NCBI GenBank assembly: GCA_958296135.2
Contig: CATQHZ020000001.1
Coordinates: forward strand, 3,392,001 to 3,456,000
Direction: 5' to 3'
Origin: an uncultured Poribacteria bacterium
GTDB lineage: Bacteria > Poribacteria > WGA-4E > WGA-3G
Length of the DNA: 64,000 nucleotides
Shown piece after piece: positions 1 to 64,000 of the stretch (position 1 is the first letter of the stretch; the number at the start of each line of letters is the position of its first letter). Under the pieces are notes generated by a model. The model saw only the letters and a list, made by a program, of their open reading frames with translations. It did not search any database and had not been told where the DNA came from. The position numbers and the translations under genes were made by a program.

Positions 1-1494
1 TCTTACGCAGGTTCTATCCTCGCGACAGCAGCCCTCGGTGTCGCCGCTGTTGCCGCAAAGGAGCACGATAACCTCGCGCTCCAACTCAAATACCTCTCAG
101 CACCGATGATTATCGCGGGGATTGGCGTGCTCCTCTCAATCCTGGGCATCTACATGGTGCGGACGAAAGAAGGCGCATCAATGAAGCAGTTGATGAGTTC
201 GCTGAACCTCGGCATTAACGGGAGCGCGCTCGGCATCGCGCTTTTGTCCATTCCTGTGTTGCTCTACCTCGATTTGCCCAACAAATGGCAGATTTGGGGC
301 GCGATTGTCACCGGGCTCGCCGCCGGCCTGATTATCGGCAAAGTCACGGAAGTGTTCACTTCTCACGATTATGCGCCGACGCGCGCCATCGCGAAGCAGG
401 CGAAAACCGGACCCGCCACCGTAATCATTGAAGGCATCGCGGTGGGAATGGAATCTACCGCCATTCCGGTTCTGACGATTATCGCCGCGGTGGCCATCAG
501 TTATTATCTCCCCGGCGGTACAAGCGCGCCATTGATGGGACTCTACGGTGTCGGCATCGCCGCAGTCGGCATGCTCGCAACGCTCGGTATCACGTTGGCA
601 ACCGATGCCTACGGCCCCATCGCGGACAATGCGGGTGGAAACGCCGAAATGTCTGAATTGGAAAAGAGCGTTCGAGAACGCACTGACCAGCTCGATGCAC
701 TCGGAAACACGACAGCTGCAACAGGAAAAGGGTTTGCCATCGGCTCGGCGGCACTCACCGCACTCGCGCTTTTGGCTGCTTACCTCGAAGAGATACGATA
801 CGGCCTGAAACACCTCGCGGGCATGGATACACTGACTATCCCCGGTGAAGGCAGCATTGATACACTGAAGGTGACAATCAACCAATTCATGGTATACTAC
901 AACGTCACGCTGATGAATCCCCAAGTACTGATCGGGCTGTTTATCGGCGCGGTGATGGCGTTCTATTTCTGCGCGCTCACGATGAAGGCAGTCGGCCGAG
1001 CAGCAGGAGCCATGGTAGAAGAAGTTCGCCGCCAACTCCGAGAGAAACCAGGCATCATGAAGCGCGAAGAGAAGCCGGATTACGCGCGATGCGTTGAAAT
1101 CTCAACCGCCGGGGCGCAACGGGAAATGATTTTTCCCTCGCTCCTCGCGATTATTGTTCCTGTTGCTGTCGGCTTAATTTTTAATGTCGCCGGGGTGCTA
1201 GGACTCCTCGCAGGCGGGTTAGCCAGCGGATTCGTGTTGGCTGTCATGATGGCGAATGCAGGCGGCGCATGGGACAACGCCAAAAAGTTCATCGAACAAG
1301 GCGCACACGGCGGCAAAAACTCCGAGGAACACAAAGCCACCGTTGTAGGCGATACCGTCGGCGATCCGTTCAAAGACACCGCCGGGCCCTCGCTGAATAT
1401 CTTGATTAAGTTGATGTCAATGGTTTCCGTGGTGTTTGCAGGCCTCATCGCCAAATATGGCGGCGCAGTCAGCGGATGGTTGGGCATGCAATAA
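1..1494 (+). CDS. hppA: Membrane-bound ion-translocating pyrophosphatase (K+-dependent type), 5'-partial
   Basis: Frame is open from base 1 (SYAGSILAT...). Motifs DAYGPIADNAGG, LDALGNTTAATGKGFAIGS, GGAWDNAKK, GDTVGDPFKDTAGPS. GNTTAA rather than GNTTKA marks the K+-dependent class. Confidence 0.95.
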   Translation, partial: SYAGSILATAALGVAAVAAKEHDNLALQLKYLSAPMIIAGIGVLLSILGIYMVRTKEGASMKQLMSSLNLGINGSALGIALLSIPVLLYLDLPNKWQIWGAIVTGLAAGLIIGKVTEVFTSHDYAPTRAIAKQAKTGPATVIIEGIAVGMESTAIPVLTIIAAVAISYYLPGGTSAPLMGLYGVGIAAVGMLATLGITLATDAYGPIADNAGGNAEMSELEKSVRERTDQLDALGNTTAATGKGFAIGSAALTALALLAAYLEEIRYGLKHLAGMDTLTIPGEGSIDTLKVTINQFMVYYNVTLMNPQVLIGLFIGAVMAFYFCALTMKAVGRAAGAMVEEVRRQLREKPGIMKREEKPDYARCVEISTAGAQREMIFPSLLAIIVPVAVGLIFNVAGVLGLLAGGLASGFVLAVMMANAGGAWDNAKKFIEQGAHGGKNSEEHKATVVGDTVGDPFKDTAGPSLNILIKLMSMVSVVFAGLIAKYGGAVSGWLGMQ

Positions 1495-1506
1495 AGGAAG
1501 GCAAAC

Positions 1507-2001
1507 GTGAAATTCACAAACCTCATCGTCTATGCACTAGGCTCGCTTGTCATCTGCATCGTCGGGTGCCAACGGGGCAGCGGAGATCTTGTCGCCATCT
1601 CTTCGGATGCAGTGCCGGTTGAAGTTGAAAACTGGGGAACCGTCGTTGTTGCCGATAAAGCCGATAAATGGGGAACTGATGACTATGTCCTGAACGCCGC
1701 TACGATAACCGGCGATACGCTGACGCTCAATGTATCCTACAGCGGTGGATGTAAACGCCATGACTTCACACTCGTCGTCGCAGCGGCATTCATGGAGTCA
1801 CTTCCGGTGCAACTCAGCGTCACGCTTGCTCACGACGCGAACGACGACACGTGCGAGGCATTCCCAACCGAAGACTATCACTTTGCCCTCGGTGCAATCA
1901 AAACGCTGTATCAGAAGGCTTACGGGCAGGGAGCAGGCACCATCGTCTTACGCCTTGAAGACGCGCCGGATGGACACATTATCTATGAATGGACGATGTA
2001 A
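1507..2001 (+). CDS. Putative lipoprotein, NigD-like C-terminal domain
   Basis: Lipobox-like IVGC after a hydrophobic leader; YSGGC..HDFTL...FMESLPVQ...HDANDDTCEA pattern; GGAAGG RBS upstream. Confidence 0.6.
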   Translation: MKFTNLIVYALGSLVICIVGCQRGSGDLVAISSDAVPVEVENWGTVVVADKADKWGTDDYVLNAATITGDTLTLNVSYSGGCKRHDFTLVVAAAFMESLPVQLSVTLAHDANDDTCEAFPTEDYHFALGAIKTLYQKAYGQGAGTIVLRLEDAPDGHIIYEWTM

Positions 2002-2104
2002 ATTGTGGTTCATTCTCCGGTAGGTGCGCATCGTTCGTCCCCGGTAGGCGCGCTTTCAAAGCGCGCCTATCAACTACTGATGCAAATTTGTAGGAGAACA
2101 AAAA

Positions 2105-3784
2105 ATGTCAAATCAACTCAAACCCCGAAGTTATGCAATTACCGATGGTCCAGACCGCGCCGCCGCCCGAACCATGCTTATGTTCGGTGACGGCGGCTTG
2201 TCCCCGGCAGACCTGGATAAACCTATCATCGGGGTTGCGAATACGTGGATCGAAATCGGGCCGTGCAATTTTCATCTGCGGCGACTCGCGGCGAAAGTCA
2301 AGGAAGGCATTCGCGCCGCGGGCGGCACCCCGCTTGAATTCAACACCGTCAGTATCTCCGATGGAATTACGATGGGCACGGAGGGAATGAAAACCTCGCT
2401 CATTAGCCGCGAGATTATCGCCGATTCCATCGAACTCGTCTCCATCGGAAACATGTTCGATGCTGTCGTCGCGCTCTGTGGGTGCGACAAAACGGTGCCG
2501 GGCACCGTCATGGCACTCGCGCGGTTGGATATCCCCTCGCTCACACTCTACGGCGGTTCCATCATGCCTGGCCATTTCCACGGACGCGATGTCACTATCC
2601 AAGATGTATTTGAGGCAGTAGGACAGCACGCTGAAGGCACGATAACCGTCGAGGAACTCGATGACTTGATTAGCAAAGGCTGCCCGGGGCCCGGGGCCTG
2701 CGGCGGACAATTCACTGCCAATACGATGGCTACAGCGGTGGAAATGCTAGGCATCGCGCCGATGGGAAGCGGCAGCGTACCAGCTGTCGCCGAGGAAAAA
2801 GACAGCGTGGCATACGAAGCCGGGCAATTGGTAATGGACATGTTAGCCGCCGATCGCCGGCCCAGCCAGATTATCACCCGCAACTCCCTGGAAAATGCGA
2901 TTACCTCCATCGCCGCGACAGGCGGTTCTACTAACGGCGTTTTGCATCTGCTCGCCATTGCACACGAGGCACAGATTCCAATAACGCTTGAGGATTTCCA
3001 CGCTATCAGTCAAAGAACGCCTGTGCTCGCAGATCTGAAACCGGGGGGACAGTTCGTCGCCACGGATCTCTATCGCGCCGGCGGAATTCCGCTGCTCGCA
3101 AAACGTCTCGCAGAAGCCGACTTACTCCACACTGACGAACTCACCGTTACCGGAAAGACTCTCGGTGATGAAACACGGCGAGCCGTTGAAACCGAGAACC
3201 AGAAAGTCGTGATGCCGGTAGACAAACCGCTCAAACCGACCGGGGGGTTTGCCATCCTCAGAGGCAACTTGGCACCCGATGGCTGTGTTATCAAATTAGC
3301 GGGACAAGACAAGACGCTGCACCGCGGGCCCGTGCGTGTCTTTGAACGCGAGGAAGATACCTTTGCTGCAATTAAAGGCGGAAAAATCAGACCCGGCGAT
3401 GTGGTGGCCATCCGTTATGAAGGACCCACCGGCGGACCCGGCATGCGCGAGATGCTTGGGGTGACAGCAGCAATCGTCGGCGCAGGGTTGAGCGAAGACG
3501 TCGCGCTTTTAACCGATGGCAGATTCTCCGGGGCAACGCACGGCTTCATGATTTGCCACGTTGCACCTGAAGCAGCGAAGGGCGGCCCCCTCGCTATCCT
3601 CGAAGAGGGAGATACCGTCGTGATTGACGCGGTGAACCGTCGGCTGGATGTTGAACTCTCCGATACCGAAATGCAGGCACGTCTGAAGAAGTGGACCCCG
3701 CCGCAGCCGCGCTATGCCCGCGGTGTCATGGCAAAATACGCGAATGCTGTCTCTTCTGCATCTGAAGGCGCAGTAACAGCGTAA
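2105..3784 (+). CDS. ilvD: Dihydroxy-acid dehydratase
   Basis: [50 protein letters not shown] motifs; AGGAG RBS. Confidence 0.97.
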
Positions 3785-3948
3785 AGCAGCGAGGAAACTA
3801 CGCGAGACTTGGAACGCAGCGCGGGGGCTGTCCGCCGCAATCTCTCAACAGAGAAGGCGCACAACCTACCCTATACATGCACAAATTAGCATGCAAGGCG
3901 CGCTCCCAAAGCGCGCCTACCGGTTCGTCTCGCGTCAATAAAAAAACG

Positions 3949-3977
3949 TTGACAGGAAATGCATTTTATGCTAAAAT
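3949..3977 (+). promoter_or_regulatory. Sigma70-like promoter for the WD40 gene
   Basis: TTGACA-N17-TAAAAT with extended TG. Confidence 0.6.
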
Positions 3978-4053
3978 CCCGCGCGTAGGACTAAATTGAG
4001 CAGCCAAACGATTTTTTGACAAGGGAAGTCGCGACATCAAGGAGATAAACCTT

Positions 4054-5835
4054 ATGAAAAAGATGCTACTGTTATCAGTATCCATTGTGATGACTGCTGT
4101 TTTGAGTCTATCACGCGCATTTGCCGCAGATTACACCAAGTGGCATTTGCCGGAAGGGGCCGAAGCGCGGCTCGGCAAAGGGTGGATAAACGAATTGGAG
4201 TTTTCTCCGGACGGAGCGCAGCTTGCTGTGGGCACCACCATTGGTATCTGGATATACGATGTCCACACCGGTAAAGAACTTAAACTGCTCACCGGCGATA
4301 TGGGCAGTGTGAAGGCTGTAGCCTATTCCCCGCTTGGATTTTACCTTGTCAGTGGTTATTCAGACCGGACGGTGCGCGTTTGGGACATCAGCACCGGCGA
4401 GGTTATGATAACTCTCACAGGACATACGGGAGCCATCCACACGGTGGACTTTTCGCCCGATGGCAGCATAATTGCCAGCGGCAGCGCAGATAAGACTATC
4501 CGCTTGTGGCACGCGAGCACCGGCGAACTTATGTCGATTCTACCAGGGTATGAGGGCACCGTTTATACCGTTAAGTTCTCACCCGATGGAAGAATGCTCG
4601 CCGGGGGCAGTGAGGATGCCACGCTCCGAGTCTGGCGGACTGGAACAGGGGAGCAGATGTATGAATTTACAGAACATACCGAGGCAATTCAGAGTTTAGC
4701 GTTCTCACCAGGAGGGCTCATCCTTGCCAGTGCAAGTACCGATGGAACAGTTCAGTTTTGGAGCTTAAAGGAACCCGCACATCGACTTTTCCCTCCAACG
4801 CAACACGATACCCCTGTTTACGCCGTTTCCTTCTCACCTGATGGCAATACGTTCGCGACCGGCAGTGCAAACAAGGCCATTCAGTTGGGCGACGCAACTA
4901 CCGGCCGCCTTGTATCCACGCTTGAGGGACATAAAGATTCTGTACCTAAAATTGCCTTCTCACCCGATGGCAGCACTTTTGCGAGTGGGAGTTTGGACGG
5001 CACCGTCCGGGTGTGGGATACTCGCCTTCACCGCGAAATATCCCAGATGGCGGGGCACGTAGGCCGTGTCAAAGCGTTGGTATACGTTGAGGACAATCGC
5101 ATCCGTGCCAGCGGTGAAGCGTTTGATGGCAAACTGCGTTTGTGGGATGCAGGTAGCAGCCGAGAATTGTCCATCCTTCCAGAACACACCGGTTTAACCC
5201 ACGTCGCCGCCTTCTCATGGGACAGCAAAATCCTTGCAAGTGCAGGAAATTCAGATGGAACAACCCTCTTATCCGATATCGCAGGCGGAGTCTGGGATGA
5301 CTTGTTGGATGTGAACCGTCACCAGCGAGTCTCTACGCTTAAAGGGAATGAACACGGCATCACTGCCTTGGCGTTTTCTCCGGAGGGAACCACCCTTGCG
5401 AGCGGCGGACTAGATGGAAAAATTCATCTATTGGATATCAACACGGGCCGTTCACTGAAAACCCTCAAGGGACCCGAGAGCAGTGTCACCGCGCTGGCCT
5501 TCTCAGCAACGGGCAGTCTGCTGGTAAGCGGTGAATCGAACGGCACAGTGCGAGTCTGGAATGCCCTGACAGGACAAGAAACATTAGATTTCAAAATCCT
5601 CGCCGGTGCGATTGGCGCATTGGCATTTTCACGAGATAACCGACTCCTCGCTCTCGGAGACTCGGAAGGCACAATTCGGTTATTCGGTTTTGAGAGAGAA
5701 CTTGACGAAACAATCGTTACCCGACACACTCGCAAGATTACAGCGTTGATGTTTTCCAAGAATGGGAACATCCTAGCCAGTGGCAGCGAAGACGGAACGA
5801 TTCTCCTCTGGGATACACAAATTGGTAAACGCTAA
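4054..5835 (+). CDS. Secreted WD40-repeat protein (about 13 repeats)
   Basis: Signal peptide; WHLPEGAEARLGKG leader; repeated GH...FSPDG..LASGS.D.T.RLWD units. Confidence 0.93.
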   Translation: MKKMLLLSVSIVMTAVLSLSRAFAADYTKWHLPEGAEARLGKGWINELEFSPDGAQLAVGTTIGIWIYDVHTGKELKLLTGDMGSVKAVAYSPLGFYLVSGYSDRTVRVWDISTGEVMITLTGHTGAIHTVDFSPDGSIIASGSADKTIRLWHASTGELMSILPGYEGTVYTVKFSPDGRMLAGGSEDATLRVWRTGTGEQMYEFTEHTEAIQSLAFSPGGLILASASTDGTVQFWSLKEPAHRLFPPTQHDTPVYAVSFSPDGNTFATGSANKAIQLGDATTGRLVSTLEGHKDSVPKIAFSPDGSTFASGSLDGTVRVWDTRLHREISQMAGHVGRVKALVYVEDNRIRASGEAFDGKLRLWDAGSSRELSILPEHTGLTHVAAFSWDSKILASAGNSDGTTLLSDIAGGVWDDLLDVNRHQRVSTLKGNEHGITALAFSPEGTTLASGGLDGKIHLLDINTGRSLKTLKGPESSVTALAFSATGSLLVSGESNGTVRVWNALTGQETLDFKILAGAIGALAFSRDNRLLALGDSEGTIRLFGFERELDETIVTRHTRKITALMFSKNGNILASGSEDGTILLWDTQIGKR

Positions 5836-5937
5836 CCGATATCCCGCCACCTTTCGTAGGCGCAATCTCTCATCGCGACATCTTTTCTCGGTAGGAGCGA
5901 TTTCCAATCGCGAAACCACTTTTTGACGAGTTGAAAA

Positions 5938-7314
5938 ATGGATGCGATAACACAAGCCCACTACAACCTCGGCACCGCTTACCTGAACGAGAAGCAGTAT
6001 ACTGAAGCGATTGCCGCGTTTCAAAAGGCGATAGAGACAGATACCGATTTTGCGGAAGCACATGGACAACTCGGAATCGCCTATTTTGAATTGGACAGGT
6101 TTGACGAAGCAGGAACAGCAGCGAAGGAGGCCATCAGGCTGAATCCGAACTATCAGCCCGCGCTCAAACTTTTAGACGCTCTCAAACAAGAACATTACGA
6201 CAATGGGCTCGCTCTCCTCACCGAAGAAGGATACGATGGCGCAATCGCAGAATTCAAAGCGGCGATAGAAATCGACCCGGGGCTCATCGAAGCACACCAC
6301 GCACTAGGACTCGCTTATCTCGCAATAGGCAAACTGGAAATGGCGAAAGAGAGGGCCGAAGAAGCGTTAAGGCTCGACGCGGAATATGAACCTGCCCAGG
6401 CTCTTTTGGATGCCATCAAGCCAGCACCAATACCTCCGGTGGAAGCAAAACTGCAAGCACCGCCCCCGGAAGCAAACGAGGAAGAGGAAGAGCAAACGTC
6501 CCCAACGGAGGTAACTCAGGAAGCAGCGCCGCAAGCACCGTCGTCACTGAAAACCACGCAGGGCTCGCCGGAAAAAGAGAAGCATTATGAGCAGGGAATT
6601 GCTTTTCTAAACAACGGACAATCTGAACACGCGATTGCCGCGTTCAAAAGCGCGAAAAACCTTGATGCGAATTATCGGGATGCACACTACGGGCTTGGCC
6701 TCGCCTATCTGAGAGTTGGTGCCTTGGACATCGCGGAAGAAGCGGCCGAGGAAGCACTCCGAATCGATTCCAACTTTTTGCCCGCGCATCAACTTTTGGA
6801 TTCAATTGATTTCCAAAATACGCAGGCGAGAAAGCGGAGACGTTGGCGGAAAGTCGCGGTGGCTGTCGGTATCGTCGGGATAGCACTCATCGCTTTCGGC
6901 GCATTTCAACTGGGCTTCTTAAATGCATGGCTGAAACCCGCGCCACCGCCGAAGTTGGCCATCACTAAAGTCGCCTTAAATGAACACTCGGGGAACGGCT
7001 TCCTTGATGCAAACGAAAGTGGACGCATTCTGATAACCATCCAGAATAACGGCGGTGATGTCAGAAACGTCCAGGTGAAACTGGACCCGAGTCATCGCGC
7101 TGGCTTACGCTACAAACCCGTCTTAACACTCCAACAACTGGGTGGAAACAGCGAGCAGACTCTCACAATCCCGATTTCCGCCGAGGGGAGTATTCAGGGG
7201 CAAACCGTGAAATTGAACATCAACGTGATGGACAAGAATGGCATGCCGCTCGTATCTGAAGCCTTTTCTTTCAAAACGCAACCTTTGCCGCTTTCACCGC
7301 TGCCGGTTCGATAA
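5938..7314 (+). CDS. TPR-repeat membrane protein with C-terminal Ig/CARDB-like domain
   Basis: Three TPR blocks (AHYNLG..Y, AH..LGLAY), Pro/Glu linker, RKRRR followed by one TM helix, then a beta-rich domain (GNGFLDANESG.I.ITIQNNG). Confidence 0.85.
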   Translation: MDAITQAHYNLGTAYLNEKQYTEAIAAFQKAIETDTDFAEAHGQLGIAYFELDRFDEAGTAAKEAIRLNPNYQPALKLLDALKQEHYDNGLALLTEEGYDGAIAEFKAAIEIDPGLIEAHHALGLAYLAIGKLEMAKERAEEALRLDAEYEPAQALLDAIKPAPIPPVEAKLQAPPPEANEEEEEQTSPTEVTQEAAPQAPSSLKTTQGSPEKEKHYEQGIAFLNNGQSEHAIAAFKSAKNLDANYRDAHYGLGLAYLRVGALDIAEEAAEEALRIDSNFLPAHQLLDSIDFQNTQARKRRRWRKVAVAVGIVGIALIAFGAFQLGFLNAWLKPAPPPKLAITKVALNEHSGNGFLDANESGRILITIQNNGGDVRNVQVKLDPSHRAGLRYKPVLTLQQLGGNSEQTLTIPISAEGSIQGQTVKLNINVMDKNGMPLVSEAFSFKTQPLPLSPLPVR

Positions 7315-7332
7315 ACTGATAAGGAGGACGCG

Positions 7333-9504
7333 ATGAATTCAAGAATATGGGGAATTATTGGGGGCGTGGCTTTGGTGCTCGCGCTCCTCTCACCCCTCGT
7401 GTTAGGCAGCTCCAAAAAGGTCGAGCGGCTCTTTGAGGATGCTGAAAAGTTGTATCAGCGCGCGAATTACAAAGACGCAATCGGCAAATATCGCGACGCA
7501 CTCAGCGCATCGAAAAAGTTCGGCGTGAACACCGAACGGATTGACGGGGATTTCACCACACTTGTCAACTATAAAATCGCGCGCTGTTATTATGAGCTCG
7601 CGCAACAATCGGGCAACATCAATCACTACGCGACCGCGCTCAGCCACGTGAAAGCGGTTTTTCCAAACGCAGATGTTGTCAAGCATCGAGAAGAACTAAC
7701 CTACCTCTGGGCACAGATTCTCCGCGCGACAGAACAGGTTGAGTCAGCAAAAGCGAAGTTCGCCTCACTGATCGAAAACTTTCCAAATAGCCGCTATATT
7801 GGGAATGCACGGCAAGCACTTGAGGATATGAACGCTGATAATCCAAATCCACCCCCTGTGCCGCCTGAATGGCTCGAGGACGCGCAAGATTTACTGGATG
7901 CGGAAGACTATGAGGCAGCATATCAGGCATTTGATAAGGCTGTTAACGACGAAAATCTTCAGAACCGACCCGAAATTCGGGCGGAGGCGATGTTCAAAGC
8001 CGCCTACTGTTTGGCTCAACTCAGCCGAAACAGCGAGGCACTTGACTACTATTCAGAACTTATCAAGAAATTTCCCGAAAACAGTAGTTACGTCACCAAG
8101 GCTTATGTCAACAAAGGGCAGATTTACGCTGCCCAAAGGGACTACGTCAACGCGCGCGAAAACTATGAAGCCGCCATGTCTGCCACGGAAGACCAGGGCC
8201 GGAAGGCAGAAATTTATGAGATTTATCATCAGACTTATCTCGTTCCAATGCGAGTGCGCACGCTCGCCAACATTGAAGAAAGGGAGTGGGAACAGAAACG
8301 TTCTGAGAAAGCGGCCGAAAAATACGCACGCCTCATCAACGCGAATAGGTTATGGGGAGAAAGACAATTCCTTGAAGCAGCCAAGGAATACGAAGCATTC
8401 GCAGCCGAACGACCGGCTGACACAGAAGTGCCTTACGCCATTTATCAAAGCGGCAGATGCTATTACCTCGCCGCTTTTGAAAAGGCGGAGCCATTTGGAA
8501 AGGCTGTCACTGTCTTCCAAAAACTCATCGATGCCTATCGGGACAGCGAATATGCTATTAAAGCTTACCACGGCATAGCATTAGTTTACCGCAATTGGGC
8601 GCAGAAACACGGCGATGACTCCAAATGGTGGCTCGCCATCAAAACGGTAGAGACAGCAAACGAAAAATACGCGGGCACTGAGAATGAGATAGTCAGGGAA
8701 ATCCTCGGCCGTATGAAGCCAATCAAAGATAGCGCGCTCGCCTATTTAGGCACGATGGCGAAATCCAAGGCACAAGTCGCAATTGAGAAAGCAGAGAAGG
8801 ACATCCAACGCGCGAACAAACGCAATACACAGAAGCATGCCGCTGCTTTAATGCAGGAATCGGTAAAGCTGCTTACGCATGCGAAGACAGCACTCGGAAC
8901 TGCGAATTACGATTACGCTTTTAACTTAGCTGAAGAGGCATCGAAAAAAGCGCGCGAGGCAGTCAATAAGGCACGCATCGCGGAAAACCGGCAGAGTACC
9001 TACGCCCTCAAAGAGAATTACGTCTATGAAGGACACGAGGCTCTGGAAAAAGGCGCGCTTGTCACAGCGGAAAAGAAGGCGCGGCAGGCGTTGAAAATCG
9101 ATCGGAACTCTCGCGCCGCCCACCGACTTTTGAACGCGATAAAGCAGACATACTACGGTGAAGGACTGGCGTTCCTTGACGACAACCGGTATCCCCAAGC
9201 CATAACCGCGTTTGAGAACGCTGCAAGAATTGACAGGAGTTTCGCAAAAGCGCACTGCAATCTCGGAGTTGTCTACATTGAGCAGAACCAAGCGGCCAAG
9301 GCGATTGCTCCGCTTAAAAAGGCTATAGAAGCGGACGCGAATTTTAAGGAAGCGCACTTTAACCTCAGCATCGCTTACATGCGCCTTGGCCGATTTGAAT
9401 TGGCGCGCAACACGGCAGAAATTGTCGTGGCTCTTTGCGGAACCTCTCGGAAAGAACCGGTCTGCGAAGCCGCCAAAATGCTTTTGAAGTCTATTGCCGA
9501 TTAA
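7333..9504 (+). CDS. N-terminally anchored TPR protein (BamD/YbgF-like repeats)
   Basis: N-terminal hydrophobic segment; LIENFPNSRY, LIKKFPENSSY and AHCNLGVVY TPR motifs; AAGGAGG RBS. Confidence 0.85.
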   Translation: MNSRIWGIIGGVALVLALLSPLVLGSSKKVERLFEDAEKLYQRANYKDAIGKYRDALSASKKFGVNTERIDGDFTTLVNYKIARCYYELAQQSGNINHYATALSHVKAVFPNADVVKHREELTYLWAQILRATEQVESAKAKFASLIENFPNSRYIGNARQALEDMNADNPNPPPVPPEWLEDAQDLLDAEDYEAAYQAFDKAVNDENLQNRPEIRAEAMFKAAYCLAQLSRNSEALDYYSELIKKFPENSSYVTKAYVNKGQIYAAQRDYVNARENYEAAMSATEDQGRKAEIYEIYHQTYLVPMRVRTLANIEEREWEQKRSEKAAEKYARLINANRLWGERQFLEAAKEYEAFAAERPADTEVPYAIYQSGRCYYLAAFEKAEPFGKAVTVFQKLIDAYRDSEYAIKAYHGIALVYRNWAQKHGDDSKWWLAIKTVETANEKYAGTENEIVREILGRMKPIKDSALAYLGTMAKSKAQVAIEKAEKDIQRANKRNTQKHAAALMQESVKLLTHAKTALGTANYDYAFNLAEEASKKAREAVNKARIAENRQSTYALKENYVYEGHEALEKGALVTAEKKARQALKIDRNSRAAHRLLNAIKQTYYGEGLAFLDDNRYPQAITAFENAARIDRSFAKAHCNLGVVYIEQNQAAKAIAPLKKAIEADANFKEAHFNLSIAYMRLGRFELARNTAEIVVALCGTSRKEPVCEAAKMLLKSIAD

Positions 9505-9579
9505 TACCAAATGTCGCAATGCGTCAGGAAGGATATAGAAATCAGCCCTGACAGCGGTTCAATACCCTCTAAAACGGCA

Positions 9580-10542
9580 CTATCGATAAGGCACCAAATC
9601 AATACCCGGATACGCCTGCGCGAGGCGTTCCAACGCCGCCGCTGTATAGTAGGCATCGCCGAGAGCAGGCCACCCAAGCACACGGCGCACCGCAGGAGTC
9701 GTCTGCGCGACAAATTTCATATAGTGCGGACTCGTCCACCCCGGCACCGAGCGCGTCGTTTTGCACCAATCCGCGTTATCGGCGCGATGGAAATGATACC
9801 CCATCCACGCGCGCTGTTTGCGCCGATTCGCAAACGGCTGCGCCGCATGGACTAAATAACTGGAACGGAAGGCGACACTCCCCGCTCTCGCCGTAACAGG
9901 AACAGGCTCCCCCAATTCCTCAAATTCACGCAAGTCGCGAATGCTGAGGCCGCCCGCTCTCCCCGGATGCTTTGCCCACACCGAACCCAATTGGTCCTGC
10001 GAACCGGGACAGACGAGCATCGGCGCACCATCCAACTCAATGTCATGCAGGATAATGCCGGACAGGATATAACCATACCGTTGCCAATCCGGATGCGGTG
10101 GTAACGGCGAATTGGTGGCGTTGTCGATGTGATACCCTTGCCACGGATGCTCACTATAACGCGTATCCGTAAGCCCCTCCCGCACGAAAATCTGCCCATA
10201 GCCGAGCCGGATCTCATCCGTATCTAGCAGCTGCCGCGCAATCGCTAAATACGCACCATTTTCCAGAAGCGCGTCCACCGCCGCCAACCCAGTCGGAAAA
10301 TGCAGTGCCTTTCCAAACGGACCGGCGAGTCGTTGCATCGGTTCTGTCTGCTCATAAGCGTCTTGAAGTGCCGCCGGCTGTTCGTCCCATTTAGCACGAT
10401 ATTCGGTATAAGTCAACCCATCATAAGCGTTTCGTTCAATCGCCTCTAGCGCGGGGGCAACTCGTTCAGCAGGAAAAACGTCCGGCACCACGAGAGTCCC
10501 ATCCCGTCTCCATGCCGCGAGTTGTTCGTGTGTCAGTTTCAT
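9580..10542 (-). CDS. Phytanoyl-CoA dioxygenase (PhyH)-family Fe(II)/2-oxoglutarate oxygenase
   Basis: LT.EQL..W.RDG.L N-terminus, HID facial-triad motif, distal H (LVHAA) and R. ATG at 10542 overlaps the rfbB stop (ATGA). Confidence 0.85.
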   Translation of the reverse strand: MKLTHEQLAAWRRDGTLVVPDVFPAERVAPALEAIERNAYDGLTYTEYRAKWDEQPAALQDAYEQTEPMQRLAGPFGKALHFPTGLAAVDALLENGAYLAIARQLLDTDEIRLGYGQIFVREGLTDTRYSEHPWQGYHIDNATNSPLPPHPDWQRYGYILSGIILHDIELDGAPMLVCPGSQDQLGSVWAKHPGRAGGLSIRDLREFEELGEPVPVTARAGSVAFRSSYLVHAAQPFANRRKQRAWMGYHFHRADNADWCKTTRSVPGWTSPHYMKFVAQTTPAVRRVLGWPALGDAYYTAAALERLAQAYPGIDLVPYR

Positions 10543-11552
10543 GAGAACTTCTCCCATTTATCCTCTTCGACCGAGGCGTGAATGTTCTCCCACCACGCTC
10601 GGTTTTCAATATACCACTCGAGCGTCTCGCGCAACCCTTGCTCAAACCCTATTGTCGGTTCCCACCCAACCTCGCCGCGAATTTTCGATGAATCCAAGAG
10701 ATACCGGCAATCGTGCCCGGGCCGGTCGGGGACATACGTTTTCAAGGACTGCGGTTTATCGACAACCTCCAAGATAAAATCGCTGATCTCCTCAATGCTC
10801 TTCTCAACGCCGCTGCCGACGTTGTAAGTCTCGCCAACTTTGCCATTCTGAATAACTAAGGCAATCGCGCGACAGTGGTCCCGGACATGCAGCCACTCTC
10901 GGCGGTTATGACTGCTCCGATAGAGCGTCAGCGGCTTATCTTGGAGAGCGTTCGTCGTAAAAAGCGGAATTAATTTCTCCGGATGTTGATAGGGACCGTA
11001 GTTATTGGAGCAGTTAGAAATTGTTATCGGCATCCCGAAACTGTGGAAATAGGCGTTCACGAGATGGTCAGCCGCCGCTTTTGACGCGTTATAGGGTGTC
11101 TGGGGCCGATACGCGGTCTTCTCCGTAAACGCGTCCTGAGAGTCCAGAGGCAGTTCACCGTAAACCTCGCAGGTAGAGATATGATGAAACCGCTGCACAT
11201 CATACTTACGGGCGGCATCCAGCACTATCTGCGTGCCGATGACGTTCGTCTCAAAGAACCGTCGCGGCTCCAAGATTGCCCGGCTATTGTGCGACTCGGC
11301 AGCGAAATTGACGATGACATCCGGCCGGCGCGTTCTCAACACCTCTTCAACGAAAGCCGCATCTAGAATATCGCCGTGGGTAAACTCGTAACGCTGCGGA
11401 TAACGTTCTATGACATCCGTGAGATTAGCGAGATTCCCCGCATAGGTGAGCCGGTCGAGGTTCACGATGGCATCGCCCGGGTAGTGCTGCAGCCAGTATC
11501 GGATGAAGTTTGTGCCGATGAACCCGGCTCCCCCGGTAACCAATAATTTCAT
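10539..11552 (-). CDS. rfbB: dTDP-glucose 4,6-dehydratase
   Basis: GGAGFIG, LTYAGNL, NFAAESH, YNASK, SNNYGPYQHPEKLIP, DRPGHD motifs. Confidence 0.93.
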   Translation of the reverse strand: MKLLVTGGAGFIGTNFIRYWLQHYPGDAIVNLDRLTYAGNLANLTDVIERYPQRYEFTHGDILDAAFVEEVLRTRRPDVIVNFAAESHNSRAILEPRRFFETNVIGTQIVLDAARKYDVQRFHHISTCEVYGELPLDSQDAFTEKTAYRPQTPYNASKAAADHLVNAYFHSFGMPITISNCSNNYGPYQHPEKLIPLFTTNALQDKPLTLYRSSHNRREWLHVRDHCRAIALVIQNGKVGETYNVGSGVEKSIEEISDFILEVVDKPQSLKTYVPDRPGHDCRYLLDSSKIRGEVGWEPTIGFEQGLRETLEWYIENRAWWENIHASVEEDKWEKFS

Positions 11553-11559
11553 GTGCGGT

Positions 11560-12360
11560 TTACCCCTCCAATTGCTCCAACAAATTCAGTTGCGCTGGAT
11601 GCATCGGTTCCGCGCGCGTTTCAGGTTCAGGCACGCGCGGCAAAGGCTGCTGTTTTTCCGCGTCGCGCGCAGCGCGCTCAGCGTCAACTCTCTCCCCTTC
11701 TCGCGTCGCGCCTCTTCTTTGAGAACGTCGCCGCCCCTTTCTCGTCCGCTGCCCAGGTTGAAGGAGTTCCCACTCCGGCTTGCCGTTTGCTGCCTCAAAC
11801 GCCTTTTGCACCTGCCTGAGTTCATAGCAGATATAAATAAAATAAGCATCTTCGCCGGTTGGCATCTCCGCGAGCGATTCAATGAGCGTTTGGAAGGCAT
11901 CCGGTTCGTTTTCCTCAAGCCATTTCATAGATTCGGCGAAAGCCTCGCGCGTTCGCGCTTGATATAGGTTGTGGTTACCCTCCAGCAACACAGACCAGAG
12001 GCGGTTCACTCTATCGGTATGCTGCTCGCACGGTGTGCCTGCGCCGTTGAGCGACAGCCTGCGCCGGCGGCGTTCAGCCGCCACCGCACCAGTCCGCGGT
12101 TCCGGAGCGACGCGCACCGCCTCTCGGCGAGCCCGTTTTTTCTCTTCAAACCCTTCATAGAGTGTTAAAATCACCGAATCTGCCATCAGCGTGTTGAATC
12201 TCCCCGGAGCACGCTGTTTGAGAATAGATAACGACTCATACGCGTGTATTTTCGCTTGTGGCGCATCCATTTTCGCAAGCCGGACAACTCGTTCAGCATG
12301 CTGTTCAACTCGCGTCCCGACACCGCTCAGCTTATAAGTTCCTCGTCGTTTTTTACTCAC
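11560..12360 (-). CDS. Hypothetical protein with an internal duplicated helical motif
   Basis: GTG start with upstream AGGAG/AGGTG; first gene of an operon with rfbB; repeat EQHAERVVRL / EQHTDRVNRL. Confidence 0.6.
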   Translation of the reverse strand: MSKKRRGTYKLSGVGTRVEQHAERVVRLAKMDAPQAKIHAYESLSILKQRAPGRFNTLMADSVILTLYEGFEEKKRARREAVRVAPEPRTGAVAAERRRRRLSLNGAGTPCEQHTDRVNRLWSVLLEGNHNLYQARTREAFAESMKWLEENEPDAFQTLIESLAEMPTGEDAYFIYICYELRQVQKAFEAANGKPEWELLQPGQRTRKGRRRSQRRGATREGERVDAERAARDAEKQQPLPRVPEPETRAEPMHPAQLNLLEQLEG

Positions 12361-12478
12361 CTATTCACTCCTTCTCTGTCTCTCAAAATTGGATACGTAT
12401 ATCTTATCATAAATGCGCGTGTGATGTCAAGGTTGTTTTTTTTATGTCGCGTCTCTTGAGACGTAGCGCGGGGGCCGT

Positions 12479-12563
12479 CACGGTCACGTCTACAGAAAAT
12501 GTGCGTGTGTCGCCCCGCGTAAACACGGTCACGTCTACAGAAAATGTGCGTGTGTCGCCCCGC
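12479..12563. repeat. Perfect 40-bp direct repeat (2 copies, period 45)
   Basis: cacggtcacgtctacagaaaatgtgcgtgtgtcgccccgc at 12479-12518 and 12524-12563. Confidence 0.9.
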
Positions 12564-12597
12564 CAAAGCACGCTACCTTTCCCCGCGATAGAAACAT

Positions 12598-12730
12598 CGC
12601 GAGGGACAGGCGGGGAGTCGAGACCAGGAGGTCTCTCCTACCGGGGCGGCCCGCGATCGAAACATGGCGAGGGACAGGCCCTCGTCCTACGGGCCGAGGG
12701 AGCGGACAGATATAGAAATCTGTCCTTACA
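12598..12730. repeat. Cluster of REP-like palindromes
   Basis: gagaccaggaggtctctcctaccggg, ggcgagggacaggccctcgtcctacgg and ggacagatatagaaatctgtccttac; each recurs elsewhere in the window. Confidence 0.8.
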
Positions 12731-12766
12731 GAATCGATCTGCGAACTGAATCTCTCTGAAATTTCC

Positions 12767-12795
12767 TTGACATAGAAAACCGAAAATAGTAAAAT
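12767..12795 (+). promoter_or_regulatory. Sigma70-like promoter
   Basis: TTGACA-N17-TAAAAT upstream of the mod fragment. Confidence 0.55.
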
Positions 12796-12843
12796 ATCCC
12801 GAAAACCTGAATTGAACCCAACACCGAAGGAAAACCGCACCCA

Positions 12844-13104
12844 ATGCCAACGCTCAATTGGATCGGAAAAGAGGCAGTTGTCAACCATCACAACGAAGTG
12901 CCTGTCCATACCCTCACGCATACCCCCGAACGTTCCAGCGAAACAAATGTGCTGCCATCGCCCGCGACAGGGAATCTGCTCATTGAAGGCGATAACCTCC
13001 TCGCGCTCAAGGCACTCCTCGCGCACTACGCCGGCAAAATTATCTGGTGTAGGGGAGGCGTGCGCTTCGACATTCTTGCAGGAAATATGTTAAACTCACT
13101 ATAA
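12844..13104 (+). pseudogene. Truncated type III R-M methyltransferase (Mod) N-terminus
   Basis: MPTLNWIGKEAV..HH.EVP...NLLIEGDNLLALKALL.HYAGKI stops just before the expected CIYIDPPY motif. Confidence 0.85.
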
Positions 13105-13117
13105 AAAGGAGCATCCA

Positions 13118-13855
13118 ATGACACAAAATCCGATGACATTCACCGCAGCGGCGTTGCACGACTGGGTCCAGCCCTTTGTTGAACGCCTGCTCTTCACCTC
13201 TCGTGAACGGCTCGTCGCACTGCTCGCACAGCACGCGGACAGAGCGGCACTCGAAACGGAGTTCCGCGAGTTTTTTGAAGGCTACATCGGACTCGGCTTT
13301 TCTCTCGAGGACGACGAGGCATCGCTCCTCGCCATGCTCGCCGCGGAGGAGACGTTTGCGCCGATGCACCACCGCGTCAAGAGGGTTGAAGCACAGCGAA
13401 AATCGTCACAGGACGGACGCATTGCGCGGCGAATGGGAGTAGGACCGCTTATCACGGACCCGCAGCCGGAGATAAAAGTCATTGAACTTTCAGACGCGGA
13501 CTTCCGCGCGTTGCTAGACACGCTCGTCAGTTGGCCGCTTTTCACCGCCCGCGAACGCGTCGCCAAATGCCTCAAGGAAGCCAGAGCGAACGCATATCGC
13601 ACCCCACGCCTACAAGAAAGCGAACAGGCAGCAGGCATAACCGACACGCACCTCAAAACCGCATTCTTGGAATTTTTCGTCTGTTATTTGGAGCTCGAAC
13701 AGTTCCTTGAAAACTACGAATACGACCAGGATGAAGGCCTGGAAATGCGCCCCGAGGTCCTTGAAGAATGGGAGCGCAGCATTGCCGAGGGCGAAGCCGG
13801 GGGGAAAACCTATTCGCTAGATGAAGTCGCGAAAGAATTGGGATTAGAACCGTAA
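13118..13855 (+). CDS. Hypothetical protein, internally duplicated, with an antitoxin-like C-terminus
   Basis: AAGGAG RBS; C-terminal SLDEVAKELGL motif typical of antitoxins preceding RelE genes; TAATG overlap with the relE fragment. Confidence 0.7.
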   Translation: MTQNPMTFTAAALHDWVQPFVERLLFTSRERLVALLAQHADRAALETEFREFFEGYIGLGFSLEDDEASLLAMLAAEETFAPMHHRVKRVEAQRKSSQDGRIARRMGVGPLITDPQPEIKVIELSDADFRALLDTLVSWPLFTARERVAKCLKEARANAYRTPRLQESEQAAGITDTHLKTAFLEFFVCYLELEQFLENYEYDQDEGLEMRPEVLEEWERSIAEGEAGGKTYSLDEVAKELGLEP

Positions 13856-13968
13856 TGTATACCTTAGAATTATCCGCACGTGCACAAGCGAATCGGCGGC
13901 GTTTGGATGCCACCATCCAAGCACGGGTTTGGACGAAACTGAACCGGTTATGTCAACATTGCGACTAG
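13855..13968 (+). pseudogene. RelE/ParE-family toxin fragment (37 aa)
   Basis: MYTLELSARAQANRRRLDATIQARVWTKLNRLCQHCD* resembles a RelE N-terminus; the catalytic C-half is missing. Confidence 0.65.
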
Positions 13969-14211
13969 ATCTCCCATAGGGCATCGTTGAGTATAAAGGC
14001 GAACATCTCTGGAGTGCCGACGATGCTGCTGAGAAACGCGAAATCGGCACCCTATGGGAGGCGCGGAGTAACGGGCAGTGTCTCTTCGTCATGCCGAGAG
14101 GCACCGATTTTGAGGCTATCCGCGCAAAATTGGGATAAAACCGTTCAGTGCCCCAGCGCGGTAGGTAGAAATGGGATAACTAAATGCCCCCGGGGAATGC
14201 CTCTGATTTGA

Positions 14212-14240
14212 TTGACAAACCAATGCAAAACTGATAAAAT
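14212..14240 (+). promoter_or_regulatory. Sigma70-like promoter
   Basis: TTGACA-N17-TAAAAT with extended TG, about 30 bp before the AKR start. Confidence 0.6.
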
Positions 14241-14270
14241 ACCCCACAAATCCACGAGAAAGGAAAAACA

Positions 14271-15212
14271 ATGCAACGACGAAAATTAGGGAACACCGGA
14301 CTCACCGTCTCCGAAATCGGGATGGGCACGTGGGAACTCGGCGGACGCGAATGGGGAGACATCGCCGAAACCGATGCCATCAATCTGCTCCGATACGCCT
14401 TTGACAACGGCGTTACCTATTACGATACAGCAGACCAGTACGGCGGCGGCCGCGCCGAACGGCTACTCGGAGAAGCATTCGCCGCACACAGCAATCAGGT
14501 GATTATCGCAACGAAACTCGGCTTTGAGTTAGACTCCGATGGCTGGATTAGCCACGGCTGGGAGCATCCGGACTTCAATGTCTCGCGCGCTTATATCCGC
14601 AAGGCCGTTGAAGGAAGCCTCACCCGCCTGCGCCGGGACATCATTGACATCTATCAATTCCACGCGCCGCCTCCCGCTGCAGCATGGGACGAGGCGTTCG
14701 GCGCGATGGAAGAACTCAAATCCGAGGGGAAAATCCGTTTTTACGGGTTGTGCCTCGGCAGTGAGGCGGACGCGTTGAAGGCGATAGCGGAAACCGGTAT
14801 CTCGTCCTTGATGCTAACCTACAACATTCTCACACAAGGCATGGCGGAACCGGTGATGAAAACGGCGCATGAGAACGGCATCGCCGTTGTCGTTCGGCAG
14901 CCGCTGTCATCGGGATTGCTCTCTGGCAATCTCACCCCGGATACCGTATTTGCCGAAAACGATTATCGCAAAACGTGGGCGCGTGAAAAGTTACTCGCTG
15001 AGCTCGCAAAGGTAGAGGAGATCAAAGCGATTGTCGGCGATGAAGCGCGGACGTTACCGCAAGCCGCGCTGCAGTTCATCTTAGCACACACCGCAGTCTC
15101 TAGCGTTGTCCCAGGGATGATGACATCGGCGCAAGTTGACGACGGTGTTGCCGCATCGGGTACCACGCCACTCTCGGATGCTCTCTTGCAACAATTGAGG
15201 AGGAGCGCATGA
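14271..15212 (+). CDS. Aldo/keto reductase
   Basis: LGNTGLTVSEIGMG, YDTADQYG, ATKLG, SLTRL..DIIDIYQFH, PLSSGLL motifs. Confidence 0.93.
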   Translation: MQRRKLGNTGLTVSEIGMGTWELGGREWGDIAETDAINLLRYAFDNGVTYYDTADQYGGGRAERLLGEAFAAHSNQVIIATKLGFELDSDGWISHGWEHPDFNVSRAYIRKAVEGSLTRLRRDIIDIYQFHAPPPAAAWDEAFGAMEELKSEGKIRFYGLCLGSEADALKAIAETGISSLMLTYNILTQGMAEPVMKTAHENGIAVVVRQPLSSGLLSGNLTPDTVFAENDYRKTWAREKLLAELAKVEEIKAIVGDEARTLPQAALQFILAHTAVSSVVPGMMTSAQVDDGVAASGTTPLSDALLQQLRRSA

Positions 15213-15514
15213 AAGTCATCGCAGATTTATGCGTCGTCCCCATCGGGGTAGGCGTATCCGTATCAAAATACGTCACCGCGTGCGAAGAAGTGCTGAAAGA
15301 AGCAGGATTGAAAACGAAACTGCACGCCTACGGCACTAACATTGAAGGCGAATGGGATGCAGTCTTCGTCGCAATCCGGCGATGCCATGAGGTGGTGCAT
15401 GAGATGGGCGCACCGCGCATCACAACAACCCTCAAGTTCGGTACCCGCACCGACCGGCACCAAACGATGGAGGATAAGGTGAACAGCGTCCAAAAACAAG
15501 CGGCGAAAGGGTAA
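15209..15514 (+). CDS. MTH1187/YkoF-family thiamine-binding protein
   Basis: VVPIG.GVSVSKYV...GTNIEGEWD...RTDR...MEDKV; ATGA overlap with the AKR gene. Confidence 0.9.
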   Translation: MKVIADLCVVPIGVGVSVSKYVTACEEVLKEAGLKTKLHAYGTNIEGEWDAVFVAIRRCHEVVHEMGAPRITTTLKFGTRTDRHQTMEDKVNSVQKQAAKG

Positions 15515-15548
15515 GGACAGATTTTTATAGTCGTCCTTACAAAAAAAC

Positions 15549-15577
15549 TTGATTTTTTTCTTTTTTTCTGTTAAAAT
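15549..15577 (+). promoter_or_regulatory. Sigma70-like promoter
   Basis: TTGATT-N17-TAAAAT with extended TG. Confidence 0.5.
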
Positions 15578-15621
15578 AGTTTGTAACTTTACAATTTTGA
15601 CAAAAAAGGAGAAACATTTTC

Positions 15622-16314
15622 ATGCAAAGGAGATTCTGGGTTTACGCCTGCTGCGCACTGGTATTTTTTGTAGCGGTGCAATTCGCAAGCGCACTAGATA
15701 AAATCGAGGGACCCTGGATGTGGATAGTCACCGAAAGCGAAGCCAATCAAGGCGGCGCAGGCGCAACCGACATTGACGGCATCGACGAAGCCACAAAAGG
15801 GAAACTCACCGAAGAAGATGTCGCGAAAGAGGGAATTACCGATAACATCCTGAAGGTCAAGTTCCCAGATAAACTCGAGTGGACCGAGGGCGAAATTGCC
15901 CCGGTCGGCGGGAACAACATCCAGGATATGCTCAACAAAATTAAGTTGGGCCCCGGCGGCGACATGAATGACTATTGTTCCTACGCCGTTATCAACGTCG
16001 TATCCAAGCAGAAACGCGGCGGCGTGGAAGCCCGCGTCGGAAGCGACGATTCCGTTAAGGTCTGGATGAACGGCAAAGAGGTACACAACAACCCTGTCAA
16101 CCGCGGTGCCGCCGACTTTCAGGACACGTTTGACGTTGACATTAACAAAGGCGATAATGTGCTGATGGTCAAAGTGTGTGAGCGCGGCGGGGGTTGGAGC
16201 ATGTTCGTCGGTATCGATGCCGATCTGGAATACAACCTGAAATTCAAAGGGTTGCCGGTTGAACCCGCTGGGAAACTAGCGACAACCTGGGCGAAAATCA
16301 GAAGCGCGTATTAA
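15622..16314 (+). CDS. Secreted PA14/jelly-roll-like (GSDD) domain protein with C-terminal VEPAGKLATTW tail
   Basis: Signal peptide; GSDDSVKVWMNG...GDNVLMVKV.E.GGGW; conserved C-terminal tail. Confidence 0.8.
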   Translation: MQRRFWVYACCALVFFVAVQFASALDKIEGPWMWIVTESEANQGGAGATDIDGIDEATKGKLTEEDVAKEGITDNILKVKFPDKLEWTEGEIAPVGGNNIQDMLNKIKLGPGGDMNDYCSYAVINVVSKQKRGGVEARVGSDDSVKVWMNGKEVHNNPVNRGAADFQDTFDVDINKGDNVLMVKVCERGGGWSMFVGIDADLEYNLKFKGLPVEPAGKLATTWAKIRSAY

Positions 16315-16589
16315 ACGTTCAGACTGTAAGGGCGGATGTCTCTATCCACCCATTCGGTTGCGTGTAAGGGCGGATGTCCATATCCGCCCACCACATCCGG
16401 TCTTACCGTTCATCACAGTTCATCCGAGAACTGAATCGTCCAGAGCGTTCTGTATTTTTGCTTGATTTAATTCCACGTCATTTGTTATACTAATTGACGA
16501 ATGACAAAGAAGGTTGTCCCATCCTTTCGTCAAGGGGTAGGACAACGCTGAATTTCACTTTAATTTTAAACCTAATTGGAGGTTTTTTA

Positions 16590-17825
16590 ATGTTGAGAAA
16601 AACACTTACGATAGGGCTCGCATGTGTGATGGCACTTTTCGTCATGACGCAGATAGCACAAGCCCAAGATAAAATTACCGGTCCTTGGCTGTGGGTTATT
16701 GCTCCGACCGAGGCGAACGAAGGCGGCGCGAATTCTACCGATCTCGATCAGCTCGAAGCCGCCAGCGGCGGCGATGTGACAGAAGCCGATGTCGCCGCAA
16801 ACGGCGCGAAGGAAGGCGATGCAGTCGGCGACTTGGCATGGACACTCGGTGAAATCACCGATACTGGCGGCGATAACGTCAACGATCTTGTCAATGAAAT
16901 CGGCCTCGGCGAAGGCGATGTCAACGACCATTCGTCCTACGCGCTCATCACGCTGGAATCCGCCACGGATCAGGCCGATGTAACGATGAAAGTCGGTAGC
17001 GATGACTCTGTCAAAGTCTGGCTCAACGGCGAAGTCGTGCATACCAATGCTGTCAACCGCGGCGCAGGCGACTTCCAAGATGAGTTCCCAGTCAACCTCG
17101 TCGCAGGCGATAATCTGCTGCTGGTGAAAGTCAGCGAGCGGGGCGGGGGCTGGAGCATGTTCGCCGGCATCGATGCCGATGTAACCGCTGTCTATAAAGA
17201 GCCTGTGGCCCCCGTGACAGGCAAAATCACAGGGCCCTGGCTCTGGATTATTGCCCCAACCGAGGCAAACGAAGGCGGCGCGAATTCCACCGATCTCGAT
17301 CAGCTCGAAGCCGCCAGCGATGGGGATGTAACAGAAGGGATGGTGGCAAGTGACGGCGCAGCCGAAGGCGATGTCATCGGCGACTTGGCGTGGACAGCCG
17401 GTGAAATCGCTGACACCGGCGGCGATAACGTCAACGAGCTCGTCAATGAACTCGGCCTCGGCGAAGGCGATGTCAATGATCACTCCGTTTACGGGCTCAT
17501 CATTCTGAATTCGCCGGCAGACCAGGGCGGCGTGCCGATGAAAGTCGGTAGCGATGACTCCGTCAAAGTCTGGCTCAACGGTGAAGTCGTGCATACCAAC
17601 GCCGTCAACCGCGGCGCAGGCGACTTCCAAGACGACTTCAAAGTCAACTTGAACGCTGGTGCCAACATCTTGCTGGTGAAAGTCAGTGAGCGGGGCGGGG
17701 GTTGGAGCCTGTTCGCCGGTGTCGGCGGCGAAGGCGTTACGACTGAACTGCCCATGGGGGCCGTGGCAGTTGAAGCGGCTGGTAAAATTATCACGACTTG
17801 GGGCAAATTGAAATCCGCCAAGTAG
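16590..17825 (+). CDS. Secreted acidic protein with two tandem GSDD domains and a VEAAGKIITTWGKLK tail
   Basis: ATG at 16590 after GGAGG; signal peptide; two near-identical domains offset by 552 bp. Confidence 0.85.
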   Translation: MLRKTLTIGLACVMALFVMTQIAQAQDKITGPWLWVIAPTEANEGGANSTDLDQLEAASGGDVTEADVAANGAKEGDAVGDLAWTLGEITDTGGDNVNDLVNEIGLGEGDVNDHSSYALITLESATDQADVTMKVGSDDSVKVWLNGEVVHTNAVNRGAGDFQDEFPVNLVAGDNLLLVKVSERGGGWSMFAGIDADVTAVYKEPVAPVTGKITGPWLWIIAPTEANEGGANSTDLDQLEAASDGDVTEGMVASDGAAEGDVIGDLAWTAGEIADTGGDNVNELVNELGLGEGDVNDHSVYGLIILNSPADQGGVPMKVGSDDSVKVWLNGEVVHTNAVNRGAGDFQDDFKVNLNAGANILLVKVSERGGGWSLFAGVGGEGVTTELPMGAVAVEAAGKIITTWGKLKSAK

Positions 17826-17850
17826 TGCCAACGCATAGTTAACAAAATTT

Positions 17851-17890
17851 CCGGTAGGCGCGATTGCAAACCGTGCCTACCGGATTTTTT
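17851..17890 (+). terminator. REP hairpin followed by a T-run, likely terminator between convergent genes
   Basis: ccggtaggcgcg-attgcaaac-cgtgcctaccgg followed by a T-run. Confidence 0.55.
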
Positions 17891-17943
17891 CTTCTCGGTT
17901 CTCGGAAGGTAGGAAGCTGAAAACGAAATGGTGCTGCCTTCAC

Positions 17944-18801
17944 CTAACCTGCTGCCATGATTTCCTTAAAAACCGGCAGCGATTCCCGAAACCCATCTTC
18001 TCGCGTGCCATTCTCTGGCTCGTAGACACTCTCCAGCGAAATCGCCCCTTGGTAGTTATCCCGCTTTAACGCAGCGACGATGTCGATGTAATAGGGGGCC
18101 ATCTGCCCGCGGTTCATCGCACAGAAATCGAATCGCGCCGCAGGGACGTTCACAACCCCGTCCTTGAGATGCACGTGCGCGATGTGCTCGCGGATAATCT
18201 CGTAGGCATCCGGATACGGCACCTCGGTACAATAAAGCGAACTGCACGGATCCCAGAGCACCTTCAGGTGTGGCGGATTGCCTAAATCCTCAATCAGTTT
18301 TTTAGCGAGCACTGCCGATGTGACGTTGCAGGAGATAGCCGTCTCAACAACCAACGTGAGCCCCGCCGCTTCCGCAAGTTTCAACGGCTCATCTAATAAC
18401 GTCAGGAGATTGTCCCACGCGCCCTCCGCTGCGTTCGGTTTGGAGCCGAAAAGCACCATCTCCTTCCGGAAACTAAAAATCCGCACCAGCGGTGAGCCGA
18501 GCTCCGCCGCAATGCCGATGCACCGCTGCAGCGTATCAATCTGCGCGCGATACGGCGGCGCGCTGGGTTCCGTATCGACAGGAATCCCTGTCAGGTTGTG
18601 ATGCGAGATACACGAAACCTTCAAATCCCGCGCGGCGATGAGCCCGCTGACCTTTTTGATATCTTCAGGAGTCAGTTCGCCAACCTCTTTCTCCCAAAGA
18701 TATTGCAATTCGACGAACTGCAGCCCGGTCTCTACCATGGTGTCCAGCGCATATTCAAAATCGCGGCTGATTCCGTCCGTGATGATTCCTAGTTTTCGCA
18801 T
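17944..18801 (-). CDS. Sugar phosphate isomerase/epimerase (xylose-isomerase-like TIM barrel)
   Basis: VRIFSF, VVET, LWDP, HVHLKD, ISLE metal-binding pattern. Confidence 0.85.
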   Translation of the reverse strand: MRKLGIITDGISRDFEYALDTMVETGLQFVELQYLWEKEVGELTPEDIKKVSGLIAARDLKVSCISHHNLTGIPVDTEPSAPPYRAQIDTLQRCIGIAAELGSPLVRIFSFRKEMVLFGSKPNAAEGAWDNLLTLLDEPLKLAEAAGLTLVVETAISCNVTSAVLAKKLIEDLGNPPHLKVLWDPCSSLYCTEVPYPDAYEIIREHIAHVHLKDGVVNVPAARFDFCAMNRGQMAPYYIDIVAALKRDNYQGAISLESVYEPENGTREDGFRESLPVFKEIMAAG

Positions 18802-19712
18802 GCGCCTCCCTCGCTCTTCTGTTCGGTTCTTTTCACTTCAACCCCCGCGATATTTTCGAGGATTTTGATAATCGTCCAGTTATCCTCATCGGGATTTACC
18901 GCTTTCCCGGCTTGGAAGAGTTCAAACGCCGCACTCGCCGCGAACAGCGGCACACCGCAGTCGTTTGCCATATTTTTCGCGAGCCCGAGGTCTTTGTGCA
19001 TCGTCCCGATATTGCTTTGGCCCTTGAAGTTACGGGACAAGATATTTTCGGTCGTGTCCCGAAAGAGGAAGTTGCCGACAACGCTGGTGCTGACGACATC
19101 GCGCAAGGTTTCCGGGGCTACCCCCGCCTTCACCGCCAAGGTCAGTGCCTCAAAGATACCGGCATAAGTTGTGCCGATGAGGACAGCGAGCGCGGATTTC
19201 ACAGTTTGCCCCATGCCTACCTCTTCGCCGACGTGATAGATGTCCCTCCCGACGGCTTCCAGCACCGGTTTTGTTGCCGCGAACGTCTCTGCCTCTGCTG
19301 CCACCATCATCGTCAGGGTACCGGCGGCTGCGCCCGGTGCGCCGCCACTGACAGGCGCATCGACGATATGCATCCCGCTGCTCGTCACGAGTTCTCCTAC
19401 CTCCATCACTTGGGAGCGGCCAATCGTCGCGGTGCAAATGACGGTGCTTCCCGGCTTGAGGCCTGCTAACAAGCCGTTTTCTGTCAGCAGTGTTGCTTTC
19501 ACCTGCTCCAGGTTAAGCACCATGAGAAAGACTGCGTCTGCGCATAACCCTACCTCTCTCGGGGATGTAGCGGGACGCGCGCCTTCTTGTCTGAGCGTCT
19601 CCAACGGTTCTGGCCTTACGTCATACGCCGTGAGTTCGTGTCCCGCTTTCAAGATGTTTCGGGCCATGCCCATCCCCATGTTGCCGACACCAATGAGTCC
19701 TACTTTTGCCAT
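18789..19712 (-). CDS. Beta-hydroxyacid dehydrogenase (3-hydroxyisobutyrate/L-threonate dehydrogenase family)
   Basis: GLIGVGNMGMGMA, DAPVSGG, catalytic K (GQTVK), KDL; start at 19712 after GGAGGAGG. Confidence 0.9.
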   Translation of the reverse strand: MAKVGLIGVGNMGMGMARNILKAGHELTAYDVRPEPLETLRQEGARPATSPREVGLCADAVFLMVLNLEQVKATLLTENGLLAGLKPGSTVICTATIGRSQVMEVGELVTSSGMHIVDAPVSGGAPGAAAGTLTMMVAAEAETFAATKPVLEAVGRDIYHVGEEVGMGQTVKSALAVLIGTTYAGIFEALTLAVKAGVAPETLRDVVSTSVVGNFLFRDTTENILSRNFKGQSNIGTMHKDLGLAKNMANDCGVPLFAASAAFELFQAGKAVNPDEDNWTIIKILENIAGVEVKRTEQKSEGGACEN

Positions 19713-20078
19713 CAATTTCCTCCTCCAATTCGGTTTTGATATTTTTCTAGAGCCATCTAGTTCTCCCTTAGGTTTGTCAGATTTTGTGCATATTCCAGTC
19801 CAGCGAGGCTTCTTAAGCGAACTTTGTCCTAAATTCTCCCCAGGTAGATGCAGTTCAGTTAACCGGCGCATATCCTTTACGGTGATTGACGGGTTGTTAC
19901 GTGTCGGGGCATGATAGAGTTTAGCCGATTTTCGCAAAAAAAAAATTTGCTATCAGTGTGAAATGTAGCATCTTTTGCGTTTTTTGTCAACACTATTTTG
20001 AAAGGAAACCAGAGACATTTAGTTTCCCTACAGGGAGGGCACGTTTTGACATCAAAACCGGAAACGAAATGGCACTAA

Positions 20079-22835
20079 TCAGGAGACCGGGCGTGCCTTC
20101 CGCTTTGCATCTAACAACCGTCCCATTGCGGTAGAGGACACCGTCTCCATCGGTGCCTTCCCCGCTCGCGTCGGCGATACTGAACGTGCAGGCTCAGTAT
20201 GCATCGCGGGTGCAACATCCGCTTTTTTCTGCCGCAACCGTGTTAACGTCTCCGGCACACTTTCGTCAGAGGGACTGCGCAAGCGCGCCCACAATTCTGA
20301 CAAGTAACCCCGCGCAATACTGAACCGGCGGAGAATCATCTCCAAGACGAAAAGGACAACCGCGGCGATTAACAGTGCCTGTACTAACGATGCGCGGGTT
20401 TCAATAGGCTCACCCGAAGCCTGCACTATTTGCGCGACGGAAGGTTCGTAGCGTCCAAGCATTTTGAGCAACGGCACGTTCATCCCGAATGCCGCATACT
20501 CGGCAGGATAGGCGAAAGAGAGCGTTGCCGCGCGCTTCACGTTATCCGATTCCCGCTGCGCTGTGACAATATAGGCACCGCTGCCGGCTATCTGAAAACT
20601 GCCGATGTAGCGCGTCGCGTTCTGCTGTTGCATGGCCACAGTCTCGTGCGATGCATCCGGCCTGGCGATGTGGAGGCGATAGGAATCTTGTGAAGGCTGT
20701 TGCGTATCAATAACCGCCTCACCCTCACCGCTGCGGGATGATACGGCGAGCTCAAAGTCTGCATCTGCATCGTCCGCGGGAAGCGTCCAATTCACAATTT
20801 GTCCCCAAAACTGTCCGAAGTGCCGCCAAGAAATCCACGCTCGCGCCCAAGCCGGTTTAACATCCGATGTCCAAGCGATGGACTTTCCTAAGCCAAAACG
20901 CCACCCGGCCAGAATCGGTTCCTCGCGATGCGAACGTATGAAGAACCGGGCACCGTCTTTTTCCGCGGTTGCAACATAGCCGTGAAGCAGGGGTAGGGTG
21001 CTAATGCCAGCCAAAATCGGTGCCTCAGGGATAGCAAGAACCGGTTGAAACAGTTCTTGAACGATATAGCGTTGCGTTTCTCGGACGGTTTCGGTTAAAA
21101 CCGCTGGCAATTCTTGCACATTTTGCACGAAGACAGAACGGCCGCCGCCGGCTCCCGCAATTTCCGTGAGGAGCGTTTTGTCGGCATCACCTATCGCAAT
21201 TGTGGTGATACCGATGCGCGCCTCAGCGAGCTGCTTCGCCACATTCAGAAAACCGGAACGCTCCCCGGTAGAATTCCCATCTGACAAGAGGACGATGTGC
21301 TTCCGTTTCGCATCAGTAGTTTTGAGTATCTCCCCCGCTTGCTGGAGGGCATCTTTCATCATCGTCGTGCCACCCGCAGGACGGAGTCTTCCTACGGCAC
21401 GGATAAGCGAACCCCGGTCGGCGGTGAGGGAGGAGATGACGTGAACCGCCGTGTTGAAACCGAGCAGCCCTGCAGTGTCTTCCGTCTTCAGATTGCGAAT
21501 ACCGGCCCGCACGCCTTCAATCGCGAGTTGGATTTTTTGGCGCGCGTTGACATAGTTGGCCATGCTCCCAGACGTATCAATCACAAAAAGCAGCGCGACA
21601 GAATCCTGCTGTTGGCGCGGTGTCATTTCCACAGGGAGGACACGTTCCAAGGCCGTGTTGGTATAGCCGCCCGGGCCGAACGCCCGAGGGCCGCCGATAA
21701 CGACTAACCCGTGCCCAAGCACGCGGACATAATTTTCTATCGCGTTTAACTGCTGTGTTGACAGGGCATCCGCAGGAACGTTGCTCAGAATAAGTGCGTT
21801 ACTGCGCTGGAGCTCCACCAATTCTGTGGGCATCTCCGCAGCAGAAAGAACCTCAACAATAAATCCATTTTCTTCCAAGACTGCTTTCAGCAGTCCGGCG
21901 TGTGCCGGTTCGCTCTCGACATACAAGACATGCGGCTTGTCCTGAATTTTGACAACACCGTAAGCGTGATTATTTTCAGGGATTGCGTCGCTGAGGTTCA
22001 GTTTTAAGTGATAGGTATGAATGCCCTCCGCTTTCACCTGTTGCACAGGCAGCTCAAGCACATGTCTGCCTCGCGGCAGCGTCCATTCTGCCTCGTGAAT
22101 CGGCACGCTGTTGTGAGAGAGGGTGGCAGGCAGCACCGGGATGCTGCCATCGGTTTCAACAATCGCCTGTATCCGGAAGCGTTGTCCTTTTCTCACCTGA
22201 GTCGGCATCTGCAATTGATGCACCTGAAGCGCGTCTTGGACAGACTGCAGCGGCACCGCGAAAATCTCCACGTTACTCGCCTTGAGCAGTGGAAGATAGT
22301 CGATGAGGGCGGTGCCGCCAGCGTTATCAAGTCCATCGCTGAAAAGCACGATGCGGCGTTGGTGTGCATCTATGAGCATCGCCAACGCGCGTTTGAGGGC
22401 GGCGAGGATATCGGTGCCTTCACTCGGCGCGGACAAATTGCTATATGCCTCGGCAGTTAGCTGCGGCTGCACCGCTTTCGGCCGGAGTTCCAGCAGGAGC
22501 GAGGCATCCTGTGCGAAACCGATGAGGCCAAACCGGTCGGTGGGGTTCAACTTTGCGATGGCGGCGTTCATCAGGTTAAATGCTTCGACGCGCCGGTCCC
22601 GCGCGACGCTGTCGGACATGTCCAGTAAAAAGACAACCGATAGGCGTTGCTCTTGATGCGTTCTTTGCAAGTTTGCCAAGGCAAGCACAGCGCAAAAGAT
22701 GGCACCGCCTCTAAGGCAAAACGTCACCCAGCGCCGCCATTTCACCGCGGCGACTTTTGTCCCTCGCCGCACGAGTATCAGCAGCGGCACCGCGGCGAGT
22801 AAAAGGAAAAAGAGGGGATAGGTGACGTAAAACAT
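20079..22835 (-). CDS. Membrane protein with two VWA domains and a class I glutamine amidotransferase-like domain
   Basis: BatA-like N-terminus; MIDAS motifs DMSDS and DTSGS; GGPRAFGPGGY...LPV; GLGKSIAWTSD; C-terminal TM. Confidence 0.85.
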   Translation of the reverse strand: MFYVTYPLFFLLLAAVPLLILVRRGTKVAAVKWRRWVTFCLRGGAIFCAVLALANLQRTHQEQRLSVVFLLDMSDSVARDRRVEAFNLMNAAIAKLNPTDRFGLIGFAQDASLLLELRPKAVQPQLTAEAYSNLSAPSEGTDILAALKRALAMLIDAHQRRIVLFSDGLDNAGGTALIDYLPLLKASNVEIFAVPLQSVQDALQVHQLQMPTQVRKGQRFRIQAIVETDGSIPVLPATLSHNSVPIHEAEWTLPRGRHVLELPVQQVKAEGIHTYHLKLNLSDAIPENNHAYGVVKIQDKPHVLYVESEPAHAGLLKAVLEENGFIVEVLSAAEMPTELVELQRSNALILSNVPADALSTQQLNAIENYVRVLGHGLVVIGGPRAFGPGGYTNTALERVLPVEMTPRQQQDSVALLFVIDTSGSMANYVNARQKIQLAIEGVRAGIRNLKTEDTAGLLGFNTAVHVISSLTADRGSLIRAVGRLRPAGGTTMMKDALQQAGEILKTTDAKRKHIVLLSDGNSTGERSGFLNVAKQLAEARIGITTIAIGDADKTLLTEIAGAGGGRSVFVQNVQELPAVLTETVRETQRYIVQELFQPVLAIPEAPILAGISTLPLLHGYVATAEKDGARFFIRSHREEPILAGWRFGLGKSIAWTSDVKPAWARAWISWRHFGQFWGQIVNWTLPADDADADFELAVSSRSGEGEAVIDTQQPSQDSYRLHIARPDASHETVAMQQQNATRYIGSFQIAGSGAYIVTAQRESDNVKRAATLSFAYPAEYAAFGMNVPLLKMLGRYEPSVAQIVQASGEPIETRASLVQALLIAAVVLFVLEMILRRFSIARGYLSELWARLRSPSDESVPETLTRLRQKKADVAPAMHTEPARSVSPTRAGKAPMETVSSTAMGRLLDAKRKARPVS

Positions 22836-22921
22836 CTATAGACATCAAGCCCCTAATGAAGACTGAGAAAAGAAACAGGTTATTTTCTGCGATGGATGCG
22901 GGCGGATAGAGACATCCGCCC

Positions 22922-24610
22922 TTACACGCTCTCACGGCGAAGTTCCTCAAAATATTCTTCTGCCACTTGCCGTTCTGCCGTGTGCGTCAAGTTGTAACGC
23001 TTGCACAGCGCGATATAGTCGTGAACCAGCGTTGTCCGTCGCTGCGCATCTATATCGCCCCCTACAACCAGCATCGCTTTATAGGCAGGGATGGCGGCTT
23101 TTTCGACACGCTCCCGAATCTCGGCATTCTCTGCAAGGGATAACGCCTCTTGAAAATAGTCAAACACGATTTGGGCGGTTTCTGCACCCAAACCGACATC
23201 CTCCGGTGCCGCGAAACACTTCGGGTGCAGCCCTCTCGCATCGGCGTTGTCGTGGAGGAAGGTGATATACGCCAAAATCGGTGGTGCTGCAGCACCGTAG
23301 TGGAACTCTACAAACTCAGTTAAAAGTGCTTCATCGTCCAGCCGCGGATTCCACAAGAGTTGTGAGATGAGGTAATTCCTGAGCTCGGAGAATTCGCCGC
23401 TCAATCCGTTGCCATTCGCCTGCATGAAAACCCCTTTCGCATTGTTCCGCAAGAAATAGCGGACATTCGGCGCGATACTCCGCAGATTCGGGAACGGCAA
23501 ATCGTAGGAACGGAAATTGGTGTTGTAATGCCAGAGCCAGATGTCGTCACAGATTTTACCCCACTCGTTCGTGTCTTGGCAGAACGCGCGGTTCCGTTCG
23601 CACGCGGGAGTATCAATCGCATGGAGCGTGCAGCACTCAATGCTACAGAGCTGAATCTGCACATTGTGGCGCGGGCGAAGCGTCTTGGGCGGCTTGCGGG
23701 TATACCAATACGCCAGCGTGCCAACCTTGACATGCGGATGCACCTTTTCAATGCGTTCCGCAACAGCATTGACGAACGTTAACTGTGAACCCATCGGTGT
23801 CTCTTCGCGACGGTTCAGTGCCTCACACGGCTCGCACCGGCAATATGCAGCGGTATCCGCTTGACTCACGCTGATGTTCGTCACATCCGGATGCGCATCG
23901 AGGTGCTGAATCGCCGACTCGGCGGCAATCTCAATGACTTCGGAATTGGTAACGCACAACTGCGGCCCCCCGCCGTGGGTATTTGTATCCCGTCTTCCAT
24001 CCACGAGCGCGTAATACTCTGGATGCGACGCACCATAGGTATCAAAAGGCACCAGCCAATGAAACGAATGGTTGATGAGTTGCTGCTGCGTTCTCCCACC
24101 GAGGTTCTCGGCATCCGTCACCGTGTTGACTTTGCGCTTCGCAGCGAATTCTGGCACTTCCGAATTTTCGCGATAATAACTCCACCGAAACGAAAATGGC
24201 GGTTTGTAGAGATACCCACCGCACGGAATTTTCAGCGCAGCCGCATCGGGAACATAGGTATGCTCCGCCGTTAAAAATCGGAAACCAACCAATTCTTCAA
24301 GAAACTGATACACCGCGTAAAGAATGCCGCGCGGGCTCCCGCCACTGATGCGCACACCCACCGTTTCAACGTCAATGTTAATCTCCTCCGCGTCTAGGAC
24401 AGGAGAGGCACCGATGTAAATGAATCCCTCAGCGTCCGGCGAGGGCTCCCACTGAATGACTTGGCGAAAATACTTTTGGAACTCTTCGGCGGCGTATTTT
24501 TCGGAGGCCCCCGCGGTAGGTGGAAGGACAACGCGCCAACGCCGCATCGCCGACAATGCCAAAACGTCAGTGCCAGAAGGGTGATACATGAGCGTTTTTT
24601 CTGTTGCCAT
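22922..24610 (-). CDS. DUF4838-domain protein (glycoside-hydrolase-like)
   Basis: RGILYAVYQFLE, HPEYYAL..G.R, QLCVTN, CRCEPC, TLAY, LLWNP, YGAAA. Confidence 0.85.
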   Translation of the reverse strand: MATEKTLMYHPSGTDVLALSAMRRWRVVLPPTAGASEKYAAEEFQKYFRQVIQWEPSPDAEGFIYIGASPVLDAEEINIDVETVGVRISGGSPRGILYAVYQFLEELVGFRFLTAEHTYVPDAAALKIPCGGYLYKPPFSFRWSYYRENSEVPEFAAKRKVNTVTDAENLGGRTQQQLINHSFHWLVPFDTYGASHPEYYALVDGRRDTNTHGGGPQLCVTNSEVIEIAAESAIQHLDAHPDVTNISVSQADTAAYCRCEPCEALNRREETPMGSQLTFVNAVAERIEKVHPHVKVGTLAYWYTRKPPKTLRPRHNVQIQLCSIECCTLHAIDTPACERNRAFCQDTNEWGKICDDIWLWHYNTNFRSYDLPFPNLRSIAPNVRYFLRNNAKGVFMQANGNGLSGEFSELRNYLISQLLWNPRLDDEALLTEFVEFHYGAAAPPILAYITFLHDNADARGLHPKCFAAPEDVGLGAETAQIVFDYFQEALSLAENAEIRERVEKAAIPAYKAMLVVGGDIDAQRRTTLVHDYIALCKRYNLTHTAERQVAEEYFEELRRESV

Positions 24611-24927
24611 GATTTTCTCCTGAATTTCTTACTATCCTTTCCGTTATCAGGTGTCTCTATACTAACAAAATCTAGCGCGGTTGAAAACCGCGCCTACCGG
24701 AGAATAGGTTCAAACGCCGCAGTCAGAGCACTGTGGAAGCGTGCAATACTGCCCGGCACGATGAGAAACCGCATCTATCGGGTTCGTTTTCAATGAGTTT
24801 ACAGCACGTCGCGTTTTTTGTCAACAAAAATAGGGCCCCGCGTGTCATATATACTGACAACGGAAACCGAACATCGTTCCACTGTCATTTTTGTTGAAGA
24901 AACCTCCGCTTTTAGGTTACATATCTT

Positions 24928-25533
24928 ATGAAACACCGTTTTAATCCGCTTCCAGACTTAGATGAACGGCTTGAGTTTGTCGACAACCAAGTGCGGCAGG
25001 CGCGCCGCAGCCTCAACCGGCAAGTAGAAGAGGCACTCATCCCCCTCGATATTCAGGAGGATTTCACCATCTCTGAACTGCAAGGCGATGTGATGCTTGT
25101 CTCCCGTGATGACGATTTGCATGACAAAATTGGGGAACTTCTCCGTTCTGAAGGCTACCCGTTCGATATGCCAGAACGCACCTCCGAGGCCATCGGACTG
25201 CTGAAACTGCGTAAATATCGGATGATTATCGCTGATTGCAGGCATAGACGACGTTCCCGCCTTTTTGACTATATTGAACGGTATCAACCGTTCGTCAAAA
25301 TCATCACGATTGTGCCCAACCGTGACAGGGCACGTGAATCAATGAAACGGGGCGGCTATAGCTTCCTGATGCGCAAAGATTTTGACCCGGAGCAACTGCG
25401 AACCTGTTTGATAAGTTCGCTGCAGCTGCGGCACCGCGTCTGCTGGCTGCTCGCACACGGTGAACCGTGCAACCGCTCCTGCGTCGATAGTTACCAATCC
25501 GATGAAGATTTCGGAGAAATGCAAGAACGGTAA
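24928..25533 (+). CDS. Atypical response-regulator receiver protein with a Cys-rich tail
   Basis: VMLVSRDD...L..EGY...IIAD...GGYSFLMRK.F receiver-like pattern; C-terminal C-x8-C-x3-C. Confidence 0.6.
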   Translation: MKHRFNPLPDLDERLEFVDNQVRQARRSLNRQVEEALIPLDIQEDFTISELQGDVMLVSRDDDLHDKIGELLRSEGYPFDMPERTSEAIGLLKLRKYRMIIADCRHRRRSRLFDYIERYQPFVKIITIVPNRDRARESMKRGGYSFLMRKDFDPEQLRTCLISSLQLRHRVCWLLAHGEPCNRSCVDSYQSDEDFGEMQER

Positions 25534-25574
25534 GGGCGGCCCTCTTCACATCCGTCCAGCCGTGAGAGTCGAAA

Positions 25575-26078
25575 ATGGCAACAAACCTAGAATTCAAAGC
25601 ACGGTGTAAATCGCTAGAGGCACTCCAAACAAGGTTGGCAGCCCTACAAGCGATGCACAGAGAAACCGTCCACCAAGTGGACACCTATTTTCAGACACCC
25701 ACTGGCAGGTTGAAATTGCGCGAAATCGCGGAGACAGGCGAAGGGTGGCTCATCTACTACGAACGTCCGAATCAGCCGGCATCGCGCTACAGTCAGTACC
25801 AACTCTGCGAAATCGCGGATGCCGCTGCCCTGAAAAACTTGCTAACTGCCGCATTCGGCATAAAAACGACTGTCGAAAAACGACGCGAGGTCTGGATGTT
25901 CAACAACACCCGCATCCACCTTGATACCGTTGCCAGCCTCGGTCAGTTTGTTGAATTGGAGACCGTTTTCCAAGGACAAACTCATGCCGAAGCAATCGAA
26001 GAACATCAACACGTTAAAACAACGCTCAACCTAGACGCGGCAGAACCGGTCGCTGGCTCTTACAGCGAATTGGTTTGA
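25575..26078 (+). CDS. CYTH-domain protein (class IV adenylate cyclase-like)
   Basis: NLEFKAR, QVDTYF, RLKLRE, VEKRRE, IHLDTV, FVELE, SYSEL. Confidence 0.9.
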   Translation: MATNLEFKARCKSLEALQTRLAALQAMHRETVHQVDTYFQTPTGRLKLREIAETGEGWLIYYERPNQPASRYSQYQLCEIADAAALKNLLTAAFGIKTTVEKRREVWMFNNTRIHLDTVASLGQFVELETVFQGQTHAEAIEEHQHVKTTLNLDAAEPVAGSYSELV

Positions 26079-26347
26079 GCACCGTGTCAACAAGAGGATT
26101 CACTATGTATTGTTCAATATACCGCAAACTGTTGGAGGCCAACACGGGAGTGAATAGCCACAAAAGGAACAAACTTGTCAGCATTTACGCGCAGGTGCCT
26201 TCGGTAACGAAACTCAAGGCGACCCGGGCATTGTTAGCCGATCTGAAAACGGCGTTAAATCGGCGCGATGACGTGGCACTGCCGCTGACGGCCATCCGGC
26301 ATTGGCTTTACGAGAAGCGTTTGAACTAAACGAGACGCGCACGCAGC

Positions 26348-26480
26348 CCGTAGGGCGGGGGCCCGGCGAGCGCGAATCGCCGAGGGTTTCCCCCGCCATG
26401 CCAGGGCCCCCTCAGCGACTAACGCTCGCCGGGTTTTCCCTCGCGCTACGAAAAGGAGAAGGGTGTCCTGTCCCCGCCCT
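26348..26480. repeat. Composite REP-like element
   Basis: ccgtagggcggggg...gcgaatcgccgagggtttccccc; similar to 48517-48620. Confidence 0.65.
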
Positions 26481-26493
26481 TTTTGTTTCCATC

Positions 26494-27450
26494 CTATTCA
26501 TCTTTCAATCGCGAAAAAATCGCCTGAACCCACAGCGGAATCATCAACTCGTGATGCCCCGTAAACGTATACCCATGCCCCCCCATCTCCGTCGGACGCT
26601 TGACGACGTTCTCCACTGGCCGATACTGCTGTTGCATATCAAAATTCGCAGTCGTAAAATGAGATACCGTATGCCCCAGATTGCGAGCTATCGTTAACGC
26701 TTTCAAGAAAACTTCCGGCAGCATCACGGCGGAACCGAAGTTTAGCACAACGCCTCCGCCTTCCAAGCGCGTTATCATCTCTGTTAACAGACGGAAATCA
26801 GTAAAACTCGCCTCGCCGATAGCGGCACCATTTGCCGCAGGATGCTGATGGATAATATCCGTGCCGATGGCGACATGCACCGTTATGGGCACATCGTAGC
26901 GAATCCCCGCGGCGAGCAGACTGTAATCGGTGTAGGGCGCATCCATTTCAACAAGCAACTTGCCCAATGCTTCTCCCATCCCGATGCCGGTATCGACAGC
27001 ACGCTGAATTGCCTCGTTCATCAAGCGTCCTGTCTCTTCCCACATGCCAAATTGCCCGGTTTGGAGATATGCGCCGACATCCTCCGAGGTCTCGCCGATA
27101 AGAGCTATCTCAAAATCGTGGATGCTGCTCGCGCCGTTAAAGGCAAAGCCGGTAATCACGCCGCGCTTTGCCAATGCGATTAACAGCGGGCTCAATCCGC
27201 ACTTGATGACATGTCCTCCCATCATCACGATAACCGGTTTTTGCTGCTGATGTGCAGCGACGATGGTATCAACAAGTGCCAAAAAATCGGGTGCCTTCAA
27301 AATGCGCGGGAGACTCTCCAAAAACGGGGACAAGTCTACCGCCGGACCTGGCACGGTTGCAAAATTGTGAATGGAGACTTTGTTGATGCGTTCCTGAAGG
27401 GGATAGGTAGTTACGGCGGATAAGTCAATCGGACTCGGGCGTTTTTTCAT
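26494..27450 (-). CDS. Deoxyhypusine-synthase-like NAD-binding protein
   Basis: MGGHVIKCGL, IHDFE, TSEDV, GTDIIH, GSAVMLPEVFLKA, GHHELMIP. Confidence 0.75.
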   Translation of the reverse strand: MKKRPSPIDLSAVTTYPLQERINKVSIHNFATVPGPAVDLSPFLESLPRILKAPDFLALVDTIVAAHQQQKPVIVMMGGHVIKCGLSPLLIALAKRGVITGFAFNGASSIHDFEIALIGETSEDVGAYLQTGQFGMWEETGRLMNEAIQRAVDTGIGMGEALGKLLVEMDAPYTDYSLLAAGIRYDVPITVHVAIGTDIIHQHPAANGAAIGEASFTDFRLLTEMITRLEGGGVVLNFGSAVMLPEVFLKALTIARNLGHTVSHFTTANFDMQQQYRPVENVVKRPTEMGGHGYTFTGHHELMIPLWVQAIFSRLKDE

Positions 27451-27537
27451 GTTTTTCCAACGGGTTACGGGGGCTACGAGGTGGGAATGTTTACGTCCGC
27501 CACGTGAACCAACCGAAATGAAAACGAAATCGCCTTG

Positions 27538-27918
27538 CTACTCCGCCGCCTGAAATTCAAAAGCGTTCTCGATCTGCTCAAGGTGCAACAACTTCAACCG
27601 GGACGACAGGTGAATGGCGATAACATCAAAACGGCAGAGAGCATCTAACAAATTTTGAGACTGTAGATATGCCAGAGCAATTTTGGAAATCTGCTGCTGT
27701 TTGCGGAGAGTTACGGCATCTTGCGGCAGCCCAAACTTGAGGCTGCGGCGCGTTTTAACTTCTACAAAAACGATACAATCACCATCTCGCGCCACTAAGT
27801 CAATTTCACCACGTTGCGCGCGGTAATTCTGCGCAAGAATGTGATACCCTTTCTTCTGAAGGTGCGCCGCCGCGAATCCCTCTCCAATCTTGGCAACGTC
27901 TGAACGTGAAGGACGCAT
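27538..27918 (-). CDS. yraN: YraN-family PD-(D/E)xK nuclease
   Basis: GE..AA..L...GY.IL..NYR...GEIDLVA...FVEVKTR...RFDVIAI...ENAF. Confidence 0.9.
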   Translation of the reverse strand: MRPSRSDVAKIGEGFAAAHLQKKGYHILAQNYRAQRGEIDLVARDGDCIVFVEVKTRRSLKFGLPQDAVTLRKQQQISKIALAYLQSQNLLDALCRFDVIAIHLSSRLKLLHLEQIENAFEFQAAE

Positions 27919-28013
27919 TTGTGTCTCTCGTTTTTGGACAGTTTACGTGTCTATGGGTGGATATAGAAATCCACCCTTACATTTCAGAATGGAAGTCGCG
28001 ACAGGGAGCGCGT

Positions 28014-29291
28014 CTACTGCCCGATAGCGTAAAGCGCGTCATAAGTCCGCAGATAGAGCGTGCCATCAGCAATGACTGGCGATGCCGCAATGGGTTCACC
28101 AACCTCATTCGTCGCGACAATTTCAAAATCACGTCCAGCCTTGACAACGTTCACAACACCATCGCGGGATGTCAGGTAGATAAACCCATCGGCGTAGATA
28201 GGCGACGCGCGGTGCCGGTGCCGATGCGTGCGTTCCCGATAGAGCCGCTTCCCCGTCTTCGCATCTAGACACAGTAAATCGCCGTTCTCTCGGCACAGGT
28301 AGACGAATCCATCGTGGATAAGTGGCGAGGGGACATCCGGGGTGCCTTGTGGAAGTTTCCAGATTTGCCATTTGCTGTCGGTGATGTCCGCGCCTTGCGC
28401 CCCCGGGGCGATGCCCAAAACCGGGCCGTTTTTCGCGGAAGGCACCACAATGAGCCCTTCAGTTGCAACCGGTGAAGCCACAAAACGGAGTGAATAGTTG
28501 TAACTTGCTTCAGGATTTAGCCCACCGCATCGCCAGATTTCACTACCATCTTCAAGGCTGTGCGCCGTGACATAATCAGCACCAAGCACAACGAGGAATT
28601 CGCGTTCAGCGTCCCGATAGAGAATCGGCGAGGTATAGGCGTGCTCGCATTCAGCGGTGGCATCGCTGTCACGGTGATGCTTCCAAATCTCTGCCCCGGT
28701 CGCTTTGTCAAGCGCTAAAACCAGCCACGCGTTGCTATGGATAAGTTGGATGTAAAGCCTATTCTTGTCAAGCAACGGCGTTGTTGACATAACAAAGTAG
28801 AGGTCGAAGGTGCCGTAACGTTCCGCCAGGTTCGTCTGCCAGACCTGGTTTCCCTCAACGTCATGGCATGCGAGGTTACCGTTGCCGATGAACGTCCAGA
28901 CGTGTTCGCCATCGGTTGAAGGGGAGGGTGCAGCGAAATTGCCTTCACCGCCACGCACAACGCGGTTGCCGTGGCCTAAGGTGCGTTTCCAGAGCACTTC
29001 TCCCGCAGTACTGACACATAACAAGACGAGCGCGTCCCCTTCAGCCGAGGTGAGGAAAATCTTGTCTTTCCACACTGCAGGTGTGGCCGCTCCTTCACCG
29101 GGCAACGGCAAACGCCATTTGACATTCTCGGTACGGTTCCAATGGATAGGCACATCGGTTTCATGACTCGTGCCGTTGTTACGCGGACCACGCCACTGAG
29201 GCCAGTTGTCGGCGAAACTGTTCGCCGCAATTGTCAACATGAAGAGGCATAAGAGCAGTGCCGCTCCGTTTTTCAAAATACGTGTCTGCAT
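28014..29291 (-). CDS. Secreted PQQ-like beta-propeller protein
   Basis: Signal peptide; DNWPQWRGP, ALDKATG.EIW, ASPVIADGTLYLRT. Confidence 0.9.
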   Translation of the reverse strand: MQTRILKNGAALLLCLFMLTIAANSFADNWPQWRGPRNNGTSHETDVPIHWNRTENVKWRLPLPGEGAATPAVWKDKIFLTSAEGDALVLLCVSTAGEVLWKRTLGHGNRVVRGGEGNFAAPSPSTDGEHVWTFIGNGNLACHDVEGNQVWQTNLAERYGTFDLYFVMSTTPLLDKNRLYIQLIHSNAWLVLALDKATGAEIWKHHRDSDATAECEHAYTSPILYRDAEREFLVVLGADYVTAHSLEDGSEIWRCGGLNPEASYNYSLRFVASPVATEGLIVVPSAKNGPVLGIAPGAQGADITDSKWQIWKLPQGTPDVPSPLIHDGFVYLCRENGDLLCLDAKTGKRLYRERTHRHRHRASPIYADGFIYLTSRDGVVNVVKAGRDFEIVATNEVGEPIAASPVIADGTLYLRTYDALYAIGQ

Positions 29292-29455
29292 GATACAACT
29301 CCGTTTTATGCATGTTTAGTCCCGATTCAAGGAAACCACATTTCCACGGGTAGGCGGGTTCTCCCAGTATGGACAACTCCCATTCGGCAAACGAAAGGGC
29401 TAAGTAAACCGGCCGAATGCCGCAGACACCGCCCCGGTGGCAGCCGGCTTGCCGT

Positions 29456-29743
29456 TTATTTTCGGGCGTGAGTCTTACCGTTTTCGGCTTCTTCGGCGCG
29501 TTGTTCCGCCGCTTTCGCGCGTTGTTCCGCCGCTTCGGCGCGTCGTTCGGCTTCTTCGACACGTTTCTTCGCTTGTAAGTAATACATCAGCACTCGCTCC
29601 AGAATCTTCGCACCGACGACAATCAGAAAAGATACGGCAGCAGCAAAAAGCACCAGATGATGAAACACATCTTTCGCAATATGAACATCAGGAGTGCCAG
29701 CAGCGATACCGACACGTATCGTTTGCCAGACAGCCCAAGGCAC
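29456..29743 (-). CDS. Small membrane protein with an AEQRA/AERRA coiled-coil tail
   Basis: One hydrophobic segment followed by AERRAEAAEQRAKAAEQRAEEAE; start position uncertain. Confidence 0.45.
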   Translation of the reverse strand: MPWAVWQTIRVGIAAGTPDVHIAKDVFHHLVLFAAAVSFLIVVGAKILERVLMYYLQAKKRVEEAERRAEAAEQRAKAAEQRAEEAENGKTHARK

Positions 29744-29809
29744 ATAAACGCTAGCGATACCGCTTTCTTGTCAAATGAATAATCTCCTTTAATTGGACGC
29801 GCCGTTTTT

Positions 29810-31717
29810 CTACTCTTCAACTGAATTGCCTTGATAGTACCGTCCAAGCACCTCATTCGCAAGGCTTCTACCGTTTTCAATAACACGGGCGGCGAAATCC
29901 AGCGTGACTTTCTCGAGCCCGGCTTCTTGCGCGCGCTGTTCAATGCGCGTCTGCGTGATATTCCGCATAAAACCGCCGGGGACTAAGTGCAACCGCTCCA
30001 CTGCAGCCTCGGTCCACTCAACAAGACTCTCAAAGTGCGCCGTGGCAGATTCGGGCTGTGTCCGCGCCGACGCGCCTACCGCCCTGAGTTCAGGCGCGTC
30101 TTCTCGCACCGCCGCCGCTTCGCCCATGTTCTCATCAATAATTTGCGTAGCGAACGCGTTCGTGATAGTGCCGGTCTTTTGGGAACGTGCGGACTTCTCA
30201 ATACGTGCTTTGACATTTCGACGCATATAGCCGCGCGGCACGCGCCGCAACGCCTTCTTCGCCTGTTCTGACCATTTGAGGCGAACGCCGTCAAACGTCT
30301 CCTCTTCCGCCGCGCCGCCCTCATCAACAGCGATGTGCTCCAACGCACTCTTGTCCACCTTATGAAAACGTTCCGTAGGCGAACTACACACCGGACAGTG
30401 GACAGGCTCTTGGGCATGCGCTGCGTAGCCGCATTCGCCACAGATGTAAGTTTCCACGGACTCCGATTCCAAAAGTTTCTGCTCGGCGAGTGTTTTGGCG
30501 ACGCGCGTCAGTTTTTCAGAGGAACGAGCCGGCATAATCGCCTCCATCGCCTTGTCAATAACGCTCTCGGTAATTACGGAATGCCCGCGCTCAATGGCGA
30601 ACCGATGAACTGCCGTCTTCGCTATGCCTCGCACCAGCGGCGGTGCCTTCGCCATTCTATCCAACGCCTCTTGTGTCCAGACGAGGGTCTCCTCCGCCTT
30701 CACGTCAATCTGTGGGAAATAGCGTTGACTTGACAACAAGACATTACACGGCGCAAGACGCAGCAGATTCTCCGCATTGCTACCTATGTCCATATCTTGC
30801 TCACTATGAACGCCGATGCGGCCTAAGACGAGGAGCCACGGGCCGGTTTTGCGGGCGTACTGCAGAATCTTTTCGTATCCCTTTCCATCAAGCAGCGTAA
30901 TTTTAAGCGCGTAGTCGTGTTCATCTTTGGCGATAGCGCGGGAAACCTCCAGGTGCGACTGATAAATCTTCGCCAGCCCAGTATCAATCACGTCTTCGTG
31001 CAGTTGTTCCTGCTCCTTAAACCGGAAGGTGCGCGCAGCACGCTCCGTCAACACATTCACAACAGAATTGAAGACGATGTAGTGCAAATAAGGGTCGTAG
31101 ACACCCACGGCTTCCACCTGTTTGTTAAACGCCTGCCCGAGGTGGAGCGCGGTTTTCAAACCTGCGAAAGATTCAGGGCTACCGTCAATACCGACGAGGA
31201 TATTGCCGTTTTGTTCTTCTATCGGTTCCAGGTTCCGGACGACGAGGGTATCGGTAGTGACGCGCCGGACAACGCGTTCACAGACACCGCCAATAAGGCT
31301 ATCCTTGACAGCCCCCATGCCGAGCGCGCCCATAATCACCATATCATAGTCGCTGTCCTGAATGTCCTCTACCAATTTGATGAAGTGTTTTCCCTCCGGC
31401 ATTTTCGCTTCAAACGGAATGTCAAACGCCGCGCACTTCTGCTTCATCACCTCAAGGTAGGAATCAGAAATGAGTTGCAACCCCATTGTGATGAGGGTAT
31501 CATGGATGCGGCGCTGCTTTTCGAGCTCCACTTCGTCCTGATACTCCTCCGGCAGGGTGTATTCCATCTGTTTAAAGCGCACGTCGTGCATTTTTGCAGC
31601 GTAAACGTGCGAACCTACCAGATGTGAGCCGAACTTCCTCGCGAACTCTACCGCCAAGGCGATACTTGCATCGGAGTAGTCCGAATTATCAACGGGAACA
31701 TAAATTTTCTTTAGCAT
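29810..31717 (-). CDS. Tandem universal stress protein fused to three PCP_red-like domains and a rubredoxin-like Cys motif
   Basis: IYVPVDNS and ILVGIDGS USP domains; three W...A...L..VP...R...IE..A repeats; CGECG...CPVC. Confidence 0.85.
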   Translation of the reverse strand: MLKKIYVPVDNSDYSDASIALAVEFARKFGSHLVGSHVYAAKMHDVRFKQMEYTLPEEYQDEVELEKQRRIHDTLITMGLQLISDSYLEVMKQKCAAFDIPFEAKMPEGKHFIKLVEDIQDSDYDMVIMGALGMGAVKDSLIGGVCERVVRRVTTDTLVVRNLEPIEEQNGNILVGIDGSPESFAGLKTALHLGQAFNKQVEAVGVYDPYLHYIVFNSVVNVLTERAARTFRFKEQEQLHEDVIDTGLAKIYQSHLEVSRAIAKDEHDYALKITLLDGKGYEKILQYARKTGPWLLVLGRIGVHSEQDMDIGSNAENLLRLAPCNVLLSSQRYFPQIDVKAEETLVWTQEALDRMAKAPPLVRGIAKTAVHRFAIERGHSVITESVIDKAMEAIMPARSSEKLTRVAKTLAEQKLLESESVETYICGECGYAAHAQEPVHCPVCSSPTERFHKVDKSALEHIAVDEGGAAEEETFDGVRLKWSEQAKKALRRVPRGYMRRNVKARIEKSARSQKTGTITNAFATQIIDENMGEAAAVREDAPELRAVGASARTQPESATAHFESLVEWTEAAVERLHLVPGGFMRNITQTRIEQRAQEAGLEKVTLDFAARVIENGRSLANEVLGRYYQGNSVEE

Positions 31718-32001
31718 TTTTTAGTCTCTTTTTGCTCAGGATGCAACCGGTTGCAACGCAAACCCCAATAGCCACCGATGAGATGGGCCAACAACGTCGC
31801 TGTCCAGAGGTAAACCATCGCGGTTTGCCACTCCCAATTGAGGATAAACCGCCGCGCAACGATATTCAGCACAATCGGAATGTAGAGGCACCGGCTCCAC
31901 GGGCGACTGAATTTTTTATACCGGACGCGATAGAAACCGAACGGGAAGTGAATCAGAAAAACCGCGACGGAAATCAGCAGATTCGGAACGTTATTTAGCA
32001 T
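31711..32001 (-). CDS. Small membrane protein
   Basis: PFGFYR...KKFS..W...I.IP pattern; three hydrophobic segments; overlaps the start of the USP gene. Confidence 0.65.
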   Translation of the reverse strand: MLNNVPNLLISVAVFLIHFPFGFYRVRYKKFSRPWSRCLYIPIVLNIVARRFILNWEWQTAMVYLWTATLLAHLIGGYWGLRCNRLHPEQKETKKC

Positions 32002-32064
32002 CTCACACCGCGCTCACAAACCTCAATACGCACGCATTGGACGCGCGCTTGAGGCAAGGGCTAC

Positions 32065-32712
32065 TCAGTCACTCAGGAGTGTGTTGATGTCTCTGCGAAG
32101 ACGCAACAGCGCGGGTTTGCTCCGACTATCGTAGCGGCCGTGGATTTTGCCATCCGGCGTGACGAGGACAAACCGTGTGCTGTGTAATAGTTCGCTTCCG
32201 TTGTGTCCCGCGGCTAAGCTGAACCCATCCTTGGCCAACTGATAGATGCGTTCCTTTTCGCCTGTCAGGAAATGCCAGCGTCTCTCATCCGCACCGTACT
32301 GCGCCGCATAACGGGCGAGGACCTCGGGGGTATCGCGCTCCGCATCTACCGAAAACGAAACGAAGTAGACAGGCTCCGCCACAAAATCGGATTGCAAGCG
32401 CGCCATTTCCAGCGTCATCGTCGGGCAAATTGTCGGGCAATGCGTGAAAATGAAATCCGCCACCCAGATTTTGCCACCGAGGTCTGCTAACCGCAGCGGC
32501 TGTCCCTGCTGGTTCGTCAAGGCGAAGTCCGGGAGCCGCGCGGGTAACGGTTGATTTGCATCGCCGCCCGTTTTAGGCATTGATGCCGGGCGTTTGTCAA
32601 ACATCGCCCATAAATTGATGCCCGCGATGCCGATGATGACAAGCCCTAATAGCCCCCACAGCAGCGTGCTTTTGTTAAGTTTGCGCCGGTCGCTTTCGTT
32701 GGATAAACTCAT
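32065..32712 (-). CDS. SCO1/SenC copper chaperone
   Basis: One TM; FTHCPTICP (CxxxC), VDAERDT, HSTRFVLV. Confidence 0.92.
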   Translation of the reverse strand: MSLSNESDRRKLNKSTLLWGLLGLVIIGIAGINLWAMFDKRPASMPKTGGDANQPLPARLPDFALTNQQGQPLRLADLGGKIWVADFIFTHCPTICPTMTLEMARLQSDFVAEPVYFVSFSVDAERDTPEVLARYAAQYGADERRWHFLTGEKERIYQLAKDGFSLAAGHNGSELLHSTRFVLVTPDGKIHGRYDSRSKPALLRLRRDINTLLSD

Positions 32713-32740
32713 CTGTTTCTGCCTACGCCTACGCGGCGCA

Positions 32741-33073
32741 TTAATGGGACGTATTGACAACTTCCGCCGCGGGTTTTAGCCCCTCGTACCGCGAGGCCGC
32801 CGTGAGGTCGGGCATCAGCATGAAGACGAGGAAAACGCAAATAAGAAACGGCGTTATCACGATGAGTGCCAACGTCTTCCGCTCAAACTTCAAGTGCATG
32901 AAATAGTTAGCAACCAAAATCGCTTTGCCGCATGCCAATCCGATGAGCAAGATAGCCTTAAGCACTGTAGCATAGTCAGGTATTGCCACAGCCACTTCAA
33001 CGATGGTGAGCCCCAGAAGCCACCAGAAAATATTCAGGTATTTCGGATGCTCTTTGTGATGTGTTCCTGCCAT
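32741..33073 (-). CDS. ctaF: Cytochrome c oxidase subunit IV
   Basis: LTIVEV, KAILVANYFMHLKFE motifs. Confidence 0.85.
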   Translation of the reverse strand: MAGTHHKEHPKYLNIFWWLLGLTIVEVAVAIPDYATVLKAILLIGLACGKAILVANYFMHLKFERKTLALIVITPFLICVFLVFMLMPDLTAASRYEGLKPAAEVVNTSH

Positions 33074-33115
33074 TTTTAAGTACCTCCTAAAGAGTGCCGC
33101 GATCCAAGACCGCGC

Positions 33116-33766
33116 CTACAGTAGATAGATGAAGGTAAAAACCATAATCCAAATCAGGTCGACGAAGTGCCAATAGAGCCCGACGATTTCCACCTCATGG
33201 TTAAACTCGGCCGTATACCGACCGCGCAACCCGTGGATGAGGATAACGATGAGATAGATGACACCGCCTGTGACATGCAACCCGTGAAACCCCGTGATGG
33301 TATAGAAGGCAGGCCCGAAAAGCGTTGAACCGCTAATAGCCGCCCCCGACAACCCGTGATGCGGGATTTCGGTTAACGTCAACCCGTGCTTGATGAGCGC
33401 GCTCCATTCATACACCTGCAGGCCGAGGAAGATGACTCCACCCGCGATAGTCAGCCCGAGGAAGGTGCACATTCTTGAAACGTTGCCGTTCTGAATGGAC
33501 TCCAGAGCCTTGACCATGGTGACGCTACTGCAAATCAGCAGAAACGTCATAAACGCGGTCAGATTGATGCCGAGTATTTCGCTCGGCGGTACCCAGCCTA
33601 TCGCGCCGGCACCTACCCGGACGGCCGCGTATACCGCCAGCAATGCCCCGAACGACATGGTATCCCCAACGAGGAAAATCCACATGCCGAGCTTGCCGAG
33701 GCTATCCGGCGTAAGCGACGGCTCGTATATGTCTTCAGTATGTTCTAACGTGGTAGCGTGTTCCAC
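33116..33766 (-). CDS. ctaE: Cytochrome c oxidase subunit III (C-terminal type)
   Basis: LGMWIFL, ITGFHGLHV, GLYWHFVDLIW. Confidence 0.92.
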   Translation of the reverse strand: MEHATTLEHTEDIYEPSLTPDSLGKLGMWIFLVGDTMSFGALLAVYAAVRVGAGAIGWVPPSEILGINLTAFMTFLLICSSVTMVKALESIQNGNVSRMCTFLGLTIAGGVIFLGLQVYEWSALIKHGLTLTEIPHHGLSGAAISGSTLFGPAFYTITGFHGLHVTGGVIYLIVILIHGLRGRYTAEFNHEVEIVGLYWHFVDLIWIMVFTFIYLL

Positions 33767-33852
33767 TCGATTTAACTCCTTTCATTTGCATATTAACACA
33801 CATCGGATTTCAAATCCAACCTATTCGATCCAACGCAGAGCGACTACATTCT

Positions 33853-33991
33853 CCCCGGTAGGAGAGCCCTCCCGGTCTCGATGTCCTCCTCCCGGTCTTG
33901 ATGTCCCCCTATAGGAGAGACCTCCTCCCCAGTAGGAGAGACCTCCCGGTCTCGATACTCCCCGGTAGGAGAGCCCTCCCGGTCTCGATAC
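33853..33991. repeat. Tandem cluster of GTAG REP units
   Basis: Four to five full or partial copies of (c)ggtaggagag(c/a)cctcccggtctcgat. Confidence 0.85.
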
Positions 33992-34020
33992 TGAATCCCT
34001 CTGCATCCAACGCGAGGCGG

Positions 34021-34254
34021 TTAAGACGAACCCATTCTATCCCGGTTTTTGCTTGCGCGCCGGTAATGATAGAAAACACTTCCGCCTATGAGCGCGACAA
34101 TGGTAAAGGGCATCGCCATCATGAAGAAGATGCTGGAATTAAAACCTCTTCCGATGGGTTCCTTCAAGTCTTTGCAAGCGGGACATGCCTCAACGCACGT
34201 CGGCGCAATCAGCACGACAAGCATCAGGACAGTTCCCCAAAAGATGAATCGCAT
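34021..34254 (-). CDS. Small CxxC membrane protein of cox clusters
   Basis: Signal peptide, ACPACK, GFNSSIFFMMAMP and one TM; AGGAG RBS. Confidence 0.7.
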   Translation of the reverse strand: MRFIFWGTVLMLVVLIAPTCVEACPACKDLKEPIGRGFNSSIFFMMAMPFTIVALIGGSVFYHYRRASKNRDRMGSS

Positions 34255-34299
34255 AAAGGTCTCCTATAAGGGCGGATGTCTCTATCCGCCCATCGCCCC

Positions 34300-34896
34300 C
34301 TAGGCGAGATATACCAAAACGTAAAGAATCGGCCAAAGCGCGACGACAAAAATCCAATAGATAGCGCAAGTCTCAACGCCGATGTGACGCGACGCGGCAA
34401 ACCTTCCTGACACCGCCATTCCAAGCACGATGAACAGCCAAATGACTGCGCCAATCACATGCACCGCGTGGCACCCGAGTAGCACATAAAAGATGCCGCC
34501 GTAGACACCTGACTGAAGTGTCATACCACTGCGTATCAATTGCGCCCATTCGCTTCCCTGGACACCGAGGAAGAGCACGCCTAACGCCCCAGTGAGCAGC
34601 AGCCAATTGCGGAGTTGCTTCACCCGGTCCTTCTGAATTGCGCGGAGTGCCTGAAACATCGTGTAGCCGCTCAGGAGCAACAGTGCGGTATTGATGCCGG
34701 TCACCGCGCGGGGCAGCTGGATGTCAATATGCGATGGCGGCGGCCAAGTGACGTTCCCCATCCGAAAGACGAGAAACGCGCCGATAAGCCCGGAAAACAG
34801 CATCATCTCCGCGCCGAGCAGGACTAAGATGCCTAGTCGGGCGTTGCTCATCGGACGAACATCCTGCGGCAGTCTGTCCGGTGTATCACGTAACAT
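34300..34896 (-). CDS. Second cytochrome c oxidase subunit III-like protein
   Basis: LGAEMMLFSG, NTALLLLSG, GCHAVHV, YWIFV. Confidence 0.88.
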   Translation of the reverse strand: MLRDTPDRLPQDVRPMSNARLGILVLLGAEMMLFSGLIGAFLVFRMGNVTWPPPSHIDIQLPRAVTGINTALLLLSGYTMFQALRAIQKDRVKQLRNWLLLTGALGVLFLGVQGSEWAQLIRSGMTLQSGVYGGIFYVLLGCHAVHVIGAVIWLFIVLGMAVSGRFAASRHIGVETCAIYWIFVVALWPILYVLVYLA

Positions 34897-34907
34897 CAGG
34901 GCCCTCC

Positions 34908-35018
34908 TCAGCCGCCACGGATAATCGCCACCGTCGCGACGATAACCAGGACCACGAACACTAAAAACAGCGTGATGCCGAGGCGGCGATTTCGGGTGCG
35001 ATTGTCGGGTGTATTCAT
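34908..35018 (-). CDS. 36-aa single-TM CoxF-like peptide (not in the ORF track)
   Basis: MNTPDNRTRNRRLGITLFLVFVVLVIVATVAIIRGG* fills the gap between the ctaB stop and the next RBS. Confidence 0.7.
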   Translation of the reverse strand: MNTPDNRTRNRRLGITLFLVFVVLVIVATVAIIRGG

Positions 35019-35019
35019 G

Positions 35020-35982
35020 TTAAACCTTATCCAATGCCATCGTGATAAAAATTATCGGCAGATAAAGCAGCGATGCGTATAACAGATACCGTGCCGCTTG
35101 CACCGAACGCGCAACGCCTAAATAGATGCCGAACGCCAGAAACGCTAATCCCGACAGCAGTGCTATCAAAAAATAGATACCGCCGGCGATGCTGAGCAGC
35201 GCGGGGAGTAAGCCCATCGCAAGCAGCGCGACACAGTTAATCACAATCTGCCGCCGCGTGCTCGCGCCATCAGGGTGGATGACCGGCAGTAACCGAAGTC
35301 CGGCCTTTGCGTAGTCCTCGCGGTAGATATAGGCAATCGCCAGCGAGTGCGGGAGTTGCCACAAAAAGAGAATCGCGAACAGCACCCATGCCTCCGCCGT
35401 CACCGTCCCGCGGGCCGCCGCCCAACCGACGACAGGCGGCAATGCACCCGGCACCGCACCGATAAGCGTGCAGAGCGACGTTTTCCGTTTGAGCGGCGTG
35501 TAGAGAAACAGATAGCTCGCCACAATGAGCGAAATAACTAACCCGCTTAGCGGATTCACGATGAACGTCAGATAAAGCATCCCACCGCCGGTAAGCATCA
35601 CACCGAAAAGCAGTGCTACTAGCGGGAGCATCCTACCCCCTGGAAGCGGTCTGTCCTGTGTCCGCTTCATCTGCGCGTCAATATCGCGCTCAAGATATTG
35701 GTTCAACCCCAACACACCGGCGGCCGTCAAACCCGAGCCGATGAGGGTATGCAGGCAGCGCAGCCACTGAACAAGCTGTTGCGAACCGATATAGAAACCG
35801 GCCGCTGTCGTGATGAGTATCATCAAGACTAACCGCGGTTTGACGAGCGCAATGAAATCCGTTGCGCGGCCCAACGCGAGCGTGCTGCGCGCAGGAGGGC
35901 GCGTGGGTTCATCTACCTGATTTGCTAAATCCGCTGGTGTGGCGCGCATAATGGTTCTTCCGTTTTGCGGCTGTTTTCTCAA
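35020..35982 (-). CDS. ctaB: Heme O synthase (protoheme IX farnesyltransferase)
   Basis: LVKPR, N..LERDIDAQMKRT..RPLP, YTPLKR, WQLPH, EDYAKAG. Confidence 0.95.
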   Translation of the reverse strand: MRKQPQNGRTIMRATPADLANQVDEPTRPPARSTLALGRATDFIALVKPRLVLMILITTAAGFYIGSQQLVQWLRCLHTLIGSGLTAAGVLGLNQYLERDIDAQMKRTQDRPLPGGRMLPLVALLFGVMLTGGGMLYLTFIVNPLSGLVISLIVASYLFLYTPLKRKTSLCTLIGAVPGALPPVVGWAAARGTVTAEAWVLFAILFLWQLPHSLAIAYIYREDYAKAGLRLLPVIHPDGASTRRQIVINCVALLAMGLLPALLSIAGGIYFLIALLSGLAFLAFGIYLGVARSVQAARYLLYASLLYLPIIFITMALDKV

Positions 35983-36941
35983 ACGAGCTCTCCGTGGGCC
36001 GGCGTAGCGGGGGCCTCAGTCGTTGGCACGGCTGTGTGCCAGTAAATCTTCAAGGTTAACACGAAACTGGTAACCAGCATCAGCGCGCCGACTGCCACAT
36101 GTCCGGTCGTCATCGTTACCGTGAGCCATGTGGACACCGTTGCGCCGAACGCGGTGAGTTTCACAAAAAACGCCCCGGTGCCGAGCATGAGCTGGACAGC
36201 CAAGAGTCCCACTAATACGGTAGGTTCGCTTTTGAGAGGCGTTGCAGCTTCTGCCTGCCATATCCGCCTCGCCAAAAGGAACGTATGGAGTGCCACCAAA
36301 AAGGCGAACAGGAGGTGCGCATCCAATCGATTCCCGGTGTGTCGCAAAATCGCGCCAAAAATCAGTTGGACATAAATCAGGCACGTCGTTATCAGGCTTA
36401 ACCGCCGTAACTTACGTCCCTCTCCAACAGACGCGCCCTGTTGCTCCCCGGTAGGCGCGCTTTCCAAGCGCGCTTCGCGGGATGTCCACCACGCAATTCC
36501 ACACAGCAAGGCGAAAAACGCCTGCGCGAGACAAGCATGCACTATCGCGAGGACAAGCGAGAGCTGCGTCACCCGAAGGCCGCCGAGGATTCCTTGCACA
36601 ATCACGCCGATTAAGGCGAGCAAACCGAGCCATCGGAGCCACGTGCGCGAGTCTTTCACCCATACCATAATGAAGAGCCCTACCGTCAACAGCCCAACGA
36701 GCGAGCCCATGAGTCGGTGACTATGCTCATAAAGCACGCCGCCCACCATCTCCGACAACGGATACAGGAACATGTTGTAGCCAAACGTCGTCGGCCAATC
36801 GGGGACAGCCAGGCCGGATTCGGTGCTAGTGACAATGCCGCCGATGACAATCAGCAGGAAGGTTGCGCCCACCGCGAGGCGTGCGAACCGATGCAGCCAC
36901 GGGCTATAAGGGTTTTCTGCTGTCTGCGCGTGCGTTTTCAT
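35979..36941 (-). CDS. ctaA: Heme A synthase
   Basis: GG.VTSTESGLAVPDWP, EHSHR, QGILGG, VHACL, GAILRH, HVAVG. Confidence 0.9.
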   Translation of the reverse strand: MKTHAQTAENPYSPWLHRFARLAVGATFLLIVIGGIVTSTESGLAVPDWPTTFGYNMFLYPLSEMVGGVLYEHSHRLMGSLVGLLTVGLFIMVWVKDSRTWLRWLGLLALIGVIVQGILGGLRVTQLSLVLAIVHACLAQAFFALLCGIAWWTSREARLESAPTGEQQGASVGEGRKLRRLSLITTCLIYVQLIFGAILRHTGNRLDAHLLFAFLVALHTFLLARRIWQAEAATPLKSEPTVLVGLLAVQLMLGTGAFFVKLTAFGATVSTWLTVTMTTGHVAVGALMLVTSFVLTLKIYWHTAVPTTEAPATPAHGELV

Positions 36942-36993
36942 AGAGGTACTCTATAGTGCGGATGGATATAGAAAGCCACCCTTACAAAAACCT

Positions 36994-38820
36994 TTAATCT
37001 CCACCCGTCGCATGTGCATGCTCAGGTTGCGCTTGCGGAATCCAATCCGATTCTTCACCCGGCACACTGTATTCATACGGGCCACGGTAGACAGTCGGGA
37101 CCTGCCCAACAAAATTGCCGTGCGGCACCGGTGTCGGTGCTTCCCATTCCAGCGTGTTGACATGCCACGGATTCTTCTCTGCAACTTTGCCGCGCGACAT
37201 ACTCCAGAAGAAGTTGAACACCAAGATAAGCTGCGCCGCACCCAGCGTGAACGCGCTCATCGTGATAAAGATGTTCATCCCTTCAAATCCTTGCAGGAAT
37301 TCATACTGCATCGGGTTGGAGATACGCCGCATGTGCCCACCGACACCGAGAATGTGCATCGGGAAGAAAGTACAGTTGAACGCCACGAACGTCAACCAAA
37401 AATGGATTTTGTTCAACACGTCGTTCATGTAGCGGCCATACATTTTCGGGAACCAGAAGATAATTCCGCCGAAGATAGCGAACAAACTCCCGCCGAAGAC
37501 AACGTAGTGGATATGCGCGACGATGTAGTAGGTATCGTGGATGAAGATGTCCACCGGCGTGTTCGCCATATAGATACCGCTCAACCCGCCGATCACAAAC
37601 ATTGAGACAAAGGCGATGGCGTGAAGCATCGGGGACGTAAAACGGATCGAACCTTTGAACATCGTGCCGAGCCAGTTAAACGTCTTAATCGCCGACGGCA
37701 CCGCGATGAGCATCGTCGTCGTCATGAACGCCGAACCTAAAACCGGTTGCATCCCACTTTGGAACATGTGGTGTCCCCAGACAATCCACCCTAAAAACGC
37801 AATCGCAATCATCGCGTATACCATGGAGCGGTAACCGAAAATCGGCTTCCGTGAAAACACGGGAACCAATTCGGATGCGATGCCCATCCCCGGTAAAATG
37901 AGGATGTAGACTTCGGGATGTCCGAAGAACCAGAACAAATGCTGCCAGAGCAGCGGATCCCCCCCACCTTCAGCCGTCGCCGTGAAGAATGTCGTTCCGG
38001 CAAGCCTATCAAAGATGAGGAGTGCCAACGCAGAGGAAAGCACCGGAAATGCAAGCAGCAGTAGAATCGCGACGATGAACAGGGACCAGATGACCAGGGG
38101 CATCCGGAACAACGTCATCCCCGGGGCCCGCATGTTGATAATCGTCGTGATGTAGTTAATCGAACCGACTAACGATGAGAAGCCCTGAATGAGCAAGCTA
38201 ATTGCCCAGAGGTTTTGCCCCCATTCAACGCCTGTCCACTGCGGGTCCGACGAGAGCGGCGCGTAGCCTGTCCAGCCCGCTGCAGCGTGGCCACCGGGAA
38301 CGAAAAACCCAATTGCCATGATAATCGCTGCCAGCACGGCAAGCCAGAAGGATAGCATGTTCAGGATAGGAAACGCCATGTCCCGCGTGCCAATCATGAG
38401 CGGGATGAGGAAATTACCGAACGCGCCAACTAAAATCGGCACGACGACAAAGAATACCATGATAGTGGCGTGCATCGTAAACAGCATGTTGTAAAACGCC
38501 GGCTCGATGACACCGTTCGGCATGTTTGCCTCAAGCCATTCTTCCTCTTCGGACTCGTAGATGCGCTCCCACATTTTGTCGGCACCTGTGACGACTTCGC
38601 CGTCCTCAAGGTATTGTGGTGAGGCACCGATGATAGGTACCGGTCTTTCCGGATAAGCGAGCTGCCACCGAAACATCAGTGCAAGCCCGCCGCCGACGAA
38701 GAACATTATCAGCCCGTAAATGAGGAACTGCTTGCCGATAGTCTTGTGGTCCAACGAGAAGATATATTTGCGAATAAAACTTTCTTCGTGATGATGTGAC
38801 GCATGTTCGTTATCGTGCAT
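36994..38820 (-). CDS. ctaD: Cytochrome c oxidase subunit I, A1 type
   Basis: FTMHA, WFFGHPEVY (A1 glutamate), WGHHMF, HDTYYIVAHIHY, RR. Confidence 0.97.
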   Translation of the reverse strand: MHDNEHASHHHEESFIRKYIFSLDHKTIGKQFLIYGLIMFFVGGGLALMFRWQLAYPERPVPIIGASPQYLEDGEVVTGADKMWERIYESEEEEWLEANMPNGVIEPAFYNMLFTMHATIMVFFVVVPILVGAFGNFLIPLMIGTRDMAFPILNMLSFWLAVLAAIIMAIGFFVPGGHAAAGWTGYAPLSSDPQWTGVEWGQNLWAISLLIQGFSSLVGSINYITTIINMRAPGMTLFRMPLVIWSLFIVAILLLLAFPVLSSALALLIFDRLAGTTFFTATAEGGGDPLLWQHLFWFFGHPEVYILILPGMGIASELVPVFSRKPIFGYRSMVYAMIAIAFLGWIVWGHHMFQSGMQPVLGSAFMTTTMLIAVPSAIKTFNWLGTMFKGSIRFTSPMLHAIAFVSMFVIGGLSGIYMANTPVDIFIHDTYYIVAHIHYVVFGGSLFAIFGGIIFWFPKMYGRYMNDVLNKIHFWLTFVAFNCTFFPMHILGVGGHMRRISNPMQYEFLQGFEGMNIFITMSAFTLGAAQLILVFNFFWSMSRGKVAEKNPWHVNTLEWEAPTPVPHGNFVGQVPTVYRGPYEYSVPGEESDWIPQAQPEHAHATGGD

Positions 38821-38935
38821 CGTTATTTTTCTCCCTTCATCATAGTACCGGAGGGCGAGGGAATTTTCCTGCGTCTCTTGGCCCTCGCCGTGCCGCGACG
38901 TATCGAAAAATCGCCCCGGCCCAGTCGTCCGGCAC

Positions 38936-39601
38936 CTACTGAGGCCACCGTTCCTTCACCCAGGCATCGTAGTCTGCCTGCGAATGAACATTGAGGTACC
39001 CGAGCATCCCAGAGTGCCCGAAGCCGCACAGTTCTGCGCACGGAATTTCATACCGCCCCGCCTTTGTCGCCTCAAACCAGACATTGATAAACCGATTCGG
39101 CAGCGCGTCCTGTTTCAGCCGCAACTGCGGTACAAAAAAACTATGGATGACATCCACCGAGGTCAAGCGGATATGCACGACAGCGTTGACCGGCACATGC
39201 AATTGGTTTTCCAATTCCAAGTCATCGGCTGTCCCGAATTCATTGTCCGGGCCGGGATACGTCATATCCCAGTTGAACTGTTTGCCACTGACTTGGACGA
39301 GAACTTCTGGATTCTCGGGAAACTCGTTCGGTGATTTGATCTTGTTCCAGTGGGGATAACTGAGCATCGCGAGCCCAAACACAATCACCGTCGTCGCCGC
39401 TGTCCAGACGATTTCCAGCGTCGTGCTCCCCTCAATGTAACTTGCCTTTTGCCCTTCCCGATGCCGATATTTGATCAGGAAGGTGATAAGCGTTCCCATC
39501 ACGAGGATGAAGACAACGAGCGTAATATAATAAATGATATAGAAGAGGGTATCAACACTCTGCCCGAACGTTGATACGTTTTCTGGAAGCCATTGAAGCA
39601 T
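38936..39601 (-). CDS. ctaC: Cytochrome c oxidase subunit II (CuA, no heme c)
   Basis: LEIVWT, DVIHSF, CAELCGFGHSGM. Confidence 0.95.
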   Translation of the reverse strand: MLQWLPENVSTFGQSVDTLFYIIYYITLVVFILVMGTLITFLIKYRHREGQKASYIEGSTTLEIVWTAATTVIVFGLAMLSYPHWNKIKSPNEFPENPEVLVQVSGKQFNWDMTYPGPDNEFGTADDLELENQLHVPVNAVVHIRLTSVDVIHSFFVPQLRLKQDALPNRFINVWFEATKAGRYEIPCAELCGFGHSGMLGYLNVHSQADYDAWVKERWPQ

Positions 39602-39738
39602 TCAGTCCTCCTTATTTTTTCTTCTGTATCGGCGTAAAGCGTTTGATACCACATCAAGTTGATTTGTCCCGCCTCTGTTTGGGATTAGGCGAGCCCAAAC
39701 TATAGCGGTTAATACACGCTTTGTGCCAATATCAAAAT

Positions 39739-40518
39739 TTAATCGACTTGTGAAGAAGCCGTCAACGTCGCGCCCCCGTATGTTAAAACACAAAAAAGTG
39801 ATGTGATCAGCACAGAAAGCGTCAACGAAGACTCATCGCCGACTGCGCTTCCAGTATCAAAATAGAGGCATTGCCGGAACGCGGCGAGCCCATACGTTAA
39901 CGGATTCAGTTTCATCGCCCAGGCTAGCCACCCCGGCACCCCGGCACTTGGGAAGAATGCGCCCGACAGCAGCCAAATCGGAATCAACAGTAGGTTCATG
40001 AGTGCATGAAACCCCTGCGTTGAGTCCATTCGCCACGCAATCAGCAGTCCGAGGTTTGTCAAACCAAACGCCAAGAGTGCCATCAAGCCCACGGTGAAGA
40101 GCACGGATGCAACGCCGAGTCGGATACCTACGAAGGGTGCCAGAGTTAGCAGCAGCACCCCTTGCAAGAGTGCCAACGTTGTTCCGCCTAAAGCTTGTCC
40201 AAGGACGATGTGCCAACGTGGCACCGGTGAAACGAGCACGCCTTGCAAGAAGCCTTCGCGCCGGTCGTTCACAACAGATATTGTCGCGAAAATCGCAGTA
40301 AAAAGCAACACTAAAACGACGATGCCGGGATAAAAGTATTCAACGTAGCCCGTATCCGAAGTCCCAGCAGGTTGAAACGAAGCACTCAGCCCACTCCCGA
40401 TGAGGAGCCAAAACACCAACGGTTGCGCGATAGCACTGAAGAGCCGGCTCCGCTGACGATAAAATCGAACGATTTCACGCCACCATATTGTAGATACGGG
40501 CAGCAAAACCTTCAGCAC
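39739..40518 (-). CDS. ABC-2 type permease
   Basis: DRREGFLQGVLVSP, LSGAFFP, NPLTYG; six TM segments. Confidence 0.9.
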   Translation of the reverse strand: MLKVLLPVSTIWWREIVRFYRQRSRLFSAIAQPLVFWLLIGSGLSASFQPAGTSDTGYVEYFYPGIVVLVLLFTAIFATISVVNDRREGFLQGVLVSPVPRWHIVLGQALGGTTLALLQGVLLLTLAPFVGIRLGVASVLFTVGLMALLAFGLTNLGLLIAWRMDSTQGFHALMNLLLIPIWLLSGAFFPSAGVPGWLAWAMKLNPLTYGLAAFRQCLYFDTGSAVGDESSLTLSVLITSLFCVLTYGGATLTASSQVD

Positions 40519-40530
40519 AACGTTGTTCCT

Positions 40531-41547
40531 CTACTCAAACCGATTTCCTGTCAATTTGATGAACACATCCTCAAGCGTCGGTTTCCCAAACCGCACCGCC
40601 TGAATCTCATCAGGAAACGCGGTAACCACATCCTTGACAAACTCGTGTCCCCGTTCACATTCAACGCGCAAGTCACTATCGGAATTGCTCAGACAGATGT
40701 CTATATCTGTCCACCGCTCAGCAATCGCATCGCGAAGCGTCTCCACACAGGAACCGCCCCTTATAGGAGAGCCCTCCCGGTCCCGATGCATCCCCTTTGT
40801 GCATTCTATCAGCACGACATCGCCGCCGATTTGCGCCTTCAGTGCCTCAGGCGTGCCGAGGGCGACAAGCCGCCCCGCATCCAGAATGCCAACGCGGGTG
40901 CATGCTTCCGCCTCATCCAAGAGATGCGTTGTCAACAGAACGAGAATGTCTTCTGTCTCCGCGAGGGTTTGCAGGTAAGCGCGCAATTGCCGCCGCGCTC
41001 CCACATCCAACCCACTGCTCGGTTCGTCAAGGAGCAGGACGCGCGGGGAATGCACCATCGCTTTTGCAATCTCAACACGCCGTTGCAAGCCGCCCGACAA
41101 CACCTCCACGCTTTCATCTGTCCTGTCCGCCACGCCGAAGCGTTCAAGGAGTTCAACAATCCGGGCGCGTAAACGTTTGCCAGTAAGCCCGTAGAGATGT
41201 CCCTGATGCAGCAAATTCTCGCGCACTGTGAGCTTGGAATCTAACCCTGGGTGTTGGAAAACAACGCCTAAGAGTTCCCGAATTGCTCTTGCCTCGGTAG
41301 CAGACAGATATAGAAATCTGTCCCTACGCTCTGCCGTTAACTCATGGCCGAGGATGCTCACGCGACCGGCCGTTGGCCGCAGCAGCGTTGACAGAATTCT
41401 AAACAGGGTAGTCTTTCCACAGCCATTCGGGCCGAGGATGCCGAAAACCTCGCCGCTTGCCACGGTAAAACTCACCTTGTCTAGCGCGCGCCGTGTACCA
41501 TAATCGTGCGACAGATTTTCGACATCAATGTTGCCAGCCATAAACAA
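40531..41547 (-). CDS. ABC transporter ATP-binding protein
   Basis: GPNGCGKTT, LSGG, LLLDEP, TTH, PTLEDVF. Confidence 0.93.
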   Translation of the reverse strand: MFMAGNIDVENLSHDYGTRRALDKVSFTVASGEVFGILGPNGCGKTTLFRILSTLLRPTAGRVSILGHELTAERRDRFLYLSATEARAIRELLGVVFQHPGLDSKLTVRENLLHQGHLYGLTGKRLRARIVELLERFGVADRTDESVEVLSGGLQRRVEIAKAMVHSPRVLLLDEPSSGLDVGARRQLRAYLQTLAETEDILVLLTTHLLDEAEACTRVGILDAGRLVALGTPEALKAQIGGDVVLIECTKGMHRDREGSPIRGGSCVETLRDAIAERWTDIDICLSNSDSDLRVECERGHEFVKDVVTAFPDEIQAVRFGKPTLEDVFIKLTGNRFE

Positions 41548-41608
41548 CTCAAAACGGCCCCGGTAGGCGCGGTTTCCAACCGCGCGTGCTCGCGCGCCTA
41601 CCGGGAAC

Positions 41609-42397
41609 TTACATCTTTTTCATCGACAACGTGAAATCCTGCGTGACGGTGCCGCCTGCCTCTACTGTAACAGTAGCCGGCGATTCGCTGTTCGTGCCAC
41701 ACGCTTCATGCCAATACCCAAGCTGATACGTGCCGGGAGGGACATCTTCCAGCGTGAATTTGCCCATCTCATCTGTCACGGCGAAATAGGGATGCGGCAC
41801 ATAGGCGAGCCATGCGGACATCCAACCGTGGATATCGCATTTCACCTGAACCGGCCCTTCCGCTTTCTTGACTCCGGCGAGCCGCAGCTTCTTCCGGTTC
41901 TTCGTCTGCTGTTTGTTCACCGGCTTGTTGACGCTGCTGAAGATATGCACGTTGTGATTGACCTTGTCGTTGTTCAGCATCGTCAGACGCACGCCGACAG
42001 GGACAATCTGGACGTGAGGGGTGAATTTACAGCCCTTCTGGTCGATCTCGGGTTTCACCGCTTTATCAAGCACTTTGCCTTGGGAAATGTCTACCAAGTA
42101 GACAATCGTATTTTTTAAAGCGTTGCCTTCACCAACGACAAGCGACTCATCGTGCTTCTCGGTCGCGGCGCAAACCGTCTCGTCTTTGGTGATTTCAAGG
42201 ATTTTCATTTCCGGCACGTCACCCTCAAACGTCACGGTGCCGCTAATCGTTCCGCCGTTGCTCACCGCCATCCCTTTATAGGATTCGGGGAACTGGAGCA
42301 TCTGCATCTCACCCGCCTCGTGATGGTCGGCGAAGATTGGAAGGACATAGCAACACGCCAGAAGCAGCGCGACGCATGCCAACATGTAGGTTTTCAT
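41609..42397 (-). CDS. Secreted cupredoxin-like / carboxypeptidase-regulatory-like protein
   Basis: Signal peptide; DQKGCKF.PHV, HNVH, CDIHGWM (C-x2-H-x2-M), WHE. Confidence 0.75.
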   Translation of the reverse strand: MKTYMLACVALLLACCYVLPIFADHHEAGEMQMLQFPESYKGMAVSNGGTISGTVTFEGDVPEMKILEITKDETVCAATEKHDESLVVGEGNALKNTIVYLVDISQGKVLDKAVKPEIDQKGCKFTPHVQIVPVGVRLTMLNNDKVNHNVHIFSSVNKPVNKQQTKNRKKLRLAGVKKAEGPVQVKCDIHGWMSAWLAYVPHPYFAVTDEMGKFTLEDVPPGTYQLGYWHEACGTNSESPATVTVEAGGTVTQDFTLSMKKM

Positions 42398-42491
42398 TTT
42401 TTGTAGCCTCTCTTTAAAGTTATTGATAGGCGCGCGTTAGCAGCGCACCTTTCAGAATCGTTTGGGTAGATTCACATCCACCCGTTTTTAT

Positions 42492-44252
42492 TTATGAATT
42501 TCTCCGCCGCACGAACATTCGCAAACCGAACAACGCACCAACGGAGAGAAGTGCCACCAAAGGTGGATAGATAAACCGTCTGGAAGACGGGACAGGTTCT
42601 AGAACGAACGTATACCAACTAGAGATGACCCGGTTTGTGTCTACATCGCCATTCGCGCCATCCCACGCCGAGAAGGCGATAGGCACAAAAACACCCGGTT
42701 CAATCTGCAGGTCCTTCTTGTCGTCCGTTTTCAACGCACGTTTCACCCACAGATTGTATTGCCCATCCGTGTATGTCCCTTTCGCTTGGATGTTGCTTTG
42801 CACTGCCTGCACCTCAGCCTTATTAATGCCTTTGGCAGTCAGTTCCGTTACCTGCTCAGGCGCGGAAGCCTTCCAATGCCAGAGATAGACTGGAAGCCTT
42901 CCGCCCCAGAGGAAATACGGTTTCGGCGCAGTCGGGCCTTGAGGCACCTTGACTGGAAATTGGATGGCCAATGCATCCTCAAGGACTTTTTTGCCTGTTT
43001 CTTCGTCCTCTAACGCCGTGGTGTGCGTCCTGTCATCCCACGTGAAGAGGAACGCCACCTCGTTATCGTTATAAAACGATTTGACGTTAATCGAGTCAAG
43101 CGTCGGGTTGAACTGCCGCGGTTCAACGATAATCTGTCCGACGACCGGAAAGTAACTCGCTTTCAGCGTTTCCCATGCCGCATCGCCTAGCGCGGGCAAT
43201 TCGCCGCCGACATACTGCGCCCTCAGCACATTATTGCCAATCGCCGGTTCCGGACGCTTTTCAGGTGAGAGGGACTTGACGTAGTTCGCCAGATGCCAAC
43301 TCTTCTCATACACCACCCTCATCGCATTATCGAAGGTTTGCCGGTCTTCAGTGTTCAGGGTTTCGCCTTCAGTAATACTGAGTGCAATGTCAACGGCGGC
43401 ATCCATTTTTTCGTAAAATTTCCCGGATTCCTCTTCCTCCGCCTCTGTCATTTCGTCTTTGCTTTCCAATTCGGTAAGACGTTTGGATTCCTCGGATGCC
43501 AACCCGAAATGCAGGAAACTGTCGCCTTCAAACGCAGGCATCGGTGAACCTGCAATGCCACCGATAAACCGCTTGAAGATGTCTTCAGTATCGCCGCCGC
43601 CCCTGAAATTCCAACCTTGCGCGAGATTCGCGGGCCAGGTCCGGAAACCCCACTCGTCGGTGAGGGTTGGCGCGGAGGTGCCGTCGCCGCGGCCGACATT
43701 GCCGTGACATTCAACGCAGCCGAGTTCCGTATAGAGAGCCTTGCCCGTCTCAACGCTCTGTTCAGAATATGCAATTTTACCGGAGAGGTCGATTTGCCGC
43801 GGGGCCTCGTTCTCTTTGAATCCCTCGTGAAAGGTTTTGATGTAGGCCACAACCTCCCACCGTTCGTTAGCACTCAGGGCAGTCTCCCAGCCCGGCATTG
43901 AGGAGCCGGGCATCCCCTCCGTGAGAATGTCAAATAAATCCTGGTCTGTCGGGAGTTGTCCCGCTTCCGTTGAGCGGATTTTATACAAACCGCGCGTGAA
44001 ATCACGCGGTCTCGGGAGCAGATTTTCCGCAGCCGAGCCATCACCGCGGCCCTCAATGCCGTGGCAGTGCGCACAGCTCTTCTCGTAAACCCGCTTGCCT
44101 TCTTCGGAAGCCTCCGGTGCTTTCTGCGCGCGCGCTACCGAAAGCATCGATGCCAGCAACGCGCAACATCCGAGAAGCATCGCCCAGGCGGCGCGCCCGC
44201 CCGGGCGCGACTGCCCAGTCAGGAAAGTGATTTTTTTGTATCGGCGTGTCAT
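42492..44252 (-). CDS. Diheme cytochrome c fused to an ethylbenzene-dehydrogenase-gamma (DOMON-like) domain, C-terminal TM
   Basis: CAHCH, CVECH; FTWDD, DALAIQFP, W.WKA, FSAWDG. Confidence 0.85.
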   Translation of the reverse strand: MTRRYKKITFLTGQSRPGGRAAWAMLLGCCALLASMLSVARAQKAPEASEEGKRVYEKSCAHCHGIEGRGDGSAAENLLPRPRDFTRGLYKIRSTEAGQLPTDQDLFDILTEGMPGSSMPGWETALSANERWEVVAYIKTFHEGFKENEAPRQIDLSGKIAYSEQSVETGKALYTELGCVECHGNVGRGDGTSAPTLTDEWGFRTWPANLAQGWNFRGGGDTEDIFKRFIGGIAGSPMPAFEGDSFLHFGLASEESKRLTELESKDEMTEAEEEESGKFYEKMDAAVDIALSITEGETLNTEDRQTFDNAMRVVYEKSWHLANYVKSLSPEKRPEPAIGNNVLRAQYVGGELPALGDAAWETLKASYFPVVGQIIVEPRQFNPTLDSINVKSFYNDNEVAFLFTWDDRTHTTALEDEETGKKVLEDALAIQFPVKVPQGPTAPKPYFLWGGRLPVYLWHWKASAPEQVTELTAKGINKAEVQAVQSNIQAKGTYTDGQYNLWVKRALKTDDKKDLQIEPGVFVPIAFSAWDGANGDVDTNRVISSWYTFVLEPVPSSRRFIYPPLVALLSVGALFGLRMFVRRRNS

Positions 44253-44254
44253 TC

Positions 44255-45031
44255 TTAGTGCCCCTCCCCAAACGTTCGCGGCTGATAGCCGGTATAGTCA
44301 GAAAGGAACAGGATTACGTCCCAAATCTCGTCTTTTGTGAGCATGTTTTCCCAAATCGGCATTGCCGAATCCCACGGCGTGCCAGCCGCCGGTAACCCCG
44401 GGCCGCCCTTGCTAATCCGCCAAAAGAGGAAAGACTCTTGGAAGTTGGGGATGATGCCCGGGTCTTGGAAATTCGCCGGGAGCGGTTGCAGGGGCGATGC
44501 GAAATGCCCCTGTCCATCCAGATCATCGCCGTGGCAGTAGAAGCAGTTCTGATAGTAAACACGTCTGCCGTTCTCTACATGCGCCTTGAACGCCTCGGGC
44601 TCGTCTTTTTCGTAGTGCCGGAAGGGGTTCTCCACCTCCTGCATCTTCCCGATAACCTCATCTTTGTAGGTGAGCTCAAGCGGCGGCGATGGGTGCGCGT
44701 CGCGCGGATTTCCCGGCGGATTCGCCCGTTGCGCGAAAATCGAATAGGTATACGCCAGCAAAACCAGCGGCACCAACACGGCGACAACACGGCGGCGGAC
44801 GCGCCGGTTATCGTCAACGAGCGTTTCGCGAAGAGGACGGAGGAACTCCCGAAATCGTGAATCCTCAACGGAGATATGCACCAAGATGGCGATAAGAATC
44901 AGCCCCATATACATCGCAACCACGCTACCCGGTATCGGCACCGAGATGACGCTACCGACGATGAACCGCAGGAACACCCAGCAGCCAACGAAGATGATGA
45001 GACATGTTGTGAATAGTGAAAGCCTCTTCAT
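44255..45031 (-). CDS. Membrane-anchored monoheme cytochrome c
   Basis: Three N-terminal TMs; CFYCH; FWRISKGG...SAMP. Confidence 0.88.
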   Translation of the reverse strand: MKRLSLFTTCLIIFVGCWVFLRFIVGSVISVPIPGSVVAMYMGLILIAILVHISVEDSRFREFLRPLRETLVDDNRRVRRRVVAVLVPLVLLAYTYSIFAQRANPPGNPRDAHPSPPLELTYKDEVIGKMQEVENPFRHYEKDEPEAFKAHVENGRRVYYQNCFYCHGDDLDGQGHFASPLQPLPANFQDPGIIPNFQESFLFWRISKGGPGLPAAGTPWDSAMPIWENMLTKDEIWDVILFLSDYTGYQPRTFGEGH

Positions 45032-45042
45032 GGTTTACCTCC

Positions 45043-46554
45043 TTATTCCGCAGAAGTTTCTGTTGCATCCGCGGGGGTTGCTTCCGCCGTCGCTGCTGCC
45101 CCAGTCAACGTGCTTAAGAACGCCAGCAAATTGCTCAGATCCGATACTGATAACAGCAACGGGAAATTTTCAGGCATCGGCGACGTAACAAGCAACTTCT
45201 TGCCAAACGCGCGCGTGAAGACAGAATCCTCAATGTCAAACGTATCGATTACCTCCTCACTACCATCCACGTTCAAAACGAGCTCGTCATCGTCTAGCGT
45301 CCCCGATACTACAGAACCGACAATCTCATCGCCGTCAAAATTAACAATCGTCAGCAGGGTTTTTACATCGGTTTTAGAAAGCGTTTGAGTCCCATCGCCC
45401 ACCTTGAGCGTGACGCTATCCTCGGTCTCCTCAACAATTTCGCCGCTCACCGATGCATCCGCATCCGCAGGCGTTAGCGTTAAAGTAAAATAGCCGTTCG
45501 CTTTCAGATTGGCGAGCTCTTCAATCGGTTCCTCATCCAATTCTGTCAATAGAATGGTGTGCTCTTCCTCTTCCCCGCTGGCCTTTTTGGTGCGGACGAC
45601 AATCTGCTCTGTATCCTGCGAGACAAGCGTTCCCTGAAAAGTCGCACCGTTCGCTTTGACGGTCACCGCGCCGTAGCCGCTTACAATTTGCGCACCCGGC
45701 TTCAGGATCGACTCCTCAAGATACCGCATATCGTTAAAGGCAGCAATTTCGGATAAATCCGGCGCTGTGACGACTTCAAAGTCTTGACTCCCCTCGCCGG
45801 CAGCAGGACTTTCAATCCCTTTGACCGCGTGACACGAGATACACGCCGCTGACACGAAAACCTTCTTCCCAAGCGCAGGATCGCCGGTAAGCAGCGGCGG
45901 TAGTGCAGCCGCTACTGTCCCCGGATCTGCCCTATCAATCGGCTCATCATACGGTGTGGGATCGATTTCACCACCTTGGCTCTGCAAATAGGCGATAACC
46001 GCCTCAATTTCTAATTTCGACAGAGCAATCGGTGCCTTCCATATCTCCGGCATAATCTTGCCGTAGCCAGGCACCAGATAGTTCGCCGGTTCATACAAGG
46101 ATTCAATCAGATACGTTTTCGCATCCAGACCGGGCTGGCGGTTCGCCGCGTTCGCGCCGATATCTGTCAAATCGGGACATCGACCCTTCGGTGCCGAGGG
46201 GTCGACGGTGTGACACGCGCTACACTGGCCCTTTCCATTAAAAATGGCTGCGCCCTGCTCAGCTACACTCTCCGGATCGCTCCAGTCAAGCGATGTCAAA
46301 TTAATCGCCGTCGACGATTCCGGCACGAGCCCCGCGACAAACGCGTAGAACCAGATCACGGCGAGTGAGAACGTCAGCAGTTTCATGACACTGCTCCACA
46401 CGATGATGTTCACCACTACCGAGATGATGAACCAGACCGACCAGGGGAGCAGGTTCTCTGAGGCGATCGGAAATGCGGATACCCCAGCGATATAGGCGAT
46501 GAAACTCACCACCATTAAGATTAAACTCGCAACTTTTACCACCGTCTTGGACAT
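45043..46554 (-). CDS. Membrane-anchored diheme cytochrome c with an acidic insertion
   Basis: N-terminal TMs; CSACH...MP and CISCH...SPMP. Confidence 0.85.
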   Translation of the reverse strand: MSKTVVKVASLILMVVSFIAYIAGVSAFPIASENLLPWSVWFIISVVVNIIVWSSVMKLLTFSLAVIWFYAFVAGLVPESSTAINLTSLDWSDPESVAEQGAAIFNGKGQCSACHTVDPSAPKGRCPDLTDIGANAANRQPGLDAKTYLIESLYEPANYLVPGYGKIMPEIWKAPIALSKLEIEAVIAYLQSQGGEIDPTPYDEPIDRADPGTVAAALPPLLTGDPALGKKVFVSAACISCHAVKGIESPAAGEGSQDFEVVTAPDLSEIAAFNDMRYLEESILKPGAQIVSGYGAVTVKANGATFQGTLVSQDTEQIVVRTKKASGEEEEHTILLTELDEEPIEELANLKANGYFTLTLTPADADASVSGEIVEETEDSVTLKVGDGTQTLSKTDVKTLLTIVNFDGDEIVGSVVSGTLDDDELVLNVDGSEEVIDTFDIEDSVFTRAFGKKLLVTSPMPENFPLLLSVSDLSNLLAFLSTLTGAAATAEATPADATETSAE

Positions 46555-48479
46555 TAATCAGCTTCCTCCATTTCTGTGGGCACCGCCTGCTGCTTCTTCT
46601 TTTCGCCCCATAAGCCGAGCCAGAAAATGAACCCGACGAGCGCGAAGAAGATTACCATGATGATAGCAACAATGTTCACTGCCTCACTGAGAAGCGGCGT
46701 GAATGCGTCCGGCGATGTATCCTGCATGACACCGAAGATGTGCCACGCCTCGCGAAGTCCGGAGCGCGCATAGCCCATCAAACCCATCAGCGACGTAAAG
46801 GTGATTGCCAAGAGAATGAGGACATACTGCGACCGGTCGGTCATTTCACCCCACTTGATAGTGCCAGACATCGTCGCCTTCCGATACATGAAAATGTCGA
46901 TTATCGTCACGGCTACCATCACGACGAGCGCAATCAGCACCTGATAAGGTGTTAGCACGTTCACGCGCAAGTCTGTCGGCACGGTAAACCCAACGATACC
47001 GATAACGACGATAGAGACAGCCGAGAAGAAGAAAATGGAAGATATCGCGATGTTACCCACCTTTTTCCAACTCGCTGTCGGTGACTTACCCGAACGCCTA
47101 TAAAAGAGGAAACTCAAGAATGTCGTCAGGATGATGATGTTCACCGCCGTATTTTTCGCTGTCATCAAGCCAAACAGCCCAAGGTGGGGGTGATTTGCGC
47201 CGCCCATCGCGCTCAACTCACTGGAGGTAGAAATTTTGGATAGCGTGCGCGGTGTCATCCAGATGGCCACACAGATAACGATAATGGCAATCATGTAAGG
47301 CCGATAACGTGCGTATATCTGCGCGCCATCGATGCGGCCCATCCCAGACCAGAGGTAGTAATTCGCGCCGATGAACAGCACACCAATCATCACCGCCTGA
47401 ATGATAAACAGCCATGAGAAGAGACTGCCCATCATGTTGATGCCCATCGTGTTGTTGAACATGTAAATTTCGCGGCCTAGCCAATAACCCGCGAAGGGCA
47501 GCGGAATGAGTCCGCACAGCGCGATGAAGTTCCCAGTGTAACCCATCCAATCGTAGTGTGCCCTGTCCTCCTTGGTTTTCGCGACGAGGAAGCGGAACGC
47601 AGCGTAAGCCGCCACAATGGAACCGCCGAAGGCGATATTGCCGATGAGACGGTGAATGTTGACCGGCATCCACGTGAAGTTATTGACGGCTTCCCAGACG
47701 GTGGCCAAAAATTCGCCGGTAGTCTCATTATGGAGCGGAATCACGGTTGCATCCGTTATTCCCTCCATTGCCTCGGTTTGCGTCATGCCTGGGTTCTGTG
47801 CCAGTTTGCTTTCCAGCCACGATTGCCGCGTCGTGTCAGACAATTTGCCGTATTGTGTACCCGGGCTCGTCTGATAGGTGAGCCACGAGTTTGAGACGAA
47901 CATAATCGCCGTGCCGAACACGTTCAGCAGGACACCGAGGAACAGATGCCAGCCTTTATGCCGCCCCTGCATTTTGTCCCATCCGTAGGAGTAGAGGTAA
48001 AGTGTAAACGTCTCGCCGAAAAATAGGACGACGTAAAAAATCATCGTCGGCCCGAATATGCCGCTCAGTTTGCTCATCACCTTCGGATAGCACCATATCA
48101 AGATGAAGACAAGCACGCCGCCGAGCAGTGCTGTCGTTGAAAACGCGCCCATACAGAGTTTGATGAACTCTTGCGCCATCCGGTCATAGCGTGCGTCCTT
48201 TGTCTTCCATCCGATGAACTCAATGATAACGGCGAACATCGGAACGCCGAGGATGAAGGAGCCGAACAATAGGTGGAGCTGTGCGGCAATCCACGCGGCG
48301 TTCCGACTGCCAATCTTCGGGAAGGGACGATATTCCGCCTCGCTCATATCCTGCGCAACTGCTGGCGCGAGCGTCTGAAGCAGGATTAACAGGATTAACG
48401 GGACTAGCAGGAGCAGCGGCTTTTTAAAACGGCACGCTACTCCGCGGATATCCAACCGTGTTTGCTGATGCTGTCTCAA
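46554..48479 (-). CDS. Cytochrome bd-like oxidase subunit I (CydA-like), no CydB partner in the window
   Basis: TTG start after AAGGAG; AQLHLL, FFGETF.LY.Y.YGWD, NSWL..P, NIHRL, MGLMGYARS.LR..WH. Confidence 0.8.
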   Translation of the reverse strand: MRQHQQTRLDIRGVACRFKKPLLLLVPLILLILLQTLAPAVAQDMSEAEYRPFPKIGSRNAAWIAAQLHLLFGSFILGVPMFAVIIEFIGWKTKDARYDRMAQEFIKLCMGAFSTTALLGGVLVFILIWCYPKVMSKLSGIFGPTMIFYVVLFFGETFTLYLYSYGWDKMQGRHKGWHLFLGVLLNVFGTAIMFVSNSWLTYQTSPGTQYGKLSDTTRQSWLESKLAQNPGMTQTEAMEGITDATVIPLHNETTGEFLATVWEAVNNFTWMPVNIHRLIGNIAFGGSIVAAYAAFRFLVAKTKEDRAHYDWMGYTGNFIALCGLIPLPFAGYWLGREIYMFNNTMGINMMGSLFSWLFIIQAVMIGVLFIGANYYLWSGMGRIDGAQIYARYRPYMIAIIVICVAIWMTPRTLSKISTSSELSAMGGANHPHLGLFGLMTAKNTAVNIIILTTFLSFLFYRRSGKSPTASWKKVGNIAISSIFFFSAVSIVVIGIVGFTVPTDLRVNVLTPYQVLIALVVMVAVTIIDIFMYRKATMSGTIKWGEMTDRSQYVLILLAITFTSLMGLMGYARSGLREAWHIFGVMQDTSPDAFTPLLSEAVNIVAIIMVIFFALVGFIFWLGLWGEKKKQQAVPTEMEEAD

Positions 48480-48644
48480 CGTGTTCTCCTTCAACCAAAT
48501 GAACCTTCGTCTTAACCGTAGGGCGAGGGCCCAGCGAGTGCGAATCGCCGAGGGTTCCCCTCGCCAGGCGAAAAAACGCCTACGGCCGATGGACGAGGGA
48601 ATGCGTGTCCCTCGCCATGCCACGTCGTATCGTAGACGACAACA

Positions 48645-49397
48645 CTATTTTTTCGCGCGCTTTTTAAAATCAGCACTCGTAAAGTTTACATTCATATCGC
48701 CGCTCGCTGGCACCTCAACGGTTTTGTTCGCCGAACCGAGCTCTTCGTGCCACGCAATCACCCGCACTTTACCGGCCGGCACATCGGCGATGGTGTAGCT
48801 GCCTTTATCCGACGATGCCTCATACGCGTCGGCACTCAGCCATGCACCTTTGTCGTCCTTATCACCGGTTACAGCAAAAAAGTTGCTGTCAACCGCGACG
48901 ATGTAGCCAGTCATCCACGCGTGGATATCACACGTGAATTTGATCTGTTCCGCCTTCCCAATTTTGTGGGGGATGACTTTTCCGGGCTGCGGAATCTGAT
49001 AGTTTATTGCGTCGTTCTTTTTCGCATGGGAATGGACGTTGTGTGCAACCGGGTCGCTGGAGGTAATATCCACGGTAGAACCGGCAACAATTGCAAGCAC
49101 ATGCGGGTAATAACGGCAGCCCTTCTGGTCCATCACAGGGTTTTTCTCTGGAACGGTGGCTTTGGCTCCGCGCACGCGCGCGTAAATCACAACGTTCTTG
49201 ATACCCTTGCCTTTTGAGACAACGAGTGCCTCCGATTTCGTGCCTTTGACAGCGTCAATGCAGTGCCGGTCTTTCGTGGCCTCCAGCATCGGCCGCGCCG
49301 GCGCATCGCCATCATACATAACGGTACCGGTGATGTTGCCAGCAAACGCGGTGCTGGCAATTATGCAAAAGGCAAGCAGTGCCATTAGGATTTTCAT
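48645..49397 (-). CDS. Second secreted cupredoxin-like / carboxypeptidase-regulatory-like protein
   Basis: Paralog of 41609-42397: DQKGCRY.PHV, HNVH, CDIHAWM, WHEELG; AGGAG RBS. Confidence 0.78.
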   Translation of the reverse strand: MKILMALLAFCIIASTAFAGNITGTVMYDGDAPARPMLEATKDRHCIDAVKGTKSEALVVSKGKGIKNVVIYARVRGAKATVPEKNPVMDQKGCRYYPHVLAIVAGSTVDITSSDPVAHNVHSHAKKNDAINYQIPQPGKVIPHKIGKAEQIKFTCDIHAWMTGYIVAVDSNFFAVTGDKDDKGAWLSADAYEASSDKGSYTIADVPAGKVRVIAWHEELGSANKTVEVPASGDMNVNFTSADFKKRAKK

Positions 49398-49416
49398 GAT
49401 TTTTTCTCCTCTCGTC

Positions 49417-49460
49417 ATTGAATTATGATTGAGTTATGATTAAGTTATGATTGAGTTATG
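49417..49460. repeat. 4 x 11-bp tandem repeat ATT(G/A)A(G/A)TTATG
   Basis: attgaattatg attgagttatg attaagttatg attgagttatg. Confidence 0.85.
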
Positions 49461-49623
49461 TGTGTCAATTGTAGGACTCACGCAAATCCGCCATTTCGGG
49501 TAGGCGCGCTTTGGCAGCGCGCAGTCACCCTAAAGAGCGCGGTTGAAAACCGAGCCTACCGGGGGCGTTCTGCGTAAGTCCTGAATCGTTAAGCGGGTGT
49601 CGTTAATCCACCTGCACATCAAT

Positions 49624-49652
49624 ATATTAACACGCCAGCGGCGAAAAATCAA
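49624..49652 (-). promoter_or_regulatory. Internal sigma70-like promoter for the oxidase half of the cluster
   Basis: Minus strand TTGATT-N17-TAATAT with extended TG. Confidence 0.5.
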
Positions 49653-49703
49653 GGAATTTAACACCACAGTCGCGAAAAAGCGTCTGTCCTCAGAAAATCG
49701 GAT

Positions 49704-50060
49704 TTATGGGCGAAACGTATCCTTAATATAGGCGAGAATCGCCCGTTGCTCCTCATCATTAAGGTAATAGTGGAACGCCGGCATATCGTTTTTCCCAGCG
49801 TTGATGCTGCCAAGCAACTGTTCGTCGTTGTGCATCTGCCACAAGGTATCGTCTGTCAGATCGGCAGGGTCCAGCCGTTTGAAGCGGCCGATTCTGCCGT
49901 TGCCTTCGCCGTTGTTTCCGTGACAACCGGCACAGTAGCGCGCGTATTTGTATTCCACCTGCGATAGATACCTCACGCTCGGGTCTATCCGTTTGCCCAA
50001 CCAGATGAGTCCATTGAGCCAGACGATAATCATGACGATAACAACGGCAAGGTGCTTCAT
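49704..50060 (-). CDS. Small monoheme cytochrome c
   Basis: N-terminal TM/signal; CAGCH; distal MP. Confidence 0.88.
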   Translation of the reverse strand: MKHLAVVIVMIIVWLNGLIWLGKRIDPSVRYLSQVEYKYARYCAGCHGNNGEGNGRIGRFKRLDPADLTDDTLWQMHNDEQLLGSINAGKNDMPAFHYYLNDEEQRAILAYIKDTFRP

Positions 50061-50075
50061 GATTCAAACGCCAGT

Positions 50076-53000
50076 TTAGCGTCCCAACGAAATCAGATAA
50101 TCCCGAACGAGTCGAATCTGTTTTTCAGCGTCATCCCCGGCGTATCCGTCCACCGGTATATGTTGCCCTCCGACGAGGGGCCACGCCTGCGGCATCGCCG
50201 TGCCAGGCTGGAAGGACTGCGGGGCCTTCAGCCACTCGATGAGCCAATCCGTTTTGAGCCGCTCTTTCGCCAAAGAGAGGTCTGGCCGTCCCGCTTTGTC
50301 ACTGCCTTCCGGGATTCTTTCGCCTTGTGAAGGGTGACAGGAAATACATTGCAGCACGTCAAAGAGCTGCTTGCCGACGCGCAATTCGGCGCGCGTTACG
50401 GTTAGCGGCTCAAGCGTCTCATACGGGAACGGTTCATCGTCCAGGACAGAGAAGTATTTAACCAGTGTCGCCGCCTCATCATCGGACAGCCCGAACGTCG
50501 GCATCCGCACCTTAAGTCCATAACGAATATCGGTGGGGTGCTTGAGGAATTCAAACAACCACGCCGGATAAACCTTCGCGCCTTCAGCTTGCAACGTCGG
50601 CGGTGCGAACTGCTTCGCATTGATGGCATCTAACCCTTCGTGCGCGATGACGACATCAATATAACTGCCGCCCTCACCTTCGATCTCGTGGCATCCCGTG
50701 CAGTTATATTTCTTCGCCAACCGCCGGCCCGCATCGATCTGGTTTAACTTATCAGTCCGATTATGGATATAACTTAGAGGATACTGTTGCGATTGGAAAC
50801 TCTTCAGTAGCACAGCGAGTGCCTTTGCATCCTCGTCGTCTAACTGAAAAACCGGCATGCGGGAAGCAATCCGGCGTGTCTGGTAACGGCGCGGGTCTGT
50901 GACTTTGCCGAGCGTCCATCCTGTCCAACTATGTTCAACGTCAACGGTATCGCCGAAGTCAAATTCTTCTACTGTCTTGCCGCCGAATTCGCCTAGGTCT
51001 GCGCCGACTTTTGACTCGTTCTCAAACCCCGGAATGGCGTGGCACCCGAAGCATCCGTAGCTCCTGACGAGTGCTTCGCCTTCGGCTACGTCTACTTCAC
51101 CGACTGACTCCGAAACGGCAGAAGGCGTTGCTTCTTGCAGGTTCATCAAGTAGGCGACGACGTTGTCTAATTCGGTCTCGCTCAAGCGCAAACTCGGCAT
51201 AGACGTATCGGCATCGTAAGCTCTCGGGTCGCGAATCCACTGCCGGAGGTAGTTGGCCGTAACCTTTGTGCCGACGCTATCTAGCGCGGGTGCGAAATCG
51301 CTACCGAGCTCACCGACAGCATGACAGGTGAGACAGCCTACCGTTTTGACTGTTTCTTCACCCGCTGCAATTGCGCGTTGGGACTCGCTCACAGCGGAGG
51401 CTGATGCGTCAAGTGTGTCATCCCGCATTTGTGCGAGGTAGGCGGCGATGGATTTCACCTCGTCAACGATGCGGAGGACATAGTCGTTGGAGTAAGGATA
51501 CTCCGTGCCATCGTCTGTCTTCACAACAATGCCGTTGGCAGTTTTGGTGACAACCCCCGTGCGTTTGCCCCCATTCTTAAGGTAAACGACTTGGCTCATG
51601 CCATCAGCAGGGAAAAAGTTGGGCATCGTGGCGTTCGGAAGATACGCCTCCGGCTTCTTAATCCAATTTTCAAGCCACGCGGTATCTTGCACCTTACTTC
51701 CCACTTTGGCAAGCGAGGGGCCGACTTTGTCAATGTTCTCAAGCGCGCTATACCCCTCTACGGCGTGGCAGCCGTGACATCCCAGGTCTTCAAAGAGAGC
51801 CAAACCTTTCGTGAGATTCGGCGCGTAGTCCTGCCGTTCGCCTGTCTGCGGATTCGTGTCATCTAACATCATCACGCCGTCGTGGCAGCGGCGGCAGTTA
51901 GACTCCATGTAGCCCTTGGTTTCTTCGGAAGTTCTCCCGGTGTGTTCGTCCATTCCGAGAACAGGAGTGAGCCAGTATTCGGAGTGCGTCAAGGCGTGCG
52001 CCGCTTTCGCCGTGAGGGCCTGTCCCTGTCCCCCATGGCACGGCGTGCATCCGAATCGGTCAACCGGATGCTTCGCGAGGAGAACATCGCGATGCGGATG
52101 TGTCTGAAGCACCGAACGATAGCCGGTCTCGTAGGCAATCTCAACTTCGCCAAAAATATCCACATCGTTGAAGGTGATGATGCCGTTTGGTGCTAACGTG
52201 TACTCATCCGGTTCCGCGTCAAACCCATCAATGATAACACTTTCACTGCCAACCTTGACGTTCGCGTGCTTGAGTTGATAGGTTACCTTGTTTTCGCCAT
52301 CGCCTTCTACTTCAAACGTTTCTTGCGCGGACTTATCGTAGCCGGTTCTGTCTGCGGAGAAGTGGCAGGTTGCGCACCGGTCGGCGGTGTGATCGAACTC
52401 CTCAAGATAGTATTGCGTGATGGTTCGAGTTTCGTGGAACGGGTTTTCCAACAGGCTGCCGAGGAAGGTTCGCTTGATGCCGCTCAGTGAATCTAATTTT
52501 TCCTGAACACGAGCAACATTTTCCTGCTGCGCCTTGGCGGCTTTCAGCGTATCCAATTCCGCCTGCACCGCGACGATTCCCTCAGCGACTTCCGTATTGG
52601 CTGGGCTATATTTCTGAGCAATCAGGTAGGTGCTGAGCGCGGTTTCCCAATCCCCGTGAGTCTGATAGAACTGTGCCAACGCCTTGTTTGCATCGGCGAA
52701 GTTCGCTTCTGCAGCCAAGACTGCCTCGGTAAGTTCTCCTTCAATTCGGGATTCCATCTCCGCCAATTTCGTCTGCCATTTCTGCACGGTTGCGTCGCGT
52801 TCGCCTGCGCCGTGTGCTTTTGCCTCGTGGAGGCTATGCTGATATTTGTAGTTCACCGCGTCGGATTTGCTCTGCTCAAACTTCCGTTCCTGCAGTGCTT
52901 CGTCTAGCGCGACTTGCGCGCTCACCACCTCATTTTTTAAGCTGCGCAGCCGGCTCGGGTCAGCCGCTTGGCGCGGCGGAAGTTCCGACAGTGCCAATGT

Positions 53001-53216
53001 GGCCTGTTCCAATTCTGCACGCGTTTTGTCGTATTCGTATTGATAAAATTGCTGCTGGATCTGCTTCCAGGGGCGGCGGGTGATCATCTCGCTCCAGAAC
53101 CCCCATAAGGTTACCAGCCCTAATAGGCCTGACAGTATAAAGAACAAAGCAGAATACGATTTGCTTTCAGCAGGGCTCTCTTTTTTGTTCCTCACGAAAT
53201 TTTTAAACCTCCACAT
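50076..53216 (-). CDS. Membrane-anchored octaheme cytochrome c (bc-complex associated)
   Basis: Eight CxxCH motifs: CATCH, CTPCH, CRRCH, CHGCH, CLTCH, CFGCH, CTGCH, CISCH; N-terminal TM then coiled coil; start uncertain (53216 or 53288). Confidence 0.88.
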   Translation of the reverse strand: MWRFKNFVRNKKESPAESKSYSALFFILSGLLGLVTLWGFWSEMITRRPWKQIQQQFYQYEYDKTRAELEQATLALSELPPRQAADPSRLRSLKNEVVSAQVALDEALQERKFEQSKSDAVNYKYQHSLHEAKAHGAGERDATVQKWQTKLAEMESRIEGELTEAVLAAEANFADANKALAQFYQTHGDWETALSTYLIAQKYSPANTEVAEGIVAVQAELDTLKAAKAQQENVARVQEKLDSLSGIKRTFLGSLLENPFHETRTITQYYLEEFDHTADRCATCHFSADRTGYDKSAQETFEVEGDGENKVTYQLKHANVKVGSESVIIDGFDAEPDEYTLAPNGIITFNDVDIFGEVEIAYETGYRSVLQTHPHRDVLLAKHPVDRFGCTPCHGGQGQALTAKAAHALTHSEYWLTPVLGMDEHTGRTSEETKGYMESNCRRCHDGVMMLDDTNPQTGERQDYAPNLTKGLALFEDLGCHGCHAVEGYSALENIDKVGPSLAKVGSKVQDTAWLENWIKKPEAYLPNATMPNFFPADGMSQVVYLKNGGKRTGVVTKTANGIVVKTDDGTEYPYSNDYVLRIVDEVKSIAAYLAQMRDDTLDASASAVSESQRAIAAGEETVKTVGCLTCHAVGELGSDFAPALDSVGTKVTANYLRQWIRDPRAYDADTSMPSLRLSETELDNVVAYLMNLQEATPSAVSESVGEVDVAEGEALVRSYGCFGCHAIPGFENESKVGADLGEFGGKTVEEFDFGDTVDVEHSWTGWTLGKVTDPRRYQTRRIASRMPVFQLDDEDAKALAVLLKSFQSQQYPLSYIHNRTDKLNQIDAGRRLAKKYNCTGCHEIEGEGGSYIDVVIAHEGLDAINAKQFAPPTLQAEGAKVYPAWLFEFLKHPTDIRYGLKVRMPTFGLSDDEAATLVKYFSVLDDEPFPYETLEPLTVTRAELRVGKQLFDVLQCISCHPSQGERIPEGSDKAGRPDLSLAKERLKTDWLIEWLKAPQSFQPGTAMPQAWPLVGGQHIPVDGYAGDDAEKQIRLVRDYLISLGR

Positions 53217-53298
53217 GTTTCGTCTCGGCTCGTCCTCTCGGCGGTTGCCGGCACCAGGCGCGCCTGGCACTCCGACACCCCGCCTCACAACCGTGGGT

Positions 53299-54165
53299 TC
53301 AAATGTTGAACCACGGCGATACCCAGACGTATTTGATCTTCAAGCCCAAGCGCAGTGCCATTTTAATCGGCAGTGCCAGCATGCTCAAGAACAGAAAGGA
53401 GACGATGACGTATCGGACGAGCCCCAGTTCCTGCAAGAAACGACTCGTCCCACGTTTCCAAAAATAGAAAATCGGTCCCAGCGCGAAATAACCCGCTACA
53501 ACAGCAAATCCAAAGAAGTTCGCTGTCGCAGCCTCGCGAATCCCGAAGAGATAGGACAAGTTCACGTTAGTCAACGGTACAACGAGGTGCGGGTCCCATT
53601 TCTCCCAGGGCGCGAAGAGGTTCCAGCCGGGGCCTCGCAGGAACGTTCCGACTATCATCAGGACAATCCAGAGAATGATGAATCCGAAACAGAACACCGC
53701 GAGCGCGAACGGACGCTCCTTCAGTGTGTAATACCCTTTCCCCTTTGGATTGATGTCAATGTAGGGAATAGCGATGAGTCCCGCGATAATGAACCCCGGC
53801 AAGACGACACCGGCTATCCACGGGTCAAAGTATACCAGCATCTCCTGCAGCGCGAGGAAATACCAGGGTGCTTTGGAGGGGTTCGGCGTTTTCGTCGGAT
53901 CGCTCGGTTCCTCAAGCGGCGCGTCAATCGTGATCGACCAGATGCCCAGCACCAGCATCACGATGATCGCGCAGACAAACTCGTTCCGGCACAGATAGGG
54001 CCAGACGTAAACCTTGTCATTTAGTGCGGCATCCGATGGCACACCTGTCTTGTCAGTCTGGCGTGCCTGCTTGTAGGAAAGCCACATAAAATATGGGATC
54101 AAAAAGAGCATGGCCAGGATAGGGACATTATCAGGTTTCGTCACAAGTGCTATAAAATGCTCCAT
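53299..54165 (-). CDS. Cytochrome b subunit IV (PetD/QcrC-like)
   Basis: APLEEP.DP.KTPNPSKAPWYFL (PEWY-equivalent), IPYID, RPF. Confidence 0.88.
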   Translation of the reverse strand: MEHFIALVTKPDNVPILAMLFLIPYFMWLSYKQARQTDKTGVPSDAALNDKVYVWPYLCRNEFVCAIIVMLVLGIWSITIDAPLEEPSDPTKTPNPSKAPWYFLALQEMLVYFDPWIAGVVLPGFIIAGLIAIPYIDINPKGKGYYTLKERPFALAVFCFGFIILWIVLMIVGTFLRGPGWNLFAPWEKWDPHLVVPLTNVNLSYLFGIREAATANFFGFAVVAGYFALGPIFYFWKRGTSRFLQELGLVRYVIVSFLFLSMLALPIKMALRLGLKIKYVWVSPWFNI

Positions 54166-54214
54166 ATTTTCTCCTTATCGGGATTCGGAACCCGGCAGAC
54201 CGGCACGTCGCGGA

Positions 54215-54985
54215 TTACAGGGGCCCAGAGATACCTCCATCTTTGCGGACCCGCCAGAAGTGCAATGCCATCAGAACACTCGCCAACAGCGGCACAGCGA
54301 CGCAGTGCAAAATATAGAACCTTAACAGCGTAGACGGGCCGACAATTGTGCCGGCTAGCAGCGCGAATCGGACATCGTTGGCTTGTGTCACCACATCCGG
54401 CGCGAACGGCCCCTCATGTCCTAGCCCAGGCGTCGCGCGCGCCATGTTGGTGCCTACCGTCACCGCCCAAAAGGCGAGCTGATCCCAGGGAAGCAGGTAG
54501 CCGGTGAAACTCAGGAAAAAGGTGACGAGCAGCAAAATGACACCGACTGCCCAATTGAACTCTCGCGGTTTCTTGTAGGAACCGGTGAGGAACACCCTGA
54601 ACATGTGGAGCATCACGGAGATAACCATCCCGTGTGCTGCCCAGCGGTGCATGTTGCGCAGGAGCATCCCGAACGGAATGTCAAATTCAAGATACTGCAC
54701 ATCGCGGAAGGCGTATTCGGCCGTCGGGCGGTAGTAGAACATCAGCAGCACACCGGTAACGGCTGTCACGAGGAACATGAGGAAGGTAATCCCGCCCATG
54801 CACCACGTAAAGCGGAAGTTCAGCGCGTGCCGAGAGACCCGAGGCGGATGCAGATGCAGCCAGACGTTCTGGAGCACCTGTAATGTGTAGCGTCGCCCGG
54901 TATTTTCATAGCCGTGGCGAAATATCGAACGCCAAATATCGGATTTCGTAATCTTTTCTTTTAGTCCTTTACGTTCTTCGTTCAT
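54215..54985 (-). CDS. Cytochrome b6-type subunit (PetB/QcrB)
   Basis: WCMGG (heme c_i Cys), RNMHRW, LHMFRV, TGYLLPWDQ, LH...LH heme ligands. Confidence 0.93.
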   Translation of the reverse strand: MNEERKGLKEKITKSDIWRSIFRHGYENTGRRYTLQVLQNVWLHLHPPRVSRHALNFRFTWCMGGITFLMFLVTAVTGVLLMFYYRPTAEYAFRDVQYLEFDIPFGMLLRNMHRWAAHGMVISVMLHMFRVFLTGSYKKPREFNWAVGVILLLVTFFLSFTGYLLPWDQLAFWAVTVGTNMARATPGLGHEGPFAPDVVTQANDVRFALLAGTIVGPSTLLRFYILHCVAVPLLASVLMALHFWRVRKDGGISGPL

Positions 54986-55063
54986 ACTTCTTCCGTCCGA
55001 CCGAGGCCAGACACGGTTCGTCTCCTTTCTGCGGGAGCGGCGTTCACGACAGCCGCCCTCACG

Positions 55064-55606
55064 CTAGACTTTCAGGAAGGAGCCCGGGTCGCCCCACTGC
55101 CCCTTTTCGCCTAAAAACTTCACAGACTTGTCGATTTCCAGCTGCCCATCTTCCGCCAGCGTAATTTTGACGCGTTCCAGCGGCCGCGGCGCGGGCCCTT
55201 CATAGTTAACGCCATCCCGGTCGAAACCGCTACCATGACACGGACACTTGAATTTGTTTTCCGAACCGAGCCAGCGCGGCGTGCAGCCCAAGTGCGTGCA
55301 AATCGTTAGCAGCGCGTAGAATTCGCCGTCTTCTCTGCGGACAATCCAGACACCGAACGGCTCTTTTTTGAACTTCTCGCTCACGCTACCCGGTGGGTAC
55401 TCCGCGGGGAAACCAGCCGTGAAAACGGAGGACGGTTCAAACAGCACGCGGGGATACAGATACCGAACCAACCCCGGCCCGAAAGCCAGCCCCAGTGCCG
55501 CCGTGAAATTTCCCCAACCGAGAAACTTGAAAAATTTACGTCGTGATACCACTTCTGCTTTTGCCCCCAATCGTCGCGATTGCACGCTTAAAAAACGCAC
55601 CGACAC
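55064..55606 (-). CDS. Rieske 2Fe-2S subunit (PetC/QcrA)
   Basis: Tat motif SRRKFF; CTHLGC, CPCHGS, GPAPRPL. Confidence 0.95.
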   Translation of the reverse strand: MSVRFLSVQSRRLGAKAEVVSRRKFFKFLGWGNFTAALGLAFGPGLVRYLYPRVLFEPSSVFTAGFPAEYPPGSVSEKFKKEPFGVWIVRREDGEFYALLTICTHLGCTPRWLGSENKFKCPCHGSGFDRDGVNYEGPAPRPLERVKITLAEDGQLEIDKSVKFLGEKGQWGDPGSFLKV

Positions 55607-55750
55607 GCGAAAAAGTTAAAATATGAGGATGTTATTGATAGTATAGCCGAATTCCAAATTAATGTCATCAAAAAATTGCAATGTTAGCTCTGGTTCGATT
55701 ATGAAGATGCAAAGCGCGCGTGAAAATCTACCCACCTTGCAACGCTAATT

Positions 55751-55779
55751 ATTATACCATATTTTTTGCCTTTTGTCAA
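55751..55779 (-). promoter_or_regulatory. Consensus sigma70 promoter heading the respiratory cluster
   Basis: Minus strand TTGACA-N17-TATAAT with extended TG. Confidence 0.75.
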
Positions 55780-55829
55780 CTATTTTTGAGATTTTTTTCG
55801 TAGCCCCCAAAATTCCGAGAAATCTCGGT

Positions 55830-57541
55830 TTACGCGCCCGCAATTTGATGGATGCTATAGGGCAGTTGACAGAACGTGATGCCCATCGGAGTCAAGTCCT
55901 TCTGACTGAGGAACTTGTGTGCCGCATAGACGAACGCCTTCTTCCCCGCCGCCTTGCACTGCGTAGCAATCTGCACTGCACGCGTCCCGTCTAACGCCGA
56001 AGCATCGCTCTCCAAAAATTCAAGCCTCGGTTCGTAGATGAGATAGAAACGGAGCGTCTCGGTTTCCCCGAAAAAATAGTCGGCTCGTCGCGCGATAACG
56101 TCAAGCGCGCTGCCTGTCGCAACGTAAGCGATATAATTCGCCAAAGTCTCGTAAGAGGGCATCGTCTCGCCGGAGAGCATGCCTTCCTCGTCAATGGGTT
56201 CGCCCAGTTCACAATAGGTGAAAGAGCCGCCGAGGCCTTGCCGCAGTGCCTCGTTCTTGGCGGTATCCACACCGTTGATGACGCGCCGAACGCGCTCAGC
56301 GGTGATACTATCGGCGTAATCTTCGCACTCAATGAGGATGAACTTGCGGTTGCCGCCATCTTCTCTGTTGCGCGCGAGCACGGCGTGCGCCGTGGTGCCG
56401 CTGCCAGCGAAGGAGTCAAGTATGATATCATCTTGCTCTGTGACAAGCCCAACCAGGTCCTTGAGCAACTGAACAGGCTTCGGATAGTCAAAGGCTCTAC
56501 CGCCGAACACCTGCTTCAATTCAGCAGTTCCGTTTCCGCTGCTATATTCGGGTTTGTAAAGCAGTGACTTCGGCTTTTTCGTTGGCAATTCCCCTAGCGC
56601 GGGCCTCTGCTTCTTCCGCAGTCGGATCCCAGAGGGTGTCCTCTCAACAATGAGGTTGTGGGACTCGTTAAGGACTTTCTGCTTGCTCCACCGCCAATGC
56701 ACTTCTGCGCCAGCGGTAATCGGTAATACCTTTTCATAATTCTGGGTTTCGGGGCCTTCAACTACCGACAATTCATTCTTCTTGCTAACAAAGATCGGAT
56801 AGAACAAATTAGGTCTCTCGCTCCTTGGGGCACTTGCACCCGTGGCTTTCAGTTCGGCACCTTTTTTGTAGTACCCATAATCGTCTTGCAGCCATGACGC
56901 GAGTTCCTCCTCTTCCATGTCAAACTCGCTGATTTGAGCAAGAGCCCGATTTTTCGCCCAAGCGAGAGTGTACTCATGTGTCCCTGCGAATCCGAATTCG
57001 TTGTTGTTACCCTTGAGATTCATAACGGTCGGCAAGCAAGCGATAAAATGCACTTCACCGAAAATCTCATTCATAACTTGGCGTAAATGATGCACCTCAT
57101 TGTCATCAATAGAAATGAAAATCACGCCATCGTCGGAAAGCAGCTCGTGCAACAGATGGAGCCGCGGCCACATCATGCACAGCCACTTATCGTGACGCTC
57201 TAAATCCTCGACATCAATCGGCGAGTTTCCCGCCAGCCACCGTCGCATGAGTGGGCTGTTGACGTTATCGTTGTAAACCCAGTTTTCGTTGCCGGTGTTA
57301 TAGGGCGGATCGATGTAGACGCACTTGATTTTCCCCGCGTATTTCGGGAGGAGTGCCTTGAGCGCATGCAGGTTATCGCCGTGAATGATGAGGTTCTCAT
57401 CCAACGAGGGCTGGTTTACCCCCCCCCTTCAAAATTTACATTTTTTAAGGATTTGGCTGCATCTACTTCCAGCGTGCGAAACGGCACGGTAAGGTGATAG
57501 GAATAGATGAATTGTTTGCCTCTGAAATCGAGTGTGGGCAT
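55830..57541 (-). pseudogene. mod: Type III R-M adenine methyltransferase (Mod), frameshifted at a G9 tract; no res gene
   Basis: AAGGAG RBS then MPTLDFRGK... at 57541 reads GAA GGG GGG GGG TAA. One extra G joins it to ...PSLDENLIIHGDNL; IDPPY and FAGSGTT motifs are intact. Confidence 0.88.
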
Positions 57542-57574
57542 GCGACTCCTTATGAAAATGATGGCATTGCGGTA

Positions 57575-57603
57575 ATTTTAGCATTATCTCCGGGATTTGG
57601 CAA
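57575..57603 (-). promoter_or_regulatory. Sigma70-like promoter for mod
   Basis: Minus strand TTGCCA-N17-TAAAAT with extended TG. Confidence 0.55.
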
Positions 57604-57640
57604 GCAAAATTTCCGAGATTCTCTCATCACAGCCTGTCTC

Positions 57641-58726
57641 CTAGGATTCAACGTAGCGAGTCATAGGGCCCCGGCTTTCAATCTCCGGCTGTCCTTGCCG
57701 TGCATAGAACGAAGAAAATCGGGCAACGATATCTTTTACGAAAGGAGGCGAGATTTGAATGCAGGGTTTTCCAAATCTCTTGGAAAATTCGTCCTTGCTC
57801 AGAGCTTGCAGTTTCCTGAAGTTGAGAAACCCACCATCAAAAAAACTAGTTTTTGGTAGCCAATGATAGTAAGTTGTGTAATTGTTACCAAAAACAGTCC
57901 GAAGTTTGTCTCTCTTCTTGCCTTTGTTCCTAATTTCATTCAACGCAGTGCTTACAATGTCATTTTCTCTTTCGATCTCAACGAGGAGAATACGATCCGT
58001 CTTGAAGTCACCGTTTTTTCTAAGCACAAGGTCGCAAGCTGGACTCAGAACGGTGAACCACTTATCATCAGCTGTCACAATGCTTCCTGTCGTAATCCTA
58101 TCCAATATCGGAGGAAATAGGTATACCTCTTCGGGAAACACTTGTTCAGGAAAGGAGCGTTCTCCCTCTTCCTCAAGAAGCTGTAGCAAATGGTTCAACG
58201 TGTATCGCAGGAGAGCTTTTTCGGTTCGTTCCGAATTTTCTTTTTCGTAGGATATCCACGTTTCCCGTTGCGGCAGGAGATTTTTGAGAAAGACTTCACT
58301 CAGCGTCTTCTCAATAATGCCTCGCCCTCCCATAATCCGAGTGAGGCCTGTGTTAAATATCTCCTGAAACAACAGAAGATCCGACTCGTACGTTCTATCG
58401 CCCCGGCTATACATCTTGATCACTGACGAATGATCTGCCACCAAATCAACAGAATAGCCAGTCACAAAGATAATGGGGATTCTGGTAAACGGATCGCCTA
58501 GTTGGCGAACGATCTCATTTCCGGCATCCTCATCATTTCCTAGCCTCAAATCGATAATTGCCCTATCATAAGAGCCGTCGATTTTTTTCAACGCGCACGA
58601 AGCACTTTCAGCTATCTCATATTCGACATTCAGAGGGTACTTGGCATTGAAGATTTTAACAGAGTCTTTAAATGCCTCTTGTTGCTTTTCGTCGTCTTCA
58701 ACGAGCAGAATTTTCATTGTATTCAT
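57641..58726 (-). CDS. Response regulator: receiver plus uncharacterised C-terminal domain (SPACDL)
   Basis: ILLVEDD, IIDL.L, IFVTG; C-terminal TG.I...VLSPACDL...FSSFYARQG; overlaps the kinase stop. Confidence 0.85.
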   Translation of the reverse strand: MNTMKILLVEDDEKQQEAFKDSVKIFNAKYPLNVEYEIAESASCALKKIDGSYDRAIIDLRLGNDEDAGNEIVRQLGDPFTRIPIIFVTGYSVDLVADHSSVIKMYSRGDRTYESDLLLFQEIFNTGLTRIMGGRGIIEKTLSEVFLKNLLPQRETWISYEKENSERTEKALLRYTLNHLLQLLEEEGERSFPEQVFPEEVYLFPPILDRITTGSIVTADDKWFTVLSPACDLVLRKNGDFKTDRILLVEIERENDIVSTALNEIRNKGKKRDKLRTVFGNNYTTYYHWLPKTSFFDGGFLNFRKLQALSKDEFSKRFGKPCIQISPPFVKDIVARFSSFYARQGQPEIESRGPMTRYVES

Positions 58727-60894
58727 TTCTCTTCCTCCATTTTCGGGTGGAGTCTGAAATGCGCACCCTTTTCAGATTCCAAGACTTTCAGTTTAAGCCC
58801 GTTTCGTTCCGCGGCTTCACCAGCTATCGCCAATCCCAAACCCGTTCCGTCTGGTTTAGTAGAAAAATGGGGCTCAAAGATTACTTCACTTTCAATGTGA
58901 TTTGGTTCAATTCCTGGGCCGGTGTCGCGATAGTCAATATGAATCAAGGAATCTCCTACCGTCAAGAGTTCAATGCGGATTTTCCTCTTGGGCACATTTT
59001 TCTCACGCATCCAATAAAGGCTATTATCAACAAGATTCGTGAAAATCGCATAGATATCCTGATGCCACGCGGAAAATCTAAAACCGCAAGGATCTATAAC
59101 CTCAGCAGATACATTGTGAGTCTCCATTTCGTTTTCAAAAACGGAAAGCGTGCCCTCTATCGTTTTCTTCAAATCCAACAGCTTCTTGGTGGTGCGTTTT
59201 TTCGCGGCTAGCGGGTCAAGTCTGCGGAAGAGCTCTACGAAGAGCACCGCATTCTGCCATAAGCCATCGGTAATTGAAAGAATTTCTCCAAGATTCGCCG
59301 GATCCTCGGTTTCCAAGAATATTTCAGACCAGTACTTAAGGTTCGGTATCTGGTTGCGGAAGTATCCAAGTGGGTGCCTGCCTTCATGAAGAATAACATT
59401 GATGATTTTCCCGAGGGTGGCCTGCCCTTGATAAATAGCAACAGCTTTGCGGATTTCATCAGCAGCCTTGTTTTTATCTTCCTCGTCTTGATCGATAATG
59501 TCAATAATTTTGTCAGCGGTTATTTTGTCGACCGAGCCCTTGGCGAGCTGCATACGGACGCTCCGTTTCATCTCTTCAAACGAAAAAAGCTGTTGCAGAT
59601 CTCGCTCCACTTTGATAGCAGGACGGCTCAAGCCGGCCTTTTTTCTATAATCAAAACGCCGCCATTCAAGTTCTGTTATGACTTCTGTTGTGACTTCTTT
59701 CAGCCGATCGTAAGCCGGATTTTCCTTGAGTCCGTCCCGAGCACTCTTCTCGATTAAACCAGATTGATTTTCCGGCTCAATACCCACAAACCCAATCACT
59801 TGGTTGCTGCTGATGCGCTGTGTAGGATTATTGACACGTCGGCTATCCAATTTCATCCAATCAAAGCCAGCATCCCCTAGCGGTCTAATACGGAATCCGT
59901 TCCGATAAACACCGACACCGTTGTAGGCATTCAGAGACTGCCTGGCCTGGAGTTTTCCGACATAGTTACCGGATTCATCCTTGAGACCCCGCCGGATTAG
60001 GGACTCAATGGCCTCCTTTTCACGATCGTAGACTCGGATATCAATGTCAAGTTCACCACAGCCTGTTGGGGCCGTAGTGAACTTAATCTTTTCTTCCGGT
60101 ATGTTGCGAGCTTTCTGTGAGGAATAAGTCAGCGTGCCTTTACCGTCAGCATTGATGTGCCCGGAGATTTTGTAGTCAAAGAAATCGAAAAGCGGATAGG
60201 GCTCAATAGTTTCCTCAATGTTCTTCGCATCCGGAAAGCCATCAACCGTTAAATTGATACGGAATTCGTCACCGCCGTGTCTATTGCTGAGAGAAGAAAT
60301 CGCCGGTGACTTCAGTTTCTTCAATTCTAACTGAAGTTTTTTGAAGCGTTCCTGATTCCATTCAGCAAGAAGTTCACTACCTCCGTGTATCGTGAGCCGC
60401 GTTCCCTGCATTTCAGAGACATTCTCTGTTTCAACGAGAATTTCCACATCATCCAGATACTGCGCAGACTCAAAACTACTCCACTCAAGATAGAGCGTTG
60501 TTTTCTCTCCTTCAGGAGTGACTGTTTCAAGAAGCAAATCTGTGCCGAGAACAGATGCGGCATAGCGACCTACACCTTTACTTCCCTGCAATTTTCTTCC
60601 CAGAGGACTTCTAACCCTTTCACGCTTGTCTAAGGTCGATGGCACCATCCATTTGTTGATGACATCGTCCCTAGACATGCCATGTCCGTGATCGGAAATG
60701 ACGACAGTATAACCACTACCATCGGCAGAGGCTTTGAATGCTATGTCGACATCAGGAGAATCGGCATCATAAGCATTTTTCACCAACTCAACAACAGCCG
60801 CATAATTGTCTTGAATCAGATCGCGGCCGATAGTGAAAATGTGCCGTCCTGCAGGCCGAATGGTATAGGTTGTGTCAGGCTTCATGATTACCAA
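58723..60894 (-). CDS. MORC/MutL-type GHKL ATPase fused to a histidine kinase
   Basis: N-terminal ELVKNAYDAD, DHGHGM, GSKGVGR; VYRNGFRIRP; H-box LHEGRHP, NLVDNS, DTGPGI, FSTKPDGTGLGL. Confidence 0.88.
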   Translation of the reverse strand: MVIMKPDTTYTIRPAGRHIFTIGRDLIQDNYAAVVELVKNAYDADSPDVDIAFKASADGSGYTVVISDHGHGMSRDDVINKWMVPSTLDKRERVRSPLGRKLQGSKGVGRYAASVLGTDLLLETVTPEGEKTTLYLEWSSFESAQYLDDVEILVETENVSEMQGTRLTIHGGSELLAEWNQERFKKLQLELKKLKSPAISSLSNRHGGDEFRINLTVDGFPDAKNIEETIEPYPLFDFFDYKISGHINADGKGTLTYSSQKARNIPEEKIKFTTAPTGCGELDIDIRVYDREKEAIESLIRRGLKDESGNYVGKLQARQSLNAYNGVGVYRNGFRIRPLGDAGFDWMKLDSRRVNNPTQRISSNQVIGFVGIEPENQSGLIEKSARDGLKENPAYDRLKEVTTEVITELEWRRFDYRKKAGLSRPAIKVERDLQQLFSFEEMKRSVRMQLAKGSVDKITADKIIDIIDQDEEDKNKAADEIRKAVAIYQGQATLGKIINVILHEGRHPLGYFRNQIPNLKYWSEIFLETEDPANLGEILSITDGLWQNAVLFVELFRRLDPLAAKKRTTKKLLDLKKTIEGTLSVFENEMETHNVSAEVIDPCGFRFSAWHQDIYAIFTNLVDNSLYWMREKNVPKRKIRIELLTVGDSLIHIDYRDTGPGIEPNHIESEVIFEPHFSTKPDGTGLGLAIAGEAAERNGLKLKVLESEKGAHFRLHPKMEEEK

Positions 60895-62147
60895 TTCTCC
60901 CGCAATTTTTCCGCGATTTTTTGGGCAAGAATCACGGGAACTGCATTCCCAATTTGACGGTAAGCCGGTGTCCGATAAGGTTTGCCACTCTCGCTCTCGA
61001 AGTAATAGTCATCAGGAAATGTCTGCAGCCTCGCCGCTTCCCTCGGAGTGAGAGAACGATTCTGCTTAATATCCGGATGAATATAATAGTGGCCATCCAT
61101 CGCAATATGGGCGACGACGGTATGCGAGAACGGCAAATCTCCAGCGACAACCTTGAATCGGTTCACGAACGTTTCTCGGTTACGATGCGTTTTCAGTTCG
61201 TCAGGAAGATCGGTATATTTAAGGCGAACCTGTCCATCTTCCCAAAGGGTTACCGCTCTTCTATAAATCTCAAGATCGCGTTCGTTGTTGTAACGCGCCT
61301 GATGCAATGTCACCGGAAGTCCATCGTTTCGTATCCCTGCACCATATAACCATGCACTCTCACATGAATTCAGATCGCAAGGTCCTGCATCCCCTTCGCC
61401 GGCTTTGATAGGCGGCAAGTCCGAGAGAATGTCTTTCACGAAAATCTCTGGCGGACACATCTGTGGCTCTGGGTAGAAGCCACTTGATGTTCCTTTCTTG
61501 CCTACAAGAATAACTCTTTTTCGGCTTTGAGGCACCCCATAATCGTTCGCGGATAGCACCTTGCATTCGGTTTCATAACCTGCATCGCGGAATACAGATT
61601 GCATGCGGGATAAATAGGAATTCCCCTCTTCATCCTTGGCAGAACAAAGGCCCGGCACATTCTCAAACACGAAATACGCAGGCTCGTATCTTTTCAAGAA
61701 CTCAGCATAGAAAAGATATAGAGTATTCCGCTTATCTCCTTTCATCCGGTTCTGAGAACGCGCGCGGCCGATAACCGAATAGGTTTGACAAGGCGGCCCT
61801 CCAATAATCAGATCGAGTCTTTCGCCACCGAGTCGTTTATCAATTTGACAGAAAATATCCGTGAGGGTCGCCTCAGCAATTTCGTCGTTGATAACCGATT
61901 GGATGAGCTCTTCCGGAACCCGACTGTATAATTCAGAGCGACTCATCCGGTCTTCCAGATAAGCGGCATAGTGCTCTTCTTGACCTTCTCTCCTCAGCCA
62001 ATGATATGCCATCCGGGTACGGAGCGTAAAGCAAGCAGCCGCATCCATCTCCACATGCGCGATAGGGTGAAATCCGGCACGAATGAATCCTTCAGAAAGC
62101 CCGCCAGCACCGGCGAAAAGATCCAGAAAACTCAGTTCGCTGCTCAT
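60888..62147 (-). CDS. dcm: C5-cytosine DNA methyltransferase
   Basis: DLFAGAGG, GGPPCQ, ENVPG, QSRKRV, REAARLQTFP, QIGNAVP. Confidence 0.95.
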   Translation of the reverse strand: MSSELSFLDLFAGAGGLSEGFIRAGFHPIAHVEMDAAACFTLRTRMAYHWLRREGQEEHYAAYLEDRMSRSELYSRVPEELIQSVINDEIAEATLTDIFCQIDKRLGGERLDLIIGGPPCQTYSVIGRARSQNRMKGDKRNTLYLFYAEFLKRYEPAYFVFENVPGLCSAKDEEGNSYLSRMQSVFRDAGYETECKVLSANDYGVPQSRKRVILVGKKGTSSGFYPEPQMCPPEIFVKDILSDLPPIKAGEGDAGPCDLNSCESAWLYGAGIRNDGLPVTLHQARYNNERDLEIYRRAVTLWEDGQVRLKYTDLPDELKTHRNRETFVNRFKVVAGDLPFSHTVVAHIAMDGHYYIHPDIKQNRSLTPREAARLQTFPDDYYFESESGKPYRTPAYRQIGNAVPVILAQKIAEKLRENW

Positions 62148-62304
62148 AACAATTTACTCCAATTCGATGCATTTAGCACAATCTCGTTCAAACGCCGCCA
62201 AAATCAACCTGAATGAAGTCGTCTACGGCCATTCAGTTTTAAGTGGCTGTCCCGCGATAGCGAGGGCAGACGCTATATCCAATCCTCCGCGGTTTCAGAA
62301 CAAA

Positions 62305-62753
62305 GAAACTCGCCAGAATTGCAGTGTCGATTTTCAAGGAAACCTCAACCCTGCAAGTTGACTGCCGCTGTCTTTGGGTTACGTGCTTGGCCGCTCACAA
62401 GTCCGTGCGTACCTCCTTACCAAATCCGATGCGATGTGTGAATCCAAGTGCCTCGGTAATCCGAGTGCCGCCTAACACATGCCGACGGTGCCACGAACCC
62501 GTGCACCTCACACAACGCATTTACCTCATGGATGAACTCTCTGAAGTTGCAACGTCAAGTCTCCACTCTCGTGCGTTGCAAGTTGACTGCCTCCGTCACT
62601 GAGCTACGTGTTTGGATGCACGCACAAACAGCGCGTCATCCCTTACCTAAAACGATGCGGTGTGTGATTTCATGCACCTTGATAGCCCGAGTGTAACCTA
62701 GCGTAGGTTTCCGACGTTTCCACGAACCGGCGCGATTCACACAACGCATTTAC
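62305..62753 (+). ncRNA. Tandem pair of ~225-bp structured non-coding units, family unknown
   Basis: Shared blocks gcaagttgactgcc (62353 and 62578), tacgtg, cttacc, cgatgcgNtgtgtga, ccgagtg, ccgacg, ccacgaacc, tcacacaacgcatttac; stems are conserved with compensatory changes. Strand inferred from G-U pairs. Confidence 0.55.
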
Positions 62754-62896
62754 TAACGACAAGAACGATTCAGTTCTCCCCGGGAGGAGAGCCCCCCGGG
62801 TCTTGATGGGTACGGTATCGGGATACGGATGTCCCGCCCACCGGTGAAAATGGCGTTCGCACTAAAACTGAATGTCTCTGACCTAACGACACACTA

Positions 62897-62925
62897 ATTA
62901 TACCACAAAATTAAGCGCAAGTCTA
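62897..62925 (-). promoter_or_regulatory. Sigma70-like promoter pointing toward the repeats and dcm
   Basis: Minus strand TAGACT-N17-TATAAT with extended TG. Confidence 0.5.
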
Positions 62926-63100
62926 AAAAAACGTTTTAGCACAAATGCTATCGACAACGTCTTACATAGAATACCACAAAAAACAAAAATTTGCAAACAA
63001 AATTCGGAAAGCCTTCAAAGTCGGTTCACCAATCGGCTTGGACTCAAATGTTCATTAAGGCGAGGGACAGCTCCTCGCCCTACAGTGATATGAACATCAC

Positions 63101-64000
63101 TTAATGAATAATCTTAACACTCAACAGCGGACTATCCTGCTCAAACAACTTACCGTTAATCGTCGCAGTGCCACGGAAAGTAAACGTGTAGGTACCCGGC
63201 TCTAAAGAACCAAGTGCCTGCAACGGTACCTTGACTTCGGTTTCGTTCGCCGGGAGCGTCGCGACGGAAGTGGTGATACCTTCCGGTAAATCCATCGGCG
63301 TAAGCGTGACAGCATCCGTAAAACCGCCTTGCCGCACTACCGTCAACGTCAACATCGCCTCCTTTGACAGCACAGTGTCGCTCGTATCCTCTGGCGCATT
63401 AGCAATCGCCACGGTGTCGTTTTTAACGCTGAGGCCGGAGGGTTCTCCTGCAATCGCTGTCTTTTTGGGAAAAACGATGCTAAAACGCAACGGCTCTACC
63501 GTCACGATGAAAGGTGCCTCGACGATAGTCAGCGGGATACCCGGCGTGGATTGCTTCACCGGCACGCTGTTGATAGTCGCCGTTCCTGTAACCGAAATAG
63601 AGCTAGTGCCGGGCGTTGGCACAACAGAGAACTGCTCTCTTCGCTCAAAACTCCCGGCTTTAATGGTGAGCATCGCTTCGGTTGCGCCTTCCGCGAGCGT
63701 CACAGGCGCAGCGGTAACACGGTTCGGCAGCCCAACTACGGATAATGCAATCGGACCGGCAAAGCCGCCCCTGCGGTTCGCACTTACGTGAATGTCAACG
63801 GATTTGTTGTGGACAACGCTTAAGCCTATCTCGGCCAACGTCAACGTGAATTGCGGCGCGCCCATCACCGTGAGCAGAATCGGATCCGGCGCAGCGGTAC
63901 GTTCTATCTGTTGATTACCAACAGCACAGACTCCGACAATCGAGAGCGGCATGAGCCCAAGCGGCGCATCCCACGGCGCAGTTACCGTGAGCAACACCCG
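63101..64000 (-). CDS. C-terminal part of a large protein with repeated Ig-like domains (5'-partial)
   Basis: Repeats R.GGF.G.I.LSV.GLP..VT and RQGGFTDAVTLT..DLPEGIT; the ORF runs off the window. Confidence 0.75.
   Translation of the reverse strand, partial: RVLLTVTAPWDAPLGLMPLSIVGVCAVGNQQIERTAAPDPILLTVMGAPQFTLTLAEIGLSVVHNKSVDIHVSANRRGGFAGPIALSVVGLPNRVTAAPVTLAEGATEAMLTIKAGSFERREQFSVVPTPGTSSISVTGTATINSVPVKQSTPGIPLTIVEAPFIVTVEPLRFSIVFPKKTAIAGEPSGLSVKNDTVAIANAPEDTSDTVLSKEAMLTLTVVRQGGFTDAVTLTPMDLPEGITTSVATLPANETEVKVPLQALGSLEPGTYTFTFRGTATINGKLFEQDSPLLSVKIIH

Follow-up and report, generated by a model that had tools for sequence, protein, structure and literature searches.

Tandem members of a proposed family of structured leaders ahead of a dcm operon and other defence genes in Poribacteria

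The tandem pair and its surroundings

The window considered here, a stretch of 64,000 nucleotides from the genome of an uncultured Poribacteria bacterium (contig CATQHZ020000001.1, positions 3,392,001 to 3,456,000), contains a cluster of co-oriented genes on the minus strand whose first member, at 60888..62147, encodes a C5 cytosine DNA methyltransferase (Dcm, DrmMII-like; Pfam DNA_methylase, 1.7e-58; PADLOC DrmMII, 7.9e-164). The remainder of the cluster (55830..60894, minus strand) encodes proteins of 723, 361 and 524 aa: the first carries two GHKL ATPase domains (Pfam HATPase_c_3, 8e-17, and HATPase_c, 7.7e-21), the second has a weak receiver-domain match (Response_reg, 23.5 bits, below the cut-off of 30.2), and the third is an N6/N4 methyltransferase (N6_N4_Mtase, 3.6e-32; PADLOC MTase_III, 5.6e-147).

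Upstream of dcm, and on the same strand, two diverged units of about 228–230 nt stand in tandem, as the first-pass annotation had proposed from inspection of the DNA: unit 1, the gene-proximal leader copy (62298..62525; R2 match 48.5 bits, R1 match 73.9 bits), and unit 2, the promoter-proximal one (62526..62755; R2 match 39.7 bits, R1 match 78.9 bits). When the two are aligned globally, 161 of 240 columns are identical (67.1%), with a score of 68 that lies far above those of 300 shuffles (-145 ± 16, maximum -90), and three direct-repeat blocks with a spacing of 225–229 nt and an identity of 73–84% can be recognised; TRF called no repeat, because the copies are too diverged. The arrangement is found again at the orthologous locus of another genome (L033), where the first unit is 87.8% identical to unit 2 and the second 84.3% identical to unit 1. 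The pair had also been described as lacking a convincing ORF, and this holds: the four ORFs that overlap the units have no Pfam match at E <= 0.1 and are not conserved in L033, which has different ones, so that the possibility of a decayed coding sequence was set aside. A search for tRNA or tmRNA found none.

Two promoter-like sites precede unit 2 on the minus strand. The proximal one (62897..62925; TAGACT, 17 nt, TG-extended TATAAT) has 10 of 12 matches with TG ahead of the -10, is kept in L033, and is the only minus-strand promoter-like site found by a scan of 62050-63150; the distal one (62968..62996; TTGCAA, 17 nt, TG-extended TATTCT) was read from the sequence and, at 8 of 12, scores under the cut-off of that scan. 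Between promoter and unit 2 there is a MITE-like insertion of 129 nt (62753..62881, given no strand), with the flanking direct repeat GTCGTTAG and a target duplication, which falls outside the leader family; it is missing from L033, and a contig of run X5 joins 62751 to 62881, skipping the 129 nt. The genome as a whole is rich in small repeats, and a rough k-mer scan of it, which is not rigorous, gave REP-like repeats and a 98-nt tandem repeat and no CRISPR array. At some of the related loci the leaders are bracketed by long inverted repeats; that of the window has a 5′ arm lying within the genome-specific insertion and is not conserved.

On the other side, the spacer that leads from the leader to dcm (62206..62269, minus strand; I10) includes, besides a REP-like palindrome at 62247-62269, a hairpin with arms at 62230-62239 and 62206-62215, followed by GAUUUUGG. 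This hairpin is kept in L033 with a longer stem; it failed the terminator scan, which found no terminator-like site anywhere in 62050-63150. An attenuator, in which a 5′ arm at 62863-62874 would pair with 62230-62241 as against the local hairpin 62206-62239 with its U-run, was considered and dropped, because that 5′ arm sits in the 129-nt insertion lacking in L033 and in the run X5 contig.

Fold and polarity of the units

Each unit is built from an outer stem and three domains. The outer 13-nt stems atgcgNtgtgtga/tcacacaacgcat, already picked out in the first-pass annotation, are real, 92% complementary, and recur in related copies; their arms lie at 62508-62520 and 62429-62441 in unit 1 (I4) and at 62737-62749 and 62655-62667 in unit 2 (I5). 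D1 (62452-62507 in unit 1, 62678-62736 in unit 2) combines a helix GGGUUCG/CGGACCC, in which a U.G pair is invariant, with an inner hairpin and an internal loop that is conserved, and D3 is a GC-rich hairpin, at 62614-62642 in unit 2 and degenerate in unit 1. D4 (62298-62386 and 62526-62611, respectively) consists of three stacked helices, AACUC/GAGUU, GGAG/CUCC and UUGCAG/CUGCAA, with an invariant 9-nt bulge GCAGUCAAC, a variable terminal loop of 7–35 nt, and a conserved U-rich tail GAGUUUAUUCG at its 3′ end. The stem ttgca...tgcaa that had been noticed around a variable segment corresponds to helix P_c of D4. Two other stems fared worse: acgtg...(t/c)gcgt, with its seemingly compensatory cttg/caag versus tttg/caaa, is not the fold of the family, in which an ACGCG..CGCGU hairpin (D3) is found in 28 of 33 copies, present in unit 2 and lost in unit 1, and the 3′ strand of the conserved D1 helix overlaps with ctcgg-taat-ccgag, which is at best an alternative pairing.

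In alignments that were fitted to our own models, and whose sequences, being paralogues taken from three genomes that are close relatives and from one outlier, are not independent, 96.2% of 494 cells are paired for D4 (33 sequences, six double-change cells), and for D1 the paired share of its own cells is 90.1% (34 distinct sequences, 25 double-change cells, the U.G pair in 32 of 33). None of 500 shuffles reached the covariation score or the percentage paired observed for D4, and slid controls pair at 26–47%; the D1 helix was called independently by RNAalifold. Few pairs vary on both sides (four of 15 in D4), because the helix sequences are highly conserved. As for polarity, G.U cells outnumber A.C cells by 40:5 in D4 and by 81:12 in D1, and when the alignments are recast on the plus strand pairing drops from 96.2% to 89.1% and from 90.1% to 72.6%, respectively. 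The excess of G.U pairs fits the minus strand only, the reverse, family-wide, of the plus strand first suggested.

The polarity bears directly on the idea that had been put forward for these units, namely a guide-RNA array on the plus strand, or a HEARO/omegaRNA-like scaffold serving a nuclease encoded elsewhere. A conserved scaffold around a variable segment, tandem units and the motif GGCAGTCAA are points in favor of such an array, and there is some likeness to HEARO and omegaRNA in a structured scaffold of 150–250 nt and, superficially, in the motifs GTTGAC and TTAC. However, the polarity is opposite, the variable part is the terminal loop of a hairpin rather than a terminal guide segment, and that of unit 2 is identical in L033 (the Sacsin and TmtA loci differ by one letter). 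Rfam 15 gave no family match, HEARO included, at E <= 10 in 61800-63300, the sole row being Afu_191 with E = 4, and none at E <= 1 in 11 related loci (53,397 bases). There is no adjacent nuclease gene, a scan of the five window proteins and 42 neighbour proteins found no domain of the TnpB or IscB type, and the phage and plasmid collections contain no match to the 801-nt region. With all this, a guide RNA seems to us scarcely credible.

Two further readings of D4 were tried and rejected. A leader peptide beginning AUG GAG GCA GUC AAC would use a frame that is not conserved: the codon reads ACG, GCG or GUG elsewhere in the family, and the lengths of the loops are not multiples of three. An integron attC site, which would show paired R″/R′ core sites at the 3′ end of a promoterless cassette next to an integrase, was likewise discarded, as AGTCAAC is left unpaired in a bulge and has no partner complementary to it, and the copies stand after promoters and before genes.

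A proposed leader family preceding defence genes

Both units are members of a multi-copy, lineage-restricted family of predicted structured leaders. In the genome of the window (G000) the family occupies 13 loci, with nine full copies (E <= 1.9e-41) and seven partial ones (E <= 3.4e-6) by nhmmer; covariance models match 11 D4 and 10 D1 there, 15 D4 and 17 D1 in a genome of the same genus (G080), and 11 D1 in a third (G152). One diverged copy is found in another genus (G061), and the remaining Poribacteria genomes searched with the models gave no leader copy, so that the distribution is that of one genus plus a trace. The D4 model scores 45–88 bits in 32 of 33 matches at related loci, the exception being L031 with 29 bits. 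The exact D4 motif was met at 14 loci in metagenomes, none of them family members (best 25 bits), and at none in viral contigs. Seven of 17 genome-contig loci with matches were discounted as chance, lying in unrelated DNA from other phyla; a D4 match in G071 was rejected for its position inside a coding sequence, and a D1 match in G132 is weak and G+C-rich.

Most copies are single. The tandem arrangement occurs at only two loci of G000, and at the second of these (3056k) a promoter stands ahead of each unit. The domains, moreover, are separable: there are D1-only copies at 4458k and 2884k and a D4-only copy at 2757k, and the orthologous gene in G080 (L070) retains both. Of 35 D1 copies, 32 have a TTGNNN-16..18-TANNNT sequence no more than 90 nt upstream on the strand of the RNA, as against three of 35 on the opposite strand and an average of 5.6 in shuffles; most family copies are preceded by the hexamer type TTGCAA-17-TGG-TAT(C/A/T)CT. 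As consensus matches only, these promoters are predicted ones. At each of the 23 loci to which the 26 D4 copies in G000 and G080 belong, an ORF of 80 aa or more lies in the same orientation and begins no further than about 250 nt from the proximal unit; the distance from leader to start codon varies from 3 to 241 nt, and the units tolerate insertions on either side.

The genes that follow are nearly all defence genes, among them DrmMII-like Dcm, HerA, TmtA, FRG/PDC-S15, Csx1, type I R-M, PbeA, GmrSD, SspD and Dsr1. At 10 of the 13 loci of G000, PADLOC gives a match at E <= 1e-5 for the first gene downstream (DrmMII-like, HerA, TmtA, PDC-S15 twice, NsnB/AriA-like, CARF-HEPN Csx1, MTase_I, a weak LmuB and a type IIG-like), in G080 the first gene after D4 is defence-like in 13 of 14 cases, and the diverged copy of G061 has a DruF-like gene downstream. 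A few copies stand before genes with no defence signature, that is, an LRR protein (L069), Sel1/TPR-like proteins (L099, L094), a 141-aa unknown (L095) and a ParB-like protein (G000 3056k), and the 691k copy has no ORF nearby. The suggestion of a tandem cis-regulator of the dcm island thus gains support in a wider form, that of a leader placed before many different defence operons, while an RNA antitoxin for that island, the other possibility then raised, is not supported, as the copies are mostly single and the downstream proteins mutually unrelated. For similar reasons a type III toxin-antitoxin RNA array, in which short tandem repeats would directly precede endoribonuclease toxins of one family, was dropped, with units of 228–230 nt, two tandem loci in G000 and many unrelated downstream families.

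Could the units instead be standalone RNA genes, expressed from their own promoter or cut from the leader, that act in trans or serve the neighbouring defences as an RNA component, be it sensor, decoy or cofactor, and do not control the gene downstream? Each unit type has its own promoter, its modular domains are able to stand in tandem (in the window and at G000 3056k), a U-rich tail ends D4, the geometry with respect to the ribosome-binding site is not fixed, and the long inverted repeats around some leaders could form a processing duplex. Nevertheless, the scan found nothing terminator-like after the units, at every one of the D4 loci in G000 and G080 a gene of the same orientation begins nearby, and the window's bracket is a peculiarity of this genome; besides, a common RNA-protein complex is improbable because the partner proteins are unrelated to one another. 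On balance we hold standalone RNA genes to be unlikely.

A second alternative would place the function in the DNA, as a portable promoter cassette or as a recombination or homology anchor through which defence genes are swapped in hot spots, the RNA folds being incidental. Several observations speak in its favor: one leader subtype with a near-identical variable loop precedes a ParB_N gene in G000 and HATPase_c_3 and PbeA genes in G080, a mismatch between subtype and gene that the movement of a module by recombination would produce as well; at G000 2884k the copy borders a cargo of 1.9 kb, where G080 has 6.4 kb of other DNA between the same flanks; the promoter sequence is conserved together with the leader; and an array of FRG genes holds four leader copies within 7 kb. 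Against this, the helices are maintained by compensatory changes, the strong surplus of G.U over A.C cells agrees with RNA that is single-stranded and has one polarity, and copies only 60–70% identical retain the same loops and bulges, unlike recently moved DNA; the features of an integron attC are absent, and the phage and plasmid collections hold nothing similar. A purely DNA-level role therefore appears quite unlikely to us.

The same divergence with retained structure argues against a selfish, MITE-like small repeat with an outward promoter and no function for the host, an explanation that would account for a multi-copy, lineage-restricted element in a repeat-rich genome and that might seem to be encouraged by the true MITE-like insertion adjoining unit 2. 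The units, however, have no terminal inverted repeats or target duplications, they face a nearby gene start at 23 of 23 D4 loci, for which reason a MITE or REP identity was discarded, and their bias towards defence genes is strong; a selfish origin of this kind is very improbable.

A putative defence regulon and its counterparts among known systems

We are therefore inclined, with somewhat more confidence than doubt, to see in these units a new family of cis-acting structured 5′ leader RNAs on the minus strand, which would mark a defence regulon through a common trans-acting factor. We infer transcription itself from the promoters predicted at about 62897-62996, from which it would proceed through unit 2, then unit 1, and into the dcm operon. 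The leader, with its own promoter, would be a shared cis regulatory tag on many anti-phage defence operons that are unrelated to one another; the factor, for which D1 and D4 are putative binding sites, would most probably be a lineage-specific protein and less probably a small ligand or an RNA, and tandem copies would multiply the candidate sites. Such a factor might set the elongation or the stability of the transcript, with the result that the defence operons would be expressed as one regulon, the direction of this control being equally conjectural. As regards leaders of the ANTAR type, the ANTAR domain (PF03861) gave no match in the genome of the window, nor did it in the control genomes. 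It is also conceivable, although decidedly unlikely, that the leader is itself a sensor RNA, in which D1, D4 or both would recognise a sign of phage attack, be it a small molecule, a product of the phage or an alarm factor of the host, and so co-activate more than 10 mechanistically unrelated defences as an immune regulon at the RNA level, the promoter and leader being passed between defence genes as a portable module.

The regulation of the many defence systems of bacteria is poorly understood, and the defence regulators known to us are DNA-binding proteins acting on a single island. Here one promoter-bearing leader precedes R-M, DISARM-like, Tiamat-like, HerA, CARF-HEPN, Ssp, GmrSD, Dsr1 and Druantia-like genes in the same genomes, and a regulatory role, if it has one, would make it the mark of a defence regulon at the level of RNA. 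The leader is in addition a sequence tag for unannotated defence genes in uncultivated sponge symbionts, with candidates of unknown function behind a leader at G000 2045k, at L095 and in the 530-aa partner of HerA, and, being modular and reshuffled, it bears on how mobile defence genes carry their expression signals along. Its restriction to a few genomes of an uncultured lineage limits the generality of these ideas and makes experiments harder.

A "Poribacteria-1 RNA motif", possibly from the same phylum, is reportedly named in a 2017 survey of 224 candidate RNAs. The word "Poribacteria" has no occurrence in the main text of PMC5737381, and Rfam 15, supposing that it includes this motif, gave no match to it at these loci. 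Within the literature collection covered, a search gave no paper on a Poribacteria RNA motif or on "Poribacteria-1", nor on an RNA leader common to defence systems. Comparison can nevertheless be made with several classes of known elements.

Riboswitch-like and protein-binding 5′ leaders include tandem cases, such as the glycine riboswitch and tandem T-box leaders. Like these, the present family has a predicted 5′ UTR position on the strand of the gene, covarying helices, conserved loops, a coherent set of genes and an occasional tandem arrangement; unlike them, it has no Rfam match, no terminator or RBS-sequestering platform was found, its domains occur separately, and it is confined to one genus plus a trace. 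Furthermore, what unites the genes downstream of this family is their role in defence, and not a pathway or a metabolite. The put RNAs of phage HK022 and the EAR element are cis-acting antiterminator RNAs, and they too are promoter-proximal, multi-hairpin RNAs of a kind that could act on the polymerase regardless of the distance downstream; here, in contrast, there is no match of sequence or model to them, and no terminators in the stretch scanned (62050-63150).

In JUMPStart/ops, with RfaH, and in the leader hairpins of LoaP, a short element in the leaders of horizontally acquired operons is served by specialised NusG paralogues. The resemblance lies in a conserved leader element, one functional class of genes, independence of distance and an action after initiation, the last being only proposed for our family; the difference is that ops is a 12-nt DNA signal, and the present leader a structured RNA of about 200 nt. 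A search for a specialised NusG paralogue (PF02357) in the genome of the window, which is 94.7% complete, gave a single NGN match, the ordinary NusG.

Lastly, the proteins that regulate defence islands, such as those of the BrxR/CapW type, are DNA-binding repressors with operators, and a single regulator is proposed to govern several defence systems; RptR (PMC12255303) is another of these proteins. With all of them the leader family presented here has in common the notion of a defence regulon, with the difference that the shared element would be, in place of an operator, a structured RNA that is predicted to be transcribed together with the defence genes it precedes.

A repeated, structured element on the minus strand

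Two head-to-tail units occupy window positions 62298-62755, where a repeat search finds direct repeats in three blocks of 60, 48 and 43 nt that recur after 225-229 nt and are 73-84% identical, and, inside each unit, the 13-nt inverted repeats ATGCG(A/G)TGTGTGA / TCACACAACGCAT. In a global alignment unit 1 (62298-62525) and unit 2 (62526-62755) are identical in 161 of 240 columns (67.1%), with a score of 68 against -145 +/- 16 in 300 shuffles; TRF reported no tandem repeat in this stretch, as expected for copies this diverged. No tRNA or tmRNA was found within the units, none of the four ORFs that overlap them matches Pfam at E <= 0.1, and the ORF set is different at the orthologous locus of another genome (L033). 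The alignment, the blocks and the behavior of the ORFs thus establish the repeat as real and non-coding. Judging by divergence, the duplication is older than the separation of this genome from that of L033, because the counterparts across genomes (87.8% identity for unit 2, 84.3% for unit 1) are closer than the two units within one genome (67-74%). Elsewhere in the window's genome (G000:C1:679659-680059) there is a perfect tandem repeat with a 98-nt unit, 4.1 copies and 100% identity.

In 5′ to 3′ order along the minus strand, a full unit of the leader family is composed of: (i) an outer stem, AUGCGUUGUGUGA / UCACACAUCGCAU, in window-type units only; (ii) D1, a helix GGGUUCG / CGGACCC with an internal loop UGAACG / ACU and an inner hairpin; (iii) D2, an optional hairpin; (iv) D3, a hairpin rich in GC (ACGCG..CGCGU) that 28 of 33 copies carry; and (v) D4, which runs AACUC, 6-nt loop, GGAG, 9-nt bulge GCAGUCAAC, UUGCAG, a variable loop of 7-35 nt, CUGCAA, CUCC, 3-5 nt and GAGUU, with UAUUCG behind it. 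Conservation peaks in the loops and bulges. In alignments fitted to our own models, and in paralogous sequences taken from few, related genomes, 96.2% of the 494 cells of D4 are paired (33 sequences; both sides vary in 4 of 15 pairs), as are 90.1% of those of D1 (34 distinct sequences; 25 cells changed on both sides). None of 500 shuffles reaches the covariation score or the paired percentage of D4, slid controls pair at 26-47%, and the D1 helix is also predicted independently by RNAalifold.

The wobble pairs decide the strand: G.U cells exceed A.C cells by 40 to 5 in D4 and by 81 to 12 in D1, at one pair of which 32 of 33 sequences have U.G, and therefore the RNA is the minus strand. The plus-strand reading of the first-pass annotation, which would cut the pairing to 89.1% (D4) and 72.6% (D1), has to be given up, and the guide-RNA array that it proposed on that strand does not hold either; its alternative of a cis-regulator is supported. 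What that annotation observed is confirmed in part, and its interpretation likewise has partial support.

Promoter-like sites, placement and the window locus

Upstream of every copy there is a sequence that reads as a sigma-70-type promoter on the minus strand, typically TTGCAA, 17 nt and a TG-extended TAT(C/A/T)CT. Such a site lies within 90 nt on the RNA strand in 32 of 35 D1 copies, against 3 of 35 on the opposite strand and a mean of 5.6 in shuffles, and the three exceptions include both window units, unit 1 lying behind unit 2 and unit 2 being cut off by an insertion. At all 23 loci that carry the 26 D4 copies of the window's genome (G000) and of G080, a genome of the same genus, an ORF of 80 aa or more follows in the same orientation, starting at most about 250 nt from the proximal unit, and the distances from the leader to start codon and promoter are free. 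The family is, then, a structured repeat, specific to one strand, that always stands behind a promoter-like site and before a gene; the element would be transcribed and act in cis. A separate or processed small RNA is a rival reading.

In the window, the predicted promoter region (62996-62897, minus) holds the only promoter-like site that a scan of 62050-63150 found on the minus strand, TG-extended with 10/12 matches (62925-62897), and a weaker one read from the sequence, TTGCAA-17-TATTCT (62996-62968). Between this region and unit 2 (62755-62526, minus) lies a MITE-like insertion of 129 nt (62881-62753), flanked by the direct repeat GTCGTTAG and containing inverted repeats CATTCAG../..CTGAATC and a CCCGGGG palindrome; it is missing in L033, and in the sponge metagenome run X5 one contig joins 62751 to 62881 without it. 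After unit 1 (62525-62298, minus) come a REP-like palindrome (62269-62247), a hairpin (62239-62206, in minus-strand order) and the ribosome-binding site and start of dcm (62147, minus). G000 is very rich in REP-like palindromes of the type CGCGAGGGACAGGCCCTCGCG (about 99 copies of one 20-mer); one stands at 62247-62269, inside the dcm leader, and another at 63055-63085, just past the promoters. The scan of 62050-63150 found no terminator-like site on either strand. An attenuator model of the dcm leader was dropped, since its 12-nt long-range inverted repeat (I3) needs the genome-specific insertion and is thus not a conserved part of the leader.

The genes that follow (55830-62147, minus), annotated earlier as a Dcm-kinase module, have the look of a defence cluster, not of a two-component system: they comprise a DrmMII-like C5 methyltransferase (7.9e-164) and, at 60894-55830, a two-GHKL-domain protein of 723 aa (HATPase_c_3, MORC-like, N-terminal; HATPase_c C-terminal), a weak receiver-like protein of 361 aa whose domain match is under the Pfam cut-off, and an N6/N4 methyltransferase of type III Mod-like kind.

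A narrow family biased to defence genes

BLAST and nhmmer searches of G000 (5.19 Mb, 94.7% complete) give 9 full (E <= 1.9e-41) and 7 partial copies (E <= 3.4e-6). In the genome_contigs collection the best-conserved 19-mer is found at 17 loci. Two records titled Candidatus Poribacteria, which may overlap with the genomes named here, hold ten of these; the remaining seven sit in unrelated DNA from other phyla without the architecture, in line with chance. Among 151 genomes of the phylum, the covariance model of D4 (R1) has 11 matches in G000 and 15 in G080, one in G071 being false, inside coding sequence; that of D1 (R2), the other best-conserved domain, has 10 and 17, with one at E 4.3e-8 in G061, of another genus, and a weak one in G132. 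With laxer filters, 40 relatives of G061 gave 17 D1 matches in G080, 11 in G152 (the genus of G000), 2 in G061 and none in the remaining 37. No member of the family turned up in the other Poribacteria genomes that were searched, nor in the viral contigs, phage collection and plasmid collection searched, and none of 14 metagenome loci with its motif is a member. In the diverged G061 copy (L074 1501-1740) D1 is recognizable (43.6 bits), and a stretch resembling D4 retains GUAGUCAAC with different helix sequences; R1 failed to detect this stretch, and thus more distant relatives may be missed.

Thirteen G000 loci, named by kb position, carry D1 and/or D4, and the first gene has a PADLOC match at E <= 1e-5 in ten of them, one weak (LmuB, 3e-8). 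Besides the window locus, the thirteen precede an HSDR_N_2 protein with an XPB-type helicase and DUF790 behind it (183k); HerA (1.9e-30) with TGT/DpdA-like and HepT-nucleotidyltransferase genes (955k); TmtA (1.1e-103; 1512k); FRG-TPR proteins (PDC-S15; 2043k, 2049k); an HSDR_N protein and then a third FRG-TPR protein (PDC-S15; 2047k); an AAA_15/21 ATPase (NsnB, 3.2e-44; 2757k); a CARF-HEPN Csx1/Csm6 protein (1.4e-121; 2884k); a type I methyltransferase (1.2e-288) with PD-T7-4 and a specificity subunit (4458k); a ParB_N/HTH_ParB pair with no PADLOC match (3056k); and a 359-aa protein of unknown function (2045k), while 691k has no ORF nearby. In G080 the first gene behind D4 is defence-like in 13 of 14 cases (FRG-TPR twice, HATPase_c_3, GmrSD/Orf5, TmtA, PbeA, Sacsin/TmtA-like, SspD, AAA_15, HSDR_N-tubulin-like, PLD-SNF2, HSDR_N-N6_Mtase and STAND NTPase), the remaining one being an LRR protein; the D1-only copies of G080 stand before a Dsr1-like gene, but also before TPR/Sel1-like genes and unknowns, and a DruF-like gene sits behind the diverged G061 copy. 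The family is strongly biased to defence genes; a selfish repeat is a rival account of the family.

Four copies lie inside 7 kb at L039 5241-12105 (G000:C1 2043-2050 kb), three directly before a paralogous FRG-TPR gene, or a short HSDR_N gene and then one, and the fourth, a weak D1 match, before the 359-aa protein; a BsaWI-type nuclease, a methyltransferase and an HNH gene, all at 2043k, adjoin them. Sacsin/TmtA-type leaders (L038, L061, L053, L069, L068, L055) are bracketed by a conserved 16-30-nt inverted repeat, in L038 at about 7236-7251 and 7444-7459 (G000:C1:1512235 and 1512458), with the arm AAAGTTTGGACAATTTGCA right behind the -10 box and its complement right before the ribosome-binding site; the motif has few other occurrences in G000 (5 matches with <=2 mismatches), and the inverted repeat could be an RNase III-type duplex, an operator pair or an invertible segment.

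Mode of action and known systems

The domains are separable: the 4458k and 2884k copies have D1 only, and 2757k has D3 and D4 without D1. At 4458k, D4 has been lost, because the G080 orthologue (L070) keeps D1, D3 and D4. Tandem pairs occur in the window, with a single promoter region for both units, and at 3056k, with a promoter for each. One subtype, with a near-identical "variable" D4 loop, stands in L042 (6981-7410, the 3056k locus) before the ParB_N/HTH_ParB pair and in L051, L057 and L059 of G080 before HATPase_c_3 and PbeA-type helicase genes, and therefore a promoter-leader module has been reshuffled between genes. An orphan CARF-HEPN gene (Csx1/Csm6-like) with its leader forms a 1.9-kb cargo at L041 5370-7307 (G000:C1 ~2882.4-2884.3 kb), whose conserved flanks enclose 6.4 kb of other DNA in G080, so that the site is a variable hot spot. 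Both the reshuffled subtype and this position of the 2884k copy would also suit a rival reading, a promoter or recombination cassette acting as DNA.

The favored reading is that D1 and D4 are putative binding sites of a lineage-specific trans-acting factor, which would act, as a repressor or an activator, on the elongation or stability of the nascent transcript; it is preferred because the domains can be separated and multiplied, the loops and bulges are conserved, the distances are free and the range is one lineage. A riboswitch that senses a ligand is a less probable reading, given that domains are lost as modules and that the range is narrow. Control of the RfaH or LoaP type through a specialized NusG paralogue was not supported, there being just one NGN match in G000. 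For ANTAR-type control, PF03861 had no match in G000 and none in the control genomes.

None of the Rfam 15 families matches: the sole row for 61800-63300 at E <= 10 is Afu_191 (18.6 bits, gathering score 60), and 11 related loci have no match at E <= 1. A 2017 survey of candidate RNAs reportedly named a "Poribacteria-1" motif, and the family, or part of it, may be listed there. The word "Poribacteria" occurs 0 times in the passages of its main text (PMC5737381). The association with defence genes is striking and testable, in a narrow family whose mechanism we infer. The literature searched describes no RNA leader common to defence systems, and the regulators of such systems that it lists are proteins, for example RptR (PMC12255303); the leader would be of the cis-regulatory type, but tagging a whole arsenal of unrelated defence operons.
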